Both the position numbers and the translations under genes were made by a program. Under the pieces are notes generated by a model that was not told the DNA's origin, searched no databases, and was given only the letters and a program-made list of their open reading frames with translations. Shown piece by piece: positions 1 through 64,000 of a stretch of DNA of 64,000 bases. The stretch's first letter is position 1. Each line of letters opens with the position of its first letter. Source of the stretch: an uncultured Chloroflexia bacterium (GTDB lineage: Bacteria; Chloroflexota; Limnocylindria; QHBO01); the NCBI GenBank assembly GCA_963839635.1, contig CAWIVT010000003.1, positions 3,187 through 67,186 of the forward strand, read 5' to 3'.

Positions 1-1643
1 TCGGGGTGACCGCCGAGTACCTGGCTCGCGCGGAGCAGCTCGAGATCAAGATCGCGCAGGGCTCCAAGCCCGGCGAGGGCGGACAGCTGCCGGGCAGGAA
101 GGCCACGGCCTTCATCGCGGGCCTGCGTCGCGGGCAGCCGGGCATGACGATGATCAGCCCGCCACCCCACCACGACATCTATTCGATCGAGGACCTCGCG
201 CAGCTCATCAGCGACCTGCGTGCGGTCAATCCAGACGCCCGCATCGGCGTGAAGCTGGTCGCCGGAGCGGGGATCGGCACCATTGCCGCCGGCGTGGCGA
301 AGGCACATGCCGACTACATCATGGTCAGCGGGCATTCCGGCGGGACAGGCGCCTCGCCGCTGAGCTCGATCAAGCACGCCGGGCTGCCGTGGGAGCTCGG
401 CCTGGCCGAGACGCACCAGGTGCTCGTGCGCAACCGGCTGCGCGATCGGGTCGCGCTCCGCACCGACGGTGGGCTGCAGACCGGCCGCGACGTGGTCGTG
501 GCCGCCATGCTCGGCGCGGAGGAGTTCGGGTTCGGGACTGCGGCGCTCGTCGCGATCGGCTGCGACATGGCCCGCCAGTGCCATCTCGACACGTGCCCGA
601 CCGGGATCGCGACGCAGCGCGAGGACCTGCGCGCCAAGTTCACCGGCACCCCGGAGCAGGTGGTTGCTTTCTTCACGGCGCTGGCGGAGGACGTCCGCCG
701 TGAGCTGGCGGCGCTCGGGCTGCGCTCCGTTGGAGAGGCCGTCGGCCGCGCGGACCTGCTGGCGGGGACGGACGCCGTCATCGACCTGTCGCGCGATCCT
801 GGCGGCTCCGGCCTGGGCGCCCGCAGTCCGACGCGCCACCGAAGGATCGGCCTCTCCGGGCGGACCGGCCGGTCGAGTCGTGCTTCGAGTCGGCCGCGCT
901 CGACGACCTCGTTCGGCGCGCGACCGCCGGTGAGCCGGTCGTGGTCCGGGCACGCGATCGGCACGGCGACCGGTCGCATCGGCGCACGCCTCGCCGGCGC
1001 ACTTCAGCGAAGGGCCGAGCCGCGACAGATTCCGCGCGTGCGCTACGAGCTCGCCGGATCGGCCGGGCAGAGCCTCGGGGCGTTCGCAGTCGCCGGCATG
1101 CGGATCGAGGTCACCGGAGAGGCGAACGACTACGTCGCCAAGGGGCTGTCGGGTGCCACGGTCGTCGTGCGGCCGGCCGGTCAGCGGCAGGACCAGTCGG
1201 TGGCCGGCAACGTCTGCCTGTTCGGGGCGACCGGCGGGGTGCTCCACCTCGTCGGCCGTGCCGGCATGCGCTTCGCGGTACGCAACTCCGGGGCGCGCGC
1301 CGTGGTCGAGGGCATCGGGGCACACGGCTGCGAGTACATGACCGGCGGCACGGTGGTGATCCTCGGGCCCATCGGTCCGAACTTCGGTGCCGGGATGACG
1401 GGTGGGCGTGCCTACCTGCTCGATGCCGAGCCGGTGCTGCTCAGCGCGGGCGTGACGGCGCGCCCGGTGGATGATGACGACCGGTCGCTGCTGGAGCTGC
1501 TCGGCGCGCAGTCGGCGGAGGGCAGCAGGCTGGCCGCCACGATCCTGCAGGACTGGCCGCAGTGGCGAGCTCGGTTCGCCGTGATCGAGCCGACGGTCAG
1601 CGAGACTCCGGCGTCGGTCGAGCCACTGGCGCTGGCTCGATGA
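1..1643 (+). CDS. gltB: Glutamate synthase large subunit, C-terminal part (5' truncated by window edge)
   Basis: EIKIAQGSKPGEGGQLPG, ISPPPHHDIYSIEDLAQLI, 3Fe-4S motif GCDMARQCHLDTCPTGIATQ and the C-terminal GXGXG domain (ANDYVAKGLSG, CEYMTGG). The stretch about 790-950 reads out of frame, probably from compensating indels. Confidence 0.95.
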   Translation, partial: GVTAEYLARAEQLEIKIAQGSKPGEGGQLPGRKATAFIAGLRRGQPGMTMISPPPHHDIYSIEDLAQLISDLRAVNPDARIGVKLVAGAGIGTIAAGVAKAHADYIMVSGHSGGTGASPLSSIKHAGLPWELGLAETHQVLVRNRLRDRVALRTDGGLQTGRDVVVAAMLGAEEFGFGTAALVAIGCDMARQCHLDTCPTGIATQREDLRAKFTGTPEQVVAFFTALAEDVRRELAALGLRSVGEAVGRADLLAGTDAVIDLSRDPGGSGLGARSPTRHRRIGLSGRTGRSSRASSRPRSTTSFGARPPVSRSWSGHAIGTATGRIGARLAGALQRRAEPRQIPRVRYELAGSAGQSLGAFAVAGMRIEVTGEANDYVAKGLSGATVVVRPAGQRQDQSVAGNVCLFGATGGVLHLVGRAGMRFAVRNSGARAVVEGIGAHGCEYMTGGTVVILGPIGPNFGAGMTGGRAYLLDAEPVLLSAGVTARPVDDDDRSLLELLGAQSAEGSRLAATILQDWPQWRARFAVIEPTVSETPASVEPLALAR

Positions 1644-2295
1644 GCCGGTAGCCGAGGGCGCGCACCGGGGTCGGGACGGCGGCATCGGCCGCGCGCAGCT
1701 TCGATCGCAGCCGCGCGAGGTGCGGCTTGATCCACAGCGGATCCGGGTCGGGCTCGCCGCCCCATCCGGCCTGCAGCAGCTCCTCGTGGGTGACGAGGTC
1801 GCCACGCGCGGCGACGAGCGTCTCGAGCAGCGCGAACTCGATCGGCGTCAGCGGGAGCAGTCGATCGCCGGCCCATGCCTCGTGGCGGCGCTGGTCGATC
1901 CGGACGGATCCCGACGTCTCCCCGGCGGCCGCCGGCCGGCGGCGCGTGACGGCGCGGATGCGGGCGAGCAGCTCGTCCTTGCCGAACGGCTTGGTGACGT
2001 AGTCGTCGGCGCCGGCGTCGAGCGCCTCGACCTTGGCGTGCTCCTCGCCTTCGCCGGAGAGGATGATGATCGGCGTTGGGCCGCGCCTGCGGATCTCGCG
2101 GCAGACGGCGACTCCGTCCAGTCCGGGCATGGCAAGGTCCAGGATGACGAGGTCGGGACCCTCGGCGTCGTACCGGCGCAGCGCTTCGTGGCCATCGTAC
2201 GCGGCGCTGACGCGGTGGCCGACGCTGCCGACCAGAGCCGCCACCGCACCGATCATGGCCGGCTCGTCGTCGATGACGAGGATCCGAAGGCTCAC
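1597..2295 (-). CDS. OmpR/KdpE-family response regulator
   Basis: RILVIDDE, ILDLAMPGLDG, ADDYVTKPF and a winged-helix end (RLRSKL..VRALGYR). GTG start at 2295 is in frame with the upstream kinase as assembled. Confidence 0.88.
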   Translation of the reverse strand: MSLRILVIDDEPAMIGAVAALVGSVGHRVSAAYDGHEALRRYDAEGPDLVILDLAMPGLDGVAVCREIRRRGPTPIIILSGEGEEHAKVEALDAGADDYVTKPFGKDELLARIRAVTRRRPAAAGETSGSVRIDQRRHEAWAGDRLLPLTPIEFALLETLVAARGDLVTHEELLQAGWGGEPDPDPLWIKPHLARLRSKLRAADAAVPTPVRALGYRLIEPAPVARPTPESR

Positions 2296-3546
2296 TCGGC
2301 CGGGCGCCTCGGGCAGGGCGGTCACGAACTGGCTGCCGCCGGCCGGCTTGTCCTCGATCCAGAGGCGGCCACCCATGGCGCCCACCAGCCGGCGCGCCGC
2401 GAAGAGCCCAACACCGGTTCCGGGCTTGTCGGATCCGCTGTCGAGCCGCACGAACGGCTCGAAGACGCTCTCGCGCATGGCCGGAGGGACGCCGGGACCG
2501 TCGTCACCGACAGCGACATGGACCTCGCCGTCCGCGCTCCAGTCGGCAACCACGATCTCGGCACCGGGCGGCGCGTACTTGGCGGCGTTCTCCAGCAGCA
2601 GCTCAAGGACCTGGGCAAGACGTGCCGGATCTCCGAGCGCGGGGTTGCTGTCGCGCGCGTAGCGCTCGAGCCGATGGCGCCGCAGCAGGGGCGCGAGCCG
2701 GGTCAGCACCTCGTCGATCACGCCGCCGACGTCGAAGCTGCGCTGCTCCACCGTGAGCAGCCGATCCGCGCGGACGGTGTCGAGGATGGTGTCCACGAGG
2801 TCGTTGAGCCGAAGGAGCTGGCCGGTCGCGGCCTCGTGCCAGCCGGCCACCTCGTCCCCTCCTTCGGGCTGGGCGGTCTCGGCCAGCAGGTCCAGGTAGG
2901 CGCGGACGACCGCCAGTGGGGTGCGCAGCTGGTGCGTGACGACCGCGATGAGCTCGGCGCGTGCCTGGTCGACGCTACGCAGGCCGTCGAGCTGGGCCTC
3001 GGTCTCCATGTGGAGGCGCCTCCGCTCCACCACGCCGGCAAGGAGCGACGCGATCATCGACAGCCGCCGGACCTGCGCGGCGTCGAAGTTGCGACGCTCC
3101 TCCGTCTTCACGCTCAGGACGCCGACGACGTGATCGCGGACCTCGAGCGGCACGGCCAGGATCGAGGTGAAGCGCTCGTGGTCGACCCCGCGGATCCACG
3201 CGCAGCGCGGATCGTTGGCGAGGTCGGTGCTGACGACCGGCCCGCGCGTGCTGGCAGCGAGCCCGGTGATGCCCTGGCCGATGTCGAGCCTCGCCACGCC
3301 GATGTGCTCGCGGTCGACGCCGTTGGTGGCTGCAAGCGTCAGCCCGGCCCCGTCACGATCGACGAGGTAGAGCGAGCACACCTCGGCGTCCATCGCCACC
3401 GTGCCGCGATCGACGATGAGCTGCATCAGCTCGTCCCACGTGGACGCACCCGCCGCCAGCTGCACGATCTCCTGAAGCGCGCCGGCATCGGCGGCGTCGG
3501 ACGATGCAGCGATCGCTGGCTCCAGCTCAGTGCCTCGGGGATTCAC
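2292..3546 (-). CDS. GAF-domain cytoplasmic sensor histidine kinase
   Basis: GAF domain (CSLYLVD..GQGITG..SILAVPL), H-box VTHQLRTPL, LLENAAKY, DDGPGV, GTGVGL; no TM segment. The stop is inferred from a GTGA overlap at 2292-2295. Confidence 0.85.
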
Positions 3547-3577
3547 GCTGGAAGCATGCACGATCCGGCAAGCCCGG

Positions 3578-4051
3578 TCAGATGGTGCTGACGGTGACCT
3601 CGTCAAGGACTTCCTCGACACCCACGACGTCGCCGACGATGCCGAGGATCTCGTCGAGGACGTCGACCGACTCGACCTCGCCCTGCACGTGCACGCGAGC
3701 GCCGGTCACGGCGATCCGGATGCGATCGCCGGCGACGACGTCGGACGAGCGAAGCGCCTCGATCACGTCCGCCTTGAGCTCGTCGTCCCGCGGGAGACCG
3801 CCGCCGTCGTCGGACTGGATGAGGTCGCCCTCGCGCTCGAGCTCGCCGGCGTCGGACTCATCGGTGCCGGCAAAGTCGACGCCCTCGGCTCCGCGAGGCT
3901 CGCTCATCACGCGGTCGGTCGGGGGGACGTACGGTATGCCCTCCTCGCGCGCGACGAGGTAGTCATCGGTCACTCCTCCAGCTGGGTCCTCGAGCAGGTC
4001 CCCGGTGTCCTCCGATGGCAGCGGCTGCCGCTCGGGTCGGTCGTCCATCAT
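3578..4051 (-). CDS. BON-domain protein with acidic N-terminus
   Basis: C-terminal DDELKADVIEAL..IRIAVTGARVHVQGEV..VVGVEEVLDEVTV fits a BON domain; GAGGTG SD upstream. Confidence 0.8.
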   Translation of the reverse strand: MMDDRPERQPLPSEDTGDLLEDPAGGVTDDYLVAREEGIPYVPPTDRVMSEPRGAEGVDFAGTDESDAGELEREGDLIQSDDGGGLPRDDELKADVIEALRSSDVVAGDRIRIAVTGARVHVQGEVESVDVLDEILGIVGDVVGVEEVLDEVTVSTI

Positions 4052-4105
4052 GCTTCACCTCCTCTGGCCGCTCGTGCGCAAGCGGCGTGCCGCTAGGATG
4101 CGCCG

Positions 4106-5478
4106 ATGACCTCCGACGCGCTCGTCACCGCGCTGCGCGCGATCGTGGGCGAGCGGCACTGCCTGACAGACCCCGCACTGCGCGCATCGTACGAGACCGA
4201 TTGGACGCGTCGATTCCGTGGGGAGGCGCTCGCCGTCGTGCGGCCTTCGTCGGCGACCGAGGTTGCCGCGATCCTGCGCGCCTGCGCCGATGCCGGAGTC
4301 GGCGTCGTCCCTCAGGGCGGCAACACCGGCCTCGTCGGCGGCTCGGTGCCGCGTGGGTCGGAGGTCGTGCTCAGCCTCCTGCGCCTGAACGAGGTCGACG
4401 CGGTCGACGCCAGCGCCGGCGAAGTGACGGCCGGCGCGGGTGCGACGCTTGCCACGGTTCGGGCCGCCGCACGTGCCGCCGGGTGGGGGTTCGGCGTCGA
4501 CCTGGGTGCCCGCGACTCCGCCACCATCGGCGGCATGGTCGCCACGAACGCCGGCGGCGTGAACGTGGTGCGACACGGACCGATGCGATCCCAGCTCCTC
4601 GGATTCGAGGCGGTCCTGGCAGACGGCAGCCTCATCAGCCGCCTTCCGGGCATGACGAAGGACAACACCGGCTACGACATCGGGTCGCTCCTGGCCGGAA
4701 GCGAGGGAACCCTTGCCGTCATCACCCGTGTCCGGCTTCGCCTGGTCCCACCGCTCCGGCACCGCGCCGTGTGCGTCATCGGCTTTGCGGATGCAACGGC
4801 GGCGGTCGAGGCAGCTGGAGAGCTGCGCCGGCGCCTGGCATCGATCCTCGCGCTCGAGCTGTTCACCGACACCGGGCTCGACCTCGTCATGCGCCACGCA
4901 TCCGTGGCAGCGCCGCTCGCGTCTCGCATGCCGTCGTACCTGCTGGTAGAGGTCGCGTCCGACGAATCCGACCCGGCGGATGGGCTGTTCGCGGCGCTGG
5001 AGGCACTGGCGGTCGACGACACGTCGGTGGCGGTTGCGACCGATGCCGATGCCCGCCACCGGCTCTGGCAGCTCCGCGAGCGCCACACCGAGGCTGTCAA
5101 CGCCGAGGGCGTGCCGCACAAGCTCGACGTCTCGGTGCCGGCAGGCAAGGTACGCGGAGCTGGTGGATCTGGCGCCCGACGCCGTCGCGGCCGTAGCACC
5201 CGATGCTCGGACGATCGTGTATGGGCACGTCGGCGACGGAAACCTGCATGTCAACGTGCTCGGGCCCGCGGCCGATGATGAGGCCGTCGACGAGGCGGTG
5301 CTCGAGCTCGTCCTTGAGCTAGGCGGGAGCGTCAGCGCCGAGCACGGCATCGGCGTGGCGAAGACGGGGTGGCTCGTTCGCGACCGTGGCGAGGGGACCG
5401 TTCGCGCTATGCGAGCCCTCAAGGCAGCCTGGGACCCACAGGGGATCCTGAACCCGGGTGTCCTGTTTCGAGGATTAG
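4106..5478 (+). CDS. FAD-binding oxidoreductase, D-2-hydroxyacid dehydrogenase/GlcD family (frameshifted)
   Basis: PQGGNTGLVGGSVP, ATIGGMVATNAGG, KDNTGYD, GSEGTL; after a shift near 5150, YGHVGDGNLH, SAEHGIG, DPQGILNPG. Confidence 0.88.
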
Positions 5479-5487
5479 CATCGGCGC

Positions 5488-6310
5488 ATGACCAACGAGA
5501 CCGGCTTCCTGGAGTCGAACGGCGCCAGGATCTACTACGAGGTCGAGGGCAGCGGCCCAGCCGGTGGTCCTCATCCACGCGGGCGTGGCGAACCTGCGCA
5601 TGTGGGACGACCAGGTGAGCGCGCTCCGCGACGCGTACCGGGTCATCCGCTACGACACCCGTGGATTCGGACGCACGGAGACCGATGCGGTCGAGTTTTC
5701 GAATCGCGCCGACATCGCGGCGTTGCTCGACCACCTCGGTGAGGCATCGGCCCACGTCGTGGGATTCTCACGGGCGGGCTCGATCGCGCTGGATTTCGCC
5801 ATCGAGTTCCCCGAGCGCGTGCGATCGCTCGTCGTCGGCGCCGGCGGCATCGGGGGCTACGAGTCTCCGGACGAGTCCCCGGAGGCGGACTTCGAGGCCG
5901 CCGAGCGGATGCTGGAAGCGAAGGACTGGGCCGGCCTGTCCGAGTGGGAGGCCGCCTACTGGGCCGATGGTCCGGGCCAGTCAGCGGACCGTGTTCCCGA
6001 CGTGCATTCGCGGGTCCACGCCTGGGTGCTCGGGAACTACCGCGCCGAGAAGGAGGAGGGTCAGCCTCAGCGGCTCGACCCGCCTGCCGTTGGCCGGCTG
6101 CACGAGCTGAAGGCGCCGCTGCTTGTCGCGATCGGAACGCTCGACGAGCCCGGCACCCAGGAGTCGATGCGTCACCTGGCGGCGGCAGTACCCGGCGCGC
6201 GGCTCGAGGTCTTCGAGGGAGTGGCGCACATGATCAATCTGGAACAGCCTGAGCGCTTCAACAGCCTGCTTCGCACCTTCCTGGATGAGGCGGAATCTCG
6301 CGGGTCGTGA
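5488..6310 (+). CDS. Alpha/beta-fold hydrolase (frameshift near 5560)
   Basis: IYYEVEGSG/PVVLIHAG, YDTRGFGRT, nucleophile elbow GFSRAG, AHMINLEQP. Confidence 0.88.
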
Positions 6311-7324
6311 GCGAGATCGACGCAGTCCTCGAGGCTGCAGCGGATCTGCAGTCCCGCGGCGAGCGCTTTGCGCTGGCGACCGTGGTGTCGGTTCGAGGCT
6401 CGTCCTATCGTCGCCCCGGCGCGCGGCTGCTCGTGCCTGAGCGCGGCGCGCCCGTCGGCCTCATCTCCGGAGGATGTCTCGAGGAGGAGGCGGCGCGGCT
6501 TGCCCGCGAGGCACTCACGCTCGACGCCCCGATCCTGATCACCGTCGACCACTCGGCCGAGGGCGACGAGCTGTGGGGCCTGGGCCTCGGCTGCCGCGGC
6601 GTGATCGATCTCCTTGCGGAGCCCTCCGCAATGGCGATCGAGACCCTGTCCGCCCTGTCCGCCGCCAGGGACGGCCGGGCGACCTATCTGCTCACCGGTC
6701 TTGATGGCGATCGCCGGAGCCTCACCGCGGTCGAGGCCGGCGCGCTCGGCGAGCGCGCCGTGCCACGCGGTCGCCCACGGCCGCCCGACGGTGATCGGTG
6801 ATGCGGTGCTCGACGCGATCCTGCCGCCACTGCATCTCGTGGTCTGCGGCGCAGGTCCGGATGCCGGCCCGCTGGTCGATGCCGGCGTACGCATGGGTTG
6901 GCGCGTCAGCGTCGTCGACCCGCGGCGCTCACTGCTGCGCCCTGACCGGTTCCCCGGAGCCAGCCTGCACGACACCGATCCCGCGTCAGCCGCCGAGGCG
7001 GTCGGGGCCGGCGAGTGGACCGCTGCCGTGGTCATGAGCCACGACTACCTGCGCGATTCGGCGTTCCTCGGCGGCTTCCTCGGGCGCGGCGTTCCGTACC
7101 TCGGCGTCCTGGGGCCGCGCGACAGGACTGAACGGCTGCTCGTGGAGCTGGGGATCACGCCGTCGGAGGCCGACATGGCCGCGCTCCATGCTCCGGCCGG
7201 ACTCGACATCGGCGCCGACGGGTCCGAGGAAGTTGCGACCGCCATCGTGGGCGAGATCCTCGCCGTGCTCCGCGGGCGCAGCGGGTCGCCGCTCCGCGAG
7301 CGCGGCGGCCCGATTCACGGGTAG
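6307..7324 (+). CDS. xdhC: XdhC/CoxF-family molybdoenzyme maturation factor (frameshift near 6760)
   Basis: ALATVVSVRGSSYRRPGA, ISGGCLE, GLGCRG; second frame VVMSHDY, YLGVLGPR, LHAPAGLDIGA. Confidence 0.9.
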
Positions 7325-7338
7325 CCGCTGACCGTCGA

Positions 7339-8356
7339 TCAGCCTCCGATGAAGCTCATCTCGACCTTGGGAACCTCGACGGTCTCGAGCGTTCGCAGCT
7401 CCGAGTAGCGGTCCGAGCGGCCGCTCCAGATGGCGCGCAGCGCATCGGACAGATCGTCGTCACCGGCACCCGAGCGGATGACCGCGCGGAGATCGTGGCC
7501 CGACGTCGCGAACAGGCACGTGTACAGCTGGCCGTCGGCCGAGAGTCGGGCGCGCGTGCAGTCGCCGCAGAACGGCTGCGTCACGCTGCTGATGACGCCG
7601 ATCTCGCCCGCTCCGTCACGGTAGCGATAGCGCTGCGCCACCTCGCCGCGGTAGTCCGGGTCGACCGGCTCGAGTGGCCAGCGCTCGTCGATGGTGGCAA
7701 CGACCTGTGCCGCAGGGACCACGTCGTCCAGGCGCCAGCCGTTTGTGTGGCCCACGTCCATGTACTCGATGAACCGCACGGTCGTGCCCGTCCGCCGGAA
7801 GTGCTCGGCCAGGTCGAGGATGGCGTGCTCGTTCAGGCCGCGCCGGACGACCGCATTCACCTTGACGGGGCCGAGCCCCGCCGCGTCGGCGGCGGCGATC
7901 CCGTCGAGGACGCGCGTCACCGGGAAGCCGACGTCGTTCATGCGCTGGAATGTCTGGTCGTCCAGCGCGTCCAGGCTGACGGTGACCCGATCCAGGCCGG
8001 CGTCGGCCAGCGCCTGCGCTCTCGGCGCCAGCAGCGAGGCGTTGGTGGTGAGGGTCAGGTCGTCGACCCCCTCGACCGCGGCCAGCATGCGCACCAGGGT
8101 CTCGAGGTTGCGGCGCACGAGCGGCTCACCGCCGGTGAGGCGAACCTTTCTGACGCCGAGCGCCGACGGACGCGCGAACGACCCGCTCGATCTCCTCGAA
8201 GTCCAGGATCTCGGCCCGCGGCAGGAACGCGTGATCGCGGCCGAAGAGCTCCTTCGGCATGCAGTACACGCATCGGAAGTTGCAGCGGTCGGTGACGCTG
8301 ACCCGAAGGTCGTGCATCGGCCGGCCGAGGAGATCGACGGGTGCGGAGGGATTCAT
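7339..8356 (-). CDS. moaA: GTP 3',8-cyclase (frameshift near 8150)
   Basis: [18 protein letters not shown] radical-SAM motif, [27 protein letters not shown]-terminal MSFIGG. Confidence 0.95.
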
Positions 8357-8401
8357 CGGTGAACCGATCGTGGCAGGCATGGCAGATCGGCGCAACGCGC
8401 C

Positions 8402-10292
8402 TCAGCCGATCAGCTTCGACGCCCCGATCAGGGCGCCCAGCGACTGCGCCGACCGCACCGCCGCCGATGAGCGCGATGCGCGAGGCCAGTGCCTCGCAGC
8501 GCGGCAACCGCGCGCCACCGAGGCCGAGACCCAGGCCGACGGCACCGCCGAGCAGCAGGAGCGCGGCGACGCCGAGGCTCGGATCGAGCAGCGAGCGCAC
8601 CTGGCCCTCCTCGATCCCATCCTCGTCGAGCGTGAACGCGAATCGCTGGCGTGAGAGCTCGGTGCCGTCGACGCCCAGGATCCGAACGCTGGTGTCCCAC
8701 GCGCTGCCCGTCGGGAGCACGAGCGCGTCGGCGATCCAGTCGATCGTGCCGTCATCGGTCTCGTGGCTTGCCCCCATGCCGCCTCCGGAGTGATCCATGC
8801 CGGTCATGCCCTCGAGCTCGAGAGGCACGCGGGTGGTGCTGCCGTCATCGAGATTGTCGAGTCCCAGCTCCAGGGCGGAGGAACCGGCCATGGCGTCGAT
8901 CGTCGAGACCACGATGCGATTGACGCCGGGTCGGCCCGGGATGACTGCCATGCTCATGCCCGGCGCGACCTCGCCGAAGGCGTCGGGGATCGGCTCGATC
9001 TGGACGCCAGGTACCTCCTCCACCGGTGGCGTGATCGCCAGCGCCGCCGTCAGGACGAGGACAGTTGCGGCGAGCATGACCTCGACCGTGATCCGGCTGC
9101 GGAAGCCGTCCAGCCATCCCATCATCCGACCGCCGTCGAAGTAGTTCAGCGCCCCAAGCGCGAGCGCGCCGATCGCAAAGGCGGACTTCATCAGCAGCGT
9201 GCGGCCGTACTCGGTGCCGGCCGGTACGAGCGTGCCGGTCTGCGTCCAGGCCGCCTGGACGCCCGTCAGCACGACGAGCCCGATCGACGCCAAGGCCAGC
9301 GCCGAGAAGCGAGGGACGATCTCGCGCATCTCCGGACGCCCCCGACGAGGTCCGGTCAGCAGCTCCGGCCAGCGAACGAGCGCCAACAGTCCAACGATCC
9401 CACCGATCCAGACGGCGGCGCCGGCGACGTGTACGACCTGGCTCACGAGAGGCGCGACACCCGGGAGCGCGGCGGTGTGCCCGGATGCCACCAACAGGAC
9501 GATGCCGATCAGTCCCGTGGCCGCCGCGACCGCCCCGGCGAGGCGAGGCGCCACGAACAACAGGATCGCCGCCCCCGCCGCGGCCACCGCCGCGCGGGCG
9601 ACCTGCAGAGCTCCGTTCCGGGTCCCGAACAGGAAGTCGATCACCGATCCGGACTCGAGGCCGGAGATGATCGCGACGGTTAGCGTCGCCGCACCACTCA
9701 CCAGCAGTGCGCCGGCGAGCAGTCGGACCAGCGAGCGAGGCATCGGTCCGTCACGGATCACGACCCGGTGGAGCGTGGCCATGCCGAGGGCCAGGAGCAG
9801 GCCCAGGTAGGTGAGCCATCGACCGATCACGCCGGGAGGGTCGGTGTCGCTGTGGGTCATACCCTGGGGGCCACCGGCCAGCGACCCCGGAACGTCCCCG
9901 ACGCCGAAGTTGAAGAATCCTTCCGCCGTGTGACCGTCCGCCGCCGAGAGCGTTCGCCAGGTGAGCCCGTAGACGCCATCGGCGAGCTGCGGGTCGCGCA
10001 GCACGAGGGCGTACGGATCGGCAGGGTCGACCTCACCGACCCGGGTGAGCACCGGTGCCGCGTTGAGGTCGACGATGTCGATCGAGGTCACCTGTGACTC
10101 CAGCGGCTCGCTGAAGACGAGGCGGATCTCGTCGGGCGACTCGGCCACGATCGCACCCGCACCGGGCGAGCTCGCGACCAGCTGCGCATGTGCGAGCACG
10201 CGGCTGCCCGACGCCCCGGGCAATGCCGGAGCGACGAGCAGCGCGAGCATCGCCAGCGCGCCCGCGAGGCGCGCTGCGCGGGAGGCGGGCAT
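8402..10292 (-). CDS. CopC-CopD fused copper uptake protein with extra C-terminal domain
   Basis: Signal peptide then mature N-terminal HAQLVASS, FSEP and WRTLSAADGH (CopC); CopD TMs with SGHTAA and HVAGAAVWIGG; Met/His loop GMTGMDHSGGGMGASHE. A frameshift near 8455 hides the likely stop at 8402. Confidence 0.88.
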
Positions 10293-10296
10293 CAGG

Positions 10297-10884
10297 TCAG
10301 GGACGACGCCGCGCCAGGGTCAGACCCAGCGCCACGAGGCCGGCAATGAGCCCGCCGGCGCCGAGAACGAGCGCGATCGTCGCCGTTGTGGCGGCACCCG
10401 CGCCTGCCTCCGCGTCGCGAACCACGTCGCCGGTCGACGGGAACTGCACCGGGAATTGGCCGCCGGTGACGTCCTGCACCTCGCTGAACGTATCCGGTCC
10501 GGACGTGAACGACTCGTCGAACGGCTCGCCCTCGATCTCGCCGAAGATGCGGAACGTGTACGGGCCGGCCGCCGTCGGAAAGAAGACGGACTGGTACCAG
10601 CCGGGCTCTCCGAACCGGGGCGAGATCTCGAGATCTCGCGTGTCGTCGCCGAAGGTGACGGTGGCCTCGAGCGTCTCCTCGAGCCCTTCGACCGGCTCTT
10701 CGCCATGCGAGACCTGGAACTCGAGCCCGCTCTTCTGTCCGGTGAAGACCGGCTCATCGGCGAAGCCGACCACCACGCTGTGGTCACCGACATCTCGTGA
10801 TTCATGGCCGATTGCGGCTCCGGTGCCGACGATCAACGTCAACCCGGCAGCCAGGGCGGCAGCCCGCCCAATGCGCTGGAACAT
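10297..10884 (-). CDS. Secreted, C-terminally anchored protein with predicted mature N-terminal His (putative Cu-binding)
   Basis: Signal peptide ending AAIG followed by HESRDVG; beta-rich body; C-terminal TM plus RRRP; GAGGAG SD; 4 bp upstream of copCD. Confidence 0.75.
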   Translation of the reverse strand: MFQRIGRAAALAAGLTLIVGTGAAIGHESRDVGDHSVVVGFADEPVFTGQKSGLEFQVSHGEEPVEGLEETLEATVTFGDDTRDLEISPRFGEPGWYQSVFFPTAAGPYTFRIFGEIEGEPFDESFTSGPDTFSEVQDVTGGQFPVQFPSTGDVVRDAEAGAGAATTATIALVLGAGGLIAGLVALGLTLARRRP

Positions 10885-10926
10885 CTGATTCTCCTCTGGT
10901 CGGGCAGTGCGCCCGATATATCCGTT

Positions 10927-11592
10927 TCAGGTAGCTGACACGAACATCCAGGGAGGTCCACGGCCTGCGTAGGAACGCGCGAACGCAGTCGGAAGGTCTG
11001 CGACCAGGCGAATTGGCGGCCGCAAGGTGCGAAGCGGCGCGCGGCCCAGGATTCGCTGCAGCGCGTCCTCGATGACTGCCAGAAGCGCCCGCTCAGTGTG
11101 GCTCAATGCCGCTGCGCCGACCGCGAGCAACCCGGTGATGATCGTGATCACCGGCAGCGCGAGCGGGTATTCGGGACCGATCAGCGCGCCGAGGCCGGGC
11201 GCGTGCCCGTGGCTGAGCAGGTGCTCCACGTTCTCCTGGATGCCAAACCCGATCGCCGCCACTGCGAGCAGCCGAGCCCAGGCGGCAACCCAGCGCATGG
11301 CATACGGCCTCGTGCGCGCGACCCGGTTCGCCCCGAGCTGAGCCGCCCTGTGACGCAAGCTCCCCAGGCGGACCAGCGTGCCCGCGAGGATTGCGACGCC
11401 GCCGAGCGCCAGCACCAGGCTGGCAATGCCCCAGTAATCGTGGCCGGCCTCGCGCAGCGACCGCGCGAGGGCTTCGCCCGGACCGACCTGGACCAGGAAG
11501 ACCGCGTCATGGCTGAGCAGCAGAGCGACGCCGGCCAGGCCCCAGAAGGCGACCGGGCCGCGGATGCGCGACAGCTGGTGAGCAAACCCCAT
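10927..11592 (-). CDS. His-rich membrane protein ending in RGPP (candidate arrest-peptide leader)
   Basis: About 4 TMs with SHD, GHDYW and EHLLSHGH; hydrophilic tail ending AGRGPPWMFVSAT; first gene of the cop unit. Confidence 0.75.
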   Translation of the reverse strand: MGFAHQLSRIRGPVAFWGLAGVALLLSHDAVFLVQVGPGEALARSLREAGHDYWGIASLVLALGGVAILAGTLVRLGSLRHRAAQLGANRVARTRPYAMRWVAAWARLLAVAAIGFGIQENVEHLLSHGHAPGLGALIGPEYPLALPVITIITGLLAVGAAALSHTERALLAVIEDALQRILGRAPLRTLRPPIRLVADLPTAFARSYAGRGPPWMFVSAT

Positions 11593-11671
11593 GTCAGTTC
11601 ATACGGTACCCGACACGCGCCGCACGCCTCCGTGCCGCCCGAGCTGTAACCCAATCCGCATACTGGTTGAC

Positions 11672-12256
11672 GTGTCTCGATTGCTGCTGTCGTTGATCCT
11701 GCTCGTGGCCGGATGCACGGCCACCCCCCGGACGGAGGCGCCCGACTCGACGGTCGCGATCGTGGTGTCTCCCATGCCCGATGCGCGCTCACCTTCGGCC
11801 CAGCCGTCCGCATCCTCCCTTCCCGTCGAGCCGCTTCCCCCGCTCGAGGGGGTCCTGCCGACCCATCTCGGCGACGTCGAGCTGCACACGTTCAGGGTCG
11901 GTCCCGACATCATCGATCGGCTCTTTCAGCGGCTCGGAGTCGGCTACGACGGGGTTCAGCAGGCCTACGCGAGCGAGCACGGCGAGCGCTTCCTCCAGAT
12001 GTACGCGTTGCGATCTCCAGAGGTCTCCGGCCCGGAGATGCTGGAGGCCTGGGCCGCGGTCGCCTACGCCCCGGAAGTCGCGGAAGTGTCGGTGAGCGAA
12101 CGACCCGTGGCCGGAAGGACCGTCACGGTCATCGCGGCACCGAGCATGGCCAACCAGATCGGCACCTTCTACGCCTATACGTCGGGGAACATGCTGCTGG
12201 TCGTCCAGGCCTTTGACGAAGCGGTCGCCACGGAGGCTCTCCAAGCGCTCCCCTGA
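11672..12256 (+). CDS. Hypothetical lipoprotein
   Basis: GTG start, hydrophobic stretch with lipobox LVAGC, Pro/Ser linker, globular C-terminal domain. Confidence 0.7.
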   Translation: MSRLLLSLILLVAGCTATPRTEAPDSTVAIVVSPMPDARSPSAQPSASSLPVEPLPPLEGVLPTHLGDVELHTFRVGPDIIDRLFQRLGVGYDGVQQAYASEHGERFLQMYALRSPEVSGPEMLEAWAAVAYAPEVAEVSVSERPVAGRTVTVIAAPSMANQIGTFYAYTSGNMLLVVQAFDEAVATEALQALP

Positions 12257-12262
12257 GGTTGG

Positions 12263-13687
12263 TTACGCCGACTCGCCGTGGGCGTGTGCTTGCTCCTCGA
12301 GTCGCATCGAGAGGGTCGGGAGCGGACGCGGATCGGGAGTCGGCTCGTACTCGTCGCTGTGGCCGTTGACCGCGTAGGTCCACTGCGGCCCGTCACTGGC
12401 GATCGCGCGCAGCGCATCGGCCAGGGCGTCGATATCGGCCCTGGTGGACCCGAGCCCCAGGCTCATGCGCGCGGCGCCCGGCAGGCGCTCGTGGCCGCCG
12501 GTCCGAGTGGTGTCGATAAGGCGTTGTGCCTCGGCATCGTCGACGCGGAGCAGCCGCATCATGAGCGGGTGCGCGCAGAAGCAGCCGTGCCGGATGCCGA
12601 TCCCGTACTCGGCCGAGAGGACGGCCGCCAGCAGGTCGTACGGCACGCCGAGCAGGTTGAACGTGAGCAGGCCGACGCGCGGGTGGTCGGCCGGCCAGAC
12701 GCGGTAGTGCTCGAAGCCTTCCACGCCGGCCAGGCGTTCGCGTGCGTAGCCCAGGAGCTCCGCCTCCTCGGCCGCGATGCGGTCCATGCCGGCGGCCGCG
12801 AGCGCGTCGCAGGCAACGCCCATCGCCACGGCACCGATGACGTTCGGCGAACCCGCCTCCTGCCGGTCGGGGAGCTCGGCCCATACGGTCTCGTCGATCG
12901 TCACGATCTTCACGGCGCCGCCCCCGCGCAGGAACGGGTCGCCCGCGCCCAGCCAGTCGCGTTCGCCGATGAGCGCGCCGGCGCCGTACGGCGCGTACAG
13001 CTTGTGGGCAGACATGGCGAGGTAGTCGATTCCATCGCGCTGCATGTCGATCGGTGCGTGCGGCGCCAGCTGGGCGGCATCCACGAGCAGCCGCGCGCCA
13101 TTCTCATGCGCGACGCGGGCGATCTCGGCCAAGGGCCACATCTCGCCCGTCACGTTCGAGGCGCCGGTGGCGGCGACGAGATGCGGGTCCTCGCAGTGCG
13201 GCAGGTCGCGCAGGGAGGTGGCGAGCTGCTCGAGCATCTCGGCCGGCGTCTCTGGCACGGGCAGGTAGCGAACGCCGATCCGCTTCCACGGCAGCAGATT
13301 CGCGTGATGCTCGCCGGCGAAGGCCACGACGTGCGTCCCCTCGGGCAGCGTGCCGGCCAGCAGGTTGATCGAGTCGGTCGTGTTGCGCGTGATGATCACG
13401 GCATCGTCCGGCCGCCCGTTCACGAACGCGCGAATCGACTCGCGCGCCCCCTCGTAGGCGGCGGTCGACGTGCGTGACTTGAATCCGGCGCCGCGGTGGA
13501 CCGAGGAGTACCAGCTGAGCAGCTCCTCGACGGCATCGTGCACGGCCTGCAGCGCGGGCGCCGAAGCCGCGTAGTCGAGGTTGACGTACCGTCGGGTGCC
13601 GCCCGTCACGAGCGGGACCTCCGTATCGGCGCCGACGAGGCGCAGGAGGTCGCTGCCGTGGACCGATGACTCTCGGGTTGCCGTCAT
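12263..13687 (-). CDS. Class V aminotransferase / cysteine desulfurase-like PLP enzyme
   Basis: YVNLDYAASAP, SSVHRGAG, VDAAQLAPH, PLP lysine SAHKLYAPYG, IRHGCFCAHP. Confidence 0.9.
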   Translation of the reverse strand: MTATRESSVHGSDLLRLVGADTEVPLVTGGTRRYVNLDYAASAPALQAVHDAVEELLSWYSSVHRGAGFKSRTSTAAYEGARESIRAFVNGRPDDAVIITRNTTDSINLLAGTLPEGTHVVAFAGEHHANLLPWKRIGVRYLPVPETPAEMLEQLATSLRDLPHCEDPHLVAATGASNVTGEMWPLAEIARVAHENGARLLVDAAQLAPHAPIDMQRDGIDYLAMSAHKLYAPYGAGALIGERDWLGAGDPFLRGGGAVKIVTIDETVWAELPDRQEAGSPNVIGAVAMGVACDALAAAGMDRIAAEEAELLGYARERLAGVEGFEHYRVWPADHPRVGLLTFNLLGVPYDLLAAVLSAEYGIGIRHGCFCAHPLMMRLLRVDDAEAQRLIDTTRTGGHERLPGAARMSLGLGSTRADIDALADALRAIASDGPQWTYAVNGHSDEYEPTPDPRPLPTLSMRLEEQAHAHGESA

Positions 13688-13709
13688 CCGTCCCATCCTA
13701 CGCCGCGGA

Positions 13710-14452
13710 TCAGGGGAGGAACACGAGCTTTGCGGCTGCAAGAACCAGGACGAATGCCAGCGCGCGCCGCAGGTTGAGAATGCTGAAGCGTGCGGCTCCC
13801 AGCCATGAGCCGACCAGGCCACCGGCGGCAACCGCTGCCACCCAGAGCGGAATCGCCGGCGGCAGGTCCGACTCCGCCGGTCAGGAGACCGGCGAGGCCG
13901 GCGACCGAGTTGACGAGGATGAAGGCGCCTGACAGTCCGGCCGCGTCGCGGGTGCCGGTCCAGGCCGCAAGCACGAGGAGCGGTGTCAGGAAGATGCCAC
14001 CACCGGTCCCGGTCAGGCCCGCCAACAGCCCGATGGCGGCACCGACGGCAAGTCCGGCAAGCAGCGGAACTCCCGAGCGTTCGTCCGTCATCCGGCTCCG
14101 TCCGCGCCGTGGCCAGGCGCCAAGCACCGGCAAGCAGCACCACGGCCACCAGTGGACGGTAGACCTCTCCCGGCAGATCGATGCTTCCTCCAACGAACGC
14201 CATCGGCACGGAGCCCGCCGCGAGCGGGACGAGATTGCGCCATGGCACATGGCCGGCACGCGCGAACCGAACGATGACGATCGTCGAAACGAACAGGTTG
14301 AGCACGAGCGCGGTGGGACGCATGGTCGCCGGTGCGACACCCATGAGCGCCATGGCCGCCAGGTACGCCGAAGCGCCGGCGTGGCCGACGCTGGAGTAGA
14401 GGAGCGCGGCAGCGAAGAAGAGCCCCGCCAGGATGAGCGTCTCAACCGTCAT
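13710..14452 (-). CDS. TSUP (TauE/SafE) sulfur-compound transporter (two frameshifts)
   Basis: LYSSVGHAGASAYLAAMAL, GLLAGLTGTGGGIFLTP, FILVNSVAGL; C-terminus recovered in a third frame as LRRALAFVLVLAAAKLVFLP. Confidence 0.85.
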
Positions 14453-14476
14453 CGGCGCATTGTGCCGATCGCGTGC

Positions 14477-15028
14477 CTAGCCGGGAACGGCGGCCGGATC
14501 GTCACGTCGCAGGAGAATCCCCAGGTACGCCTTCCATGGACCCACCTCGGCATCGTGCGACCCTGCCATGCCGGCGTAGATCTGCGCGACGTGGTCGAGG
14601 TCATGGACGGCCCAGGTGGCGAGCAGCTCGCGCAGCGTGACCTGTCCCAGCGATGGGTGCATTCCGGGCCGATCCAGGTCGTCGTCGCTCACCAGCGCCG
14701 CAAGGCGGGCCAGGTTCAGCGCGCGCAGGTGCGCGAAGTGCTCCACGAGCTCGTCGAGGGTCGCATCGGCGTCGCGGGCGCCATGGGCGAACCGGTCGAA
14801 CTTGTCGAAGGGCATGCTCGTGCCGTGCTCGAGGATCCGCTCCGTTCGGTCGATCCAGTCGGTCAGCTCACCGGTGATCAGGTGGCCGACGACATCGCGC
14901 GGGCGCCAGCCGTCCTCGGGGACGTCGGTCGTATCGGTCCAGGAGTCGGGCAGCCCGACCAGCAGCGAGCGGAGTACCTCCGGCGTGCGCCGCAGGAGGT
15001 CGGTCGTCTCATCGATGAACGTTGCCAT
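14477..15028 (-). CDS. DinB-family protein
   Basis: WRPRDVVGHL..E..DW and WAVHDLDHVAQI metal-binding His pattern. Confidence 0.88.
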   Translation of the reverse strand: MATFIDETTDLLRRTPEVLRSLLVGLPDSWTDTTDVPEDGWRPRDVVGHLITGELTDWIDRTERILEHGTSMPFDKFDRFAHGARDADATLDELVEHFAHLRALNLARLAALVSDDDLDRPGMHPSLGQVTLRELLATWAVHDLDHVAQIYAGMAGSHDAEVGPWKAYLGILLRRDDPAAVPG

Positions 15029-15039
15029 CGCCGCCCATC

Positions 15040-15626
15040 CTACGCCGTGCGGCGAGCGACGACCGCTGTGGCGACGAGCGCGAGACCGGCAGCCTGGGGC
15101 GGGTTGGTCGGTGGACCGGCGGCGGCATGGCCGTGTTCGAGATCCGTGGGTCGGCCGAGAGGGCCACGAGCTCGTTGAATCGCTGCACAGACGTGATCTT
15201 CTCGTTCGGCGCGCACTGCCAGGTCGAGATCGGCCGGTCGCTGCCTTCGAACGTGACCTTCGAATATGCGGCGATCAGGAACTGGCTCCCGACCGAGAAG
15301 CCGATCCAGCCACCGGACCCGAGCGATGGGTTGAACACCTCGGTCGTCGCCACTGGCAGGTCCCCGCGAAGGACGGCGTCGATGCGGACGGTGAGCCATT
15401 CGCCCCATGTGTTGGCATCCCCGCGGTCGGCACGGATGGAGAGGACCGTGGCGATGAACACGTGCTCCATCGGCGCTGCCTGCGGCCAGCCGGAGGTGAT
15501 GGCAATCTCCTCATCGCCAGGCAAGGTGCCGCAGCTCAGCGCCGCGGTGCGTCCCGGTGCGAGCGCGGCGGCCGTTGCGAGGATCCCGAAGATCGCCATG
15601 GCTATCGGCCTCGCGCGGACGGTCAT
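15040..15626 (-). CDS. Secreted/surface hypothetical protein with two Cys and a C-terminal anchor (frameshift near 15115)
   Basis: Signal peptide, ALSC at the mature N-terminus, VFIATV, WQCAPN; the alternate frame supplies TM plus RR (AAGLALVATAVVARRTA). Confidence 0.6.
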
Positions 15627-15628
15627 GG

Positions 15629-16018
15629 TCAGATCCTACGCCCGTCGGTCAGCGTGGACAGCCATGAACCAATGCAGGCCGCCAGCGGCTGGAGGCCGAG
15701 CGCGCTGACTGCGACGAAGACGGTCGGCGCGTGGACGATCTCCAGCTCGCCGACGACGAGGGGCGCCAGCAGGACGGCGCCGATGAAGTCGCCCGCGAGG
15801 ACGGCAATGAGAACGCGGAGAGGGCTCGACGCCCGCCCGCCGCCCAGCCAAGCGGCGCTCAGCGCCAGCCCGGCCGAGAACGTGAGCGCCAGCGGCACCT
15901 CGAGCAGGGTCAGCGGGCCGATGCCGACCGAGCGCTGGAGCCCCACATTGCCGGCGCCGAGGAGGAGGCCGATCCATGAGGAGATGCAGACGAGGGCGGC
16001 CGTCGCTGTGGTGCGCAT
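15629..16018 (-). CDS. Hypothetical 4-TM membrane protein
   Basis: Four hydrophobic segments; fills the gap between same-strand genes. Confidence 0.65.
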   Translation of the reverse strand: MRTTATAALVCISSWIGLLLGAGNVGLQRSVGIGPLTLLEVPLALTFSAGLALSAAWLGGGRASSPLRVLIAVLAGDFIGAVLLAPLVVGELEIVHAPTVFVAVSALGLQPLAACIGSWLSTLTDGRRI

Positions 16019-16072
16019 GGCGTGAGACGCCCAGATCTGCCTTTGCGTTGCGCCGCGGCTCCCCTCAGGGAG

Positions 16073-17416
16073 TCAGGTCGCGGTCGGCGTTGATGAAGGC
16101 TGTCCCCAGCACCCGGGCCACGGTCGGGAAGGCGTGGATCGTGTCGGCCAGCGTCGCGAGCGGGATGCCGGCACGGATGGCCAGCACGCACTCGTGGATC
16201 GCCTCGGATACCGCCGGGCCGGCCAGGAATGCCCCGACGAGCACGCGCTCGTCCCGGTCGACGACGATGGTGCAGTGGCCCTGGCTCTCAGTCGTGTAGC
16301 CCTTGGCGGAGGTGCCGATGTCGACGGTGTACTCGGCGGCGTCGATGCCACGCTCCCGGGCCTGGTCGAGCAGGAGGCCGACCGACGCGGTCTCGGGATC
16401 GGTGTAGGTCGCGCGCGGGATGGCATCGAGGAAGGGCCGATATCGTCGTCTCCCAGCGCGATGCGCGCGGCGGCCTCCCCGGTGTAGTGGCCGAGATGGG
16501 TGTGCATCTCGGGTCCGGCGACGTCGCCGGCCACGTACACGTTCTCCGCGATTCGAAGGCGTTCGTCCGGCGAGAGGCGGCCGTCCTGCAGGTCGACGCC
16601 GATGGGTCTCGAGCCCCAGCCCGTCGAGCGGAAGATCGCGTCCGACGGCGAGCAGGATCTCGTGGAGCCTCGACGGGGTCGTCGTCGCCGAGCTCGATCA
16701 CGTGAGATCCGTCGGCACCATCGCCGGCTCGCACGCGCGTAGCCCGCGCGCCGAGGCGCAGCACCACGCCTTCGTTCTCGAGCGCCTTCCCGAGCAGCTC
16801 CGACGAGCGCGGGTGCTCCTTGTCGTGGACCCGGTTTCGAGGGTGGATGAGCGTGACCGGCACGTCGTAGCGGGCGTAGACCTGCGCGAGCTCGACCCCG
16901 GTGGGGCCGCCGCCCAGGATGGCGAGCGATCGGGGCAGCCGGCGCGTGGACGTTCCCTCGACGTTCGTCCACGGACGCGCCTCGGCGAGTCCCGGCAGAT
17001 CCGGCACCCTGCTGACCGAGCCGATGGCCACGACCACGGCACCGGCCTCGAGCTGCACGGTCGCCGACCCTGACCCGCCCCGCTCCGGCCAGGCTGGCCG
17101 AGCCGCGGATGACCGTGGCGCCCGCCTCCTCCAGCGACTTGACGTGGCCGGAGTCATCGGGCTCGTCGCGCTTCTCCCGACTGATCATGTAGTCGCGGAA
17201 GTCGCTCGCCTTCGTCCACGGGTAGTCCCCGCCGGCGTGGTGCACCGCCGCGGCGTGGAGAAGCGCCTTGGACGGCATGCACGCCCAGAACGGGCACGAT
17301 CCGCCGAAGAGCGCGCGGTCGACGATCGCGACCGACGCTCCCTTGCTGCGCGCGTAGTGAGCGGCGGCCTCGCCGGCGGTGCCGGCGCCGATGACGACGA
17401 GGTCGAATCGGTCCAT
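16073..17416 (-). CDS. Pyridine nucleotide-disulfide oxidoreductase, LpdA/MerA-like (several frameshifts)
   Basis: DLVVIGAGTAG, redox disulfide GGSCPFWACMPSK, LAILGGGPTGVE, VYVAGDV, C-terminal TIHAFPT. Confidence 0.88.
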   Translation of the reverse strand: MDRFDLVVIGAGTAGEAAAHYARSKGASVAIVDRALFGGSCPFWACMPSKALLHAAAVHHAGGDYPWTKASDFRDYMISREKRDEPDDSGHVKSLEEAGATVIRGSASLAGAGRVRVGDRAARGRCRGRGHRLGQQGAGSAGTRRGASVDERRGNVHAPAAPIARHPGRRPHRGRARAGLRPLRRAGHAHPPSKPGPRQGAPALVGAAREGARERRRGAAPRRAGYARASRRWCRRISRDRARRRRPRRGSTRSCSPSDAIFRSTGWGSRPIGVDLQDGRLSPDERLRIAENVYVAGDVAGPEMHTHLGHYTGEAAARIALGDDDIGPSSMPSRARPTPIPRPRRSASCSTRPGSVASTPPSTPSTSAPPPRATRLRARATAPSSSTGTSACSSGHSWPARRYPRRSTSACWPSVPASRSRRWPTRSTPSRPWPGCWGQPSSTPTAT

Positions 17417-17496
17417 CCGCAGATCATAGGCGGGCGGCTGGCACGCGGCCTGCGTCAGCTCCCGATGACAATCACATTGCATCGGGGAGACACCAG

Positions 17497-17736
17497 ATGA
17501 CGGTTCAGACCAGCCACCACTATCGGTCGTCGGGCGGGATCCAGTCGCCGATCGAGGACCAGGTGTACGACCTGCTCCAGGCGCTCACGAGCAAGTGCGA
17601 GGCGATCGAGGCCTACGCGAAGTACGAGGACGACGCCGACGGGGAGGCCAAGCAGCTCTTTCAGGATCTCGCGCGGCAGGACACGGAGCATGCCCAGCGC
17701 CTGCTCGACGCGCTGAGGAACCGCCTCAACCGCTGA
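17497..17736 (+). CDS. Small ferritin-like two-helix protein
   Basis: YDLLQAL..CEAIEAY.KY..DA..LFQDL..QDTEHA; GGGGAG SD. Confidence 0.7.
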   Translation: MTVQTSHHYRSSGGIQSPIEDQVYDLLQALTSKCEAIEAYAKYEDDADGEAKQLFQDLARQDTEHAQRLLDALRNRLNR

Positions 17737-18888
17737 GGCTGATCTCCTTGCCCGCGATCCAGACCCGGGACGGCCTGACCGATCCGAGGCGGAGCGCGAA
17801 GGCACCTTCGTGCTCGGCGTCCCATGCGACCAGATCGGCTGCCGCACCGGGTCTGAGCGTCCCCAGGTCATCGCGTCGCAGGGCAGCGGCCCCGCCCGAC
17901 GTGGCCGCGGTCAGCGCCTCGGTCACGGTCATTCCGAGCAGTGTGGCCCCCAGGCCGATCACGAGCGGCATGGCGCCGAAGGCGCCGAAGGTGCCCGCGT
18001 TCGCGTCGCTGGCCAACGCGACGACAGCCCGCGCGTCGAGGAGTGCTCGGGCCGGCGGCAGCCGGTCGCGCAGCACGACCGCGGGGGCGGGAAGGAGCGT
18101 CGCGACGGTCCGAGAATCCGCCAGCGCCCGCACGCCGGCGTCGTCGAGCTGCTCGAGGTGGTCGACCGAGGCCGCCCCGAGACGGGCTCCGAGCTCGGCG
18201 GCCCCTGTCAGCGCCAGCTGATCGGCGTGCAGCTTCAGCCCGAGTCCGGCGGCGGTCGCGGCATGATTGATCCGCTCGACTGCCTGCAGGTCGAAGAAAC
18301 CGGCATCGACGAAGACGTCGACGAACTCGGCGAGCGCCTCGTCGGCAACCGCGGGCAGCATCTCGTCCGCGACGTGCACGGCGAAGTCGCGCATCGACGT
18401 GCCCGGCGGGACGGCATGGGCGCCAAGGAGCGTGCGGACGACCCGGATCGACAGTCGATCCGCGACGCGACCGATGATGCGCAGGTGCCGCAGCTCCTCG
18501 CGAAATCGACCGGCCGTAGCCGGACTTGCACTCGACGGTCGTGGTGCCCGCCGCCAAGGCACGCACGCAGCCGTCCCTCGACCAGACGCTCCAGCGTGGC
18601 GTCGTCGGCATCGCGCGTCTCGCGCACGGTGCGCAGGATGCCGCCCTCGGCGTATGGCGCGCCCTGCAGGCGAGCGGCGGCCTCGTCGGACCGATCGCCC
18701 GCGAAGACGGGGTGCGTGTGGCTGTCGACCAGCCCGGGCGTGACGAGGGCGGCCCCAAGGTCGATGCGGTCGTCGTCATCCGGCGCGGCGCCGGGATCGC
18801 CGACCCACGACACGCGCCCGTCCCGCACCTGTATGGCCCATGGGGAGAGTCCCGCGGGCGCCAGGCGGCCGGAGCCCGTCAGGAGCAT
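17726..18888 (-). CDS. hutI: Imidazolonepropionase (frameshifts about 18510-18570)
   Basis: PGLVDSHTHPVFAGDR, GGILRTVRETR, GTTTVECKSGYG, LGAHA, LHADQL, SVDHLE, ASDANAG. Confidence 0.88.
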
Positions 18889-18892
18889 GGGT

Positions 18893-19039
18893 CTAGAGGA
18901 CGCGGCGGCCGGTGACGAGTCGATAGATCACGATCACGAGCGCAACGATGATCAGGATGTGGATGAAGCCGCCGAAGGCTCGGAGCAGAAAGCCCAGGAA
19001 CCAGAGCAGGACGAGAACGCCGACGATCACCCACAGCAT
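18893..19039 (-). CDS. Small lmo0937/DUF5670-like membrane protein (48 aa, absent from ORF track)
   Basis: Translated by hand: MLWVIVGVLVLLWFLGFLLRAFGGFIHILIIVALVIVIYRLVTGRRVL. Confidence 0.85.
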   Translation of the reverse strand: MLWVIVGVLVLLWFLGFLLRAFGGFIHILIIVALVIVIYRLVTGRRVL

Positions 19040-19088
19040 GGCCGGAGCGTAGCACCGTCACGCGCGCCGCGGCCCTACACTCGCGGCC

Positions 19089-20738
19089 ATGCCGTCGAAG
19101 CCTGCGATCCTGGCGGTCGACGACGACGCCCCGGTCCTCCGGGCTGTCGAGCGTGACCTCCGCGCCCGCTACGCGGACGAGTACCGGATCATCGGGGCCG
19201 GCTCCGGAGCCGAGGGCCTGGAGACCGTCCGCGAGCTGACGCGCCGCGGCGATCCCGTGGCGCTCTTCGTGGTCGACCAGCGCATGCCGGCCATGACCGG
19301 CATCCAGATGCTGCGGGACGCCCTGCCGCTGCAGCCGACCGCGAAGCGGATCCTCCTCACGGCGTACGCCGACACCGAGGCCGCCATTCAGGCGATCAAC
19401 GAGATCGGGATCGATCAATACCTGCTGAAGCCGTGGGACCCGCCGGAGGAGAAGCTCTACCCGGTCGTCGACGACCTGCTGGCAGACTGGATTGCAGGCT
19501 TCCGGCCTGCGTTCGAGGGCCTCCGACTCCTGAGCAGCCGATGGGCGCCGAGCGGCCACGACATTCGCGACTTCCTCACCCGCAACCAGGTGCCCTACGT
19601 GTGGCTCGACCCCGAGGCTGACGCAGAGGGACGACGCATCGCGGAATCGCTGGATGGGTCAGGTCTGGCCACCGACTCCGTCGTCCTGCTCCCCGACGGG
19701 GGCGTCCTCCGAAATCCGACCCACCGCGAGCTGGCGGAGGCGATCGGCCTCTCCACGCGACCGGCCCTGCCGTTCTACGACCTCGTCATCATCGGGGCGG
19801 GTCCGGCGGGCCTTGCCTCGGCAGTCTACGGGGCCAGCGAGGGCCTGAAGACGCTCATGGTCGAGCGCGAGGCACCCGGCGGACAGGCGGGCACGACCAG
19901 CCGCATCGAGAACTACCTGGGCTTCCCGTCGGGGCTGACCGGGAGCGACCTGGCGCGGCGCGCGTTGACCCAGGCCCGCCGCCTCGGAGCCGAGATCCTC
20001 TCGTCCCAGGAGGTCGAGACGATCCGACGCGACGGCCCATACCGGACCGTCGTGCTCGACGACGGCGCCGAGCTGTCATGCCAGGTCGTCGTCGTCGCCT
20101 CGGGCGTCACATACCGCCAGCTCGACGTGACCGGCGCCGCCGAGCTCGCCGGCCGAGGCGTGTATTACGGGGCGGCAACGACGGAGGCGATCCTCTACCG
20201 CGACGCCGTGGTCGGCGTCATCGGGGGAGGCAACTCCGCCGGCCAGGCGGCCGTCCACCTCGCCCGCTACGCCAAACAGGTCCACCTTCTCGTTCGGGGC
20301 GAGGGCCTCGACGAGACCATGAGCGCGTACCTGATCGATCAGATCGGAAGCCTCGAGAACGTCGAGGTCCACACGATGTGCAAGGCAAAGGGCCTCGACG
20401 GGGCCGACCACCTCGAGCGCGCCACGTTCGTCACTCCGGCGGGCGACGTCGAGCTCGAGCTCGCAGCCGTCTTCGTGTTCATCGGCCAGCAGCCACGTAC
20501 CGCCTGGCTCGATGGGGTCGTGGCGCGCGACGCGGCCGGCTTCATCCTGACCGGACCGGACGTCGGCCCGCAGGTCGGCTGGAATCTCGACCGGGATCCG
20601 TTCCTGCTCGAGTCGAGCATGCCGGGTGTCTTTGCCGCCGGCGACGTGCGGCATCGGTCCGTCAAGCGAATCGCCAGCGCCGTCGGTGAGGGCGCGATGG
20701 CCGTCCAGTTCGCCCATCAATACCTGGCCGATCAATGA
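19089..20738 (+). CDS. Receiver domain fused to thioredoxin reductase-like FAD oxidoreductase
   Basis: AVDDD..VDQRMP..LTAY..KPW receiver; IIGAGPAG, IENYLGFPSG, GVYYGAA (no CxxC), GGGNSAGQ, FAAGDVR. Confidence 0.92.
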   Translation: MPSKPAILAVDDDAPVLRAVERDLRARYADEYRIIGAGSGAEGLETVRELTRRGDPVALFVVDQRMPAMTGIQMLRDALPLQPTAKRILLTAYADTEAAIQAINEIGIDQYLLKPWDPPEEKLYPVVDDLLADWIAGFRPAFEGLRLLSSRWAPSGHDIRDFLTRNQVPYVWLDPEADAEGRRIAESLDGSGLATDSVVLLPDGGVLRNPTHRELAEAIGLSTRPALPFYDLVIIGAGPAGLASAVYGASEGLKTLMVEREAPGGQAGTTSRIENYLGFPSGLTGSDLARRALTQARRLGAEILSSQEVETIRRDGPYRTVVLDDGAELSCQVVVVASGVTYRQLDVTGAAELAGRGVYYGAATTEAILYRDAVVGVIGGGNSAGQAAVHLARYAKQVHLLVRGEGLDETMSAYLIDQIGSLENVEVHTMCKAKGLDGADHLERATFVTPAGDVELELAAVFVFIGQQPRTAWLDGVVARDAAGFILTGPDVGPQVGWNLDRDPFLLESSMPGVFAAGDVRHRSVKRIASAVGEGAMAVQFAHQYLADQ

Positions 20739-22066
20739 CCGACCGTCACGAGCACGTGGCGCCTGCAGAGATCGTCGAGCAGCTGCGGACCACGCCGCTC
20801 TTCGGCGGGCTCGAGGACGAACAGCTGCGAGCGGCTCGTCGGTATGGGCGAGGTCGTCGACCTCCCTGCCGGGACGCGACTCATCGGCGAGGGAGATCGC
20901 GCCGACGCGCTGTACGTCGTACTCGCCGGCGAGCTCGAGGTGACCAGGAGGTCGGGGAGCGCCGACATCCCGGTGGCACGCGTCGGGCCGGGCTCGTTGC
21001 AGGGCGAGATCGCCGCGCTCGAGGGCGGCCGCAGGCTCGCCTCCGTTGACGCCGTGACCGAGGCCGAGGTGCTTCGCATCCCGGTCGAGGCCGTCCGGGA
21101 CCTGCTCGCGGCCGGCCCGGATGTGGCGCTGGCCATCATTCGCACCGCGGTGGCGCGCCTGCGGCAGCTGGAGGCAACGCTGCGCGAGCGCGAGAAGCTG
21201 GCCTCGCTCGGCACGATGGCCGCGGGCCTCGCGCATGAGCTCAACAACCCGGCTGCGGCTGCGGTCCGCGCAGTCCGCCACCTCGACGCCGCGATCTCCG
21301 CGGTCGAGCAGCTGCCACGGCCCGACCCAGTGCCGAGCCCTCCTGACGGCATGGACGCCCCACGCTCGTCGCTCGAGCGCGCCGACCGGATCGACGAAGT
21401 GGCCGCCGTGGTGGGCGACTCGGATCAGGCCGCGGCCGCTCGTGGACGCTGGCTGGACCGCGGATGCCCTGCGAGAGCTTCCGCACGACGACCATCAGCT
21501 GGCTGGCTGCGCGCGCGTCCGCCCACCAGCTGCTCGACGAGGTTGGGCTCGCGGTCGGACGGATCAGCGACATCGTCGGCGCCGTCAAGGGGTACGTCTA
21601 CCTCGACCAGATGCCGGTGCAGCGTGTCGATGTCAGGGTCGGACTCGGGCAGACGCTGACGATCCTCAAGCACCGGCTCAGGGACGGCATCGATGTGCGG
21701 CACGAGCTCGCCGACGAGGTGCCGGAGATCGAGGCTCACGGCTCCGAGCTGAACCAGGTGTGGACGAACCTGGTCGACAACGCCATCGACGCCATGGACG
21801 GGCGAGGCACCCTCACCGTTCGCGCGGAGCCGGATCCCACCGGTAACGGGGTGCGGGTGTCCATCTGCGACTCTGGCGCCGGCATTCCGGACGACGTTCG
21901 CCCCCACCTGTTCGAGCCCTTCTATACGACCAAGCCGCCGGGAAAGGGCACCGGGCTCGGGCTGCACATCTCGCACTCCGTCGTGGCGCGGCACGGCGGC
22001 AGGATCGACGTCGAGTCGGAGCCCGGACGAACGTGCTTCGTCGTCACCCTTCCCTCGGGCACCTGA
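20735..22066 (+). CDS. cNMP-binding-domain histidine kinase (frameshifts near 20830 and 21435)
   Basis: PLFGGL, EGDRADALYVV, GEIA; AGLAHELNNPA, LNQVWTNLVDNA, DSGAGI, PFYTTK, GTGLGL; ATGA overlap with the upstream gene. Confidence 0.88.
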
Positions 22067-22081
22067 CCCGCCGCCGAGCGA

Positions 22082-23008
22082 TCAGCCAGGCGCCGGCTGT
22101 GCCTCCGTGCGCCGCCGCGACGATCGAACGCGGACCGTCACCAGCAGAAGCCCGGCGATGATGAACGCGACGCCCACCAGTTGAAGGGCCGAGGGTGCCT
22201 CGGACAGGATCCAGATCCCAAGCAGGACCGATCCGACCGGCTGGATGGTGAGCACGACCGACGTGATGGCTGCCGGCAGGCGCGGCAGGCTGATGCTGAT
22301 GAGCAGCCACCCGCAGACCTGGATGCCCAGTGCCAGCACCAGTAGCCAGCCGTGCGCCGGCCAGCTGATCGTGAGGTCGATCTCTCCGAGGGGCAGGCCG
22401 ACGGCCAGGGCAATGATCGCCGTTGACGCCGTGGCGTCGAACAGCGGGCCCGCCGGTCGACGGATGTCGGCGTTCGCTCGTCGCTGGACCAGAATGAATC
22501 CACCGTAGGCGAGGCCGGTGCCCAGACCCAGGATCACCCCCAGCACCGGGTTCTCCCCGTATGCACCGACTCCGATCACGCCCGAGATGAGGACGACGCC
22601 GATGAGCACCAGCGGCACGGAGATCGCGACGCGCCGGGACGGCCGCTCACGGAGGAAGATCCATGCGGCGATCGGTACCACGACGACCTGGGTGTTCCCG
22701 AGCACGGTCGCCAGGCCGGCGCCAACGTGGTTGATCGCGTGGTGCCACAGGATGAGGTCCGCGGCGAAGAAGATCCCCGCGAGCCAAGCCAGCCGGACCT
22801 GGCTCGCCGGTCGTGGTCCGTAGCGGCGACGTTCGTACCAGGCGAGGAGCGCAAGGGGAGGCAGCGCGTACGCGCAGCGGAAGAAGGCGGCGGTCGACGG
22901 CGGCACGTCGGCAAGGCGCACCAGGACAGCCGAGCCGGCGATGGCCAGCGCTCCCATGACAGCAGCAAGGACGGGCCGGCGAGCCAGGAACCTGATGACG
23001 GGTCGCAC
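22082..23008 (-). CDS. DMT/EamA-family transporter
   Basis: Ten TMs in two repeats; GAGLATVLGNTQ, FLRERP, IQPV..ILSE. Confidence 0.9.
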   Translation of the reverse strand: MRPVIRFLARRPVLAAVMGALAIAGSAVLVRLADVPPSTAAFFRCAYALPPLALLAWYERRRYGPRPASQVRLAWLAGIFFAADLILWHHAINHVGAGLATVLGNTQVVVVPIAAWIFLRERPSRRVAISVPLVLIGVVLISGVIGVGAYGENPVLGVILGLGTGLAYGGFILVQRRANADIRRPAGPLFDATASTAIIALAVGLPLGEIDLTISWPAHGWLLVLALGIQVCGWLLISISLPRLPAAITSVVLTIQPVGSVLLGIWILSEAPSALQLVGVAFIIAGLLLVTVRVRSSRRRTEAQPAPG

Positions 23009-23118
23009 CCGCGAAGCCTAGCCGAGGCCTCATCGGTGCGCCGATGGCTGCCTGTTCAGAGCGCTGTGGTCCGGTGGGCTTGCCCTGATGCCTCCCTGCA
23101 TCGCACACTCCCGACGCG

Positions 23119-25777
23119 ATGCCTGAGTTGCTCACCGGTACCGTCACGTTCCTGTTCAGCGACATCGAGGGGTCGACCCGTCTCCTCCAGGACCTCGGCG
23201 ACGGTTGGCCGCCGGTACTGGCGCGCCACCAGGAGCTGATGCGGGCCGCCTTCGCTGCCGAGCGCGGGGAGGAGTTCGGGACCGAGGGCGACTCGTTCTT
23301 CGTCGCGTTCCCGACCGCGCCCGGAGCCGTCGCCGCCGCCGCCGCCGCGCAGCGAGCCCTCGCGGCCGAGCCATGGCCGCCGGACGCCGATATCCGCGTC
23401 CGCATCGGCCTCCACACCGGCGAGGCGGAGGTCTCGGCCGAGTCCTACGTCGGAATCGACGTTCATCGGGCCAGCCGCATCGCCAGCGCCGGGCACGGCG
23501 GCCAGGTGCTGCTCTCGGACGCTACGCGCACGCTCGTCCAGCGACGCGCTGCCTGCCGGGGTGGAGCTGCGCGACCTCGGGGAACACCGCCTCAAGGACC
23601 TCGAGCATCGCGAGCACCTCTGGCAGCTCGTACTGCCCGGCCTCGCGGACGACTTTGCCCCGATCGGGTCGCTCGACGCCGTCCCGAACAACCTGCCGAC
23701 GCGGCTGACCACCTTCCTCGGACGCGCGCGGGAGATCGCCGATGTCGCGGCGCTGCTTGAGCGAAGCCGGCTGCTCACGCTCACCGGGCCTGGCGGGACG
23801 GGCAAGACGCGTCTCAGCCTCGAGGTCGCCGGACGCGCGCTCGGAACCTACGCGGCCGGGGTCTTCTTCGTGGAGCTGGAGTCGATCAACGAGGCGGCGC
23901 TGGTTCCGGCAACCATCGCGCAGGCGCTCGGGCTCCCGGACCGCGGCGGACGCAGCTCGGTCGATCGGCTGATCGACGCCATCGGCGAGAAGAGGATGCT
24001 GCTCGTTCTCGACAACTTCGAGCAGGTTGTGGCGGCCGGACCGGCCATCGCCGCGCTCCTGGCCGCGTGCCGCAACCTGACCGTTCTCACCAGCACCCGC
24101 AGCGTCCTCCACATCTCGGGAGAGCAGGAATACGCGGTGCCGCCTCTCGGGCTGCCGGACGCCGCGAACCTGCCGCCGCTTGCACGTCTCGGCGAATACG
24201 AGGCTGTCGCGCTGTTCATCGAGCGGGCTCGGTCGGTGAAGCCGGACTTCGAGCTCACGGACCAGAACGCCGCCGCCGTGGCCGAGATCTGCGTGCGGCT
24301 CGACGGCCTGCCGCTGGCCATCGAGCTGGCGGCGGCCCGGATCCGGATCCTCACGCCCGCAGGCGATGCTCGGTCGCCTGAGGATCGGCTGGGCCTCCTG
24401 GCCGGCGGCGCGCGCGATCTGCCCGAGCGGCAGCAGACGCTGCGAGGCGCGATCGCATGGAGCCACGACATGCTCGACGACGACGACCGCGCCCTGTTCG
24501 CGCTGCCTGTCGGTATTCGTCGGCGGCGCGGGACTCGACGCGATCGAGCGCGTCTGCGGATCGGGGACGGGCGACCTGCTCGAGCACCCTCGGCTCCCTG
24601 GTCGAGAAGAGCCTCGTCCGCCAGATGGACGGGGTCGACGGCGAGCCACGCTTCGGCATGCTCGAGACCATCCGCGAGTTTGCGATCGAGCGGGCCGTTG
24701 CGCGGCGGCCGCTGGGACTCGCTGCGTTCGGAGCACGCCCAGCATTTCCTCGCTCTTGCCGAGGAGGCGTCGTCGCATGTCATGGGATCGGACAAGCGAG
24801 ACTGGCTCGACCGGCTGGAAGAGGATCACGACAACCTTCGGGCGGCGATCGGCTGGTCGATCGAAATGTCCGCGGCCGATCTCGCGCTGCGCCTCGGCTC
24901 TACACTCTGGCGCTTCTGGCAGATGCGCGGCTACCTGGCCGAGGGCCTGGAGCGGCTCGAGCAGATCCTCGCCCTGCCGCAGGCGTCCGACCACCCGGCG
25001 ATCCTGGCTGATGCACTCGACGCTGCCGCCGGCCTCGCCTATTGGCAGGCAGACGCGGACCGCTCACGTGTCCTCTACGAGCGCGAGATCGAAACCCGGC
25101 GCGGGCTTGGCGATCGGCGCGGCCTGGCCGAGGCGCTCTACTCGATCTCGTTCACCTGGTCGGTCATTGGCCTTCAGGACGAGAACAACGCCGTCGCCGC
25201 GCTGGGATACGTGAACGAAGCGCTCGCGATCTTCCGCGAGCTCGGCGATGTGTCGGGCGTGGGACGTTGCGAATGGGCACTCGCGAACATTGCCTACGGG
25301 ATGGGGCGGAGCGATGACGCGCGGTCCCATGTGCGGGACGCTCTCGCGGTGTTCGAGGCCATCGACGACCGCTTCATGGTCGGCTGGGCGAGCTACACCA
25401 TGGGCCTCGCCGAGCTGAGCGACTTCTATGCCGGCGCCGATGGCCGGACACTGATCGAGGCCAGCCGATGGCTTCGTCAATCGCTCGAGATCTTCAACGA
25501 GGCCCAGGACGTCAGCGGCTACACGCTTGTGCTCGACGGACTGGCGATCGTCGCTTTCCACCAGGGCGACCTCGGCCGTGCCGCGCGGCTATCCGGCGCC
25601 GTTGCCACCTTCGAGCGCACGAGCGGTACCGGGCTGAACCTGTTCAACCGAGAGGTTCTCGGGTTCGACCCCGAAACCCTGCGAGCGGAGCCGGCGCATG
25701 CGCGCGACTGGGCCGCCGGCGAGCAGCTGACCGCAGAGGAAGCCGTTTCCTACGCGCTCGAGGAGGGGCGGCCCTGA
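23119..25777 (+). CDS. Class III nucleotide cyclase - STAND ATPase - TPR protein (several frameshifts)
   Basis: TFLFSDIEGST, EGDSFF, RIGLHTGE, VHRASRI; NLPTRLTTFLGR, Walker A GPGGTGKT, LVLDNFEQ, LDGLPLAIELAAAR, TPR-like tail. Confidence 0.9.
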
Positions 25778-25794
25778 GCGCCTCGTGACGCCCG

Positions 25795-26598
25795 TCAGGC
25801 CGGTGCGGCGAGGTCCCTGCGCGGGAAGATCACGATGGCGAAGATCACCGGCACCAGCGCAGCCACGAACACGATCACGAGGTCGATCCCCTGCATGCCG
25901 CCGGTGAGGATCTCGCCCGGGTTGAAGTGATGGAACAGCGAGTATTCCTGGGTCCAGGCAGCATCGGTCCATAGCGAACCCAGGATCTCAAGGAAGTAGT
26001 TGGTCATGAGGTATCCCAGCGACAGGCCGATGGCCGGTCCGGGCCGATCGAAGCTCACCGAGGCGGCCAGCCCGAAGGTGGTGAACGCCGCCCACATGCC
26101 GAACCCGTTGAGGAGGACGAGCGGCATCATGCCCAGGTCGACCTCATCGCTGATGCCCTGAAGTACCGATCCGCCGACCATCCCGCCCAGGATCGCAACC
26201 AGGACGAGGACCACCGCCAGCAGCAGCGCAACCAGGATGCTCGCGTAGAGCGTGAGGCGCGAGATCGGGCGCGCCAACAGGACCTCGAGCGTTCCGCTGG
26301 CACGCTCGCCCGCCACGGCGGTGGCCGAAGCCCCAACGGCGAAGATGGCCACCATGGAGATGGCCAGCGGATGCTGCAGGCCGAGGGTGATGGCCCCAGG
26401 AAGATCGAAGAGCGATCCGGACCCGAAGCTCATCAGCTCCTCCGGAAACACGCCCGAGTTGACGAGGTCGCGAAAGACCTCGCTAAAGGCGCCGTAGATG
26501 ATCGGGATGAGCACGCCCCAGCCGACGCCGGCCAGCATGACCACGATGAGCCGAACGCGTTGCCAGCGCAGGGTCTGGCGCAACAGCCGCCCGCTCAC
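25795..26598 (-). CDS. ABC-2 type permease
   Basis: AVAGERASGTLEVLLARPISR; six TMs; GTGA overlap with the ATPase. Confidence 0.88.
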   Translation of the reverse strand: MSGRLLRQTLRWQRVRLIVVMLAGVGWGVLIPIIYGAFSEVFRDLVNSGVFPEELMSFGSGSLFDLPGAITLGLQHPLAISMVAIFAVGASATAVAGERASGTLEVLLARPISRLTLYASILVALLLAVVLVLVAILGGMVGGSVLQGISDEVDLGMMPLVLLNGFGMWAAFTTFGLAASVSFDRPGPAIGLSLGYLMTNYFLEILGSLWTDAAWTQEYSLFHHFNPGEILTGGMQGIDLVIVFVAALVPVIFAIVIFPRRDLAAPA

Positions 26599-27518
26599 GA
26601 CGCCGCCGCCTCCTCGTCGCGTTCGGGGGCGTAGTACTCGAGGAACGCCTCCTCGAGGCTGGCGGGCTCGATGGTGAGGTCCTCCAGGCTCGGGGAGGCG
26701 ATGGCCCGCACGAATCCCGCAACCTCGCCGGACAGCATTCCGATCACCCTGTTGCCGTCCACCTGCACGTCCTCCAGGCCCGGGAGAGCGGACAGGTCCG
26801 GCGTGCCGCGCCAGCGCAGCATCACCCGTCGCCTGCGGCGAGCGAGGAGCTCGCCCACGTCGTGGATCGCCATCAGGTGCCCGGCCCGGATGATCGCAAC
26901 CCGATCGCACAGCCGCTCGACCTCGGACAGCACGTGCGACGAGAAGAACACGGTGCGCCCCTCCCGCCGGAGGTCGTCAAGGATCCGATAGAACGCGTGC
27001 TGCATGAGCGGGTCGAGCCCCTCGGTGGGCTCGTCGAGGATGGCGAGCTCGGGGTCGTGCTGGAGAGCCTGGACGACACCGATCTTCTGGCGCATCCCGC
27101 GTGAGTAGTCGCGCACCTTCCGTCGCAGGACGGAGCCGGGAAGCTCGAGCCGATCGCACAGCTCGGCGCGCCGCCGCGGCTCGCGGCCCTGGAGATCGAC
27201 GAGGTAGTCCAGTACCTGCTCGCCGGTGAGCGAGTCGTACAGCGAGATGCCACCGGGCAGGTAGCCGGTCAGGCGCCTGATCTCGACCGAGTCGAGCGCG
27301 ATGTCCATGCCGAGCACGGTCGCGCCGCCGCTCGTCGCGTGGAGGAAGCCGAGGAGGGTCCTGATCATCGTCGACTTGCCGGCGCCGTTGGGCCCCAGGA
27401 AGCCGTAGATCTCGCCCCGGTTGACCTCGAGCGTCAGGGACGTGAGCGCCTCCACCGAGCCGTAGTGCTTCGTCAGCCCACGGGTGCTGATGACTGCGGT
27501 CGGTGGCGTGCCCTCCAT
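26595..27518 (-). CDS. ABC transporter ATP-binding protein
   Basis: GPNGAGKS, YSRGMRQK, ILDEPTEGLDP, SSH. Confidence 0.95.
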   Translation of the reverse strand: MEGTPPTAVISTRGLTKHYGSVEALTSLTLEVNRGEIYGFLGPNGAGKSTMIRTLLGFLHATSGGATVLGMDIALDSVEIRRLTGYLPGGISLYDSLTGEQVLDYLVDLQGREPRRRAELCDRLELPGSVLRRKVRDYSRGMRQKIGVVQALQHDPELAILDEPTEGLDPLMQHAFYRILDDLRREGRTVFFSSHVLSEVERLCDRVAIIRAGHLMAIHDVGELLARRRRRVMLRWRGTPDLSALPGLEDVQVDGNRVIGMLSGEVAGFVRAIASPSLEDLTIEPASLEEAFLEYYAPERDEEAAAS

Positions 27519-27574
27519 CGGGCTGATCGTACCGCGCCGGCCGCGGCCGAGAGGTCACGGGCTACCATCCGCCG

Positions 27575-28729
27575 ATGCACGTCATCGTCATCGGCGCCGG
27601 GGTATTCGGCACGTGGACGGCCCGTTGGCTCCAGCGCCGTGGCGCATCGGTCACCTTGGTCGATCAGTACGGGCCGGGCAACTCGCTGTCGAGTTCCGGT
27701 GACGAGTCGCGCGTGACGCGCTCGGCGCACGGCGCGGACGAGCTCTACCCGGCCTGGCAGCGCCGATCGCTCGAACAGTGGCTCGCCCTCGATCCGGCGC
27801 TCTTCGTTCGGACCGGCGTCCTGTGGCTCGCGCGTCGGGACGATGGTTTCGAGGCCGACTCCCTGGCAGCTCTACGCCGCCTGGAGGTTCCCGTCGAGCT
27901 GCTCGACCAGGACGAGCTGGCGCGCCGATGGCCGCAGCTCCGCAGCGACGGCGTGGCCTGGGCGCTTCACGAGCCGGAGGCCGGCGTGCTCATGGCGCGG
28001 CGCGCAGTGGCCGCCGTCGCGGATGCGTTCGTCGCCGAGGGGGGCGAGCTCGTGACCGGCCACGCCACTCTTGACCAGGACGGAGTGGTGATCGAGGTCA
28101 CCGCCTCCTCTTCCGGCTTCGACGCAGTGGTCTTCGCGGCGGGCGCGTGGCTTCCGAAGGTCCTTCCCAACGTGAGCGGCCTGCAAATGTCGGTGCCGCG
28201 GCAGGAGATCATCTACTTCGCGACCCCTCCGGGGGTCACGGCGTTCGACGCCCACCAGATGCCGACCTGGGTCGAGTACGACGCCGCGTTCTACGGGCTT
28301 CCCTCGATCGAGGGCCGCGGGTTCAAGGTCGCGCCCGACTGGGCCGGACCGGAGGTCGATCCCGACACCCTCGACCGCCGGATCTCCGACGAGCGCATCG
28401 AGGCGTCGCGAGCCTACTTGCGGCGGCGCTTCCCGGCCCTCGCCGACCGCCCCGTGGCCGAGGGCCGCGTGTGCCAGTACGAGCTCACCGCCGACACCCA
28501 TTTCATCATCGATCGTGTCCCGGAGCTCGCGCATCTCAACGCGTGGGTCGTCGGCGGCGGCTCCGGACACGGCTTCAAGCACGCGCCGGTGGTGGGGGAG
28601 TACCTCAGTGGGCTCATGACCGGCAGTGACGTCTCGGACATTCGCCCTCCGGACGACCGATTCGCGCTGCGGCTGCGCACCGCCGGGGTAAGTATGCGCA
28701 CCGCCGGAATCGCCCCGATCGACTCATGA
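27575..28729 (+). CDS. Monomeric sarcosine oxidase/SolA-like FAD amine oxidase
   Basis: VIGAGVFG, SSSGDESR, VCQYELTAD.HFIID, GSGHGFKHAP. Confidence 0.85.
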   Translation: MHVIVIGAGVFGTWTARWLQRRGASVTLVDQYGPGNSLSSSGDESRVTRSAHGADELYPAWQRRSLEQWLALDPALFVRTGVLWLARRDDGFEADSLAALRRLEVPVELLDQDELARRWPQLRSDGVAWALHEPEAGVLMARRAVAAVADAFVAEGGELVTGHATLDQDGVVIEVTASSSGFDAVVFAAGAWLPKVLPNVSGLQMSVPRQEIIYFATPPGVTAFDAHQMPTWVEYDAAFYGLPSIEGRGFKVAPDWAGPEVDPDTLDRRISDERIEASRAYLRRRFPALADRPVAEGRVCQYELTADTHFIIDRVPELAHLNAWVVGGGSGHGFKHAPVVGEYLSGLMTGSDVSDIRPPDDRFALRLRTAGVSMRTAGIAPIDS

Positions 28730-28769
28730 GGCCTACCGGTTGGCGTTGATCTGACGGGCGCCGCGGTGA

Positions 28770-29318
28770 CTATTGCGCGGCCGCAAGCTCGGCGAGCGCG
28801 CCGGCGAAGCGCTCGTAGGTGTCCTCGCTGAACAGCACGAAGCGCGCGACATCGACACCCGTGCTCCCACGCAGGTGCTCCGCCACGCTGTTGATGGCGA
28901 CCCGGGCGCCGGCGTGCGGCGGATATCCGTAGATGCCCATGCTGATGGCGGGAAACGCGACGCTCCTGGCGCCCAGCTCATCGGCCAGGAGCAGGCTGGA
29001 CCGATAGGCGTCTGCCAGCAGCTGCGGCTCGCCATGCGTACCACCCCGCCAGACCGGGCCGACCGCGTGGATCACCCACTTCGCGGGCAGGTCATAGGCA
29101 TCGGTGGCGACCGCGGTGCCGGTCGGCGTTCCATCGGGAAAGCGACGTCGCAGCTCCTCGAGCAGGCCCGAACCCGCAGCCCGATGGATGGCGCCGTCGA
29201 CTCCGCCCCCGCCTCGGAGCGCGTCGTTCGCCGCGTTGGCGATCGCGTCGACGCGCTCGGCGGTGATGTCGCCACGGGCCAGCTCCAGCCGCCTCCCATC
29301 GATCACGATCTCATCCAT
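28770..29318 (-). CDS. Macro-domain O-acetyl-ADP-ribose deacetylase (YmdB/MacroD-like)
   Basis: GDIT..DAIANAAN..GGGGVDGAIHRAAG, VIHAVGP, AFPAISMGIYGYP. Confidence 0.93.
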   Translation of the reverse strand: MDEIVIDGRRLELARGDITAERVDAIANAANDALRGGGGVDGAIHRAAGSGLLEELRRRFPDGTPTGTAVATDAYDLPAKWVIHAVGPVWRGGTHGEPQLLADAYRSSLLLADELGARSVAFPAISMGIYGYPPHAGARVAINSVAEHLRGSTGVDVARFVLFSEDTYERFAGALAELAAAQ

Positions 29319-29327
29319 GCGAACGGA

Positions 29328-30647
29328 TCAACGCGAGACGCGCGTCGCGCGCCAGATGCTGCGGATGCCCGCCCGCTGGCCGTACATCAGCACACCGGCG
29401 CTGTAGATCCGCGACGCGATCCAGATGGCGACCACGAGCGTCGCCGCCAGCAGCGCCAGGGCCAGGATCACGTCGCCGAGCCCCACGTTGGTGAGCAGCA
29501 TGCGCGCCGGCATCAGGTACGGGCTGAAGAACGGCACGATCGAGAGCACGCCGACCCAGGGGGCATCGGGATCGTTGAGCCCGGTGAAAGCGGCGAAGTA
29601 GCCGCCCATGGCCAGGAAGATGAGCGGGCCGGCCGCCTGCTGCACGTCTTCGATCCGGCTGACCATCGACCCGGCCGCGGCGTAGAGGGTGGCGTAGAGG
29701 AGGAAGCCGAGCAGGAAGAACGCCCCGAAGGAGAGGGCCATGGTGAGCTCGAGATCGGGCAGCGAGATCGGCGCCTGGCCGCTGAGGCCCAGCGCCTCGG
29801 AGATCGGGCCGTTGGCGACGAAGCCGACGATGGCCGCCACCACCATCGCCAGGTACTGCGTCAGGCCAGCGGCGCCCGTCCCCAGGACCTTGCCGGTGAG
29901 CAGCTGCCGCGGCGTGGCGGCGGTGATGAGCAGCTCCATGACCCTGCCGGACTTCTCCTCTGCGACGCTCTGGGCAACCCAGTTGCCGTACGTCAGGATC
30001 GCCATGAAGGTGAGGATGACGACGGCGTAGGCCAGGATGAAGGCGCCGCCGAAGTCCTCCTGGTTGCGGGCGTCGTCCGGGTCGATCGGAATCGCGGTGA
30101 AGGTCGGCGGGCTGAAGATCTCGGCGCTCTCCTCTTGGCCGATGCCGGCACCCTCCAGCCGCTCTCCGACGGCGAGCGCGGTCGCCGCCTGCGTGACCAG
30201 CAGCCGGGTCCGGTTCGTTGGGCTCGCGCTGCCGAGATACTCGAACTCGAGGTCGCCATCCTCTCCCCGGGTGATCGTCAGCAGTGCGTCGAGCTCGCCG
30301 TCCCGGACAGCCTGCGCGGCCTCGTCCGGGTTGTCGGCGCGCGTGACGCGGGGCCGTTCCTCGTTTCCGGCCGGCTCGGCGTCCGGGTCCGCCTCGGGGT
30401 CCATGCCGAGCAGGAGCGCCGTCTGGATGGTGACGACCGGGTCTGCGTTCAGGTCATCGGCCTGGACGTCGACCGCGATCTCCGGTGGATCCGCGATGCC
30501 GACGGCCGACAGGATGGTCGGCACCATCGTGACGGCCACGATCGCAACGGCCAGCAGGATGGTCGTGATCAGGAAGGCGCGGCCGCGCACGCGGAACAGG
30601 TACTCGCGCCGAGCGACGTGCAACGCGTTCGGAAACAAATTGCTCAT
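29328..30647 (-). CDS. ABC permease, NatB/YhaP-like
   Basis: VARREY, large extracellular loop, VAEEKSGRVMELL, GKVLG, PFFSPYLMPAR. Confidence 0.9.
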   Translation of the reverse strand: MSNLFPNALHVARREYLFRVRGRAFLITTILLAVAIVAVTMVPTILSAVGIADPPEIAVDVQADDLNADPVVTIQTALLLGMDPEADPDAEPAGNEERPRVTRADNPDEAAQAVRDGELDALLTITRGEDGDLEFEYLGSASPTNRTRLLVTQAATALAVGERLEGAGIGQEESAEIFSPPTFTAIPIDPDDARNQEDFGGAFILAYAVVILTFMAILTYGNWVAQSVAEEKSGRVMELLITAATPRQLLTGKVLGTGAAGLTQYLAMVVAAIVGFVANGPISEALGLSGQAPISLPDLELTMALSFGAFFLLGFLLYATLYAAAGSMVSRIEDVQQAAGPLIFLAMGGYFAAFTGLNDPDAPWVGVLSIVPFFSPYLMPARMLLTNVGLGDVILALALLAATLVVAIWIASRIYSAGVLMYGQRAGIRSIWRATRVSR

Positions 30648-31603
30648 CCGTTTGCTCCGCGGCCGGTGGCGGCGAGGTGCTCCTCGGACTCGTCGACCGC
30701 GCGGTGGCCGACGTGCTCGATGAAGATCTCCTCGAGGCTGGGCTCGGTGATCTCGAAGCGCGTGACGCGCTCGCCTCGCTCGAGCGCCGCGGAAAGGACC
30801 GTCTGGGGGTCGCGATCCGCGGGCACGTGCAGCTCGACGTAGTCCTCGCGCTGCGTCGTGACGGTGACGCCGGGCAGATCGCTCAGCCAGCCGACCCCGT
30901 GGCCGTTGCCGTCGGTGGCGAGACGAACCACGCGGCGGCCCATGGCGCGCTTGACGTCGCGGACGGCGCCACTCACCACGACCCGGCCGCGATCGACGAT
31001 CGCGATCGACTCGCACAGCTCCTCCACCGTCTCCATCTGGTGGGTGCTGAAGATGAGCGTCTTGCCGCGGTCGCGCATCTCGAGGAACGCCTCCTTCAGG
31101 AGGCGCACGTTGACGGGATCGAGCCCGGTGAAGGGCTCGTCCATGATCAGCACCTCGGGGTCGTGCAGGATGGCCGCGATGAACTGGATCTTCTGCTGGT
31201 TCCCCTTGGAGAGCTCCTCGACCTTGCGGTCCCGGTAGTCAGGGATGCGGAAGCGCTCCAGCCAGTCGTCGATCTCAGCGGTCGCATCCAAGTCCGAGAC
31301 GCCGTACAGGGCTGCGAAGAAGCGGAGCTGCTCGCTGACCTTCATGCGTGGGTAGAGGCCGCGTTCCTCGGGCAGATAGCCCCACGTGCGCCTCGGGAGC
31401 GCGATGTTCTCGGTGCCCTGCCACGTCACCCGGCCGGAGTCGGCTCGGAGGATGTCGAGGACGATCCGCATGCTCGTCGTCTTGCCGGCGCCATTGGCCC
31501 CGAGCAGGCCGAAGATGCGTCCGGGCTCGACGGAGAACGAGGCGCCGTCGAGCGCGACGATCTCACCGAATCGCTTGGTGATGGAGTCAACGACCAGGGA
31601 CAT
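30644..31603 (-). CDS. ABC ATP-binding protein, NatA/YhaQ-like
   Basis: GANGAGKT, GYLPEERGLY, LSKGNQQK, DEPFTGLDPVN. Confidence 0.93.
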   Translation of the reverse strand: MSLVVDSITKRFGEIVALDGASFSVEPGRIFGLLGANGAGKTTSMRIVLDILRADSGRVTWQGTENIALPRRTWGYLPEERGLYPRMKVSEQLRFFAALYGVSDLDATAEIDDWLERFRIPDYRDRKVEELSKGNQQKIQFIAAILHDPEVLIMDEPFTGLDPVNVRLLKEAFLEMRDRGKTLIFSTHQMETVEELCESIAIVDRGRVVVSGAVRDVKRAMGRRVVRLATDGNGHGVGWLSDLPGVTVTTQREDYVELHVPADRDPQTVLSAALERGERVTRFEITEPSLEEIFIEHVGHRAVDESEEHLAATGRGANG

Positions 31604-31766
31604 TGAACGGAAGCGCCTCTGGAACGTGGCGTGGCAGCGTGTTGCAGCCTAGCCGATAGCGGACCGTGGCGACCGCTCTGCTACACTCCGAATTCCGAAC
31701 CGCCACGCGCCCTCGACCACGGTGCAGCGGTTCGTCCCTGTGCATCCCCTCCACGAGAACGCTCTC

Positions 31767-32951
31767 ATGAAGATCGCCGTCCCTCGCGAGACCGCCGATG
31801 GCGAGACCCGCGTCGCGCTCACTCCACAGATCGCTGGCCAGCTGATCGCCGACGGCGTCGAGGTCCTCGTCCAGGCCGGCGCCGGCGAGGCCTCGTCGAA
31901 CACCGACGAGGCATTCCGGGAGGCCGGCGCCACCATCGTTCCGGATGCGCCGGCCCTGTACGGGAAGGCGGACCTGGTGCTCCGCGTCGGCCGCCCCTCC
32001 GACGAGGAGGTCGAGATGCTACGCGATGGCTCGGTGCTCATCGGCACGCTGGGGACGCTCTCGAAGCCCGAGCTCGCCCAGAAGCTTGCGGAGCGCGGCG
32101 TGACGGCCATCAGCATGGACGCCATCCCGCGGATCACCCGCGCGCAGAGCATGGACACCCTCAGCTCGCAGGCCACGGTCGGCGGCTACAAGGCGGTACT
32201 GATCGCGGCCGAGCGGCTGCCCAAGTTCATGCCGCTGCTCACCACCGCGGCCGGCACCGTGCGTCCGGCGCGCGGCATCATCATGGGTGCGGGGGTCGCC
32301 GGCCTGATGGCCATCGGCACCGCGCGACGGCTCGGTGCGGTGGTGGAGGCGACCGACGTGCGCCCCGTCGTGAAGGAACAGGTCCAGAGCCTGGGCGCCA
32401 CCTTCATCGAGGTCGAGATGACCGAGGAGGAGAAGGCGAAGGCCGAGACCGCCGGCGGCTACGCGACCGAGATGAGCGACGACTACAAGCGCCGCCAGGC
32501 CGAGCTCATCGCCGAGCGCGTGAAGGAAGCCGACTTCGTCATCACCACGGCCCTCATCCCGGGCCGGCCGGCGCCGCGCCTGGTCACCGACGAGATGGTG
32601 AAGAGCATGAAACCCGGAAGCGTGATCGTCGACATGGCCGCCGAGATGGGCGGCAACGTCGAGGGGACGGAGCCGGGCAAGGAGGTCGTTCGCCACGGCG
32701 TCAGGATCATCGGCCTCACCAACCTGCCGGCCACCATGCCGGGCAGCGCGACGCAGATGTACGCCAAGAACATCCAGACGCTCGTCAAGCACCTCCTGGC
32801 CGACGGTGAGCTCAAGATCGACCTCGACGACGAGATCACGCGCGGCGCCACCATCACGCACGGCGGCAAGGTCGTCCACGAGGCGACCGCCAAGGCGCTC
32901 GGCATCGAGGTGGCCCCCGCCGCAACCCCCGAGACCAAGAAGGACGCGTAG
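31767..32951 (+). CDS. pntA: NAD(P) transhydrogenase alpha subunit part 1 (domain I)
   Basis: ETRVALTP, PRITRAQSMDTLSSQ, GAGVAGL, TTALIPGRPAP. Confidence 0.95.
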   Translation: MKIAVPRETADGETRVALTPQIAGQLIADGVEVLVQAGAGEASSNTDEAFREAGATIVPDAPALYGKADLVLRVGRPSDEEVEMLRDGSVLIGTLGTLSKPELAQKLAERGVTAISMDAIPRITRAQSMDTLSSQATVGGYKAVLIAAERLPKFMPLLTTAAGTVRPARGIIMGAGVAGLMAIGTARRLGAVVEATDVRPVVKEQVQSLGATFIEVEMTEEEKAKAETAGGYATEMSDDYKRRQAELIAERVKEADFVITTALIPGRPAPRLVTDEMVKSMKPGSVIVDMAAEMGGNVEGTEPGKEVVRHGVRIIGLTNLPATMPGSATQMYAKNIQTLVKHLLADGELKIDLDDEITRGATITHGGKVVHEATAKALGIEVAPAATPETKKDA

Positions 32952-32955
32952 ACCG

Positions 32956-33258
32956 ATGGAGCTTTCTGCCTTCGAGCTGCTGACGGCCCTCTTCATCCTC
33001 GTCCTCGCCGCATTCGTCGGCTACGAGGTCGTGTCGAAGGTGCCGACCATGCTCCACACGCCCCTCATGAGCGGCGCGAACGCCGTCCACGGCGTCATCG
33101 TCGTCGGGGCCATGCTGGTCGCGGCCACGGCCGGTGGCGCGGTCGGGATCATCCTCGCCCTGCTCGCCGTCATCCTGGGCACGATCAACGTCGTCGGCGG
33201 CTTCGTCGTGACCGATCGGATGCTCGAGATGTTCAAGAAGCGGCCCGGGGAGCGCTGA
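32956..33258 (+). CDS. pntAB: NAD(P) transhydrogenase alpha subunit part 2 (membrane)
   Basis: VPTMLHTPLMSGANAVHG, NVVGGFVVTDRMLEMF. Confidence 0.95.
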   Translation: MELSAFELLTALFILVLAAFVGYEVVSKVPTMLHTPLMSGANAVHGVIVVGAMLVAATAGGAVGIILALLAVILGTINVVGGFVVTDRMLEMFKKRPGER

Positions 33259-33260
33259 GA

Positions 33261-34664
<1,404 letters not shown>

Positions 34665-34719
34665 ACCTCGCTAACGCTCGGCGAGCCCGAGCCCATTGAG
34701 ACCGCTACCTGGCTGCGTC

Positions 34720-35325
34720 TCATAACCAGCCCCGTTCTCGCGCAAGCCGTGCGGCCGCCACGCGGTTCGTCACGCCGAGCTTGCCGATTGCCTCCGACAG
34801 GTAGTTCCGCACCGTTCCGTCCGAGAGGTGGAGGCGTGCGGCAATCTCCGAGTTGGCCAGCCCTTCGCCGGCCAGCCGCAGTACCTGCCGCTCCCGGTCG
34901 GTCAGCGGATCGGCGTCCCCCCACGCGTCCGCGGCGAGGGCCGGATCGATCGCCCGTCCGCCTGCGTGCACTGACCGGATGGCTGCGGCCAGGGTTGCCG
35001 ACGGTGCGTCTTTGAGCAGATAGCCGGCTGCGCCCGCGTCCAGGGCCCGGCGCAGGTAGCCGCTTCGCGCGAACGTGGTGAGGATCACCACCCGGGTCGG
35101 CAGCCCACGGCGTCGGATCTCGCCCGCGACCTCGAGCCCGGTCATGCCGGGCATCTCGATGTCGGTCAGCAGCACATCCGGCGCCAGGGCCTCGACGAGG
35201 CGCAGCGCATCTGTGCCGTCAGCCGCGGTCCCCGCGACGGTCAGGTCTCCCTCCATGTCGAGGAGGGCGCCCAGGGCGCCGAGCACCATGCGTTGGTCCT
35301 CGGCCAGCACGAGACGGATGGTCAC
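34720..35325 (-). CDS. DesR/NarL-family response regulator
   Basis: LAEDQ, TDIEMPG, TTFARSGYLRRAL, HTH GTVRNYLS. Confidence 0.93.
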   Translation of the reverse strand: MTIRLVLAEDQRMVLGALGALLDMEGDLTVAGTAADGTDALRLVEALAPDVLLTDIEMPGMTGLEVAGEIRRRGLPTRVVILTTFARSGYLRRALDAGAAGYLLKDAPSATLAAAIRSVHAGGRAIDPALAADAWGDADPLTDRERQVLRLAGEGLANSEIAARLHLSDGTVRNYLSEAIGKLGVTNRVAAARLARERGWL

Positions 35326-36452
35326 CGCGGCCCGAGTGATTCAGGCGCCGGGGCACCGGGCGCCGTCGTGTCCGATTCGACCGGCAGCGTGACGCGCACG
35401 CGCGTTCCCGATGCGCCGTCGCGCTTCACGGATCCGCCTAGGGCCGTGATCCGTTCGCGCATGCCGGTAAGGCCCGCCCCCTCGGACCCCGATCCACCCC
35501 GGCCGTCATCGGTCACCTCGAGCACGACGTCCGATCCTTCCATGCGGATGCGAACGCCGGTGTGTCGGGCGCCGGCGTGACGCACCACATTGGTCACCGA
35601 CTCCCGCAGTGCGAATGCCAACGCAGACTCGACGGCAATCGGCAGGGAAGCAAGCTCGGTCTCGAAGGTCGTTTCGACGCCGGCGGCGTCGAGCGCGCGC
35701 CGAGCGCCCTCGAGCTCGCCACGCAGGCCTCTTGCGCGGTAGCCAGCCACCGCCGCGCGGACCTCCGAGAGCGCTTCGCGACCGATACGCTCCACGCTGC
35801 GCATCTCCTCACCCGCGCGCCCCGGCTCGCGCTCGACAAGGCGTGCCGCCAGCTCGGACTTCACAACGATCACCGACAGCGTATGCCCCAGCAGGTCGTG
35901 AAGGTCGCGGGCGATGCGTTCCCGCTCGGCGAGCGTGGCGAGACGCTCGATCTCTTCGTCGGCTCGCCGCAGCCGACGCTCCGCACGCTCGCGCTCGGCG
36001 TCGAAGACGTTCGCGGCACCGATCACGACTGTGAAGATGAGCGCGGGTGCATGCGCGAACAGCCGCCATGGCAGTGGAACGGGTGAGATGAGAACGATGA
36101 TGCCGACCACGATGACCAGGGCGACGATGACCTGCACCGCGCGTCGAACCGGTGCGAGGTATGCAGCACAGGACGCCGCGTAGATGACGAACACACTGGC
36201 GCCGCTGTTCAGCAACGAGCCCGCAACGCCGAGCGCCGCCATGGCGACCACGAGCTGGAGGACTCGTCGGTCGTCGGGGGCCCTGAACCCGGCGAAGTAG
36301 AGCGGCAGGAAAGCGGCGATCAACCCGGCGACCACGGCCCAGTCGAGTGGGCCGGCCGCCGGGTCGAAGATGGGTTGGAAGAAGAGCGTCCCGAGGTAGA
36401 CGAGCCAGACGTAGCGCATCCACTTCGTGCCGTCGGGCGGCTGGTTGATCAT
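35322..36452 (-). CDS. DesK-like membrane histidine kinase (HisKA_3)
   Basis: Five TMs, ERERIARDLHDLLGHTLS, RESVTNVVRH, DDGRG, GLTGMRER. Confidence 0.92.
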   Translation of the reverse strand: MINQPPDGTKWMRYVWLVYLGTLFFQPIFDPAAGPLDWAVVAGLIAAFLPLYFAGFRAPDDRRVLQLVVAMAALGVAGSLLNSGASVFVIYAASCAAYLAPVRRAVQVIVALVIVVGIIVLISPVPLPWRLFAHAPALIFTVVIGAANVFDAERERAERRLRRADEEIERLATLAERERIARDLHDLLGHTLSVIVVKSELAARLVEREPGRAGEEMRSVERIGREALSEVRAAVAGYRARGLRGELEGARRALDAAGVETTFETELASLPIAVESALAFALRESVTNVVRHAGARHTGVRIRMEGSDVVLEVTDDGRGGSGSEGAGLTGMRERITALGGSVKRDGASGTRVRVTLPVESDTTAPGAPAPESLGPR

Positions 36453-36462
36453 GCCGTGGCCC

Positions 36463-37275
36463 TCATCCGTAGGTGCGTCCCTCGTCGCGCCGGTAGCCCC
36501 AACCGGCCACAGCCAGGAAGACGATCGTGAAACCGAGCAACGCTCCGACATGGAGCAGCGAGCTTCCGCCTTCATCCGCGCCGAACGTCCCGAGGGCGAG
36601 CTGAGCGAAATGATACGGCGGGAGGAATGGCGCGATCGACTGCACCAGCTCGGGCAATTGGAAGAGCGGGATCCACAGGCCTGAAGCAAAGGCCATCGGC
36701 AGGTAGACAAGGTTCAGCACCGCGGGCGCCGAGTTCGGCCCGACGAGGTAGCCGAAGGCCAGGCCCATCGCGCAGAAGGGCAGGGCGCCGATGACGAGGA
36801 CGGCCGCCAGGCTCATCCACTGGTCCGCCGGCATGCGCACGCCGCCCACGGTGGCCCCGAGCACGAACAGCGCTGCAACGATGAGCGCAGCGAACGACGC
36901 GCTCATGACCACCTTGGCGACGAAATAGGCGAGTGGCGGCATCGGCGAGACTCGCTTGAGGCGCATCCATCCCTGCCCACGCTCCATGGCGACGCTGACG
37001 CCGAAGCCGAAGAGCGCGGAGCCGATGACGCCGAACGCGCCGTAGGTCGCCAGCATGTAGGTCGTCACGCCGACGCCGTTGGTGCTCTCGTCGGCGAAGG
37101 TGAGCCCGAAGATGACGTAGAACATCAGCGGGAATGCGATCGTGCTGATCGCGAAGATCGGCACCCGGATGAGCTTGAGGAACTCGTGTGCTGCCTCGGT
37201 GCGGTAGATCCGCAGGAGGCTCGGGCGGCGGCTGCCGGCAGTCGCCATCGGTCGGGTATCGGTCATGCCGGTCAT
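36463..37275 (-). CDS. ABC-2 permease (YvfS-like)
   Basis: ERGQGWMRLKRVSP, SGLWIP, six TMs. Confidence 0.9.
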   Translation of the reverse strand: MTGMTDTRPMATAGSRRPSLLRIYRTEAAHEFLKLIRVPIFAISTIAFPLMFYVIFGLTFADESTNGVGVTTYMLATYGAFGVIGSALFGFGVSVAMERGQGWMRLKRVSPMPPLAYFVAKVVMSASFAALIVAALFVLGATVGGVRMPADQWMSLAAVLVIGALPFCAMGLAFGYLVGPNSAPAVLNLVYLPMAFASGLWIPLFQLPELVQSIAPFLPPYHFAQLALGTFGADEGGSSLLHVGALLGFTIVFLAVAGWGYRRDEGRTYG

Positions 37276-38204
37276 GCGGCTGCCTCCTGCGTGGTGGTCG
37301 TCAGGGCCAGAAATGCCTCTTCGAGGCTCGGCTCAACGACGGTGAGATTGGTGATCGATGGATCGCGAGCCAGGAGCTCGCGCAGTGCCGGTTCGGCGGT
37401 TGCCGTCAGGATCTCGAGCCAGGTGCCGTCGCGTGATGCCCGCTGCACGCCAGCGAACCCCTCCGCGTCGGCGACGCTGACCGAGCTCTGGGCCCGAATG
37501 CGCCGGCCCGGGACCTGGGCCTTGATCTCGAATGGCGAGCCCTCGGCGATGATGCGGCCGCGGTCGAGTACCACGATCCGGTCGGCCAGGGCGTCGGCCT
37601 CCTCGAGGTAATGGGTGGTGAGCACGACGCCGCGACCCGCGGCAGTCAGGTCTCGAAGCGTCGCCCAGAGGCCACGCCGGACTTCGACATCGAGGCCTGT
37701 CGTCGGCTCATCGAAGAAGAGGAGCTCGGGGTTGCCGCACAGCGCGATTCCGAACAGGACGCGTCGCTGCTGGCCGCCGGACAACTCGCCATACAGCCGT
37801 CGCTCCAGGCCATCGAGCCCGGCCGCAGCCACGACGGCGGACAGCGGCAGCGGATCGGGATAGTAGCCCCGGAACTCGTTCAGCAGCTCAGCGACACGTA
37901 GCGTCTCGGGCACGCCTGAGGCCTGGAGCATGACGCCCACCTTCTGTCGGGCCCCAATGTCGTGCGGGTCGCGACCAAAGAGGCTGGCCGCCCCGCTGGT
38001 CGGGCGGCGCAGGCCCGTGAGCATGCTGATTGCCGTCGTCTTGCCGGCGCCGTTCGGGCCGAGCACGGCGAGCAGCTCACCGCTGCGGACGGTCAGGTCG
38101 ATGTTTGTGACCGCTTCGACGTTGCCGAATCGTTTGGTGGCATTGCGGAGCTCGGCTACCACCGCTCCGCGCTCACCCTGTGGAGTCTGTTCGTTCGTGA
38201 TCAT
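37272..38204 (-). CDS. ABC ATP-binding protein (YvfR-like)
   Basis: GPNGAGKT, LSGGQQRR, DEPTTGLD, TTHYLEEAD. Confidence 0.94.
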   Translation of the reverse strand: MITNEQTPQGERGAVVAELRNATKRFGNVEAVTNIDLTVRSGELLAVLGPNGAGKTTAISMLTGLRRPTSGAASLFGRDPHDIGARQKVGVMLQASGVPETLRVAELLNEFRGYYPDPLPLSAVVAAAGLDGLERRLYGELSGGQQRRVLFGIALCGNPELLFFDEPTTGLDVEVRRGLWATLRDLTAAGRGVVLTTHYLEEADALADRIVVLDRGRIIAEGSPFEIKAQVPGRRIRAQSSVSVADAEGFAGVQRASRDGTWLEILTATAEPALRELLARDPSITNLTVVEPSLEEAFLALTTTTQEAAA

Positions 38205-38245
38205 GCGGCCATGCTGTCGCCGCCGGAAGCCCGTCGGTAGTGCGG

Positions 38246-38276
38246 CGAATCACCGATTCGACGTGACAATCGTCAC
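38246..38276. promoter_or_regulatory. Two inverted repeats upstream of the ABC-DesKR operon (candidate DesR-type operator)
   Basis: CGAATC-acc-GATTCG (38246-38260) and GTGAC-aatc-GTCAC (38263-38276), 40-70 bp upstream of the ATG at 38204. Confidence 0.45.
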
Positions 38277-38483
38277 TGTGCCGAAGTCTCCGGAGGTCAA
38301 GCCGGCCTGATTCCGGGGCGTCGAAGGAGCCGTCGAGGCCGCCGGGGAGACCTCTCGAGAGATTTATGCCAAGTGCGCGTCACGGGCGGATGTGGCCCCA
38401 CTCGCTGACACCTGCGGCCCTCAGCGGGCAGGACGACCGGCACGAACACGCCGCAGCGGCCGTGCCGCTGTCATGTGAATCTG

Positions 38484-38873
38484 TCAAAAACGCGACGAAG
38501 GACGCCTCGTCGACCACCAGGCGGCCGCGATGAGTGGGATCTGGAGCGGCAGCCGCGCCCAGCGGATCCAGCCGGTCGGCACTCCTTCGATCGGCACCTG
38601 GCTCACGGCTGCGTAGACATTCGCCGGGAAGACGAGCGCAAGGAACGCGGCCAGGGCAAGGCCAGCCGGGCGCCGGAAGCGTGGAGGACCGACGAGGCCG
38701 CCCGCCAACACAAGCTCCATGATGCCGGTGATTGCGACCAGCTCCGCTCGAAATGACACCACGTCGGGCAGATGCTGTATGTACGGGCGCGGCGCCACGA
38801 AGTGGGAAGCGCCTGAGATGGCCATGGCGACCGCAAGTCCGATGCGAACGAAGCGGCGGAGAGCGGTGATCAT
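38484..38873 (-). CDS. DoxX-family membrane protein
   Basis: GASHF, TGIMEL, LVFPANVY, RLPLQ. Confidence 0.85.
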   Translation of the reverse strand: MITALRRFVRIGLAVAMAISGASHFVAPRPYIQHLPDVVSFRAELVAITGIMELVLAGGLVGPPRFRRPAGLALAAFLALVFPANVYAAVSQVPIEGVPTGWIRWARLPLQIPLIAAAWWSTRRPSSRF

Positions 38874-38963
38874 CCGGTCACGCTACCCCACGGCGGCTTT
38901 GCCGGTCGTTCGGGAGACGGGTCATCGGACGTCCCAAGATGGCGGGGAACGTGCCATGACGAC

Positions 38964-39149
38964 CGGCTCGCCCTCCTGGCGCCGATCGTCATGGGCATGC
39001 TCGGCGAGCGCGGCGGCGCGGCCACGGGCTCAGGTGGGTCGGGCGGTTTCGGGATCGACGACATCGGCGACCTGCTGAACCGCGAGAAGGAGGACGCCCG
39101 CACCAGGAACCCCGACATCGGCGACATCCTCGACGGCTTCAAGAAGTAG
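38964..39149 (+). pseudogene. C-terminal remnant of a DUF937-like protein
   Basis: Reads RLALLAPIVMGMLG..GGFGIDDIGDLLNRE..DIGDILDGFKK-stop; no plausible in-frame start upstream of the LLAPIVMG motif. Confidence 0.55.
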
Positions 39150-39177
39150 CGAGTCCTCGTTCGGCTAGCATCGCCCT

Positions 39178-39837
39178 GTGACAGTGCGCTGGGTCTGCCT
39201 CGACGTCGGGGAGACGTTGATCGACGAGACGCGCATCTGGTCGATCTGGGCCGACGAGCTCGGCATCCCTCGCCTCACGTTCCTCGCCGCACTCGGTGCC
39301 GTGATCGAGCGGGGTGGCGAGCATCGCGACGTCTTCGGGATCTTCGGCGTCGAGGACTGGGAGCGGCGGATGCCGTCGGTGGAGCGAGCCTACGGCGGCT
39401 TCCGGGCCGAGGACCTGTACCCCGATGCGATTCGGTCGCTCGAGGCGCTCAGTGAGGCCGGATACCGGCTGGCCATCGTCGCCAACCAGCCGGACGTGCG
39501 CGCCCGTCAGCTCGTGGCCGCTGGCATCGACACCGAGGTGATGGCGATGAGCGAGGGGCTCGGTGCGGCGAAGCCGGACGCCGCATTCTTCGAGCGTGCC
39601 GTCGCGCTGATGGGCGACCCTGACCCGGCGTCGGTCGCGTACGTCGGCGATCGCGTCGACAACGACGTCCTGCCGGCCAGCGCGTACGGAATGCGCGCCG
39701 TCTGGCTTCGGCGAGGGCCATGGGGAGCCATCCAGCGGCTGCCCGTGGACATGTCGCCCGCGCTGACCGTCGACACGCTCGACGAGCTGGTGGAGCGCAT
39801 CGGTGACGCCTGGCCCGTCGAGTCGTCCGAGGGCTAG
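39178..39837 (+). CDS. HAD-family hydrolase
   Basis: LDVGETLID, IVANQ, KPDAAFF, YVGDRVDNDV. Confidence 0.9.
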   Translation: MTVRWVCLDVGETLIDETRIWSIWADELGIPRLTFLAALGAVIERGGEHRDVFGIFGVEDWERRMPSVERAYGGFRAEDLYPDAIRSLEALSEAGYRLAIVANQPDVRARQLVAAGIDTEVMAMSEGLGAAKPDAAFFERAVALMGDPDPASVAYVGDRVDNDVLPASAYGMRAVWLRRGPWGAIQRLPVDMSPALTVDTLDELVERIGDAWPVESSEG

Positions 39838-39841
39838 CGGC

Positions 39842-41503
39842 TCACGCTCGGCGACGCGTCTGCAGGATGGCGGCGACCTCGCGGTCGCTGACGCCGAAGC
39901 GGCGCAAGGCGTGCCGGATGAGCTCGTTTCCGAGCTCACGCTCGGCGACCACGACGCGCCCCGCGCCGAGTCGGCGAAGCTCGGCCTCCTCGGCCTCTGA
40001 GTGCGCGCGCGCAACGATCTCGCTCCGAGGATTCCGAGAGCGCGCGTAGATGACCGCCTGGCGCGTGGCGAGGGCGTCGGGCATGGCAACGATGACGGCG
40101 TGTGCCTCGGCCACGCCCGCCAGCTCGAGGACCGACGGCGTGCCGGCGTCGCCGTAGATGATCGGGCCACCGGCCTCGCGCGCCTCGCGCGCCACCTGAT
40201 AGTCACCCTCGACCGCGACCCACGCAAAGCCGCGCGAGTCCAGGACTCGAGCGACCGACCGCCCGACGCGGCCGTAGCCGAGGATGACGGCATGGCGGCG
40301 CAGCCCGCTCGGCGGGTCATCGCCCGGCATCGGTTGCTGGGGCACGACCTCGTCGAGGCGTGCTCCCAGGCGCTCCGCGCCGGCCAGCAGCGGTCCGGCA
40401 GTCAGGATCGAGAGCACGACCGCGCCCATGGCCAGCGTGAAGGTGTCTCGATCGACCGCGCCGAGTGCCAGCCCCGCCGAGGCGAGCACGAAGCTGAACT
40501 CACCGCTCTGACCGATGAGCGCGCCTGCGCGAAGGGCCGACGATGGGCGCTGGCCGTCGAACAGCGACAGGGCTGCGATCGGCAGGGCCTTGCCGAGCGT
40601 GATGATCAGCAGGAGCGCCAGCACGACCGGCCATGCCCCGACGATGGCGCTCGGCTCGAGCAGGATGCCGATCGAGACGAAGAAGAACGTGCTGAACAGC
40701 TCGCGCAGCGGAACGATCTCCCCGAGCACGCTCGCGGTGAGGTCCGAGTCGGCAAGGGCCAGCCCGGCGACGAAGGCCCCGAGCGCCACACTGACACCCA
40801 GCGAGCTGGCGGCGAACGCGGTGCCGATCGCGATGACGGCCACGCTGATGACGAACAGCTCGCGTGAGCGCAGGCCGGCGACGAATCCGAGCAGGCGCGG
40901 CAGGAAGCGCGACCCACCGATCACGACGAGCGCCACGAAGCCGATGGCGACCGCCCCGGCGAGCACCAGGCTGAGGACCGACTCCTCCGCCTGGCTGCCG
41001 ATTGCGGAGAGGGCGACGACGAGCACGACGGTGAGGAGGTCCTGCACGATCGACACGCCTAACGCGGTTCGGCCGTGCGTGGTGGTGTGCAGGGTGCCTT
41101 CGCCCGCCACCTTGACCAGGACCACGGTCGATGCCACCGCAACCGCGGCACCGATGAACAGCGCTTCGATCAGCTCCCACCCAAGGACCAATCCCGTGGC
41201 GGTGCCGATGGCCATCGTGAGCGCCACCTGCACCGGGGTTCCGGCCAGGATCCGGCCACCAACGGACCGAAGCTCGCCGATGCTGAACTGCAGCCCGATG
41301 CTGAACATCAGCAGCGCGACGCCGATGTCGGCGAGCGCGAGAACCTCCTCGCGGTCGGCGACGAAGCCGGGCGTGAAGGGTCCGACGACGGTCCCGGCGG
41401 CGATGTAGCCGAGCATCGTCGGAAGGCGGAGCCGATGGGCGATTGCGCCGAGCACCAGGGCGGCGCCCAGCGCGACCAGCAGCGTCAGCCCCAGGCCGGT
41501 CAC
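39842..41503 (-). CDS. CPA2 cation:proton antiporter with TrkA-N domain (YbaL/KefB-like)
   Basis: GVALLMFSIGL, VQDL, LGAFVAG, FFVSIG, QSGEFSF, ILGYGRVG. Confidence 0.92.
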   Translation of the reverse strand: MTGLGLTLLVALGAALVLGAIAHRLRLPTMLGYIAAGTVVGPFTPGFVADREEVLALADIGVALLMFSIGLQFSIGELRSVGGRILAGTPVQVALTMAIGTATGLVLGWELIEALFIGAAVAVASTVVLVKVAGEGTLHTTTHGRTALGVSIVQDLLTVVLVVALSAIGSQAEESVLSLVLAGAVAIGFVALVVIGGSRFLPRLLGFVAGLRSRELFVISVAVIAIGTAFAASSLGVSVALGAFVAGLALADSDLTASVLGEIVPLRELFSTFFFVSIGILLEPSAIVGAWPVVLALLLIITLGKALPIAALSLFDGQRPSSALRAGALIGQSGEFSFVLASAGLALGAVDRDTFTLAMGAVVLSILTAGPLLAGAERLGARLDEVVPQQPMPGDDPPSGLRRHAVILGYGRVGRSVARVLDSRGFAWVAVEGDYQVAREAREAGGPIIYGDAGTPSVLELAGVAEAHAVIVAMPDALATRQAVIYARSRNPRSEIVARAHSEAEEAELRRLGAGRVVVAERELGNELIRHALRRFGVSDREVAAILQTRRRA

Positions 41504-41599
41504 GGCACGGACCGGCAGTCGGCGGCGCAGGGCGTCGTCGGCGGCATGGGCGGATCATACCGGCCACTCCCGCTGGACCCCCACCGAGACGCTACGATT

Positions 41600-41704
41600 C
41601 GGCTGGGTACGGCGGAAGCCACGCTCATCGGCTGGGGCATGGTGCCGGGCGGCGAGGTCGGCATCGTCGTCGCCGGCCTTGGACTCCAGATCGGCGCGAT
41701 CGAG
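41600..41704 (+). pseudogene. Short internal fragment of a NapA/GerN-type antiporter
   Basis: RLGTAEATLIGWGMVPGGEVGIVVAGLGLQIGAIE resembles the conserved GMxPRGEVG helix; no flanking gene body. Confidence 0.55.
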
Positions 41705-41773
41705 GTCCAGACGGTGCGGGGCCCGATTATCGAACCGAGGACGACGAGGACTGAAGCGATCCACGACTCAGGT

Positions 41774-42832
41774 TTACGCGGGTAGGCGGAACCAAATTTC
41801 GGTGCGTCCGCCTTCGGATCTGGCCCCGACCGCGCCGCCGTGCGCCTCGACGATCTGGCGCACGATGGCGAGGCCGATTCCGGCGCCACCGGTGCCACGC
41901 GTTCGCGATCGGTCGACTCGGTGAAGCCGCTCCCAGATGAGCGGAAGCTCGGCGGGGGGGATCTGTGCGCCGGTGTTCGTGATGGCGCAGAGGATCGACG
42001 ACTCCTCGGACCGTAGGCGGACGGTGATGTCACCTCCGTCGGTGGTGTAGCGCGCGGCATTTTGGACGAGATTGGCAACGACCTGGCCGATGGCGTCCGG
42101 GTCGGCCACCAGCTTCGGCACCTGCCCTTCCTCCATCCGCACAGCGATCGCCCGGCTGGCGAGCTCGGGCGCCTTGAGGTCGAGCGCACGCCGAATCACC
42201 TCGCCCAGGTTGACCTCGACGCGCGCGCGGTCACGTGCGACCGCCGTCGTGCGTGCGAGCGCGTCCAGCTGCTCCACCAGCCGGGTGAGGCGCTCGATCT
42301 CCTCGTGCACCGTCCGCAGCATCTCCGGCGTCGGCTCCACGACGCCGTCGGCAAGCGCCTCGGTGAAACCGCGCAGGCTGGTGAGCGGTGTCCGCAGCTC
42401 GTGCGCAACGTCCTCCACCAGTGCCGTCCGAAGCTCCTCCACGCGCTGGAGCGTAGCGGCCATCTGGTTGAACGCCCTCGCGACCTCACGCAGCTCGCGG
42501 TCCGGTGGCTCGGCGACGCGCGCCTCGAGATCGCCGACGGTCACCTGGCGAGTGGCCGCCGCCAGCTTCGCAAGTGGCCGCAGGACCCGGCGTACCAGCC
42601 AATAGGCGATGATCGTCCCCAACGCGACCCCGGCCGCGGCCCCAATGGCCACCACGCGAGCGATGTACTCGTCGGCCATCGCCCTGGCCTCCTCCTCGGT
42701 CTCGATCCCCTCCATGAGGAGCTGCGTGATCTGCTCGGTGCTGAAGCGCTGCACGGCGAGGACGACGACGACCGCCACGACGACCGAGGCCAGGACGACC
42801 GCAAGGATGAGGCGTGCACGCAGGGTCGTCAT
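41774..42832 (-). CDS. BaeS-like HAMP sensor histidine kinase
   Basis: Two TMs, HAMP, VAHELRTPL, NLVQNAARY, GGAGIGLAI. Confidence 0.92.
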   Translation of the reverse strand: MTTLRARLILAVVLASVVVAVVVVLAVQRFSTEQITQLLMEGIETEEEARAMADEYIARVVAIGAAAGVALGTIIAYWLVRRVLRPLAKLAAATRQVTVGDLEARVAEPPDRELREVARAFNQMAATLQRVEELRTALVEDVAHELRTPLTSLRGFTEALADGVVEPTPEMLRTVHEEIERLTRLVEQLDALARTTAVARDRARVEVNLGEVIRRALDLKAPELASRAIAVRMEEGQVPKLVADPDAIGQVVANLVQNAARYTTDGGDITVRLRSEESSILCAITNTGAQIPPAELPLIWERLHRVDRSRTRGTGGAGIGLAIVRQIVEAHGGAVGARSEGGRTEIWFRLPA

Positions 42833-43575
42833 CGCTCGTCACCCGCTTCTCGGCGCGTGACCGTCCGCAGGAACCGGTATCCGACGCCTCGCACGGTCCC
42901 GATAAACCTGGGCAGGCTTGCCGGGTCGTCGAGCTTCCGGCGCAGCCGCCCGAGATGGACATCGACCGTGCGGTCGATGACGCCCGGGTCGTCTTCCCCA
43001 TGCAGCACAGAAATGAGCTCGTCGCGCGAGAAGACGCGCATCGGCCGTTGCATGATTGCGTGGAGGAGCCTGAACTCGGAGGCGGTGAGGTCGACCGCGC
43101 GGCCATTTACGCTGACGAGCATCCTGTTCGGGTCGAGCTCGAGGCGGTCGGCGGCAAGAACCGGCAGGTCGGTCGTCGGGGCGTGGCGGCGGCGCAGCTG
43201 GGCGCGAACGCGCGCCATGAGCTCGCGCGGGCTGAAGGGCTTCACGATGTAGTCGTCGGCTCCCAGGTCGAGGCCGACGATCTTGTCCGAATCCCCACTG
43301 CGCGCCGTCAGGAGCACGATCGGCGTGTCCGTCGTCTCACGCAGCTGCCTGCAGACCTCGAGCCCGTCGATCCCGGGCAGCATCACGTCGAGCAGGACGA
43401 GATCGAACCGGGATGTGCCCGCGGCACGCAGCGCGGCAGCACCGTCGATCGCCTCGACCGGACGATACCCATCGCGCTCGAGGTACAGGGTCAGCAGCTC
43501 CCGGATCCGCTCGTCGTCGTCGACAACCAGGATCCGCGCGCCGGCGCGTGGCCTCGTCGGTGGCCGGATCGTCAT
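42829..43575 (-). CDS. OmpR-family response regulator
   Basis: ILVVDDD, LDVMLPGIDG, ADDYIVKPF, RTVDVHLGRLR, TVRGVGY. Confidence 0.93.
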   Translation of the reverse strand: MTIRPPTRPRAGARILVVDDDERIRELLTLYLERDGYRPVEAIDGAAALRAAGTSRFDLVLLDVMLPGIDGLEVCRQLRETTDTPIVLLTARSGDSDKIVGLDLGADDYIVKPFSPRELMARVRAQLRRRHAPTTDLPVLAADRLELDPNRMLVSVNGRAVDLTASEFRLLHAIMQRPMRVFSRDELISVLHGEDDPGVIDRTVDVHLGRLRRKLDDPASLPRFIGTVRGVGYRFLRTVTRREAGDER

Positions 43576-43579
43576 GCGC

Positions 43580-44272
43580 TCAGCCAACCACCTGCGGCAG
43601 GTTCGACCAGAGGTCCCACGCCCCGACCGCCACCAGCGCTGTCCCGAGTGCCACCTGCAGGGGCCGCTCCCAGCGCAGCGCGGCCCGCGCCATGTCGCGA
43701 CCGCGGGCCTGGCCGACGATGCCGAGCACGAGCAGCGGCAGCCCGAATCCGACGCCGAAGGCGGCGAAAAAGCCGAGCTGACGCAGCGCGTCGTCGAGGG
43801 TGAGGGAGGCGACGAAGATGCCGATGAGGAACGGCCCGGAGCACGGAAGCGCGATGGGCGCGAAGAAGAGCCCGTAGAGGAACGAGCCGGCCAGCGGCCC
43901 TGCGCCGCCGAGCGCTCGTGGCGACGGCTGCGGCAGCATCGCGAACGGATTTCGCCCCGCAAGGAGGAGGATCCCGAGACCGATGAGCACGAGGTCGATG
44001 ATCGGCAGCGCGACGCGCAGCACGCTCCCAAGACTCAGTGAGAGGAGCGCGAGTACGGCACCGATGGCGACCATCCCGACCACCACGCCGAGCCAGACCA
44101 ACGCGGCCGCGATCGCCGCCGGTGGACGCGAGGTCGATGTCGCCGCCGTCTCACCGGCGGTCACGAGGCTGGGCGCCGTGATGTAGGCCAGGAAGCCGGG
44201 ATAGAGCGGCAGGACGCACGGCGTGATCGTGGCACCGATACCGGCCGAGAGCGCGATGAGCAGGTCGCCCAC
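43580..44272 (-). CDS. ccdA: CcdA/DsbD-type transmembrane electron transporter
   Basis: TPCVLPLYPGFL and LPCSGP redox Cys pair; six TMs. Confidence 0.88.
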   Translation of the reverse strand: MGDLLIALSAGIGATITPCVLPLYPGFLAYITAPSLVTAGETAATSTSRPPAAIAAALVWLGVVVGMVAIGAVLALLSLSLGSVLRVALPIIDLVLIGLGILLLAGRNPFAMLPQPSPRALGGAGPLAGSFLYGLFFAPIALPCSGPFLIGIFVASLTLDDALRQLGFFAAFGVGFGLPLLVLGIVGQARGRDMARAALRWERPLQVALGTALVAVGAWDLWSNLPQVVG

Positions 44273-44275
44273 GGT

Positions 44276-44917
44276 TCAGCCGCCCGCGAGCTCGGCGAGC
44301 AATGCCTCCGCGCTCCGGGTCCCCTGGCCGAACTCGAGGGGTCGCACGATCCCGCCCGGCTCGATCACGATGAGCGGCGTCGAGGGCGGGTTGGTGACCG
44401 CCACGCCGAATCGCTCCTGGAGGAGTCGATACAGGTCCGCATCGGCCACTGCGAAGCGCCAGTCGAAGCCCTCGCGGTCCGCGTAGGCCGCGAGGTCGGC
44501 GGCCGACTCGGAGAGGTCGACGTCGAGCGAGACCGACACGAACGATCCGTCCGGGTGGGCTCGCTTCACCTCGTGCTGCTGCGCGCGGCAATTGCTGCAC
44601 CACACGGCCATCGGCTCCAGGAGCACCGGCTGGTCGGCCGAGAGGTCGGCCAGGGTGAACGACTCGCCGCTTCGCACGTCGGTCAGCGTCACCGCCAGGA
44701 GCGGGTCCGCCGTCGTGGACGCCGAGGGAGCGGCGCTCGCGGATGCGTCGTCGGTGGCCGCCGGAGCGCCCGTTGCGCTCGAGGACGCTGGCGCAACGGC
44801 GCTGGGGGATTCGCTGCGCGACGCCGCTGGCGGATCGACCGTCTCCGGCGCCGGACTACATGCGGCCATGACGATCGGCAACACGATGAGGGCGAGCGGT
44901 CTGAGGTGTCGACGCAT
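44276..44917 (-). CDS. Thioredoxin-like (TlpA/redoxin) lipoprotein
   Basis: Lipobox VMAAC, Ala/Ser linker, AVWCSNC, cis-Pro region PSTPLIVI. Confidence 0.85.
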   Translation of the reverse strand: MRRHLRPLALIVLPIVMAACSPAPETVDPPAASRSESPSAVAPASSSATGAPAATDDASASAAPSASTTADPLLAVTLTDVRSGESFTLADLSADQPVLLEPMAVWCSNCRAQQHEVKRAHPDGSFVSVSLDVDLSESAADLAAYADREGFDWRFAVADADLYRLLQERFGVAVTNPPSTPLIVIEPGGIVRPLEFGQGTRSAEALLAELAGG

Positions 44918-44939
44918 GTGGGGACCCTATCGGCCTGGT

Positions 44940-44994
44940 GTGTCGGTCGTGTGACGGCCGCCGCATCGTCGCACGAACGTGACATCTCCGTCAT
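44940..44994. promoter_or_regulatory. Two outward-facing 11-bp-spaced direct repeats (candidate OmpR-family boxes)
   Basis: Minus strand CGTCAC-N5-CGACAC (44956-44940), 10 bp upstream of a TAGGGT -10; plus strand CGTGAC-N5-CGTCAT (44978-44994). Confidence 0.45.
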
Positions 44995-45051
44995 CGGCCC
45001 GACAAGCCTGCGCGAGAGGCTGGAGTTCCATTCACGCATCAGGAGACAGAT

Positions 45052-45441
45052 ATGCGCCAACGACTCATTCTCGCGGCCACCCTCTCGGCCGTCGTCGCCC
45101 TCGCCGTGGCAGCCCCAGCCGGGGCCAAGGAGTTCGGCACCGTCTATGTCGACAACGTTCCGTATCGGACCTTTGCCAACCCAGCCCGCGTCGATCCGGG
45201 CACGGGCAGGGATCCGATCATCTCGTTCACGAACTTCGACCAGGGCGGCGTTGCTCTCCACGCGCCGGGGAAAGGGTCGCACGGCGGCCGCTGGGCCGTG
45301 ACGATGGCGACCTGGACGGAGGGCACTCCTCGCCTGGTCACTGACTACCAGGAGATCATCGAGCTGGAGGAGGCGGGCGAGCTGATGCTCGTGCGGGCGC
45401 CCGAGGCGGACTTCCGCTGCCCGATCCTGCCCAACGGCTGA
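45052..45441 (+). CDS. Small secreted hypothetical protein
   Basis: AGGAG SD, signal peptide, GGRW.V..W and C-terminal FRCPI; single Cys. Confidence 0.75.
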   Translation: MRQRLILAATLSAVVALAVAAPAGAKEFGTVYVDNVPYRTFANPARVDPGTGRDPIISFTNFDQGGVALHAPGKGSHGGRWAVTMATWTEGTPRLVTDYQEIIELEEAGELMLVRAPEADFRCPILPNG

Positions 45442-45462
45442 CGAACCAGGCCCGCGAGCAAA

Positions 45463-45492
45463 CGCCCCTCCCCGACGGATCGGGGAGGGGCG
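45463..45492. terminator. Hairpin terminator between convergent genes
   Basis: Perfect 13-bp stem CGCCCCTCCCCGA-cgga-TCGGGGAGGGGCG; short U run on the minus strand. Confidence 0.75.
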
Positions 45493-45519
45493 CTCGGTTG
45501 CGCGAAGGGTCGGATCGGT

Positions 45520-46740
45520 CTATTCGCCGCCTGGCGTGACCTCCACCTCGGCCTTCTCGAAGTCGTCGCCGGTCGTGTCCCCCTCGATCCCGTCGAGCGC
45601 GGCCTGCGCCAGATCGGTCCGGAAGGCGTCATCCGACGGCTCTTCGGTCAGGATCTCCGAGTCGAGGCTGATCTGGACGGTTTGGTCCCAGAGCGCCTCG
45701 TCCAGGATGCCGATCCCGTCGGGGGATGGCCAGATCAGCGCATTGATCTCGTTCATCATCCAGTGCTGGTGACCCTCACCCAGGATCGTGCCCTGGTCGA
45801 GGACGATCTCGACGCACTCGTCGGGATTGTCGCGGCAGTGCATCCAGCCCTCGAACGAGGCGCGCAGGAAGCAGGTCGCGATCTGCTCGTTGGCAACGCC
45901 GTCGGTGTCCCCGGCGAGCCAGGACTCACGCGCGATGATGTGGTCCTGGAGCATGGCGGCCCCGACTTCGTTGAAGTCGATGATGTTGAGATCCTCGAGC
46001 TGGTAGAGCTCGCCCGTGTCCGGGTTCTCGGTCTCGAGCACCTGGGCCATCTCGTTGTAGGTCATCGCCTCGGCGGCGTCGATCTCGCCGTTGAGGAACG
46101 CGACCATGTCGAAGTTCTGGGTGACCTGCTCGAAGTCTGTCCCGGGCTCGAGCCCGGCCTGCCGCGCGGCGGCGACGACCTCGAACTCGTTGCCGAAGCC
46201 CCAGGCGCCGACCTTCTTGCCGGCCCAGTCCTCCGGTGAGGTGATTCCGCTGTCGGCGAAGCTCACCTCGACCGTGCCGGAGCGCTGGAAGACCTGCGCG
46301 ATGTTGACGAGGTCGGCACCCTCCTCGCGAGCGACGAGCACCTTCGGGACCCAGCCTCGCCGAACTCGGGGCCGTTCGGGTCGGCCACGACCTGCTGCGG
46401 CGCGATGTCGGGGCCGCCGTCGAGGAAGCGTGACGTCGAGCCCAGCCTCCTCGTACATGCCGAGGTCCTTGGCGGCGAAGTAGCCGGCAAACTGCGCCTG
46501 CGGCACCCACTGCAGCTGGAAGTCGACAGCGATCGTGCCGCCGAGAGCCTCAGTACCGCAGTCGCTGGTGGCCGCCGGCTCGGAAGCGGCCGGCTCGGAG
46601 CCGGCGGGCTCGGACTCGGCGGGGTCGGATTCGGCAGGTGCCTCGGTCGGTGTCGCGTCGCCGGTGCCACCCGTCCCGCACGCCGCGAGCACCAGGCCCA
46701 AGACCATCAGGATGGTGAATATGCGCCAGGAATGCTTCAT
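45520..46740 (-). CDS. ABC substrate-binding lipoprotein, NMT1/THI5 (pyrimidine) type
   Basis: Lipobox VLAAC, QLQWVPQAQFAGYFAA, AMTYNE, HQHWMMNEI; compensating indels about 46350-46430. Confidence 0.9.
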   Translation of the reverse strand: MKHSWRIFTILMVLGLVLAACGTGGTGDATPTEAPAESDPAESEPAGSEPAASEPAATSDCGTEALGGTIAVDFQLQWVPQAQFAGYFAAKDLGMYEEAGLDVTLPRRRPRHRAAAGRGRPERPRVRRGWVPKVLVAREEGADLVNIAQVFQRSGTVEVSFADSGITSPEDWAGKKVGAWGFGNEFEVVAAARQAGLEPGTDFEQVTQNFDMVAFLNGEIDAAEAMTYNEMAQVLETENPDTGELYQLEDLNIIDFNEVGAAMLQDHIIARESWLAGDTDGVANEQIATCFLRASFEGWMHCRDNPDECVEIVLDQGTILGEGHQHWMMNEINALIWPSPDGIGILDEALWDQTVQISLDSEILTEEPSDDAFRTDLAQAALDGIEGDTTGDDFEKAEVEVTPGGE

Positions 46741-46817
46741 GCCCTCCGTCCTCCTTTGTCCGTGATGTTGCGGTTCGCGGTGGTACCCGACACGGCGCGC
46801 TCGCCACGCGTCCCCGG

Positions 46818-47591
46818 CTAGGTCTGTCCCCGCATTGATGCGTGCCACGGCATCGCGACTCGCTCGATGCCGATGATGATCAGGTAGAAGCCGATGCCGA
46901 GCGCGGCGGCGACGATGATCGCGCTCCACGCCTGTGCGAAGCGCAGGAACGATGCACTCTCGACGATGATGCGTCCCAATGCAACCGTCGCGCCACCGAA
47001 GTACTCGCCGACGATGGCGCCAATGAGGCTGAGTGTCGCGCCGACCTTGATCGCTGTGAAGAAGTAGGGGAGCGCGCTCGGGATTCGCACCCGGGTAAGC
47101 ACCTCTCGCTCCGTCGCGGCGTAGCTGCGCATCAGCTCCAGGCTCGCGGCATCGGCGCTGGTCAGGCCGCGGACGGTGTTGATCATGACCGGGAAGAAGA
47201 CGAGCATCGCCACGATCATCATCTTGCTGACCGGGCTCGTCACGCCGAACCAGGCGTTCGCGATCGGTGCGAAGGCGATGATCGGGATGGCATTGGCCGC
47301 GATGGCGAACGGCATCAGGGCTCCTCGCGCCAGGGCATAGCGCGATGTGGCGAAGGCGACCACCAGGCCACCGGTGAGCCCGATCGCGAAGCCACCGACG
47401 GCCTCGATCAGGGTCGTCAGCCCGGCCGCCATCAGCAGGTCGCGGTTCGTGACGAGCGCCGCTGCGATGTCGGACGGCGGCGGCAGCAGGAATCGCTGGA
47501 TCTCGAGGGCGCGCACGGCCACTTCCCAGAGGACGATGCCACCGACGAAGACCACAAGGGTCGGGAGGTAATAGCGGAGGCGATCGGTCAT
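46818..47591 (-). CDS. ABC permease (SsuC/TauC type)
   Basis: LPPPS, IPIIAFAP, RIPSALPYFF, GAIVGEYF. Confidence 0.9.
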   Translation of the reverse strand: MTDRLRYYLPTLVVFVGGIVLWEVAVRALEIQRFLLPPPSDIAAALVTNRDLLMAAGLTTLIEAVGGFAIGLTGGLVVAFATSRYALARGALMPFAIAANAIPIIAFAPIANAWFGVTSPVSKMMIVAMLVFFPVMINTVRGLTSADAASLELMRSYAATEREVLTRVRIPSALPYFFTAIKVGATLSLIGAIVGEYFGGATVALGRIIVESASFLRFAQAWSAIIVAAALGIGFYLIIIGIERVAMPWHASMRGQT

Positions 47592-48421
47592 TGCAGCGCC
47601 TCGCGCGGCTCGAGCGAGTCGTCGGCGACGCCGGTGTCGCTCCCATGGCCCCCGGCCTTCAGGCTCTCGCGCACCTCGGTGATGAGCTCGAAGTACGGCT
47701 CGAGCTCGCGGGTTGCATCCGACCGCGGTCGCGGCAGATCGACCTCGATGATCTTCGTGATGCGCCCGGGCCTCGCGCTCATGACCACGACCCTGGACGA
47801 CAGGAAGACGGCCTCCGGGATGGAGTGCGTGACGAAGACGATGGTCGTGCCGGTCTGCTCCCAGATTCGGAGCAGCTCGGTGTTCATCCGCTCCCGAGTC
47901 ATCTCGTCCAGCGCGCCGAACGGCTCGTCCATCAGGAGCAGACGCGGCTCGAAGGCGAGCGCGCGGGCGATGGCCGCTCGCTGCTGCATGCCGCCCGACA
48001 GCTGCCACGGGTGGTGGCGCGCGAAATCGCTCAGCTCGACGAGCGACAGCATCTCGGCAATCCGCTGCGCGCGCCGCGCACGGGGCATGTCGATGATCTC
48101 GAGCGGCAGCGCCACGTTCGCCTCGATCGTGCGCCAATCGAACAGGACCGGCGCCTGGAAGACCATGCCGTAGTCACGGTCCGTCCTGGCGCGGGCGGCA
48201 GGCTTGCCGTTGACCTCCACCGTGCCGCTGGTCGGTCCTGTCAGGTCCCCGATGATCCGCAGGAGGGTGCTCTTCCCGCATCCCGACGGACCGATGAGGC
48301 TGACGAACTCGCCGGGCTGGATGGTCAGGTTGATGCCCGACAGCGCGACCGTCTGCGAGCCCTCGGTGCCGAACGTCTTGCCCAGGTCGCGGATGGCGAC
48401 AACCGAGTTCGCGCCGCTCAC
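47588..48421 (-). CDS. ABC ATP-binding protein (SsuB/TauB type)
   Basis: GPSGCGKST, LSGGMQQR, MDEPFGALD, VTH. Confidence 0.94.
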   Translation of the reverse strand: MSGANSVVAIRDLGKTFGTEGSQTVALSGINLTIQPGEFVSLIGPSGCGKSTLLRIIGDLTGPTSGTVEVNGKPAARARTDRDYGMVFQAPVLFDWRTIEANVALPLEIIDMPRARRAQRIAEMLSLVELSDFARHHPWQLSGGMQQRAAIARALAFEPRLLLMDEPFGALDEMTRERMNTELLRIWEQTGTTIVFVTHSIPEAVFLSSRVVVMSARPGRITKIIEVDLPRPRSDATRELEPYFELITEVRESLKAGGHGSDTGVADDSLEPREALQ

Positions 48422-49347
48422 GCCTCCACCTCCCGCTGGCGATTTCGCAGGACGATCATCTCGGCGATCCGGACGAGCCCGAAGAACGCGATCCCCACCC
48501 CGGCGCAGATGAACGCGGTCGCCCACAGCTTCTCGGGTCCGGAGGTGAACTGCTGGTTGAACTGGATGATCGCCCTGCCGAGCCCTCCCGCGATGCCGGT
48601 CGGCGCCTCGGCCACGATCGCGCCGACGATGCTTGCGGTCGCGCTGATCTTGAGTGCCGTGAACAGGTAGGGCAGGGCGGCCGGCAGGCGGACCTTCCAG
48701 AGCACCGACTTCCAGTCGGCCGCGTAGCTGCGCATGAGCTCGAGCGCGCGCGGGTCCGGCGATTTCAGGCCGCGGATGCCCGCGATGGTGACCGGGAAGA
48801 ACGTCAGGTAGGCGCTGATGATCGCGACGCTCGGCCAGTCACGCCCGACCCACAGGACCACCATCGGCGCCAGCGCGATGATCGGGATCGTCTGGCTGGC
48901 GATGACGTATGGGACGAGAGCACGCTCGAGCAGTCGCGAGTGCACGAACAGGATCGCCAGCCCGAGGCCGATGGCTGCGCCGAGGACGAACCCGATGGCT
49001 GCGCCGCGCCACGTGAAGACCGCCGCGTCCAGGAGGACCGCGAACAGGCTGAACTCACTGCGCCGCGTTGCCGGCTCGAAGAGCGCCCCGACGATCTCCC
49101 ACACGTGCGGCAGGTTCGTATCGTTGAGCTGCGTGATGCGCAGCGGCGGCACGTGCGGCGGATCGAGGACGATCCCGAACGCCTCGCGCCAGATCCCCCC
49201 GCCGATCCACTTCGCCGCCTCCCACACCACCGCGATGAGCAGCAGCACCACCACGAACGCGAGGATGGAGCGGATGATGCCGCCCAGCGATGCGAGCGCG
49301 CCGCCGACGTCCGCGCGGCGGCCGAACGACGCGGTGGCGCCGGTCAT
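48418..49347 (-). CDS. ABC permease (SsuC/TauC type)
   Basis: SQTIPIIALAP, RLPAALPYLF, GAIVAE. Confidence 0.9.
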   Translation of the reverse strand: MTGATASFGRRADVGGALASLGGIIRSILAFVVVLLLIAVVWEAAKWIGGGIWREAFGIVLDPPHVPPLRITQLNDTNLPHVWEIVGALFEPATRRSEFSLFAVLLDAAVFTWRGAAIGFVLGAAIGLGLAILFVHSRLLERALVPYVIASQTIPIIALAPMVVLWVGRDWPSVAIISAYLTFFPVTIAGIRGLKSPDPRALELMRSYAADWKSVLWKVRLPAALPYLFTALKISATASIVGAIVAEAPTGIAGGLGRAIIQFNQQFTSGPEKLWATAFICAGVGIAFFGLVRIAEMIVLRNRQREVEA

Positions 49348-49350
49348 CGA

Positions 49351-50686
49351 TCAGGCGACCGCGGCATCGGTGATCTCGAGCGCGCGATCGATGATCGCGA
49401 ACCCTTCGGCCAGCTCCTCCTCGCTGATGGTCAGCGGCGGGTTGGTGTGGAAGTAGTTCCACCGGGTGAACGTGTACAGCCCTTCCTCGCGGAAGCGTTT
49501 GCCGAGGGCCACCATCTCGTCGCTCGTGCCGTTGAAGGGCGCCATCGGCTCCATCGTCTGTCGGTTTCGGACCAGCTCCACGACGCCGAACAGGCCGATG
49601 CTGCGCGTCGCGCCGACGCTCGGATGCTTCGCGGCCAGCTGCTCGTGGTGGACCTTCAGCCGCTCGCCCATGCGCGCCGCCCGTTCGACGAGGCGCTCTT
49701 CCTCGAGGACCTCGATCGCGGCCAGCGCCGTGGCGCAGGCGAGCGGATGCGAGTTGTACGTGAGGCCGCCGTAGAAGACCCGGTCCTTGAAGCTGTCGGC
49801 GATCTCGCGTCGCATGCCGACCGCACCCAGCTGCACGTAGGCGCTCGTGAGGCCCTTGGCCATGGTGATGAGGTCGGGCACGACGTCCCAGTGATCGACG
49901 GCGAACCACTTCCCGGTGCGGCCGAAGCCCGCCATGACCTCGTCGGCGATCATGAGGATGCCGTATCGGTCGCACAGCTCGCGCACGCCCTGCAGGTAGC
50001 CGTCGGGCGGGACGAGCACGCCGTTGGTGCCGACCACCGTCTCGAGGATGAACCCGGCGATCGTGTCGGGGCCCTCGAGCTGGATCGTCTCCTCCAGGTT
50101 CGCGCAGCGCCAGGTCGGCCGAATCCCAGCCGCGCTGGATGCCGTGGTAGGGATCGAGCACGTGGACCACGCCCGGAATGCCCGGCTCGGCGGCCCAGCG
50201 CCGCGGGTCGCCGGTCAGGGTGATCGCCCCGGCGGTGCCGCCGTGATACGACCGGTAGCGGGCCATGATCTTGTGGCGCCCGGTGTAGAAGCGGGCGAGC
50301 TTGATCGCGTTCTCGTTGGCCTCGGCGCCGCCGTTGGTGAAGAAGAAGACGTCGATGTCGCCCGGCGTGATCTCGGCCAGCTTCGCGGCCAGTCGCGCTC
50401 GCGGCTCCGTCGCCATGAACGGGTTCGCGTAGGCAAGGACCTCGGCCTGGCGCTTGATGGCCTCGATCACCTTCGGGTGCCCGTGCCCGATGTTCACGCA
50501 CATCAGCTGGCTGTTGAAGTCGAGGTAGCGCTTCCCCTCCGGCGTCCAGAAATAGGAGCCCTTGGCGCCCGCCACCGCGATCGGGTCGACCTTGTTCTGC
50601 GCCGACCACTCGTACAGGGTGTGGCGCTTGGTCAGGGCGATCATCTCGTCGCCCGTCATGCTGCCTCTTTCAGTCTCGATCGCCAT
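49351..50686 (-). CDS. Class III aminotransferase (beta-alanine/omega-amino acid type; frameshift near 50105)
   Basis: YLDFNSQLMCVNIGH, FTNGGAEANENA, SYHGGT, ADEVMAGFGRTG, PLP lysine MAKGLTS. Confidence 0.9.
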
Positions 50687-50778
50687 GGAGTGTGCACAGC
50701 CTCCGCTCGGACGTCTCCCCCGAACGCCGATTACACCACACGTCGCAACCGCGCGGTCTCGGGCGTACACTCGGCCCC

Positions 50779-51198
50779 ATGACGCTCGCAACGCGTCGTC
50801 GCTCCGGCAGCCCGGCCTCCGAGGAGGCGGTGGCCGCGGCGCGGGTCGTCCTCGGCCTGACGATCGGTGTCGGCGGCATGGCCGCGATCATGGGTGCGGG
50901 CTCGGACCAGCTCCTCGTCATCATCGCCCTCCCGACCAGCGTGCTCGTCGTGGCGCTCCTGCGCGGGGCTGTGTCCGTCGCCGGGTGGGCGGGTGCTGCG
51001 GTCTGGGCGGTGCTGCTGCCGTCGGCGCACGGCGAGGCTGTCCTTGCCCCGCTTGCCATGGTCGTGCTGTGCCTCGCGATCGCCATCGGTCCCGATCGGA
51101 TCACGTCGTGGGTCGGCCACGACTTCGCCGGGCTCCACGATGGGGACGGACGCGCCCCGGATGGCTGGATCGAAGAGGACGGCCACCCGGTCAACTGA
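50779..51198 (+). CDS. Hypothetical membrane protein
   Basis: Four hydrophobic segments; TACACT 7 bp upstream of the ATG. Confidence 0.65.
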   Translation: MTLATRRRSGSPASEEAVAAARVVLGLTIGVGGMAAIMGAGSDQLLVIIALPTSVLVVALLRGAVSVAGWAGAAVWAVLLPSAHGEAVLAPLAMVVLCLAIAIGPDRITSWVGHDFAGLHDGDGRAPDGWIEEDGHPVN

Positions 51199-51204
51199 GC
51201 GGCG

Positions 51205-51990
51205 CTACAGCCCGGCGATGAGCCCGCCGTCGACGGCGACCATCTGGCCGGTGATGTACGACGCATGGTCGGAGGCCAGGAACGCGACGAGCGCTCCGAG
51301 CTCCTCCGGCCTTCCATAGCGGCCGGCCGGGATGGTGCCGATGTGCATTGCCCGGACCGCCTCCTCGGACGTGCCGTCCCGCTCGGCGCGGCCCGAGTCG
51401 AGCTCGTGGATGCGTGGGGTGGCCAGCCGGCCCGGCATGACGCCGTTCAGCGTGACGCCCTCGGCCGCGATGGCGCGCGCCGTCGTCTTCAGCCACGCCG
51501 CCAGGACCGAACGGCCGCCGGTCGAGTACACGAGGTCCCCGATCGGCTGGCGGACCCCGCTCGAGAGGATGGCGACCACGCGTCCCCAGCGGCGCTCCCG
51601 CATTCCCGGGAGGAGTCGGGTGACGAGCTCGATCGGCGTGGCGGCGAGCAGCTCGAACGCCCGCATCCAGGCCTCGCGATCCGTGGCTGTCGGGTCGGTC
51701 GTCGGCGGCCCACCGGCGTTCGACACGATGATGTCGATGGGTCCGAACGCCAGGGCCGCGTCAGCGACCGTGCCGGCCGCCCCGGCCGTGGTCGCGTCGG
51801 CGGCGACGTGCGCGACGCGAATGCCGTGGGTTCCCCGCAGCTCATCGGCCGTCCGCGTCAGGCGCGGTTCGTCGCGGGACCAGATGACGAGGTCGCAGCC
51901 CTCCGCCGCCAGTGCGTCGGCCGATGCTCGTCCGAGGCCCGAGGTGGCGCCACCCACGACCGCGATGCGGCCGCGCAGCCCGAGATCCAT
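51205..51990 (-). CDS. SDR-family oxidoreductase
   Basis: GGATSGLG, SNAGGP, NGVMPG, YITGQ..VDGG; atypical active site YSTGGR. Confidence 0.9.
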   Translation of the reverse strand: MDLGLRGRIAVVGGATSGLGRASADALAAEGCDLVIWSRDEPRLTRTADELRGTHGIRVAHVAADATTAGAAGTVADAALAFGPIDIIVSNAGGPPTTDPTATDREAWMRAFELLAATPIELVTRLLPGMRERRWGRVVAILSSGVRQPIGDLVYSTGGRSVLAAWLKTTARAIAAEGVTLNGVMPGRLATPRIHELDSGRAERDGTSEEAVRAMHIGTIPAGRYGRPEELGALVAFLASDHASYITGQMVAVDGGLIAGL

Positions 51991-51994
51991 GCGC

Positions 51995-53958
51995 CTAGAG
52001 TGCCACGGCACTGGCGCCCGCGCGGCGTCTGCGGACCAGGTGCAGCATCGCCCCGACTGCGATCGCCACCAGCCCGGCGCTCACGAAAAGCGGGTCGGTG
52101 TAGAGGCAGGCCAGGGCGCCCGAGGCCATGAGCGCTCGTTCAACCCGGGTGGCCGGCCCCAGCAGCCACCCGCCGGTGGCAACGGCCAATGCGGCGACCG
52201 CCACGGCCGCTACCGGCAGCACCCAGAGCATGTTCAGCAGGTCGCCACGGAGCAGGAGCGCCTCCCCGGCTGGCGCCAGCACGAACACGAACGGCACCAG
52301 GAACGCGGGCAGCGTGTAGCGCCACGCCATCATCATCGTGCGGGTGGGGCTGGCGCCGGTGATCGCGGCCGCCGCATACGCCGAGAGGGCGGTCGGTGGC
52401 GACACCTCCGAGAGAACCGCGTAGTAGAAGATGAACATGAGCGACGCGTAGCTGGGCACGTCGAAGGCGTCGAACGCCGGCTTGATGATCACTGCCGCGA
52501 TGATGAACGAGGCGGTCACCGGGACCGCAAGGCCGAGCAGCATGACTGCCAGGCCGGAGAAGAGCGCGGTCAGCGCCAGGCTTCCCGCGGCCAGGGCAAC
52601 AATGATTCCGGCCAGCTTCAGCCCCAGGCCGGTGAGCGTCACCACGCCGACGATGATCCCCGAGGCGGCGCAGACCGCCGCCACGGGCAGGACGCCGACG
52701 GCGCCGGCGGCCAATGCGTGCCACAGCCTGCGGGGCGTGAGGCGGTGGTCCCGGTCCAGGAAGCTGAGGGCGAAGGCGAGCAGCGTCGACAGGACGACGG
52801 CGCGGAACGGCGTCATGCCGAGGACCATGAAGATGACGATCGCGAACAGCGAGCTGAAGTGGTACCCGTATCGCAGAAGCTGCGCCCCGAGTGGCGGTAT
52901 CTCGACGGGCACCGCGCGTGTACGGAACCGCCGCGCGTCGAGCTCGACGGCGAGGATGATGCCCAGGTAATAGAGCAGCGTCGGCACGGTCGCCAGGAGC
53001 AGGACGACGAGATACGACTCGCGAAGCAGCTCCGCAATGATGAAGGCGGCGGCACCGAGGGTCGGCGGTGACAGGATGGCTCCGATACCGGCCGCGGCCA
53101 GGACTCCACCGCCCTGAGCCTTCGGGTACCCCGCGCGGCGAAGGACCGGCCAGGAGACGCTGCCCAGCGTGACCGTGGTGGCCACACCCGATCCCGATAC
53201 GGTGCCCAGCAGGAAGCCGGCAAGCGTGACGGTCCGCCCCGGCCCGGCGCTCGACTGGCCGAACGCGGCGAAGCTCACGTCGAGGAAGAACCTGGAGGCG
53301 CCCGAGTATTCGAGCACCGCGCCATAGATCGTGAACAGGACGATGTAGGTGGCCGCGACCTGGAGCGGCGTGCCGAAGATCCCGGCCGACGTCATGTAGA
53401 CATGGCCGATGAAGCGCGGGAGCGCGTAGCCGCGGTGGGCGATGACGTCGGGCAGGATCGGCCCGAAGTAGGCGTACGCGATGAAGACCGCGACGACCAC
53501 CACCATGATCCAGCCGACCGTGCGCCGCGTGGCCTCGAGGATGACGATGACGGCCAGCACCCCCATCGCGATGTCGAGCGGGGTGGGAACCACCGCCCTC
53601 CTCGAGAACTCCTCGTAGAAGATGATGGCGTACACCATCGGCACCGTGGCGAGGATGGCCAGGATCCAGTCGAGCGGCCCCGGATTGTCCGCCGGCCCGT
53701 CCTTTGCGACGCGTTTCGAGCGTTCCATCCGCGGTAGACGAGGAAGGTCATCGCGAGGGCCACGGCGGCGAATGCCGGGATGTAGATGTTGGCCGTGATC
53801 GTCCCGAAGAAGGCGAGCACCCAGTAGACCGCGAAGAGCGAGAGCGCCACGCCGATGGCCGACACCACCTGCTTCGGCCAGCCGGAGAGCGAGCGTCCCG
53901 GCTTCTCGGCGTCGTACTCGGCGATCAGCGCGGCATCGCGTGCCTCCCGCTCGCTCAC
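51995..53958 (-). CDS. TRAP transporter fused 4TM/12TM permease (frameshift near 53725)
   Basis: LEATRR, GIFGTPL, GTVSGSGVA, PPTLGAAAF, SEVSPPTA. Confidence 0.92.
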
Positions 53959-54464
53959 CTGGCGTCCTCGACGCTCAGCACGACGAGCGACTCGTCGCGG
54001 TCCGCGACGAGCTGCCAAAGGGCGATCACCTGGTCACCGGCAACCAGCGTCCGCTTGCCGAGCTCGGTTGCCCGCACATGGAGCGGAAGCCCGATCGGCG
54101 GCCGCTCCACAGCGACCTGCCAGGTCATGGTTGTGGCGTTCGACGCCGGATGCGCCCCGAAGGCGGCGTAGTACTCCTCGAGCACCGCCAGCTCCTCGGA
54201 GCGCAGCTCCACGAGGCGAAGCCGTCCGTCGTCGACGACGAAGTGCTCTTCCGCGATCGAGTGGTAGAGCGAGTTGCGATACCTCAGGGCGAACGACTGG
54301 GTGGGCGGCAGCGCGGCTCTTGCCAGCTCGCTGCCGGCGCCGTCACGGACCACCACCCATGGCCCACCGCCGGCCGCGGCGACGGCGCCGGACACCCCCG
54401 ATGCCAGGGCCAACAAGGCGGTCGCAGCGAGGCCGGCGCGACGCCGGCCCCGCCATCGGTCCAT
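53955..54464 (-). CDS. DUF1850-family TAXI-TRAP accessory protein
   Basis: FALRYRNSLYHSIAEEHF; position between TAXI receptor and permease. Confidence 0.75.
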   Translation of the reverse strand: MDRWRGRRRAGLAATALLALASGVSGAVAAAGGGPWVVVRDGAGSELARAALPPTQSFALRYRNSLYHSIAEEHFVVDDGRLRLVELRSEELAVLEEYYAAFGAHPASNATTMTWQVAVERPPIGLPLHVRATELGKRTLVAGDQVIALWQLVADRDESLVVLSVEDAR

Positions 54465-54467
54465 CGG

Positions 54468-55502
54468 TCAGGACCCCAAGAAGGCCTGTGCCCCCGGGCA
54501 CACGTCCATGAAGGCGACGTCGCCCGCCGTCTCCTGGTCGAGCTCCTCGGCGGCCGGGTGGACCGCCACCAGGTCGTCCTTGTGTTCGAAGACGAGCGCC
54601 GTCAGCTGTTCCTGGAGCCCTTCGTCCATGCTCGTGCTGACGACGAGCACGTTCGGGACGCCGACGACGGCCACCGCCTCGTCCTGTCCCTCATAGGCTC
54701 CGGCCGGGATCTCCGACTCGAGGTAGTACTCGCCGTACGTTTCCTGCATGTCGGCAGTGAACTCGCCGGTCGGCACGATAACCATGTCACCGGTGCTGGC
54801 GTAGTCGACGAGCGCGCCGGTCGGCAGCCCGCCTGACCAGAAGCCGGCGTCCAGCGTCCCGTCCCGCAGAGCGTCGACGGTCTCGGCCACGCCCAGCTGG
54901 GCGCGCTCGACGTCGGCGTCGGGGTCGATTCCTGCGGCCTCGAGGATGCGCAGACCGATGACCTCGGTCCCGGATCCCGCTTCCCCGAGGGAGACGCGCT
55001 TGCCGGCCAGGTCCGCGACGGTGGCGATCCCGCTGTCGGCGGACGCCACCAGCTGGGTGAAGTTGGTGTACAGGATGCCGAGCGTGCAGGCTTCCACTGC
55101 GCCGCTTTCGAACTCGCCGGCTCCGTTCACGGCGTCCGAGGCGGTGTCACCGAGGACGAAGGCGATGTCCGATTCGCCGGAGCCGATGAGGTTCATGTTG
55201 TCGACTGATGCGTTCGTCTCCTCGGCCGTGGCGGTGTAGCCCTCGACGTTCTCGCTGATCAGGTCGGCCAGCCCGCCGCCGAGCGGGAAGTACACGCCGC
55301 CGGTGCCGCCCGTTGCGATGGACAGGCGGCCGGTCCCACTTTCCGCGCCGCTCGCCGGCGGCCCGCTGCCGTCCGTCGCGCCGTCGCCATCGCCATCGCC
55401 ATCGCCCAGCGGCTGGCAGGCGACAAGCAGGAGGACGAGGGCGACGGGGATGGTCGTGATGGCGTTCGGGCGCCACCGTCGGGTGCGATCCGATGCAGGC
55501 AT
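54468..55502 (-). CDS. TAXI-family TRAP solute-binding lipoprotein
   Basis: LVAC lipobox, IATGGTGGVYFPLGG, ASVDN, GSGTE. Confidence 0.93.
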   Translation of the reverse strand: MPASDRTRRWRPNAITTIPVALVLLLVACQPLGDGDGDGDGATDGSGPPASGAESGTGRLSIATGGTGGVYFPLGGGLADLISENVEGYTATAEETNASVDNMNLIGSGESDIAFVLGDTASDAVNGAGEFESGAVEACTLGILYTNFTQLVASADSGIATVADLAGKRVSLGEAGSGTEVIGLRILEAAGIDPDADVERAQLGVAETVDALRDGTLDAGFWSGGLPTGALVDYASTGDMVIVPTGEFTADMQETYGEYYLESEIPAGAYEGQDEAVAVVGVPNVLVVSTSMDEGLQEQLTALVFEHKDDLVAVHPAAEELDQETAGDVAFMDVCPGAQAFLGS

Positions 55503-55622
55503 TCCATGCTCCTCACTCTTGGCGACGGCTCCCTCCGCCTGCCGCCGCGAATGATTCGCTCGGGTCGTTGTCGGTGCGAAGCAAAGTCTACCGGTGCCGT
55601 CGAGAGCTCGGCCGGCGCCGCG

Positions 55623-57005
55623 TCAGACGCAGGCGGACCTGATCGCCTCCACCGTGCGGTCGATATCCGCCTCGGTCGTGTTCCACCCGCTGACGCTGAT
55701 TCGCATGGCGGCAACCCCGTGCCAGCTCGTGCCGCCCATCCACGCCTCGCCGCTCTGCTGCACGCGCCGGATCACGTCTCGGGTCCGCTCATCATCGTCG
55801 CCGAAGCGAACCAGGACCTGGTTGAGATTCACCTCGTTGAGGACCTGCGCACCCGGGACGGAGGCGAGCGCGTCGGCCATGCGCGTCGCCAGCGAGCAGC
55901 AGCGCTCGACGAGGTCGCGCACGCCGTCGCGACCGAGGGAGCGAAGGGTCGCGTAGAGCGCGAATCCCCTCGCGCGACGCGAGGAGTCAAGCACGTACTC
56001 CCATCCCTCCCGGTTCGTCCCGCTCGCCATGAGGTATGCGGCCGATGACGCCATGGCGGAACGGTGCGCATCCGGGTCACGCACCGCGACAAAACCGCAG
56101 TCGTATCCGACGTTCAGCCACTTGTGCGCATCGGTCGCCCACGAGTCGGCCGACTCCGAGCCCGCGACCAGGTGGCGGAGGCGTGGCACGGCAGCAGCCC
56201 AGAGGCCGAAGGCTCCGTCGACATGGAGCCACGCGTTCGAGTGGCCGCGCACCGCGGTCGCGATCGGCTCGAGCGGGTCGAAGGCGCCGGTGTTGACGTT
56301 GCCGGCCTGCGCGCAGACCAGGGCAGGGCGGCCCGCGGCCGCGGCGAGTGCGTCCGCAAGGGCATCGGCACGCATGCGTCCCTGCTCGTCGACGGCGACT
56401 CGCGTCACGCGGCCGCGGCCGAGTCCCAGGTACTGCAGCGCGGTGAGAACGGTGGCATGCGCCTCATCCCCGATGAGGACGGCGATCTCCGGCGCGTCGT
56501 AAAGCCCACGCTCCTCGACGTCCCAGCCGATCCGACCAAGGAGCGCGTGGCGCGCCGCGGCCATGCCGACCGTGTTGCCCAGCCCCGCGCCCGTGGGGAG
56601 GCCATGGCTCGCCTCCGCCGGAATGCCGAGCAGCTCCTTCATCCACTCGCCTGCGACCTGCTCGGCCGCGGCCGCTGCCGGGGAGAGGGCATGGACGGCG
56701 CTGTTCTGGTCCCACACCGCGGTCAGCCAGTCCGCCGCGACCGAGGCCGGCACGGCGCCCCCGACCACGAAGCCGAAGTAGCGGGGCCCCGCGCTCGCGA
56801 CGAGGCCGGGATCGACGTCACGTGCCATGCGTTCGATCACACCGAGTGGATCCTCGCCGGCGTCCGGGAGAGCCACGCGCAGCCGCTCCGCGACGGCGAT
56901 GGCATCCTCGCGTGCGCCGACGGGCCGTTCCTGCAGCCCGTCGAGGTACTCGCCGGCCAGCGCGGCCGTTCGTGCGAGGAGGGGATCGCGGTCCCTGGGC
57001 GGCAT
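55623..57005 (-). CDS. Group II PLP-dependent decarboxylase
   Basis: GPRYFGFV, AGNVNTGAFD, HVDGAFG, TDAHKWLNV. Confidence 0.92.
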   Translation of the reverse strand: MPPRDRDPLLARTAALAGEYLDGLQERPVGAREDAIAVAERLRVALPDAGEDPLGVIERMARDVDPGLVASAGPRYFGFVVGGAVPASVAADWLTAVWDQNSAVHALSPAAAAAEQVAGEWMKELLGIPAEASHGLPTGAGLGNTVGMAAARHALLGRIGWDVEERGLYDAPEIAVLIGDEAHATVLTALQYLGLGRGRVTRVAVDEQGRMRADALADALAAAAGRPALVCAQAGNVNTGAFDPLEPIATAVRGHSNAWLHVDGAFGLWAAAVPRLRHLVAGSESADSWATDAHKWLNVGYDCGFVAVRDPDAHRSAMASSAAYLMASGTNREGWEYVLDSSRRARGFALYATLRSLGRDGVRDLVERCCSLATRMADALASVPGAQVLNEVNLNQVLVRFGDDDERTRDVIRRVQQSGEAWMGGTSWHGVAAMRISVSGWNTTEADIDRTVEAIRSACV

Positions 57006-57008
57006 CGG

Positions 57009-58067
57009 TCAGTCGTGCCGAAGCTCGAGCGGCCGAAGCTCGCCGAGCCCTTCGGCCACCACCACGGCGTCGTCGCCGGCCAGCAGCCGGAAGTCGGCCG
57101 GTGGATTCGTCAGGGAGCGGCCGTCGCGCGTCACTGCCAGTAGGGTGGCGCGATGCTCGCCGCGCAACCGGGTCGACAGGTCGTCGATCGAGAGCCCGAC
57201 ATAGGAGTCCGGCAGCGCGACGCGGTATAGCTCGGAGCCGTCACCGCCGGAGACGATGTCGGTCACCATCTGCGACAGTCCGGGGTAGAGCGCCGAGCGC
57301 GCGAGCAACCGTGACGCGAGGCGCGAGGTGACGAGGATCTCGTCGGCGTTGGCCCGACGGAAGTGGTCGACATGCCCGGGGTTGTTGGCCTCCACCACCG
57401 TGCGAACCTTGGGCGCGATCGACTCGATCGCCATGATGGAAAGGATCGAGCGCATGTCCGCCTCGTTGGATCGATCCGACGGAAAGACGATGGCTGCGCT
57501 CGCCTCGCGGATCCCGGTCCGCTCGAGGTCGTCGGTGCTCGTGATGTCCCCGCGCACGAAGTAGACGCCGTCGCCGGCCGGGTTTCGCTCGCTGTCGCAC
57601 AGCACGACCACCTTGGTGGTGTACTCGTCTCCGTGGAGCTCCTCGATGAGGTCGCGTGCCGTAGTGTTCCAGCCGCACACGACGATGTGGTCGCGGTAGC
57701 CCGCAGCACCCATGCCCTGGCCCTCCTTGAGAAGCATGTCGATGAAGAAGCCGACGACCGCGCCGGTCATTGCCGCGACGACCGCCACGCCGAAGAAGGC
57801 GAGCACCCATCCGACGATGAACCCGCCGGGCGAGGTCACATAGCTGGCGTCGCCCGAGCCGATGACGGTGGTGATGGCCCAGTAGAACGAGGTTCCGAAC
57901 CCGCCGAGCGTCAGCCGCTCGGGTTCGAGCAGCGTGACGGCGATCGCCGCCACGACCACGAAGGCAACGACAGCCGATAGCAGCGAGCTGAAGAAGTGCC
58001 GATCCATCTGCCCGCGAATGCGCCTGGCGTGGAAGCCGATGCGCCGAATCAGCGGAGCCGCGAACAT
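57009..58067 (-). CDS. 2TM ion channel with RCK (TrkA-N/C) domain, non-canonical filter
   Basis: TM1, pore helix SFYWAITTVIGSGD, TM2, then HIVVCGWN, FVRGD, ANADEIL. Confidence 0.85.
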   Translation of the reverse strand: MFAAPLIRRIGFHARRIRGQMDRHFFSSLLSAVVAFVVVAAIAVTLLEPERLTLGGFGTSFYWAITTVIGSGDASYVTSPGGFIVGWVLAFFGVAVVAAMTGAVVGFFIDMLLKEGQGMGAAGYRDHIVVCGWNTTARDLIEELHGDEYTTKVVVLCDSERNPAGDGVYFVRGDITSTDDLERTGIREASAAIVFPSDRSNEADMRSILSIMAIESIAPKVRTVVEANNPGHVDHFRRANADEILVTSRLASRLLARSALYPGLSQMVTDIVSGGDGSELYRVALPDSYVGLSIDDLSTRLRGEHRATLLAVTRDGRSLTNPPADFRLLAGDDAVVVAEGLGELRPLELRHD

Positions 58068-58235
58068 GGCGCGCAGCGGATTGGGCAACTCGGTAGATCC
58101 TCCATCGCGGCACGATCCGACGCTCGGGGAGCCTCGGCGGTCGCATTCTGCCAGCGTCGCGGGTCGCCGCGCTAGCGACATTCGGCCGAGAGGTTGCCGC
58201 GTACCATCAGCACGTAATTAGCTAGCGATCGAGCC

Positions 58236-58988
58236 ATGCCCATCCAGCCCACCCTCACCCGCCTCCGCGTGTATAACGTGGTGATGGGCGCGTTGCACGC
58301 CGCGCAGGGCGTCCTGCTGCTCGCCCTTTCCAACGACTTTTCGCTCCCGGTCACCGCGGCCTTCATGGAGGGACCGCCTGGCTCGCCGGCGACCACGGTG
58401 GAGCTCTTTACGGTGCCGCTCGGGCCAGCCGTCGCTGCGTTCCTCTTCATGTCCACGGCGGCGCACCTGCTGATCGCCGGCCCGATCTGGGGCTGGTATC
58501 GGGCGCAGCTCGGTCGGAATCGCAGCTATGCCCGCTGGATCGAGTACGCGTTCAGCTCGTCGCTCATGATCGTATTGATCGCCATGATCACCGGCATCGC
58601 CGACGTGGCAGCGCTGATCGCGATCGGCGGCGTGAACGCCTCGATGATCCTCTTCGGGCTACTCCAGGAGCACTACGAGGAGCCCGGAAGTCGCGGGTGG
58701 CTACCCTTCATCTTCGGCTGTATCGCCGGGGCGATTCCGTGGCTGGGGATCGGGATCTACCTGTGGAGCCCTGGATCGTCGGCCGAGCCGCCGGCGTTCG
58801 TGTACGCGATCTTCGTGTCGCTGTTCGTCTTCTTCAACTCGTTCGCGCTGAACATGATCCTGCAGTACCGGCGCGTGGGTCCGTGGCGCAGCTATCTGTT
58901 CGGCGAGTCTGTGTACGTGCTGCTGAGCCTCGTGGCGAAGTCCGCTCTCGCCTGGCAGGTCTTCGCGAATACGCTCGTCCCCACCTGA
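58236..58988 (+). CDS. heR: Heliorhodopsin
   Basis: RLRVYN..GALHAAQ (His), AAHLL (His), RWIEYAFSSSLM (counterion Glu), retinal lysine LSLVAKSALAWQVF. Confidence 0.96.
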   Translation: MPIQPTLTRLRVYNVVMGALHAAQGVLLLALSNDFSLPVTAAFMEGPPGSPATTVELFTVPLGPAVAAFLFMSTAAHLLIAGPIWGWYRAQLGRNRSYARWIEYAFSSSLMIVLIAMITGIADVAALIAIGGVNASMILFGLLQEHYEEPGSRGWLPFIFGCIAGAIPWLGIGIYLWSPGSSAEPPAFVYAIFVSLFVFFNSFALNMILQYRRVGPWRSYLFGESVYVLLSLVAKSALAWQVFANTLVPT

Positions 58989-59001
58989 CGGCTGCGCGAG
59001 G

Positions 59002-59607
59002 CTATCCCAGCGGCGCGCTGAGCTGCCCTTCCACCAGGGGCTCGCCCACGATCCCGGCAAGGCGCTCGGCGATCGACCACCAGTCGAACTCGCCCGTCAC
59101 CTGGCTGGCCGGCACGCTCAGCACCCTGTCATCTGGCAGGTAGTCAGGCTGGACGCGGTCGAGGATGGCCTCGATCTCATCGCGGAAGGTGTCGTTGGTC
59201 GAGCGGACCCCGTCCTCGAGCAGGCCGACGTCCGGCAGGAGCCGCACGCTCAGGTCGTAGGTGCGTGACCAGCGGCGAATGAGCGGCTCGATCCCGAACG
59301 GATCCTCACCGCCGGTGACGCGGAGGTAGTAGGCGAAGTTGTCGACGACCGAGCGATCGGTGACGAGCACCTCGGCGCGATGGGCAAGCTCGAGCTCCTG
59401 CTGCACCTGGCTGACCAGCACCCACAGCTGCGCCTCCGGAGTTGCCCCCTCATTCAGCCCGAGCGGGTTGAAGCGGACCACCTCGCGCCCGACCTCGACG
59501 CTTCGCCCGGCACGCCCGACGGTCGATGCGAAAGCGTGCACCGCGTTCGACTTGCGCACGGAGTGCGAGCCGATGAACGCGATCTTGGCGTGGCGAGTCC
59601 AGGGCAT
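59002..59607 (-). CDS. AAA_28/NadR-like P-loop kinase-fold protein with altered Walker A
   Basis: KIAFIGSHSVRKS, REVVR, AQLWVL..Q..E, VTDRSVVDNFAY, DGVRS. Confidence 0.75.
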   Translation of the reverse strand: MPWTRHAKIAFIGSHSVRKSNAVHAFASTVGRAGRSVEVGREVVRFNPLGLNEGATPEAQLWVLVSQVQQELELAHRAEVLVTDRSVVDNFAYYLRVTGGEDPFGIEPLIRRWSRTYDLSVRLLPDVGLLEDGVRSTNDTFRDEIEAILDRVQPDYLPDDRVLSVPASQVTGEFDWWSIAERLAGIVGEPLVEGQLSAPLG

Positions 59608-59621
59608 CGGTGCCGTCAAGC

Positions 59622-60797
59622 CTACAGGCAGGGGCCGGTACTGACGGCCGCCGTCGAACCGATGAACGGCCCGATGCTCGCCTGCGCCTGGTCCGCGCCG
59701 ATGGCGTAGCCGACATCGGTGGCGACCTGCGACCCGCCAAACACGACAGCCCCCACTGTCCCCGGAGCGACCACGAGCGGGCCACCGCTGTTCCCGGGCC
59801 GGATCTGCGTCCGCATCTCGACCACGCTGCGCTCGTTGATGCCGTCTCCGTAGATATCCGGGCCGCCGATCTCGTAGGAAGCCGTTACGGCGGCGGCCGT
59901 CATCATCATGTCGCCACCCCCCGGAAACCCCAGGATGACGCCCGTTGCGCCGCGCGGCGGTGCCTCTGCGCTCAGCAGGAGGGCTGGAGCCCGCCCGGTG
60001 GGGACGTGAAGCAGCGCCAGGTCGGCGTCCGGGTCGAAGGCAACGACGGCCGCCGCGTGCACCGCGCCCGAGATCGTGACGGTCGTCTCCGATCCACCGG
60101 CGACGACGTGCGCGTTGGTGACCAGGTGCGTCGCGGAGACGAAGAACCCGCTGCCGACGGCGATGCCCGCCCCGCACCCGACGCTGGTGACGAGGGCCGT
60201 GCTTGCCAGCGCCGAGTCGGCCAGTGCGCGGACCTCCGTCCCGACCGGGAGGTCGACAGGCGGCGCCGGGCTCGGCTCGAGGCCGGCGAAGAGCGGTGGC
60301 AGATCGGTCGTGTCGAGCAGGGTCAGGAGTAGCCCTGCCACCACGGTGGGGGGCGGCAGGCGCTCCTCGACGAGCCGCAGCGTCGCCGATTCCCGCGCTG
60401 CGGCGCCGATGCCCGGCGCCACCCCGGCCATCAGCATGCCGCTGACCAGCCAGACGAACAGGAGGACGTGCGCGGCCCCGACGACGGCGCCGCCCACCGC
60501 GTCCAGCGGACGGAGCCCCATGCCTCGCATCTCCCGGCTCATCTTCGTGCCGATGGCCGCGCCGCTCGCCTCGCCGACCAGGACGAACGCCCCGAGCGCC
60601 ACGAAGGTCGTCACGGCGCGAAGCGGCTGCTCGATGTTCGCGAGCTGGTCGCGGAAGACGCTCGCCAGCAGGAGCGCCACGGCGAAGCCGATGGCCGCGC
60701 CGATGAGGCCGAGGATGGGACCGAGCAGTCCGGCACGTGTGCCGGCAAGGACCCCGAGCACGAGAAGGGCCGCCACGGCGGCGTCGACGAGGTTCAT
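59622..60797 (-). CDS. MarP-family serine protease (CvpA TM domain plus trypsin-like domain)
   Basis: Four N-terminal TMs; TNAHVV, DLALL, GNSGGP triad; Cys pair (GCG, C-terminal TGPCL). Confidence 0.9.
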   Translation of the reverse strand: MNLVDAAVAALLVLGVLAGTRAGLLGPILGLIGAAIGFAVALLLASVFRDQLANIEQPLRAVTTFVALGAFVLVGEASGAAIGTKMSREMRGMGLRPLDAVGGAVVGAAHVLLFVWLVSGMLMAGVAPGIGAAARESATLRLVEERLPPPTVVAGLLLTLLDTTDLPPLFAGLEPSPAPPVDLPVGTEVRALADSALASTALVTSVGCGAGIAVGSGFFVSATHLVTNAHVVAGGSETTVTISGAVHAAAVVAFDPDADLALLHVPTGRAPALLLSAEAPPRGATGVILGFPGGGDMMMTAAAVTASYEIGGPDIYGDGINERSVVEMRTQIRPGNSGGPLVVAPGTVGAVVFGGSQVATDVGYAIGADQAQASIGPFIGSTAAVSTGPCL

Positions 60798-60925
60798 GGA
60801 CCCCGCAGCCTAGCGGCTATCGTGGCGGACCACCCGCGTCGGGATCGGCTTCGGACGGGGTGTAGAGTATCGCCTCCATCCAGCCATCACTGTCAGCCGG
60901 CAAGGCTCATCGGAGGTCCAACTTC

Positions 60926-61774
60926 ATGGCGCGAATCGTCCGCGCGGCGCTGCTCCAGGCGGAGTGGACCGGCGACAAGGAGTCGATGATCGAGAAGCAC
61001 GAGAAGTACGCGCGGGAGGCGGCGGCCGACGGCGCGAAGGTGATGTGCTTCCAGGAGCTCTTCTACGGCCCCTACTTCTGCCAGGTCCAGGACCCGGAGT
61101 ACTTCTCCTACACCGAGCACATCCCCGACGGGCCGACGACCAAGCGGATGCAGGCGCTGGCGAAGGAGACAGGGATGGTCCTCATCGTGCCGATGTACGA
61201 GGAGGACGAGCACGCGCAGGGCATCTACTACAACACCGCGATCGTCATCGACGCCGACGGCACCTATCTCGGCAAGTACCGCAAGACGCACATCCCGCAG
61301 GTGAAGGGCTTCTGGGAGAAGTTCTATTTCCGGCCGGGCAACCTGGGGTATCCGGTGTTCGACACGGCGGTCGGCAAGGTCGGCGTCTACATCTGCTACG
61401 ACCGCCACTTCCCCGAGGGCGCCCGCGCCCTTGGCCTCAACGGGGCCGAGATGGTCTTCATCCCATCGGCCACCTCCCGCGGCCTCTCCGAGTACCTGTG
61501 GCGCATCGAGCAGGTATCGCACGCCGTCGCGAACGGCTATTTCGTCGGCACCATCAACCGGGTCGGCATCGAGCCGCTCGGCGAGAACGACTTCTACGGC
61601 CAGTCCTACTTCGCCGATCCGCGCGGCCAGTTCATCGGCGAGGTCGGCGATGCGCACGAAGAGGAGCTGCTGGTCCGCGACATGGACCTCGACCAGGTGA
61701 CCGAGGTGCGGCAGCTCTGGCAGTTCTACCGCGATCGCAGGCCGGACGCCTACGACGATCTCGTCCGCCCCTAG
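60926..61774 (+). CDS. Nitrilase-family beta-ureidopropionase-like hydrolase
   Basis: CFQELFYGPYFC, KYRKTHIP, FWEKFYF, ICYDRHFPE (Glu-Lys-Cys triad). Confidence 0.92.
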   Translation: MARIVRAALLQAEWTGDKESMIEKHEKYAREAAADGAKVMCFQELFYGPYFCQVQDPEYFSYTEHIPDGPTTKRMQALAKETGMVLIVPMYEEDEHAQGIYYNTAIVIDADGTYLGKYRKTHIPQVKGFWEKFYFRPGNLGYPVFDTAVGKVGVYICYDRHFPEGARALGLNGAEMVFIPSATSRGLSEYLWRIEQVSHAVANGYFVGTINRVGIEPLGENDFYGQSYFADPRGQFIGEVGDAHEEELLVRDMDLDQVTEVRQLWQFYRDRRPDAYDDLVRP

Positions 61775-61781
61775 CACATCG

Positions 61782-62795
61782 ATGAAGTTCGGGATCACGA
61801 TCAAGCCGGATCACCGATACGAGAGATCGGTCGACCTGGCGAAGCGGGCCGAGGCCAACGGTTTCGCCTACGGATGGATGTTCGACTCGCACGTGCTGTG
61901 GCGAGATCCCTATCCATTGCTGACGCTGATCGGCGCGGCGACCGAGCGCATGCGCCTCGGAACGTGCGTCACGAACCCGGCGACCCGCGACATCACGGTG
62001 ACGGCGAGCTCGCTGGCGACGCTCAACGAGACCACGGGCGGGCGGATGGACCTCGGGATCGGCCGCGGTGACAGTGCTCGTCGCGTCATGGGCAAGAAGC
62101 CGACGACGGTCGCCTACCTCGAGGAGTGCTGCCGCATCGTTCGCGCGCTGACGGCCGGCGAGAAGATCGAGATCGACGGGACCGAGATCCAGATGCCGTG
62201 GGCCAGCCGCGGGCCGGTACCGATCTGGGTGGCCGGATACGGGCCGATGGCGCTGGCCGCGGCGGGCCGCGTCGCCGACGGGATCATCCTCCAGCTCGCC
62301 GATCCCGACATCATCCGCTGGTGCATGGGCTTCGTCCGGGCCGCGGCGGAGGAGGCCGGCCGCGACCCCGACTCGATCGAGGTGATGGCCGCCGCTCCGG
62401 CCCACGTCTCCGACGACATCGCATCCGCGCGCGACAGGGTGCGCTGGTTCCCGGCGCTCGTCAGCAACCACGTGGTCGACCTGATCAACAAGTACCCCAA
62501 GGACGAGCTGCCCGAGGCGCTCTGGAAGTACGTCGAGAAGCGCGAGGGCTACAACTACCTCCACCACGCGGAGGTAGGGAGCGACAACGCGAGCTTCGTA
62601 TCGGACGAGATCACCGACCAGTTCGCGATCGTCGGCCCGCCATCGGCGCAGCGCGAGCGCCTGGAGCAGCTCCGTGAAGCGGGCGTCACCCAGTTCAACA
62701 TCTATCTCATGAACGGTGACGAGGAGGACCAGCTCGACCTCTACGGGCCGATCATCGACGACTCGGCCGAGGAGGCGACTCCAGCGACGGGCTGA
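61782..62795 (+). CDS. LLM-class oxidoreductase, probably F420-dependent (CPS_4043/TIGR03842-like)
   Basis: WMFDSHVLW, GTCVTNPATRD, GIGRGDSA, AGYGP, VSNHVVDL, YNYLHHA. Confidence 0.85.
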   Translation: MKFGITIKPDHRYERSVDLAKRAEANGFAYGWMFDSHVLWRDPYPLLTLIGAATERMRLGTCVTNPATRDITVTASSLATLNETTGGRMDLGIGRGDSARRVMGKKPTTVAYLEECCRIVRALTAGEKIEIDGTEIQMPWASRGPVPIWVAGYGPMALAAAGRVADGIILQLADPDIIRWCMGFVRAAAEEAGRDPDSIEVMAAAPAHVSDDIASARDRVRWFPALVSNHVVDLINKYPKDELPEALWKYVEKREGYNYLHHAEVGSDNASFVSDEITDQFAIVGPPSAQRERLEQLREAGVTQFNIYLMNGDEEDQLDLYGPIIDDSAEEATPATG

Positions 62796-62801
62796 CGCTG
62801 C

Positions 62802-63011
62802 TCACGGCTCGTCCGCTTCGATCTCCTGGCGGGCGTCCGTGAGCGCCTTCGTCAGCTCGGGATCAGTGGCGGCATCTTCCTCCAGGGCATCCATCATCTG
62901 CCTCGCACGCACCCGGAACGCGGCCATGGTTGGGGAGTCACGCCGGCGGCGCTCCACGCGATACGGAATGAGAATGGCCCGGATCTGAAGTGCGATTCGG
63001 CGCCTGTCCAA
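62802..63011 (-). CDS. Small hypothetical protein
   Basis: 69-aa TTG-start ORF, basic N-half and acidic helical C-half; fills the gap. Confidence 0.45.
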   Translation of the reverse strand: MDRRRIALQIRAILIPYRVERRRRDSPTMAAFRVRARQMMDALEEDAATDPELTKALTDARQEIEADEP

Positions 63012-63075
63012 CGTGACACTCGAGCAGCAATTTTGGGGTCGGCCTACGCAAGCGCCATGCCGCAGGCCGACGGCG

Positions 63076-63639
63076 TCAGGCTTGGCCGGATCGCATTGCT
63101 GCCTTGCGCGCCCGCTTTTCGGACTGATACGCGGCGAGGGCCTGCGGCGAGTCGACGTCGCCGAGCGTGGGATGCAACGGCAGCACCTCGTCGATGCCGG
63201 GCGGGCGAACGTCCAGCAGCCTGGCCAGGACCGCCGTGAGCGAGGCGACCTTCATCGCACCGAAGCCGGGGATCGCGCCGATGCGACGCTGGAGGTCGCG
63301 CCCGTCGGCGGCATCGGCCCAGATCCGGGACGCGTCGCCGTCGTACTGCTCGACGATGTGTGACGCCACCTCCCTGACCCGCTTCGCCATCGCCGAAGGG
63401 AACCGATGGATCGCGGGTGGCCCCTTGGCTGCGGCTTCCAGCTCGGCTTCGTCGGCGGTCGCGAGGCGCCGCGCATCGATGCCGCCGAGTCGCTCGAGCA
63501 GAACCTTCGGTCCGGAGAACGCCTTCTGCACAGGCACCTGCTGGTCGAGCGCGAAGCCGATGATGAGCGCCATCGGGTCGCTGACAAGGAGCCGATCGGC
63601 CGCGTCGTCGCCGGTGAAGTAGAGACGGTCTGTGGTCAT
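63076..63639 (-). CDS. HhH-GPD-type base excision repair-like protein (TIGR03252-like)
   Basis: ALLIG-like PMALIIGFALDQQVP, AFSGP, AIHRFP, HhH IPGFGAMK, DVDS. Confidence 0.88.
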   Translation of the reverse strand: MTTDRLYFTGDDAADRLLVSDPMALIIGFALDQQVPVQKAFSGPKVLLERLGGIDARRLATADEAELEAAAKGPPAIHRFPSAMAKRVREVASHIVEQYDGDASRIWADAADGRDLQRRIGAIPGFGAMKVASLTAVLARLLDVRPPGIDEVLPLHPTLGDVDSPQALAAYQSEKRARKAAMRSGQA

Positions 63640-63709
63640 CGGCTGCTGATGGTACGCCAGGCGCTAGGATTTGCGGTCTCGCCGGTCGCCAGCCAGAACG
63701 GAGGAACGG

Positions 63710-64000
63710 ATGCGAACGCTGATCAAGGGTGGAACGATCGTCAACGCCGATGCCACGACGCCCGCCGACGTCCTGGTCGACGGCGAGCGGATCGCCCTCA
63801 TCGGCGAGGCGCTGGAGGTCGAGGCCGACCGCACCGTCGACGCGACCGGCCGCTGGGTCATCCCCGGTGCGATCGACGTGCACACGCACATGGAGCTTCC
63901 GTTCGGCGGCACCTTCGCGAAGGACACGTTCGAGACCGGCACGCGCGCGGCGGCCTTCGGAGGAACGACCACGATCATCGACTTCGCGGTCCAGGGCAAG
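63710..64000 (+). CDS. hydA: Dihydropyrimidinase, N-terminal part (runs off window; absent from ORF track)
   Basis: GGAGG SD; MRTLIKGGTIV..PGAIDVHTHMELPFGGT..DTFETGTRAAAFGGTTTIIDFAVQ. Confidence 0.93.
   Translation, partial: MRTLIKGGTIVNADATTPADVLVDGERIALIGEALEVEADRTVDATGRWVIPGAIDVHTHMELPFGGTFAKDTFETGTRAAAFGGTTTIIDFAVQGK

What the first reader, a model, noticed from the sequence alone, without database searches (positions are those of the whole stretch)
10884..11592. Candidate copper-sensing ribosome-arrest leader: RGPP codons can sequester the SD of the downstream cop genes
Seen: the first gene of the minus-strand cop unit is a roughly 4-TM protein with His clusters (SHD, GHDYW, EHLLSHGH) and a hydrophilic tail ending RGPP-WMFVSAT. 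In the mRNA, CUCC-CUGG within the Pro-Pro-Trp codons (10955-10948) is complementary to CCAG-A-GGAG (10899-10891), which holds the SD of the next gene: 8 bp with one bulged A. An inner hairpin UCGGGC-gcacu-GCCCGA (10916-10900) sits directly beside the SD arm. Established: RAGP/RAPP-type motifs stall ribosomes in SecM, ApdA and ApdP, and the RAPP-ending uORF CruR mediates copper control in Bordetella. Inference: a ribosome stalled at RGPP covers the anti-SD and frees translation of the N-His protein and CopCD, with metal binding or membrane insertion releasing the stall. This leader has no Cys, so it would be a His-based polytopic variant unlike CxxC/DUF2946 leaders.
Basis: partly seen in the sequence, partly recalled or inferred. 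Interest (0 to 1): 0.85.

Follow-up and report, generated by a model that had tools for sequence, protein, structure and literature searches.

The report
RGPP ribosome-arrest leader of copper operon
A four-helix membrane protein that ends in a known ribosome-stalling motif sits in front of copper-uptake-like genes, and the stalling codons themselves pair with the next gene's ribosome-binding site, so it is very likely a translation-arrest switch of a kind first described in 2022-2025.

Summary
ORF 10927-11592(-) encodes a 221-aa, Cys-free protein with four long predicted helices that ends AGRGPP-WMFVSAT. CUCCCUGG (10955-10948) pairs with CCAG-A-GGAG (10899-10891), the SD of the next gene.

Comparative evidence supports the arrest-leader reading:
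- R[AG]PP lies 1-12 residues from the C-terminus in 120/120 close and 123/149 distant homologues.
- In 134 diverse sequences only H28, R211, P213 and P214 are invariant.
- The order leader, 195-aa N-terminal-His protein, CopC-CopD held in every locus that reached far enough.
- The first Pro codon is the rare CCU in 20/29 genome loci and 16/28 metagenome loci, against 8-10% background. This builds the anti-SD CUCC.
- A covariance model recovers a three-way junction with compensatory changes in both sets.

Mixed points: predicted SD unmasking is strong in the window (7.8 to 4.0 kcal/mol) but reaches 3 kcal/mol in only 7/29 near loci. A distant subgroup lacks the codon bias.

The kind is in print. 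Fujiwara et al. (EMBO J 2025) report RAPP/RGPP transmembrane proteins upstream of YcnI-family genes and show arrest for a 4-TM, His-bearing Streptomyces example. CruR is the copper precedent. This is a new Chloroflexota member. What it adds is comparative evidence for the SD-sequestration step. Copper sensing and its direction remain inference.

The parts
10927..11592 (-). Leader/sensor gene: 221-aa, Cys-free protein with four long predicted helices and a disordered Arg-rich C-tail ending AGRGPP + 7 residues
   Evidence: ORF. No Pfam or NCBIfam family. AlphaFold2 pLDDT 86.9 with helices 3-36, 52-85, 97-128, 145-183 and a low-confidence tail from about 190. 241 homologues and 307 cluster representatives.
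10951..10962 (-). R211-G212-P213-P214 codons (CGU GGA CCU CCC): proposed arrest core, with Pro213 in the P site and Pro214 in the A site by analogy
   Evidence: Sequence. R, P, P invariant and A/G at position 2 in 134 diverse homologues. 120/120 and 123/149 homologues have the motif within 12 residues of the end. P/A-site assignment is taken from the CruR toeprint reported in PMC12992588 section 14, not tested here.
10948..10955 (-). Anti-SD CUCCCUGG, made of the Pro-Pro-Trp codons
   Evidence: The CUCC:GGAG core is paired in 26, 19, 25 and 27 of 27 near loci. Pro1 = CCU in 20/29 loci against 8.1% background and in 16/28 against 9.5%.
10918..10947 (-). Hairpin H1: AUGUUCGU / ACGGAUAU with tip UCAG/CUGA. 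Its 5' arm is the codons just after RGPP, and the stop codon (10929-10927) lies in the tip stem
   Evidence: Cognate arms pair better than non-cognate arms, 0 of 5000 permutations. Compensatory changes occur in every H1 pair column of helices 2-3, and in 6 of the 7 pairs of the corresponding helix.
10900..10916 (-). Hairpin H2: UCGGGC-GCACU-GCCCGA, directly 5' of the SD arm. No U-tract, so it is not terminator-like
   Evidence: All 6 pairs show changes on both sides. No terminator-like site here.
10891..10899 (-). SD arm CCAG-A-GGAG of the downstream gene (core GGAG 10894-10891), 6 nt before AUG 10884-10882
10297..10884 (-). Regulated gene 1: 195-aa protein with a signal peptide, an invariant His27 right after the predicted cleavage site (A-HE), a beta-sandwich and a C-terminal membrane helix. 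It has YcnI-like architecture but matches no DUF1775 model
   Evidence: Alignment of 38 sequences. Model pLDDT 82.2. Best PDB fold match is the H. pylori copper determinant CrdA 9ll2_A, E 2.8e-4, TM(target) 0.68. No Pfam or NCBIfam hit. PF07987 not found in the genome.
8055..10292 (-). Regulated gene 2: CopC-CopD fusion. The open frame is 745 aa here against 626-646 aa in seven homologues, so its 3' end is frameshifted or read through
   Evidence: PF04234 6.9e-16 and PF05425 9.2e-12. NF033808 and NF033814 below their cut-offs. ORF lengths.

Best explanation
The first gene of the operon encodes a regulatory nascent chain of the RAPP/RGPP class.

Inferred topology: a 4-TM protein with N and C termini inside, whose conserved His/Glu/Asp residues (H28-D29, H51-D52-Y53-W54, Q119-E120-N121-x-E123-H124, H128, H130) all fall at the outer ends of helices or in outer loops.

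Proposed mechanism (inferred from published RAPP/RGPP systems, not tested here): when the ribosome reaches R211-G212-P213-P214 it stalls, with Pro213 in the P site. At that moment about 48 residues separate the end of TM4 from the peptidyl-transferase centre, so TM4 has just left the tunnel.

Off state, shown from sequence and comparison: without a ribosome on these codons, the mRNA 10955-10891 folds into a three-way junction. The Pro-Pro-Trp codons (CUCCCUGG) pair with the SD (CCAG-A-GGAG) of the next gene, and two inner hairpins hold the arms together.

On state (inferred): a stalled ribosome covers the anti-SD and the 5' arm of hairpin H1. This frees the SD and allows translation of the N-terminal-His protein and, with it, CopC-CopD.

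Signal (inferred by analogy with CruR and with copper-limitation control of B. subtilis ycnJ): copper bound at the outer His/Glu site, or the insertion and packing of the TM3-TM4 hairpin that it stabilises, pulls on the nascent chain and releases the arrest. The ribosome then terminates seven codons later and the SD closes again. Uptake genes would thus be on when copper is scarce and off when it is sufficient. The sign of the response is the least secure step.
For: Motif:
- R[AG]PP lies 2-9 residues before the stop in 47 of 48 genome loci and in the window.
- It is present in 28 of the 28 metagenome loci that reach the C-terminus, out of 31 fetched.
- It lies within 12 residues of the end in 120/120 close homologues and 123/149 distant cluster representatives.
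- In 134 sequences down to about 25-30% identity, the only invariant columns are H28, R211, P213 and P214, with A212 in at least 90%.
- The residues after the motif vary in sequence and number (1-11).

Synteny: leader, P195, CopCD in this order in every locus that extends far enough. 47 of 48 loci have P195; L011 ends before it.

RNA:
- The window's MFE and centroid contain the anti-SD:SD stem.
- Pro1 is CCU in 20/29 near loci against 119/1476 = 8.1% background, binomial 7e-16 (loci not independent). The replicate gives 16/28 against 9.5%.
- Ala is GCU in 15/45 loci against 8.9% background, and in 14 of the 27 Ala codons of the replicate set (no Ala background computed there).
- Cognate arms pair better than non-cognate arms: outer stem 13/5000 permutations, H1 0/5000.
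- CM R1, built from 10 sequences, finds the element at the expected place in 27 of 29 near sources and in 25 metagenome loci not used to build it.
- Paired cells are 71.1% against 60.9% shuffled, and 71.8% against 62.5%. 20 of 24 pairs show changes on both sides in each set. Covariation score is 0.249 and 0.234, against 0.118 and 0.109 shuffled and at most 0.085 for slid partners. 0/500 shuffles reach the observed values.

Switch size in the window: the cost of opening SD and AUG falls from 7.8 to 4.0 kcal/mol when the footprint of a ribosome at Pro213 is masked.

Spacing: QENxEH to RAPP is 89-98 residues in 303/304 homologues. TM4 end to the P-site Pro is 43-55 in 300/303.

Literature:
- RAPP and RGPP are robust, EF-P-refractory arrest cores and are avoided in proteomes.
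- RAPP/RGPP TM proteins stand upstream of YcnI-family genes.
- The 4-TM SLIV_18480 arrests in vitro and in vivo (PMC12992588, sections 13-15 read).
- CruR: copper relieves a RAPP arrest (PMC9426467, abstract and Discussion read).
Against: - No experiment on this protein or on any member of its family; arrest is inferred from the motif.
- RAPP alone is not sufficient for arrest, according to the Discussion of PMC12992588.
- SD pairing is not uniformly strong. By duplex energy the real window ranks in the best 5% of control windows in only 11/29 near and 3/18 far loci.
- Masking a stalled ribosome lowers the RBS opening cost by 3 kcal/mol or more in only 7/29 near and 2/18 far loci. Medians are 6.9 to 5.0 and 8.1 to 7.5.
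- A ribosome at the stop codon gives nearly the same opening in the window (4.1 kcal/mol).
- RNAalifold on a plain MAFFT alignment found no structure. The covariation counts rest on alignments fitted to the model's structure, which lean towards it.
- The 18 'far' loci (tail mostly 3 residues, spacer 58-106 nt) have no CCU bias (1/18) and no H1 signal.
- The whole 220-aa protein is well conserved and folds confidently, unlike most leaders, so it may also have a function as a mature protein.
- 26 of 149 distant representatives lack the motif near the end. By eye most look truncated or out of frame, but this was not verified. L048 lacks it too.
- Nothing here links the protein to copper except its neighbours and its conserved His/Glu residues.
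Confidence: 0.65

Rival explanations
1. Arrest is real but its main output is not SD unmasking in response to copper. One version: a constitutive pause tethers the polycistronic mRNA at the membrane and couples synthesis of the downstream membrane proteins to insertion of a functional 4-TM subunit. Another version: the stalled ribosome blocks Rho-dependent termination, as in CruR. The SD pairing would then be secondary.
For: - The protein is conserved over its full length and models as a compact four-helix bundle at pLDDT 86.9, which suits a working membrane protein.
- A ribosome at the stop codon opens the window's RBS as well as a stalled one does (4.1 vs 4.0 kcal/mol).
- The predicted switch is small in most loci.
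- The far group has about 100-nt spacers without the CCU bias, which resembles the long spacer of cruR (162 bp; PMC9426467 Discussion).
Against: - In the near group the spacer is only 36-60 nt and folded, which leaves little room for a rut site.
- Synonymous selection for CUCC at the arrest codons, and covariation of the stems that bring it to the SD, are hard to explain unless the pairing matters.
- No terminator-like site lies between the genes.
Confidence: 0.17
2. The C-terminal GR(A/G)PP is conserved for a role in the finished protein, such as a contact, a degradation signal or a processing signal. It would cause no regulatory stall. The RNA fold would be an ordinary translational-coupling or stability element.
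For: - No direct evidence of stalling exists for this family.
- RAPP needs a suitable upstream context to arrest (PMC12992588 Discussion).
- A crude scan of the genome finds 18 RAPP and 10 RGPP in 1,879 retained ORFs, so the motif is not absent elsewhere. The ORF filter was rough.
Against: - The motif sits in a low-confidence, Arg-rich tail. It is followed by 1-11 unconserved residues.
- It is more conserved than any putative metal ligand except H28.
- All seven tested C-terminal RAPP/RGPP proteins of S. lividans arrested (PMC12992588 section 14).
- The distance from the membrane domain to the motif is held within 10 residues in 303/304 homologues, although the linker sequence drifts.
Confidence: 0.1
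3. Chance. Any Pro-Pro pair in a GC-rich genome gives CC-rich RNA that can pair with a GGAG nearby, so the fold means nothing.
For: - The z-score of the window fold is only -2.32.
- Many control windows inside the ORF pair with the SD region about as well.
Against: - The background Pro codon is CCG (61%), which does not give CUCC. The rare CCU is used in 20/29 and 16/28 loci.
- Cognate arms beat non-cognate arms.
- 20 of 24 pairs carry compensatory changes in two separate sets, with 0/500 shuffles as high.
Confidence: 0.03

Closest known systems
RAPP/RGPP transmembrane arrest proteins upstream of YcnI-family and other copper genes, e.g. Streptomyces lividans SLIV_18480 (Fujiwara et al., EMBO J 2025, PMC12992588; sections 13-15 read)
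   Same: - C-terminal RAPP/RGPP a few residues before the stop.
- Four predicted TM segments.
- Conserved His residues proposed as a copper site.
- Same-direction downstream gene for a membrane-anchored, YcnI-like copper protein.
- The protein has no annotated family.
   Different: - Different phylum: Chloroflexota (Limnocylindria and relatives) rather than Actinomycetota.
- No Cys at all, whereas Cys40 and Cys127 are described for SLIV_18480. No conserved Met was seen.
- The downstream gene matches no DUF1775/YcnI model, so an annotation-based screen would not file it there.
- That paper shows arrest but leaves open whether and how downstream genes are regulated. The RNA evidence here bears on that step.
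CruR (Bp2923, DUF2946) of Bordetella pertussis (Roy et al., mBio 2022, PMC9426467; abstract and Discussion read)
   Same: - First gene of a copper-acquisition operon.
- Conserved C-terminal RAPP needed for regulation.
- A metal-binding motif at a conserved spacing from RAPP.
- Proposed ligand-dependent release of arrest.
   Different: - CruR is a small, signal-peptide-bearing, poorly structured protein with an invariant CXXC. This protein is 4-TM, Cys-free and confidently folded.
- CruR acts through Rho-dependent termination across a 162-bp spacer. Here the spacer is 42 nt and the SD is paired with the arrest codons.
- No Pfam DUF2946 match.
SecM-secA, MifM-yidC2, ApdA/ApdP-secDF monitoring substrates (named in the abstracts and text of PMC7897499, PMC10987492 and PMC10951233 as listed; the stem-loop mechanism is recalled)
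   Same: - Arrest near the C-terminus of an upstream ORF with a membrane or secretion signal.
- The stalled ribosome disrupts an mRNA stem that hides the downstream SD.
- RAPP/RAGP core at the peptidyl-transferase centre.
- Release by pulling force on the nascent chain.
   Different: - The downstream genes are copper proteins, not Sec or YidC.
- The leader is polytopic and conserved throughout.
- The anti-SD is built from the Pro-Pro codons of the arrest core itself, with synonymous-codon selection.
Bacillus subtilis ycnKJI copper-uptake operon (YcnI and the CopC-CopD fusion YcnJ; PMC12154828 and PMC13344008, search listing and start of abstracts only)
   Same: - Pairing of a membrane-anchored extracytoplasmic protein that has an N-terminal His with a CopC-CopD fusion.
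- Implicated in copper uptake.
   Different: - In B. subtilis the control is transcriptional, through YcnK and CsoR (recalled). No arrest leader is known there.
- P195 is not a DUF1775 member by sequence.

Membership tests
RAPP/RGPP-type ribosome arrest peptides | R-(A/G)-P-P core close to the C-terminus of the upstream ORF | tested here: met
   RGPP at residues 211-214 of 221. Present within 12 residues of the end in 120/120 and 123/149 homologues.
RAPP/RGPP-type ribosome arrest peptides | Core conserved while the residues after it, and much of the linker before it, vary | tested here: met
   Only H28, R211, P213 and P214 are invariant in 134 sequences. Tails of 1-11 unconserved residues.
RAPP/RGPP-type ribosome arrest peptides | N-terminal localisation signal or transmembrane segments | tested here: met
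   Four long hydrophobic helices in the AlphaFold2 model. The topology is my reading of the positive-inside rule, not a tool result.
RAPP/RGPP-type ribosome arrest peptides | Same-direction downstream gene whose expression can be coupled to the stall (SD hidden in a stem that a stalled ribosome would open) | tested here: met
   Synteny. Stem. Codon bias. Covariation. The size of the predicted effect is uneven.
RAPP/RGPP-type ribosome arrest peptides | Experimentally observed arrest: peptidyl-tRNA, a toeprint with Pro in the P and A sites, loss on Arg-to-Ala | not testable with these tools
   Needs in vitro translation and toeprinting.
CruR / DUF2946 | Match to the DUF2946 model and an invariant CXXC motif | tested here: not met
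   No Pfam family at E <= 0.1. The protein has no Cys.
CruR / DUF2946 | Long spacer and Rho-dependent termination before the next gene | tested here: not met
   The spacer is 42 nt here and 36-60 nt in the near group. Rho dependence itself cannot be tested.
SLIV_18480-type 4-TM metal-related arrest proteins (Fujiwara 2025) | Four TM segments, C-terminal RAPP/RGPP, a metal-related downstream gene | tested here: met
SLIV_18480-type 4-TM metal-related arrest proteins (Fujiwara 2025) | Sequence homology to SLIV_18480; three conserved His plus one Met; Cys40 and Cys127 | not testable with these tools
   The sequence and Appendix Figs S5-S7 were not available. All named relatives found here are Chloroflexota. 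The ESM Atlas lists its nearest unnamed clusters as 'commonest Actinomycetota', which is a lead only. No Cys in the window protein.
YcnI / DUF1775 (for the downstream 195-aa protein) | Match to PF07987 or an NCBIfam YcnI model | tested here: not met
   No hit. PF07987 finds nothing in the genome, which is 56.7% complete.
YcnI / DUF1775 (for the downstream 195-aa protein) | Architecture: signal peptide, His as first mature residue, beta-sandwich, C-terminal membrane helix | tested here: met
   H27 invariant after A-x-A-like sites in 38 sequences. Strands 27-127 and helix 151-192. The best PDB fold match is the copper determinant CrdA, not YcnI.
CopC-CopD fusion (YcnJ-like) | CopC and CopD domains in one chain | tested here: met
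   PF04234 6.9e-16 and PF05425 9.2e-12, both above the Pfam cut-offs.

The most novel reading that the evidence does not exclude
A polytopic membrane protein acts as a co-translational sensor of extracytoplasmic copper. While the ribosome is parked on RGPP, TM4 is just emerging. Copper captured by the outward-facing His/Glu cluster (H28, H51, E120, E123, H124) locks the TM3-TM4 hairpin against TM1-TM2. The resulting pull releases the arrest and lets the Pro-Pro codons re-pair with the SD. External copper availability would then set the translation of an uptake system directly, with no transcription factor, no riboswitch and no cytoplasmic metal pool involved. The same protein family would do this across several Chloroflexota families, sometimes in three or four copies per genome.
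Probability: 0.25. Interest if true: 0.8.

Novelty: new member of a known kind. Interest (0 to 1): 0.5.

Why it matters
RAPP/RGPP arrest peptides were recently shown to reach beyond protein secretion into metal homeostasis. The authors of that work state that it is unknown whether, and by what mechanism, these new examples control their downstream genes (PMC12992588 Discussion).

This family offers about 60 natural sequence variants in which the arrest codons double as the anti-SD. They show synonymous-codon selection and compensatory changes, which is comparative evidence for the SD-unmasking route in a copper operon. CruR, by contrast, uses Rho.

It also shows that screens based on downstream annotation miss cases. 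Neither the leader nor the next gene here has any Pfam or NCBIfam family.

Finally, it gives a compact, Cys-free, confidently modelled 4-TM candidate for studying how metal binding or helix insertion generates force on a nascent chain.

Tried and rejected
- Family libraries: Pfam and NCBIfam gave nothing for the leader or for P195.
- Fold and sequence searches: a Foldseek search of the leader model against the PDB gave no match at E <= 0.001. Profile searches of both alignments against PDB sequences gave only designed TM proteins or noise.
- YcnI membership of P195: not supported by sequence. YcnI was not among the 50 best fold matches listed.
- RNAalifold on a MAFFT alignment of 29 spacers returned no pairs. 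I therefore set a hand-made structure on a 10-sequence seed (67% paired) and re-aligned with a covariance model.
- Duplex-energy ranking against control windows gave only moderate enrichment.
- The partition-function 'switch' test was mixed.
- Rho or terminator reading: no U-tract terminator between the genes. Rho cannot be tested.
- Link to Streptomyces SLIV_18480: I could not obtain its sequence. A profile search with distant members returned only Chloroflexota names, a tblastn of a distant member against plasmids found nothing, and the ESM Atlas gave only a taxon hint.
- The 'far' subgroup was not modelled separately. I only saw in single-sequence folds that its SD (UCAGGAG) often pairs with the last sense codon plus the stop codon (CCUGA).
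- Complex prediction, the look-up of sequencing runs and read laying were not used, because no claim here rests on protein binding or on expression data.
- Supplements of PMC12992588 (Appendix Figs S2-S7, source data) are closed. They may list this family or show the SLIV_18480 sequence and its neighbourhood.
- Not-in-print claim: searches found no paper on this Chloroflexota family. The terms Shine-Dalgarno, secondary structure and stem-loop do not occur in the main text of PMC12992588.
Full report
**What is there**

On the minus strand, ORF 10927-11592 encodes a 221-aa protein without Cys. It ends ...AGRGPPWMFVSAT. Forty-two bases downstream begins a 195-aa ORF (10297-10884), followed by a CopC-CopD fusion (8055-10292; PF04234 6.9e-16, PF05425 9.2e-12). 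Neither the leader nor the 195-aa protein matches any Pfam or NCBIfam model.

CUCCCUGG (10955-10948, the Pro213-Pro214-Trp215 codons) is complementary to CCAG-A-GGAG (10899-10891). This gives 8 bp with one bulged A. GGAG lies 6 nt before the AUG.

RNAfold of 10870-10975(-) places this stem in both the MFE (-38.6 kcal/mol) and the centroid, around two inner hairpins. The other is AUGUUCGU/ACGGAUAU, whose tip (UCAG/CUGA) contains the stop codon. The z-score is -2.32.

**The protein family**

A word-indexed search found 241 relatives, and an exhaustive HMMER search found 307 cluster representatives. All source names seen are Chloroflexota or Candidatus Limnocylindria.

In a sample of 301 Chloroflexota genomes, 19 have a match. 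These fall in four families, and some genomes hold 3-4 copies (the tally includes two unpublished genomes).

The C-terminal motif is the family's most conserved feature:
- 120/120 close relatives and 123/149 distant representatives have R[AG]PP within 12 residues of the end. By eye, most of the 26 exceptions look truncated or out of frame; I did not verify this.
- In an alignment of 134 sequences down to about 25-30% identity, the invariant columns are H28, R211, P213 and P214, with A212 in at least 90%.
- Most members have RAPP. The window has RGPP, as do 13 of the 243 motif-bearing sequences.
- What follows the motif is 1-11 unconserved residues.

Other conserved residues are H51, W54, Q119, E120, N121 and E123. 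In the close group D29, H124, H128 and H130 are also conserved.

AlphaFold2 on the 134-row alignment gives a confident model (pLDDT 86.9, pTM 0.76). It has four long helices (3-36, 52-85, 97-128, 145-183) and a low-confidence tail from about residue 190. It has no significant PDB neighbour.

By the positive-inside rule (my reading, not a tool) both termini are cytoplasmic, and all the conserved His/Glu/Asp lie at the outer face.

The distance from QENxEH to RAPP is 89-98 residues in 303 of 304 sequences. The distance from the end of TM4 to the P-site Pro is 43-55 residues in 300 of 303, although the linker sequence drifts.

**Gene order**

In 48 loci from species-representative genomes, the order leader, P195, CopCD held wherever the contig reached far enough. 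47 of 48 have P195; L011 ends first.

P195 has an invariant His27 directly after the predicted signal-peptide cleavage site, a beta-sandwich and a C-terminal membrane helix. Its best PDB fold match is the Helicobacter pylori copper determinant CrdA (E 2.8e-4, TM 0.68 on the target). This is the architecture of YcnI, but DUF1775 does not match it.

**The RNA**

I split the loci into two groups:
- 'Near': 29 loci including the window, with a tail of 5-8 residues after the motif and a spacer of 36-60 nt.
- 'Far': 18 loci, with a tail of mostly 3 residues and a spacer of 58-106 nt.

In single-sequence folds the SD pairs with the Ala/Pro-Pro codons, or with codons just beside them, in most near loci.

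Four tests show this is more than chance:

1. Synonymous codons. Pro1 is CCU in 20/29 near loci, against 8.1% of 1,476 other Pro codons in the same loci. Pro2 is CCU in 11/29. Ala is GCU in 15 of 45 loci against 8.9%. Together these spell (G)CUCCUCC.
2. Replication. In 31 metagenome loci fetched afterwards, none identical to a genome locus over the 80-nt region, 28 reach the C-terminus and all 28 have R[AG]PP. Pro1 is CCU in 16/28 against 9.5%.
3. Cognate versus non-cognate arms. The outer stem averages -13.99 kcal/mol for cognate pairs against -12.70 for non-cognate (13 of 5000 permutations as low). Hairpin H1 averages -12.11 against -9.69 (0 of 5000).
4. Covariance model. A model built from 10 sequences with a structure I set by hand finds the element at the expected place in 27 of 29 near sources. 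It also finds it in 25 metagenome loci that played no part in building it.
   - On these alignments 71.1% and 71.8% of cells pair, against 60.9% and 62.5% after shuffling.
   - 20 of 24 pairs show changes on both sides in each set.
   - The covariation score is 0.249 and 0.234, against 0.118 and 0.109 for shuffles and at most 0.085 for slid partners. 0 of 500 shuffles reach the observed values.
   - The CUCC:GGAG core is nearly invariant: 26, 19, 25 and 27 of 27.
   - Caveat: these alignments are fitted to the model's structure and lean towards it, and the loci are related.

**Results against, or mixed**

- RNAalifold on a plain MAFFT alignment found nothing.
- By duplex energy alone, the real window ranks in the best 5% of control windows from the same ORF in 11/29 near and 3/18 far loci.
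- I computed the cost of opening SD and AUG from partition functions, with and without the footprint of a ribosome whose P site holds Pro1. In the window it falls from 7.8 to 4.0 kcal/mol. It falls by 3 kcal/mol or more in only 7/29 near and 2/18 far loci.
- A ribosome at the stop codon opens the window's RBS about equally (4.1 kcal/mol).
- The far group shows no CCU bias (1/18) and no H1 signal. There the SD word UCAGGAG often pairs with the last codon plus stop, CCUGA. I did not model this further.

**How it most likely works**

Shown:
- The motif, its conservation and its fixed spacing from the membrane domain.
- The gene order.
- The conserved, covarying structure that pairs the arrest codons with the SD.

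From published knowledge:
- RAPP and RGPP are robust arrest cores that EF-P does not relieve, and RGPP is the most stable.
- Arrest occurs with the two Pro codons in the P and A sites.
- All seven C-terminal RAPP/RGPP proteins of S. lividans arrested in vitro and in vivo (PMC12992588, sections 13-15 read).
- In CruR, copper relieves a RAPP arrest (PMC9426467, abstract and Discussion read).

Inferred:
- A ribosome parked on RGPP masks the anti-SD and the 5' arm of H1, so the SD is free and P195 and CopCD are made.
- Release of the arrest lets the ribosome terminate seven codons later, and the junction re-forms.
- The release signal is copper bound at the outer His/Glu cluster, or the insertion and packing of TM3-TM4 that it favours, acting as a pulling force.
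- The conserved ~48-residue distance between TM4 and the peptidyl-transferase centre fits a force-sensing arrangement. The force-distance relation is recalled, not checked.
- The sign (copper turns uptake genes off) is taken from CruR and from copper-limitation induction of B. subtilis ycnJ. That induction is recalled; the two B. subtilis papers were seen only as search listings and abstract starts.

**Comparison with what is known**

The kind is in print. Fujiwara et al. (EMBO J, December 2025) report three things:
- RAPP/RGPP small proteins are enriched upstream of YcnI-family, PCu(A)C and TonB-receptor genes.
- Those upstream of YcnI genes are mostly transmembrane.
- The 4-TM SLIV_18480, with a predicted copper site of three His and one Met, arrests translation.

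They state that whether and how such arrests regulate downstream genes is open. Their main text does not mention SD sequestration.

The present family is therefore a new member of that kind, in another phylum. It is Cys-free, and its downstream gene would escape an annotation-based screen. It adds comparative evidence for the SD-unmasking step.

It is not a CruR/DUF2946 member: it has no Pfam match, no CXXC and a short spacer.

Homology to SLIV_18480 could not be tested, because its sequence and the Appendix figures were not available. The ESM Atlas hint of Actinomycetota look-alikes is only a lead.

**Verdict**

The arrest-leader and SD-sequestration reading is well supported by comparison (about 0.65). 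Copper sensing and its direction are plausible but untested. Interest 0.5.

Noticed in passing
window 8055-8420 (-): The CopC-CopD open frame is 745 aa here but 626-646 aa in seven homologous loci. After ...LPRCEALASRIALIGGGAVGAV the window's frame departs from the conserved ending and runs on as an Arg-rich read-through into the moaA region. This is an apparent frameshift or assembly error at the 3' end.
   Followed up: partly
window 7339-8395 (-): A MoaA-like radical-SAM gene appears split into two frames: 8126-8395 holds the N-terminal CxxxCxxC part and 7339-8118 holds the rest. This is a second apparent frameshift close to the first (read by eye).
   Followed up: no
window 12263-14452 (-): A 729-aa open frame joins a TauE/SafE-like membrane part to an aminotransferase class V / cysteine-desulfurase-like part, through an Arg-rich stretch that looks out of frame. 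This may be another frameshift in this assembly (read by eye, no family search).
   Followed up: no
L028, L030-L032, L034-L038, L040, L041, L044-L047 (far-type loci): Distant homologues end ...LVRLDAGRAPP + 3 residues and have spacers of about 60-106 nt. They show no CCU bias at the Pro codons. In several single-sequence folds the SD word UCAGGAG pairs with the last sense codon plus the stop codon (CCUGA). This could be a different anti-SD or a different mechanism.
   Followed up: partly
G124, G091, G224 (genome search handles): Some Chloroflexota genomes carry three or four copies of the leader family. In G224 two copies lie head to head within 1 kb.
   Followed up: no
G000:C4:148289-149300(+) and G000:C6:418555-419977(-): A crude ORF scan of the window's genome found two other open frames with RAPP within 15 residues of the end: a 336-aa frame ending ...SRAPPRDLGPGQSATG, and a 473-aa frame ending with a hydrophobic helix then RRAPPAA. 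Their downstream genes were not examined.
   Followed up: no
window 11591-12256 (+): The divergent neighbour encodes a lipoprotein-like product (LLVAGC lipobox) with no Pfam or NCBIfam family. A homologue lies about 2.3 kb upstream of the leader in L006 and L007, but it was not found within the flanks of the other loci.
   Followed up: partly
L001, L003: Two MAG records carrying close homologues of this Chloroflexota operon (65% and 61% identity) are titled 'uncultured Steroidobacteraceae bacterium'. That looks like a binning or labelling error.
   Followed up: no
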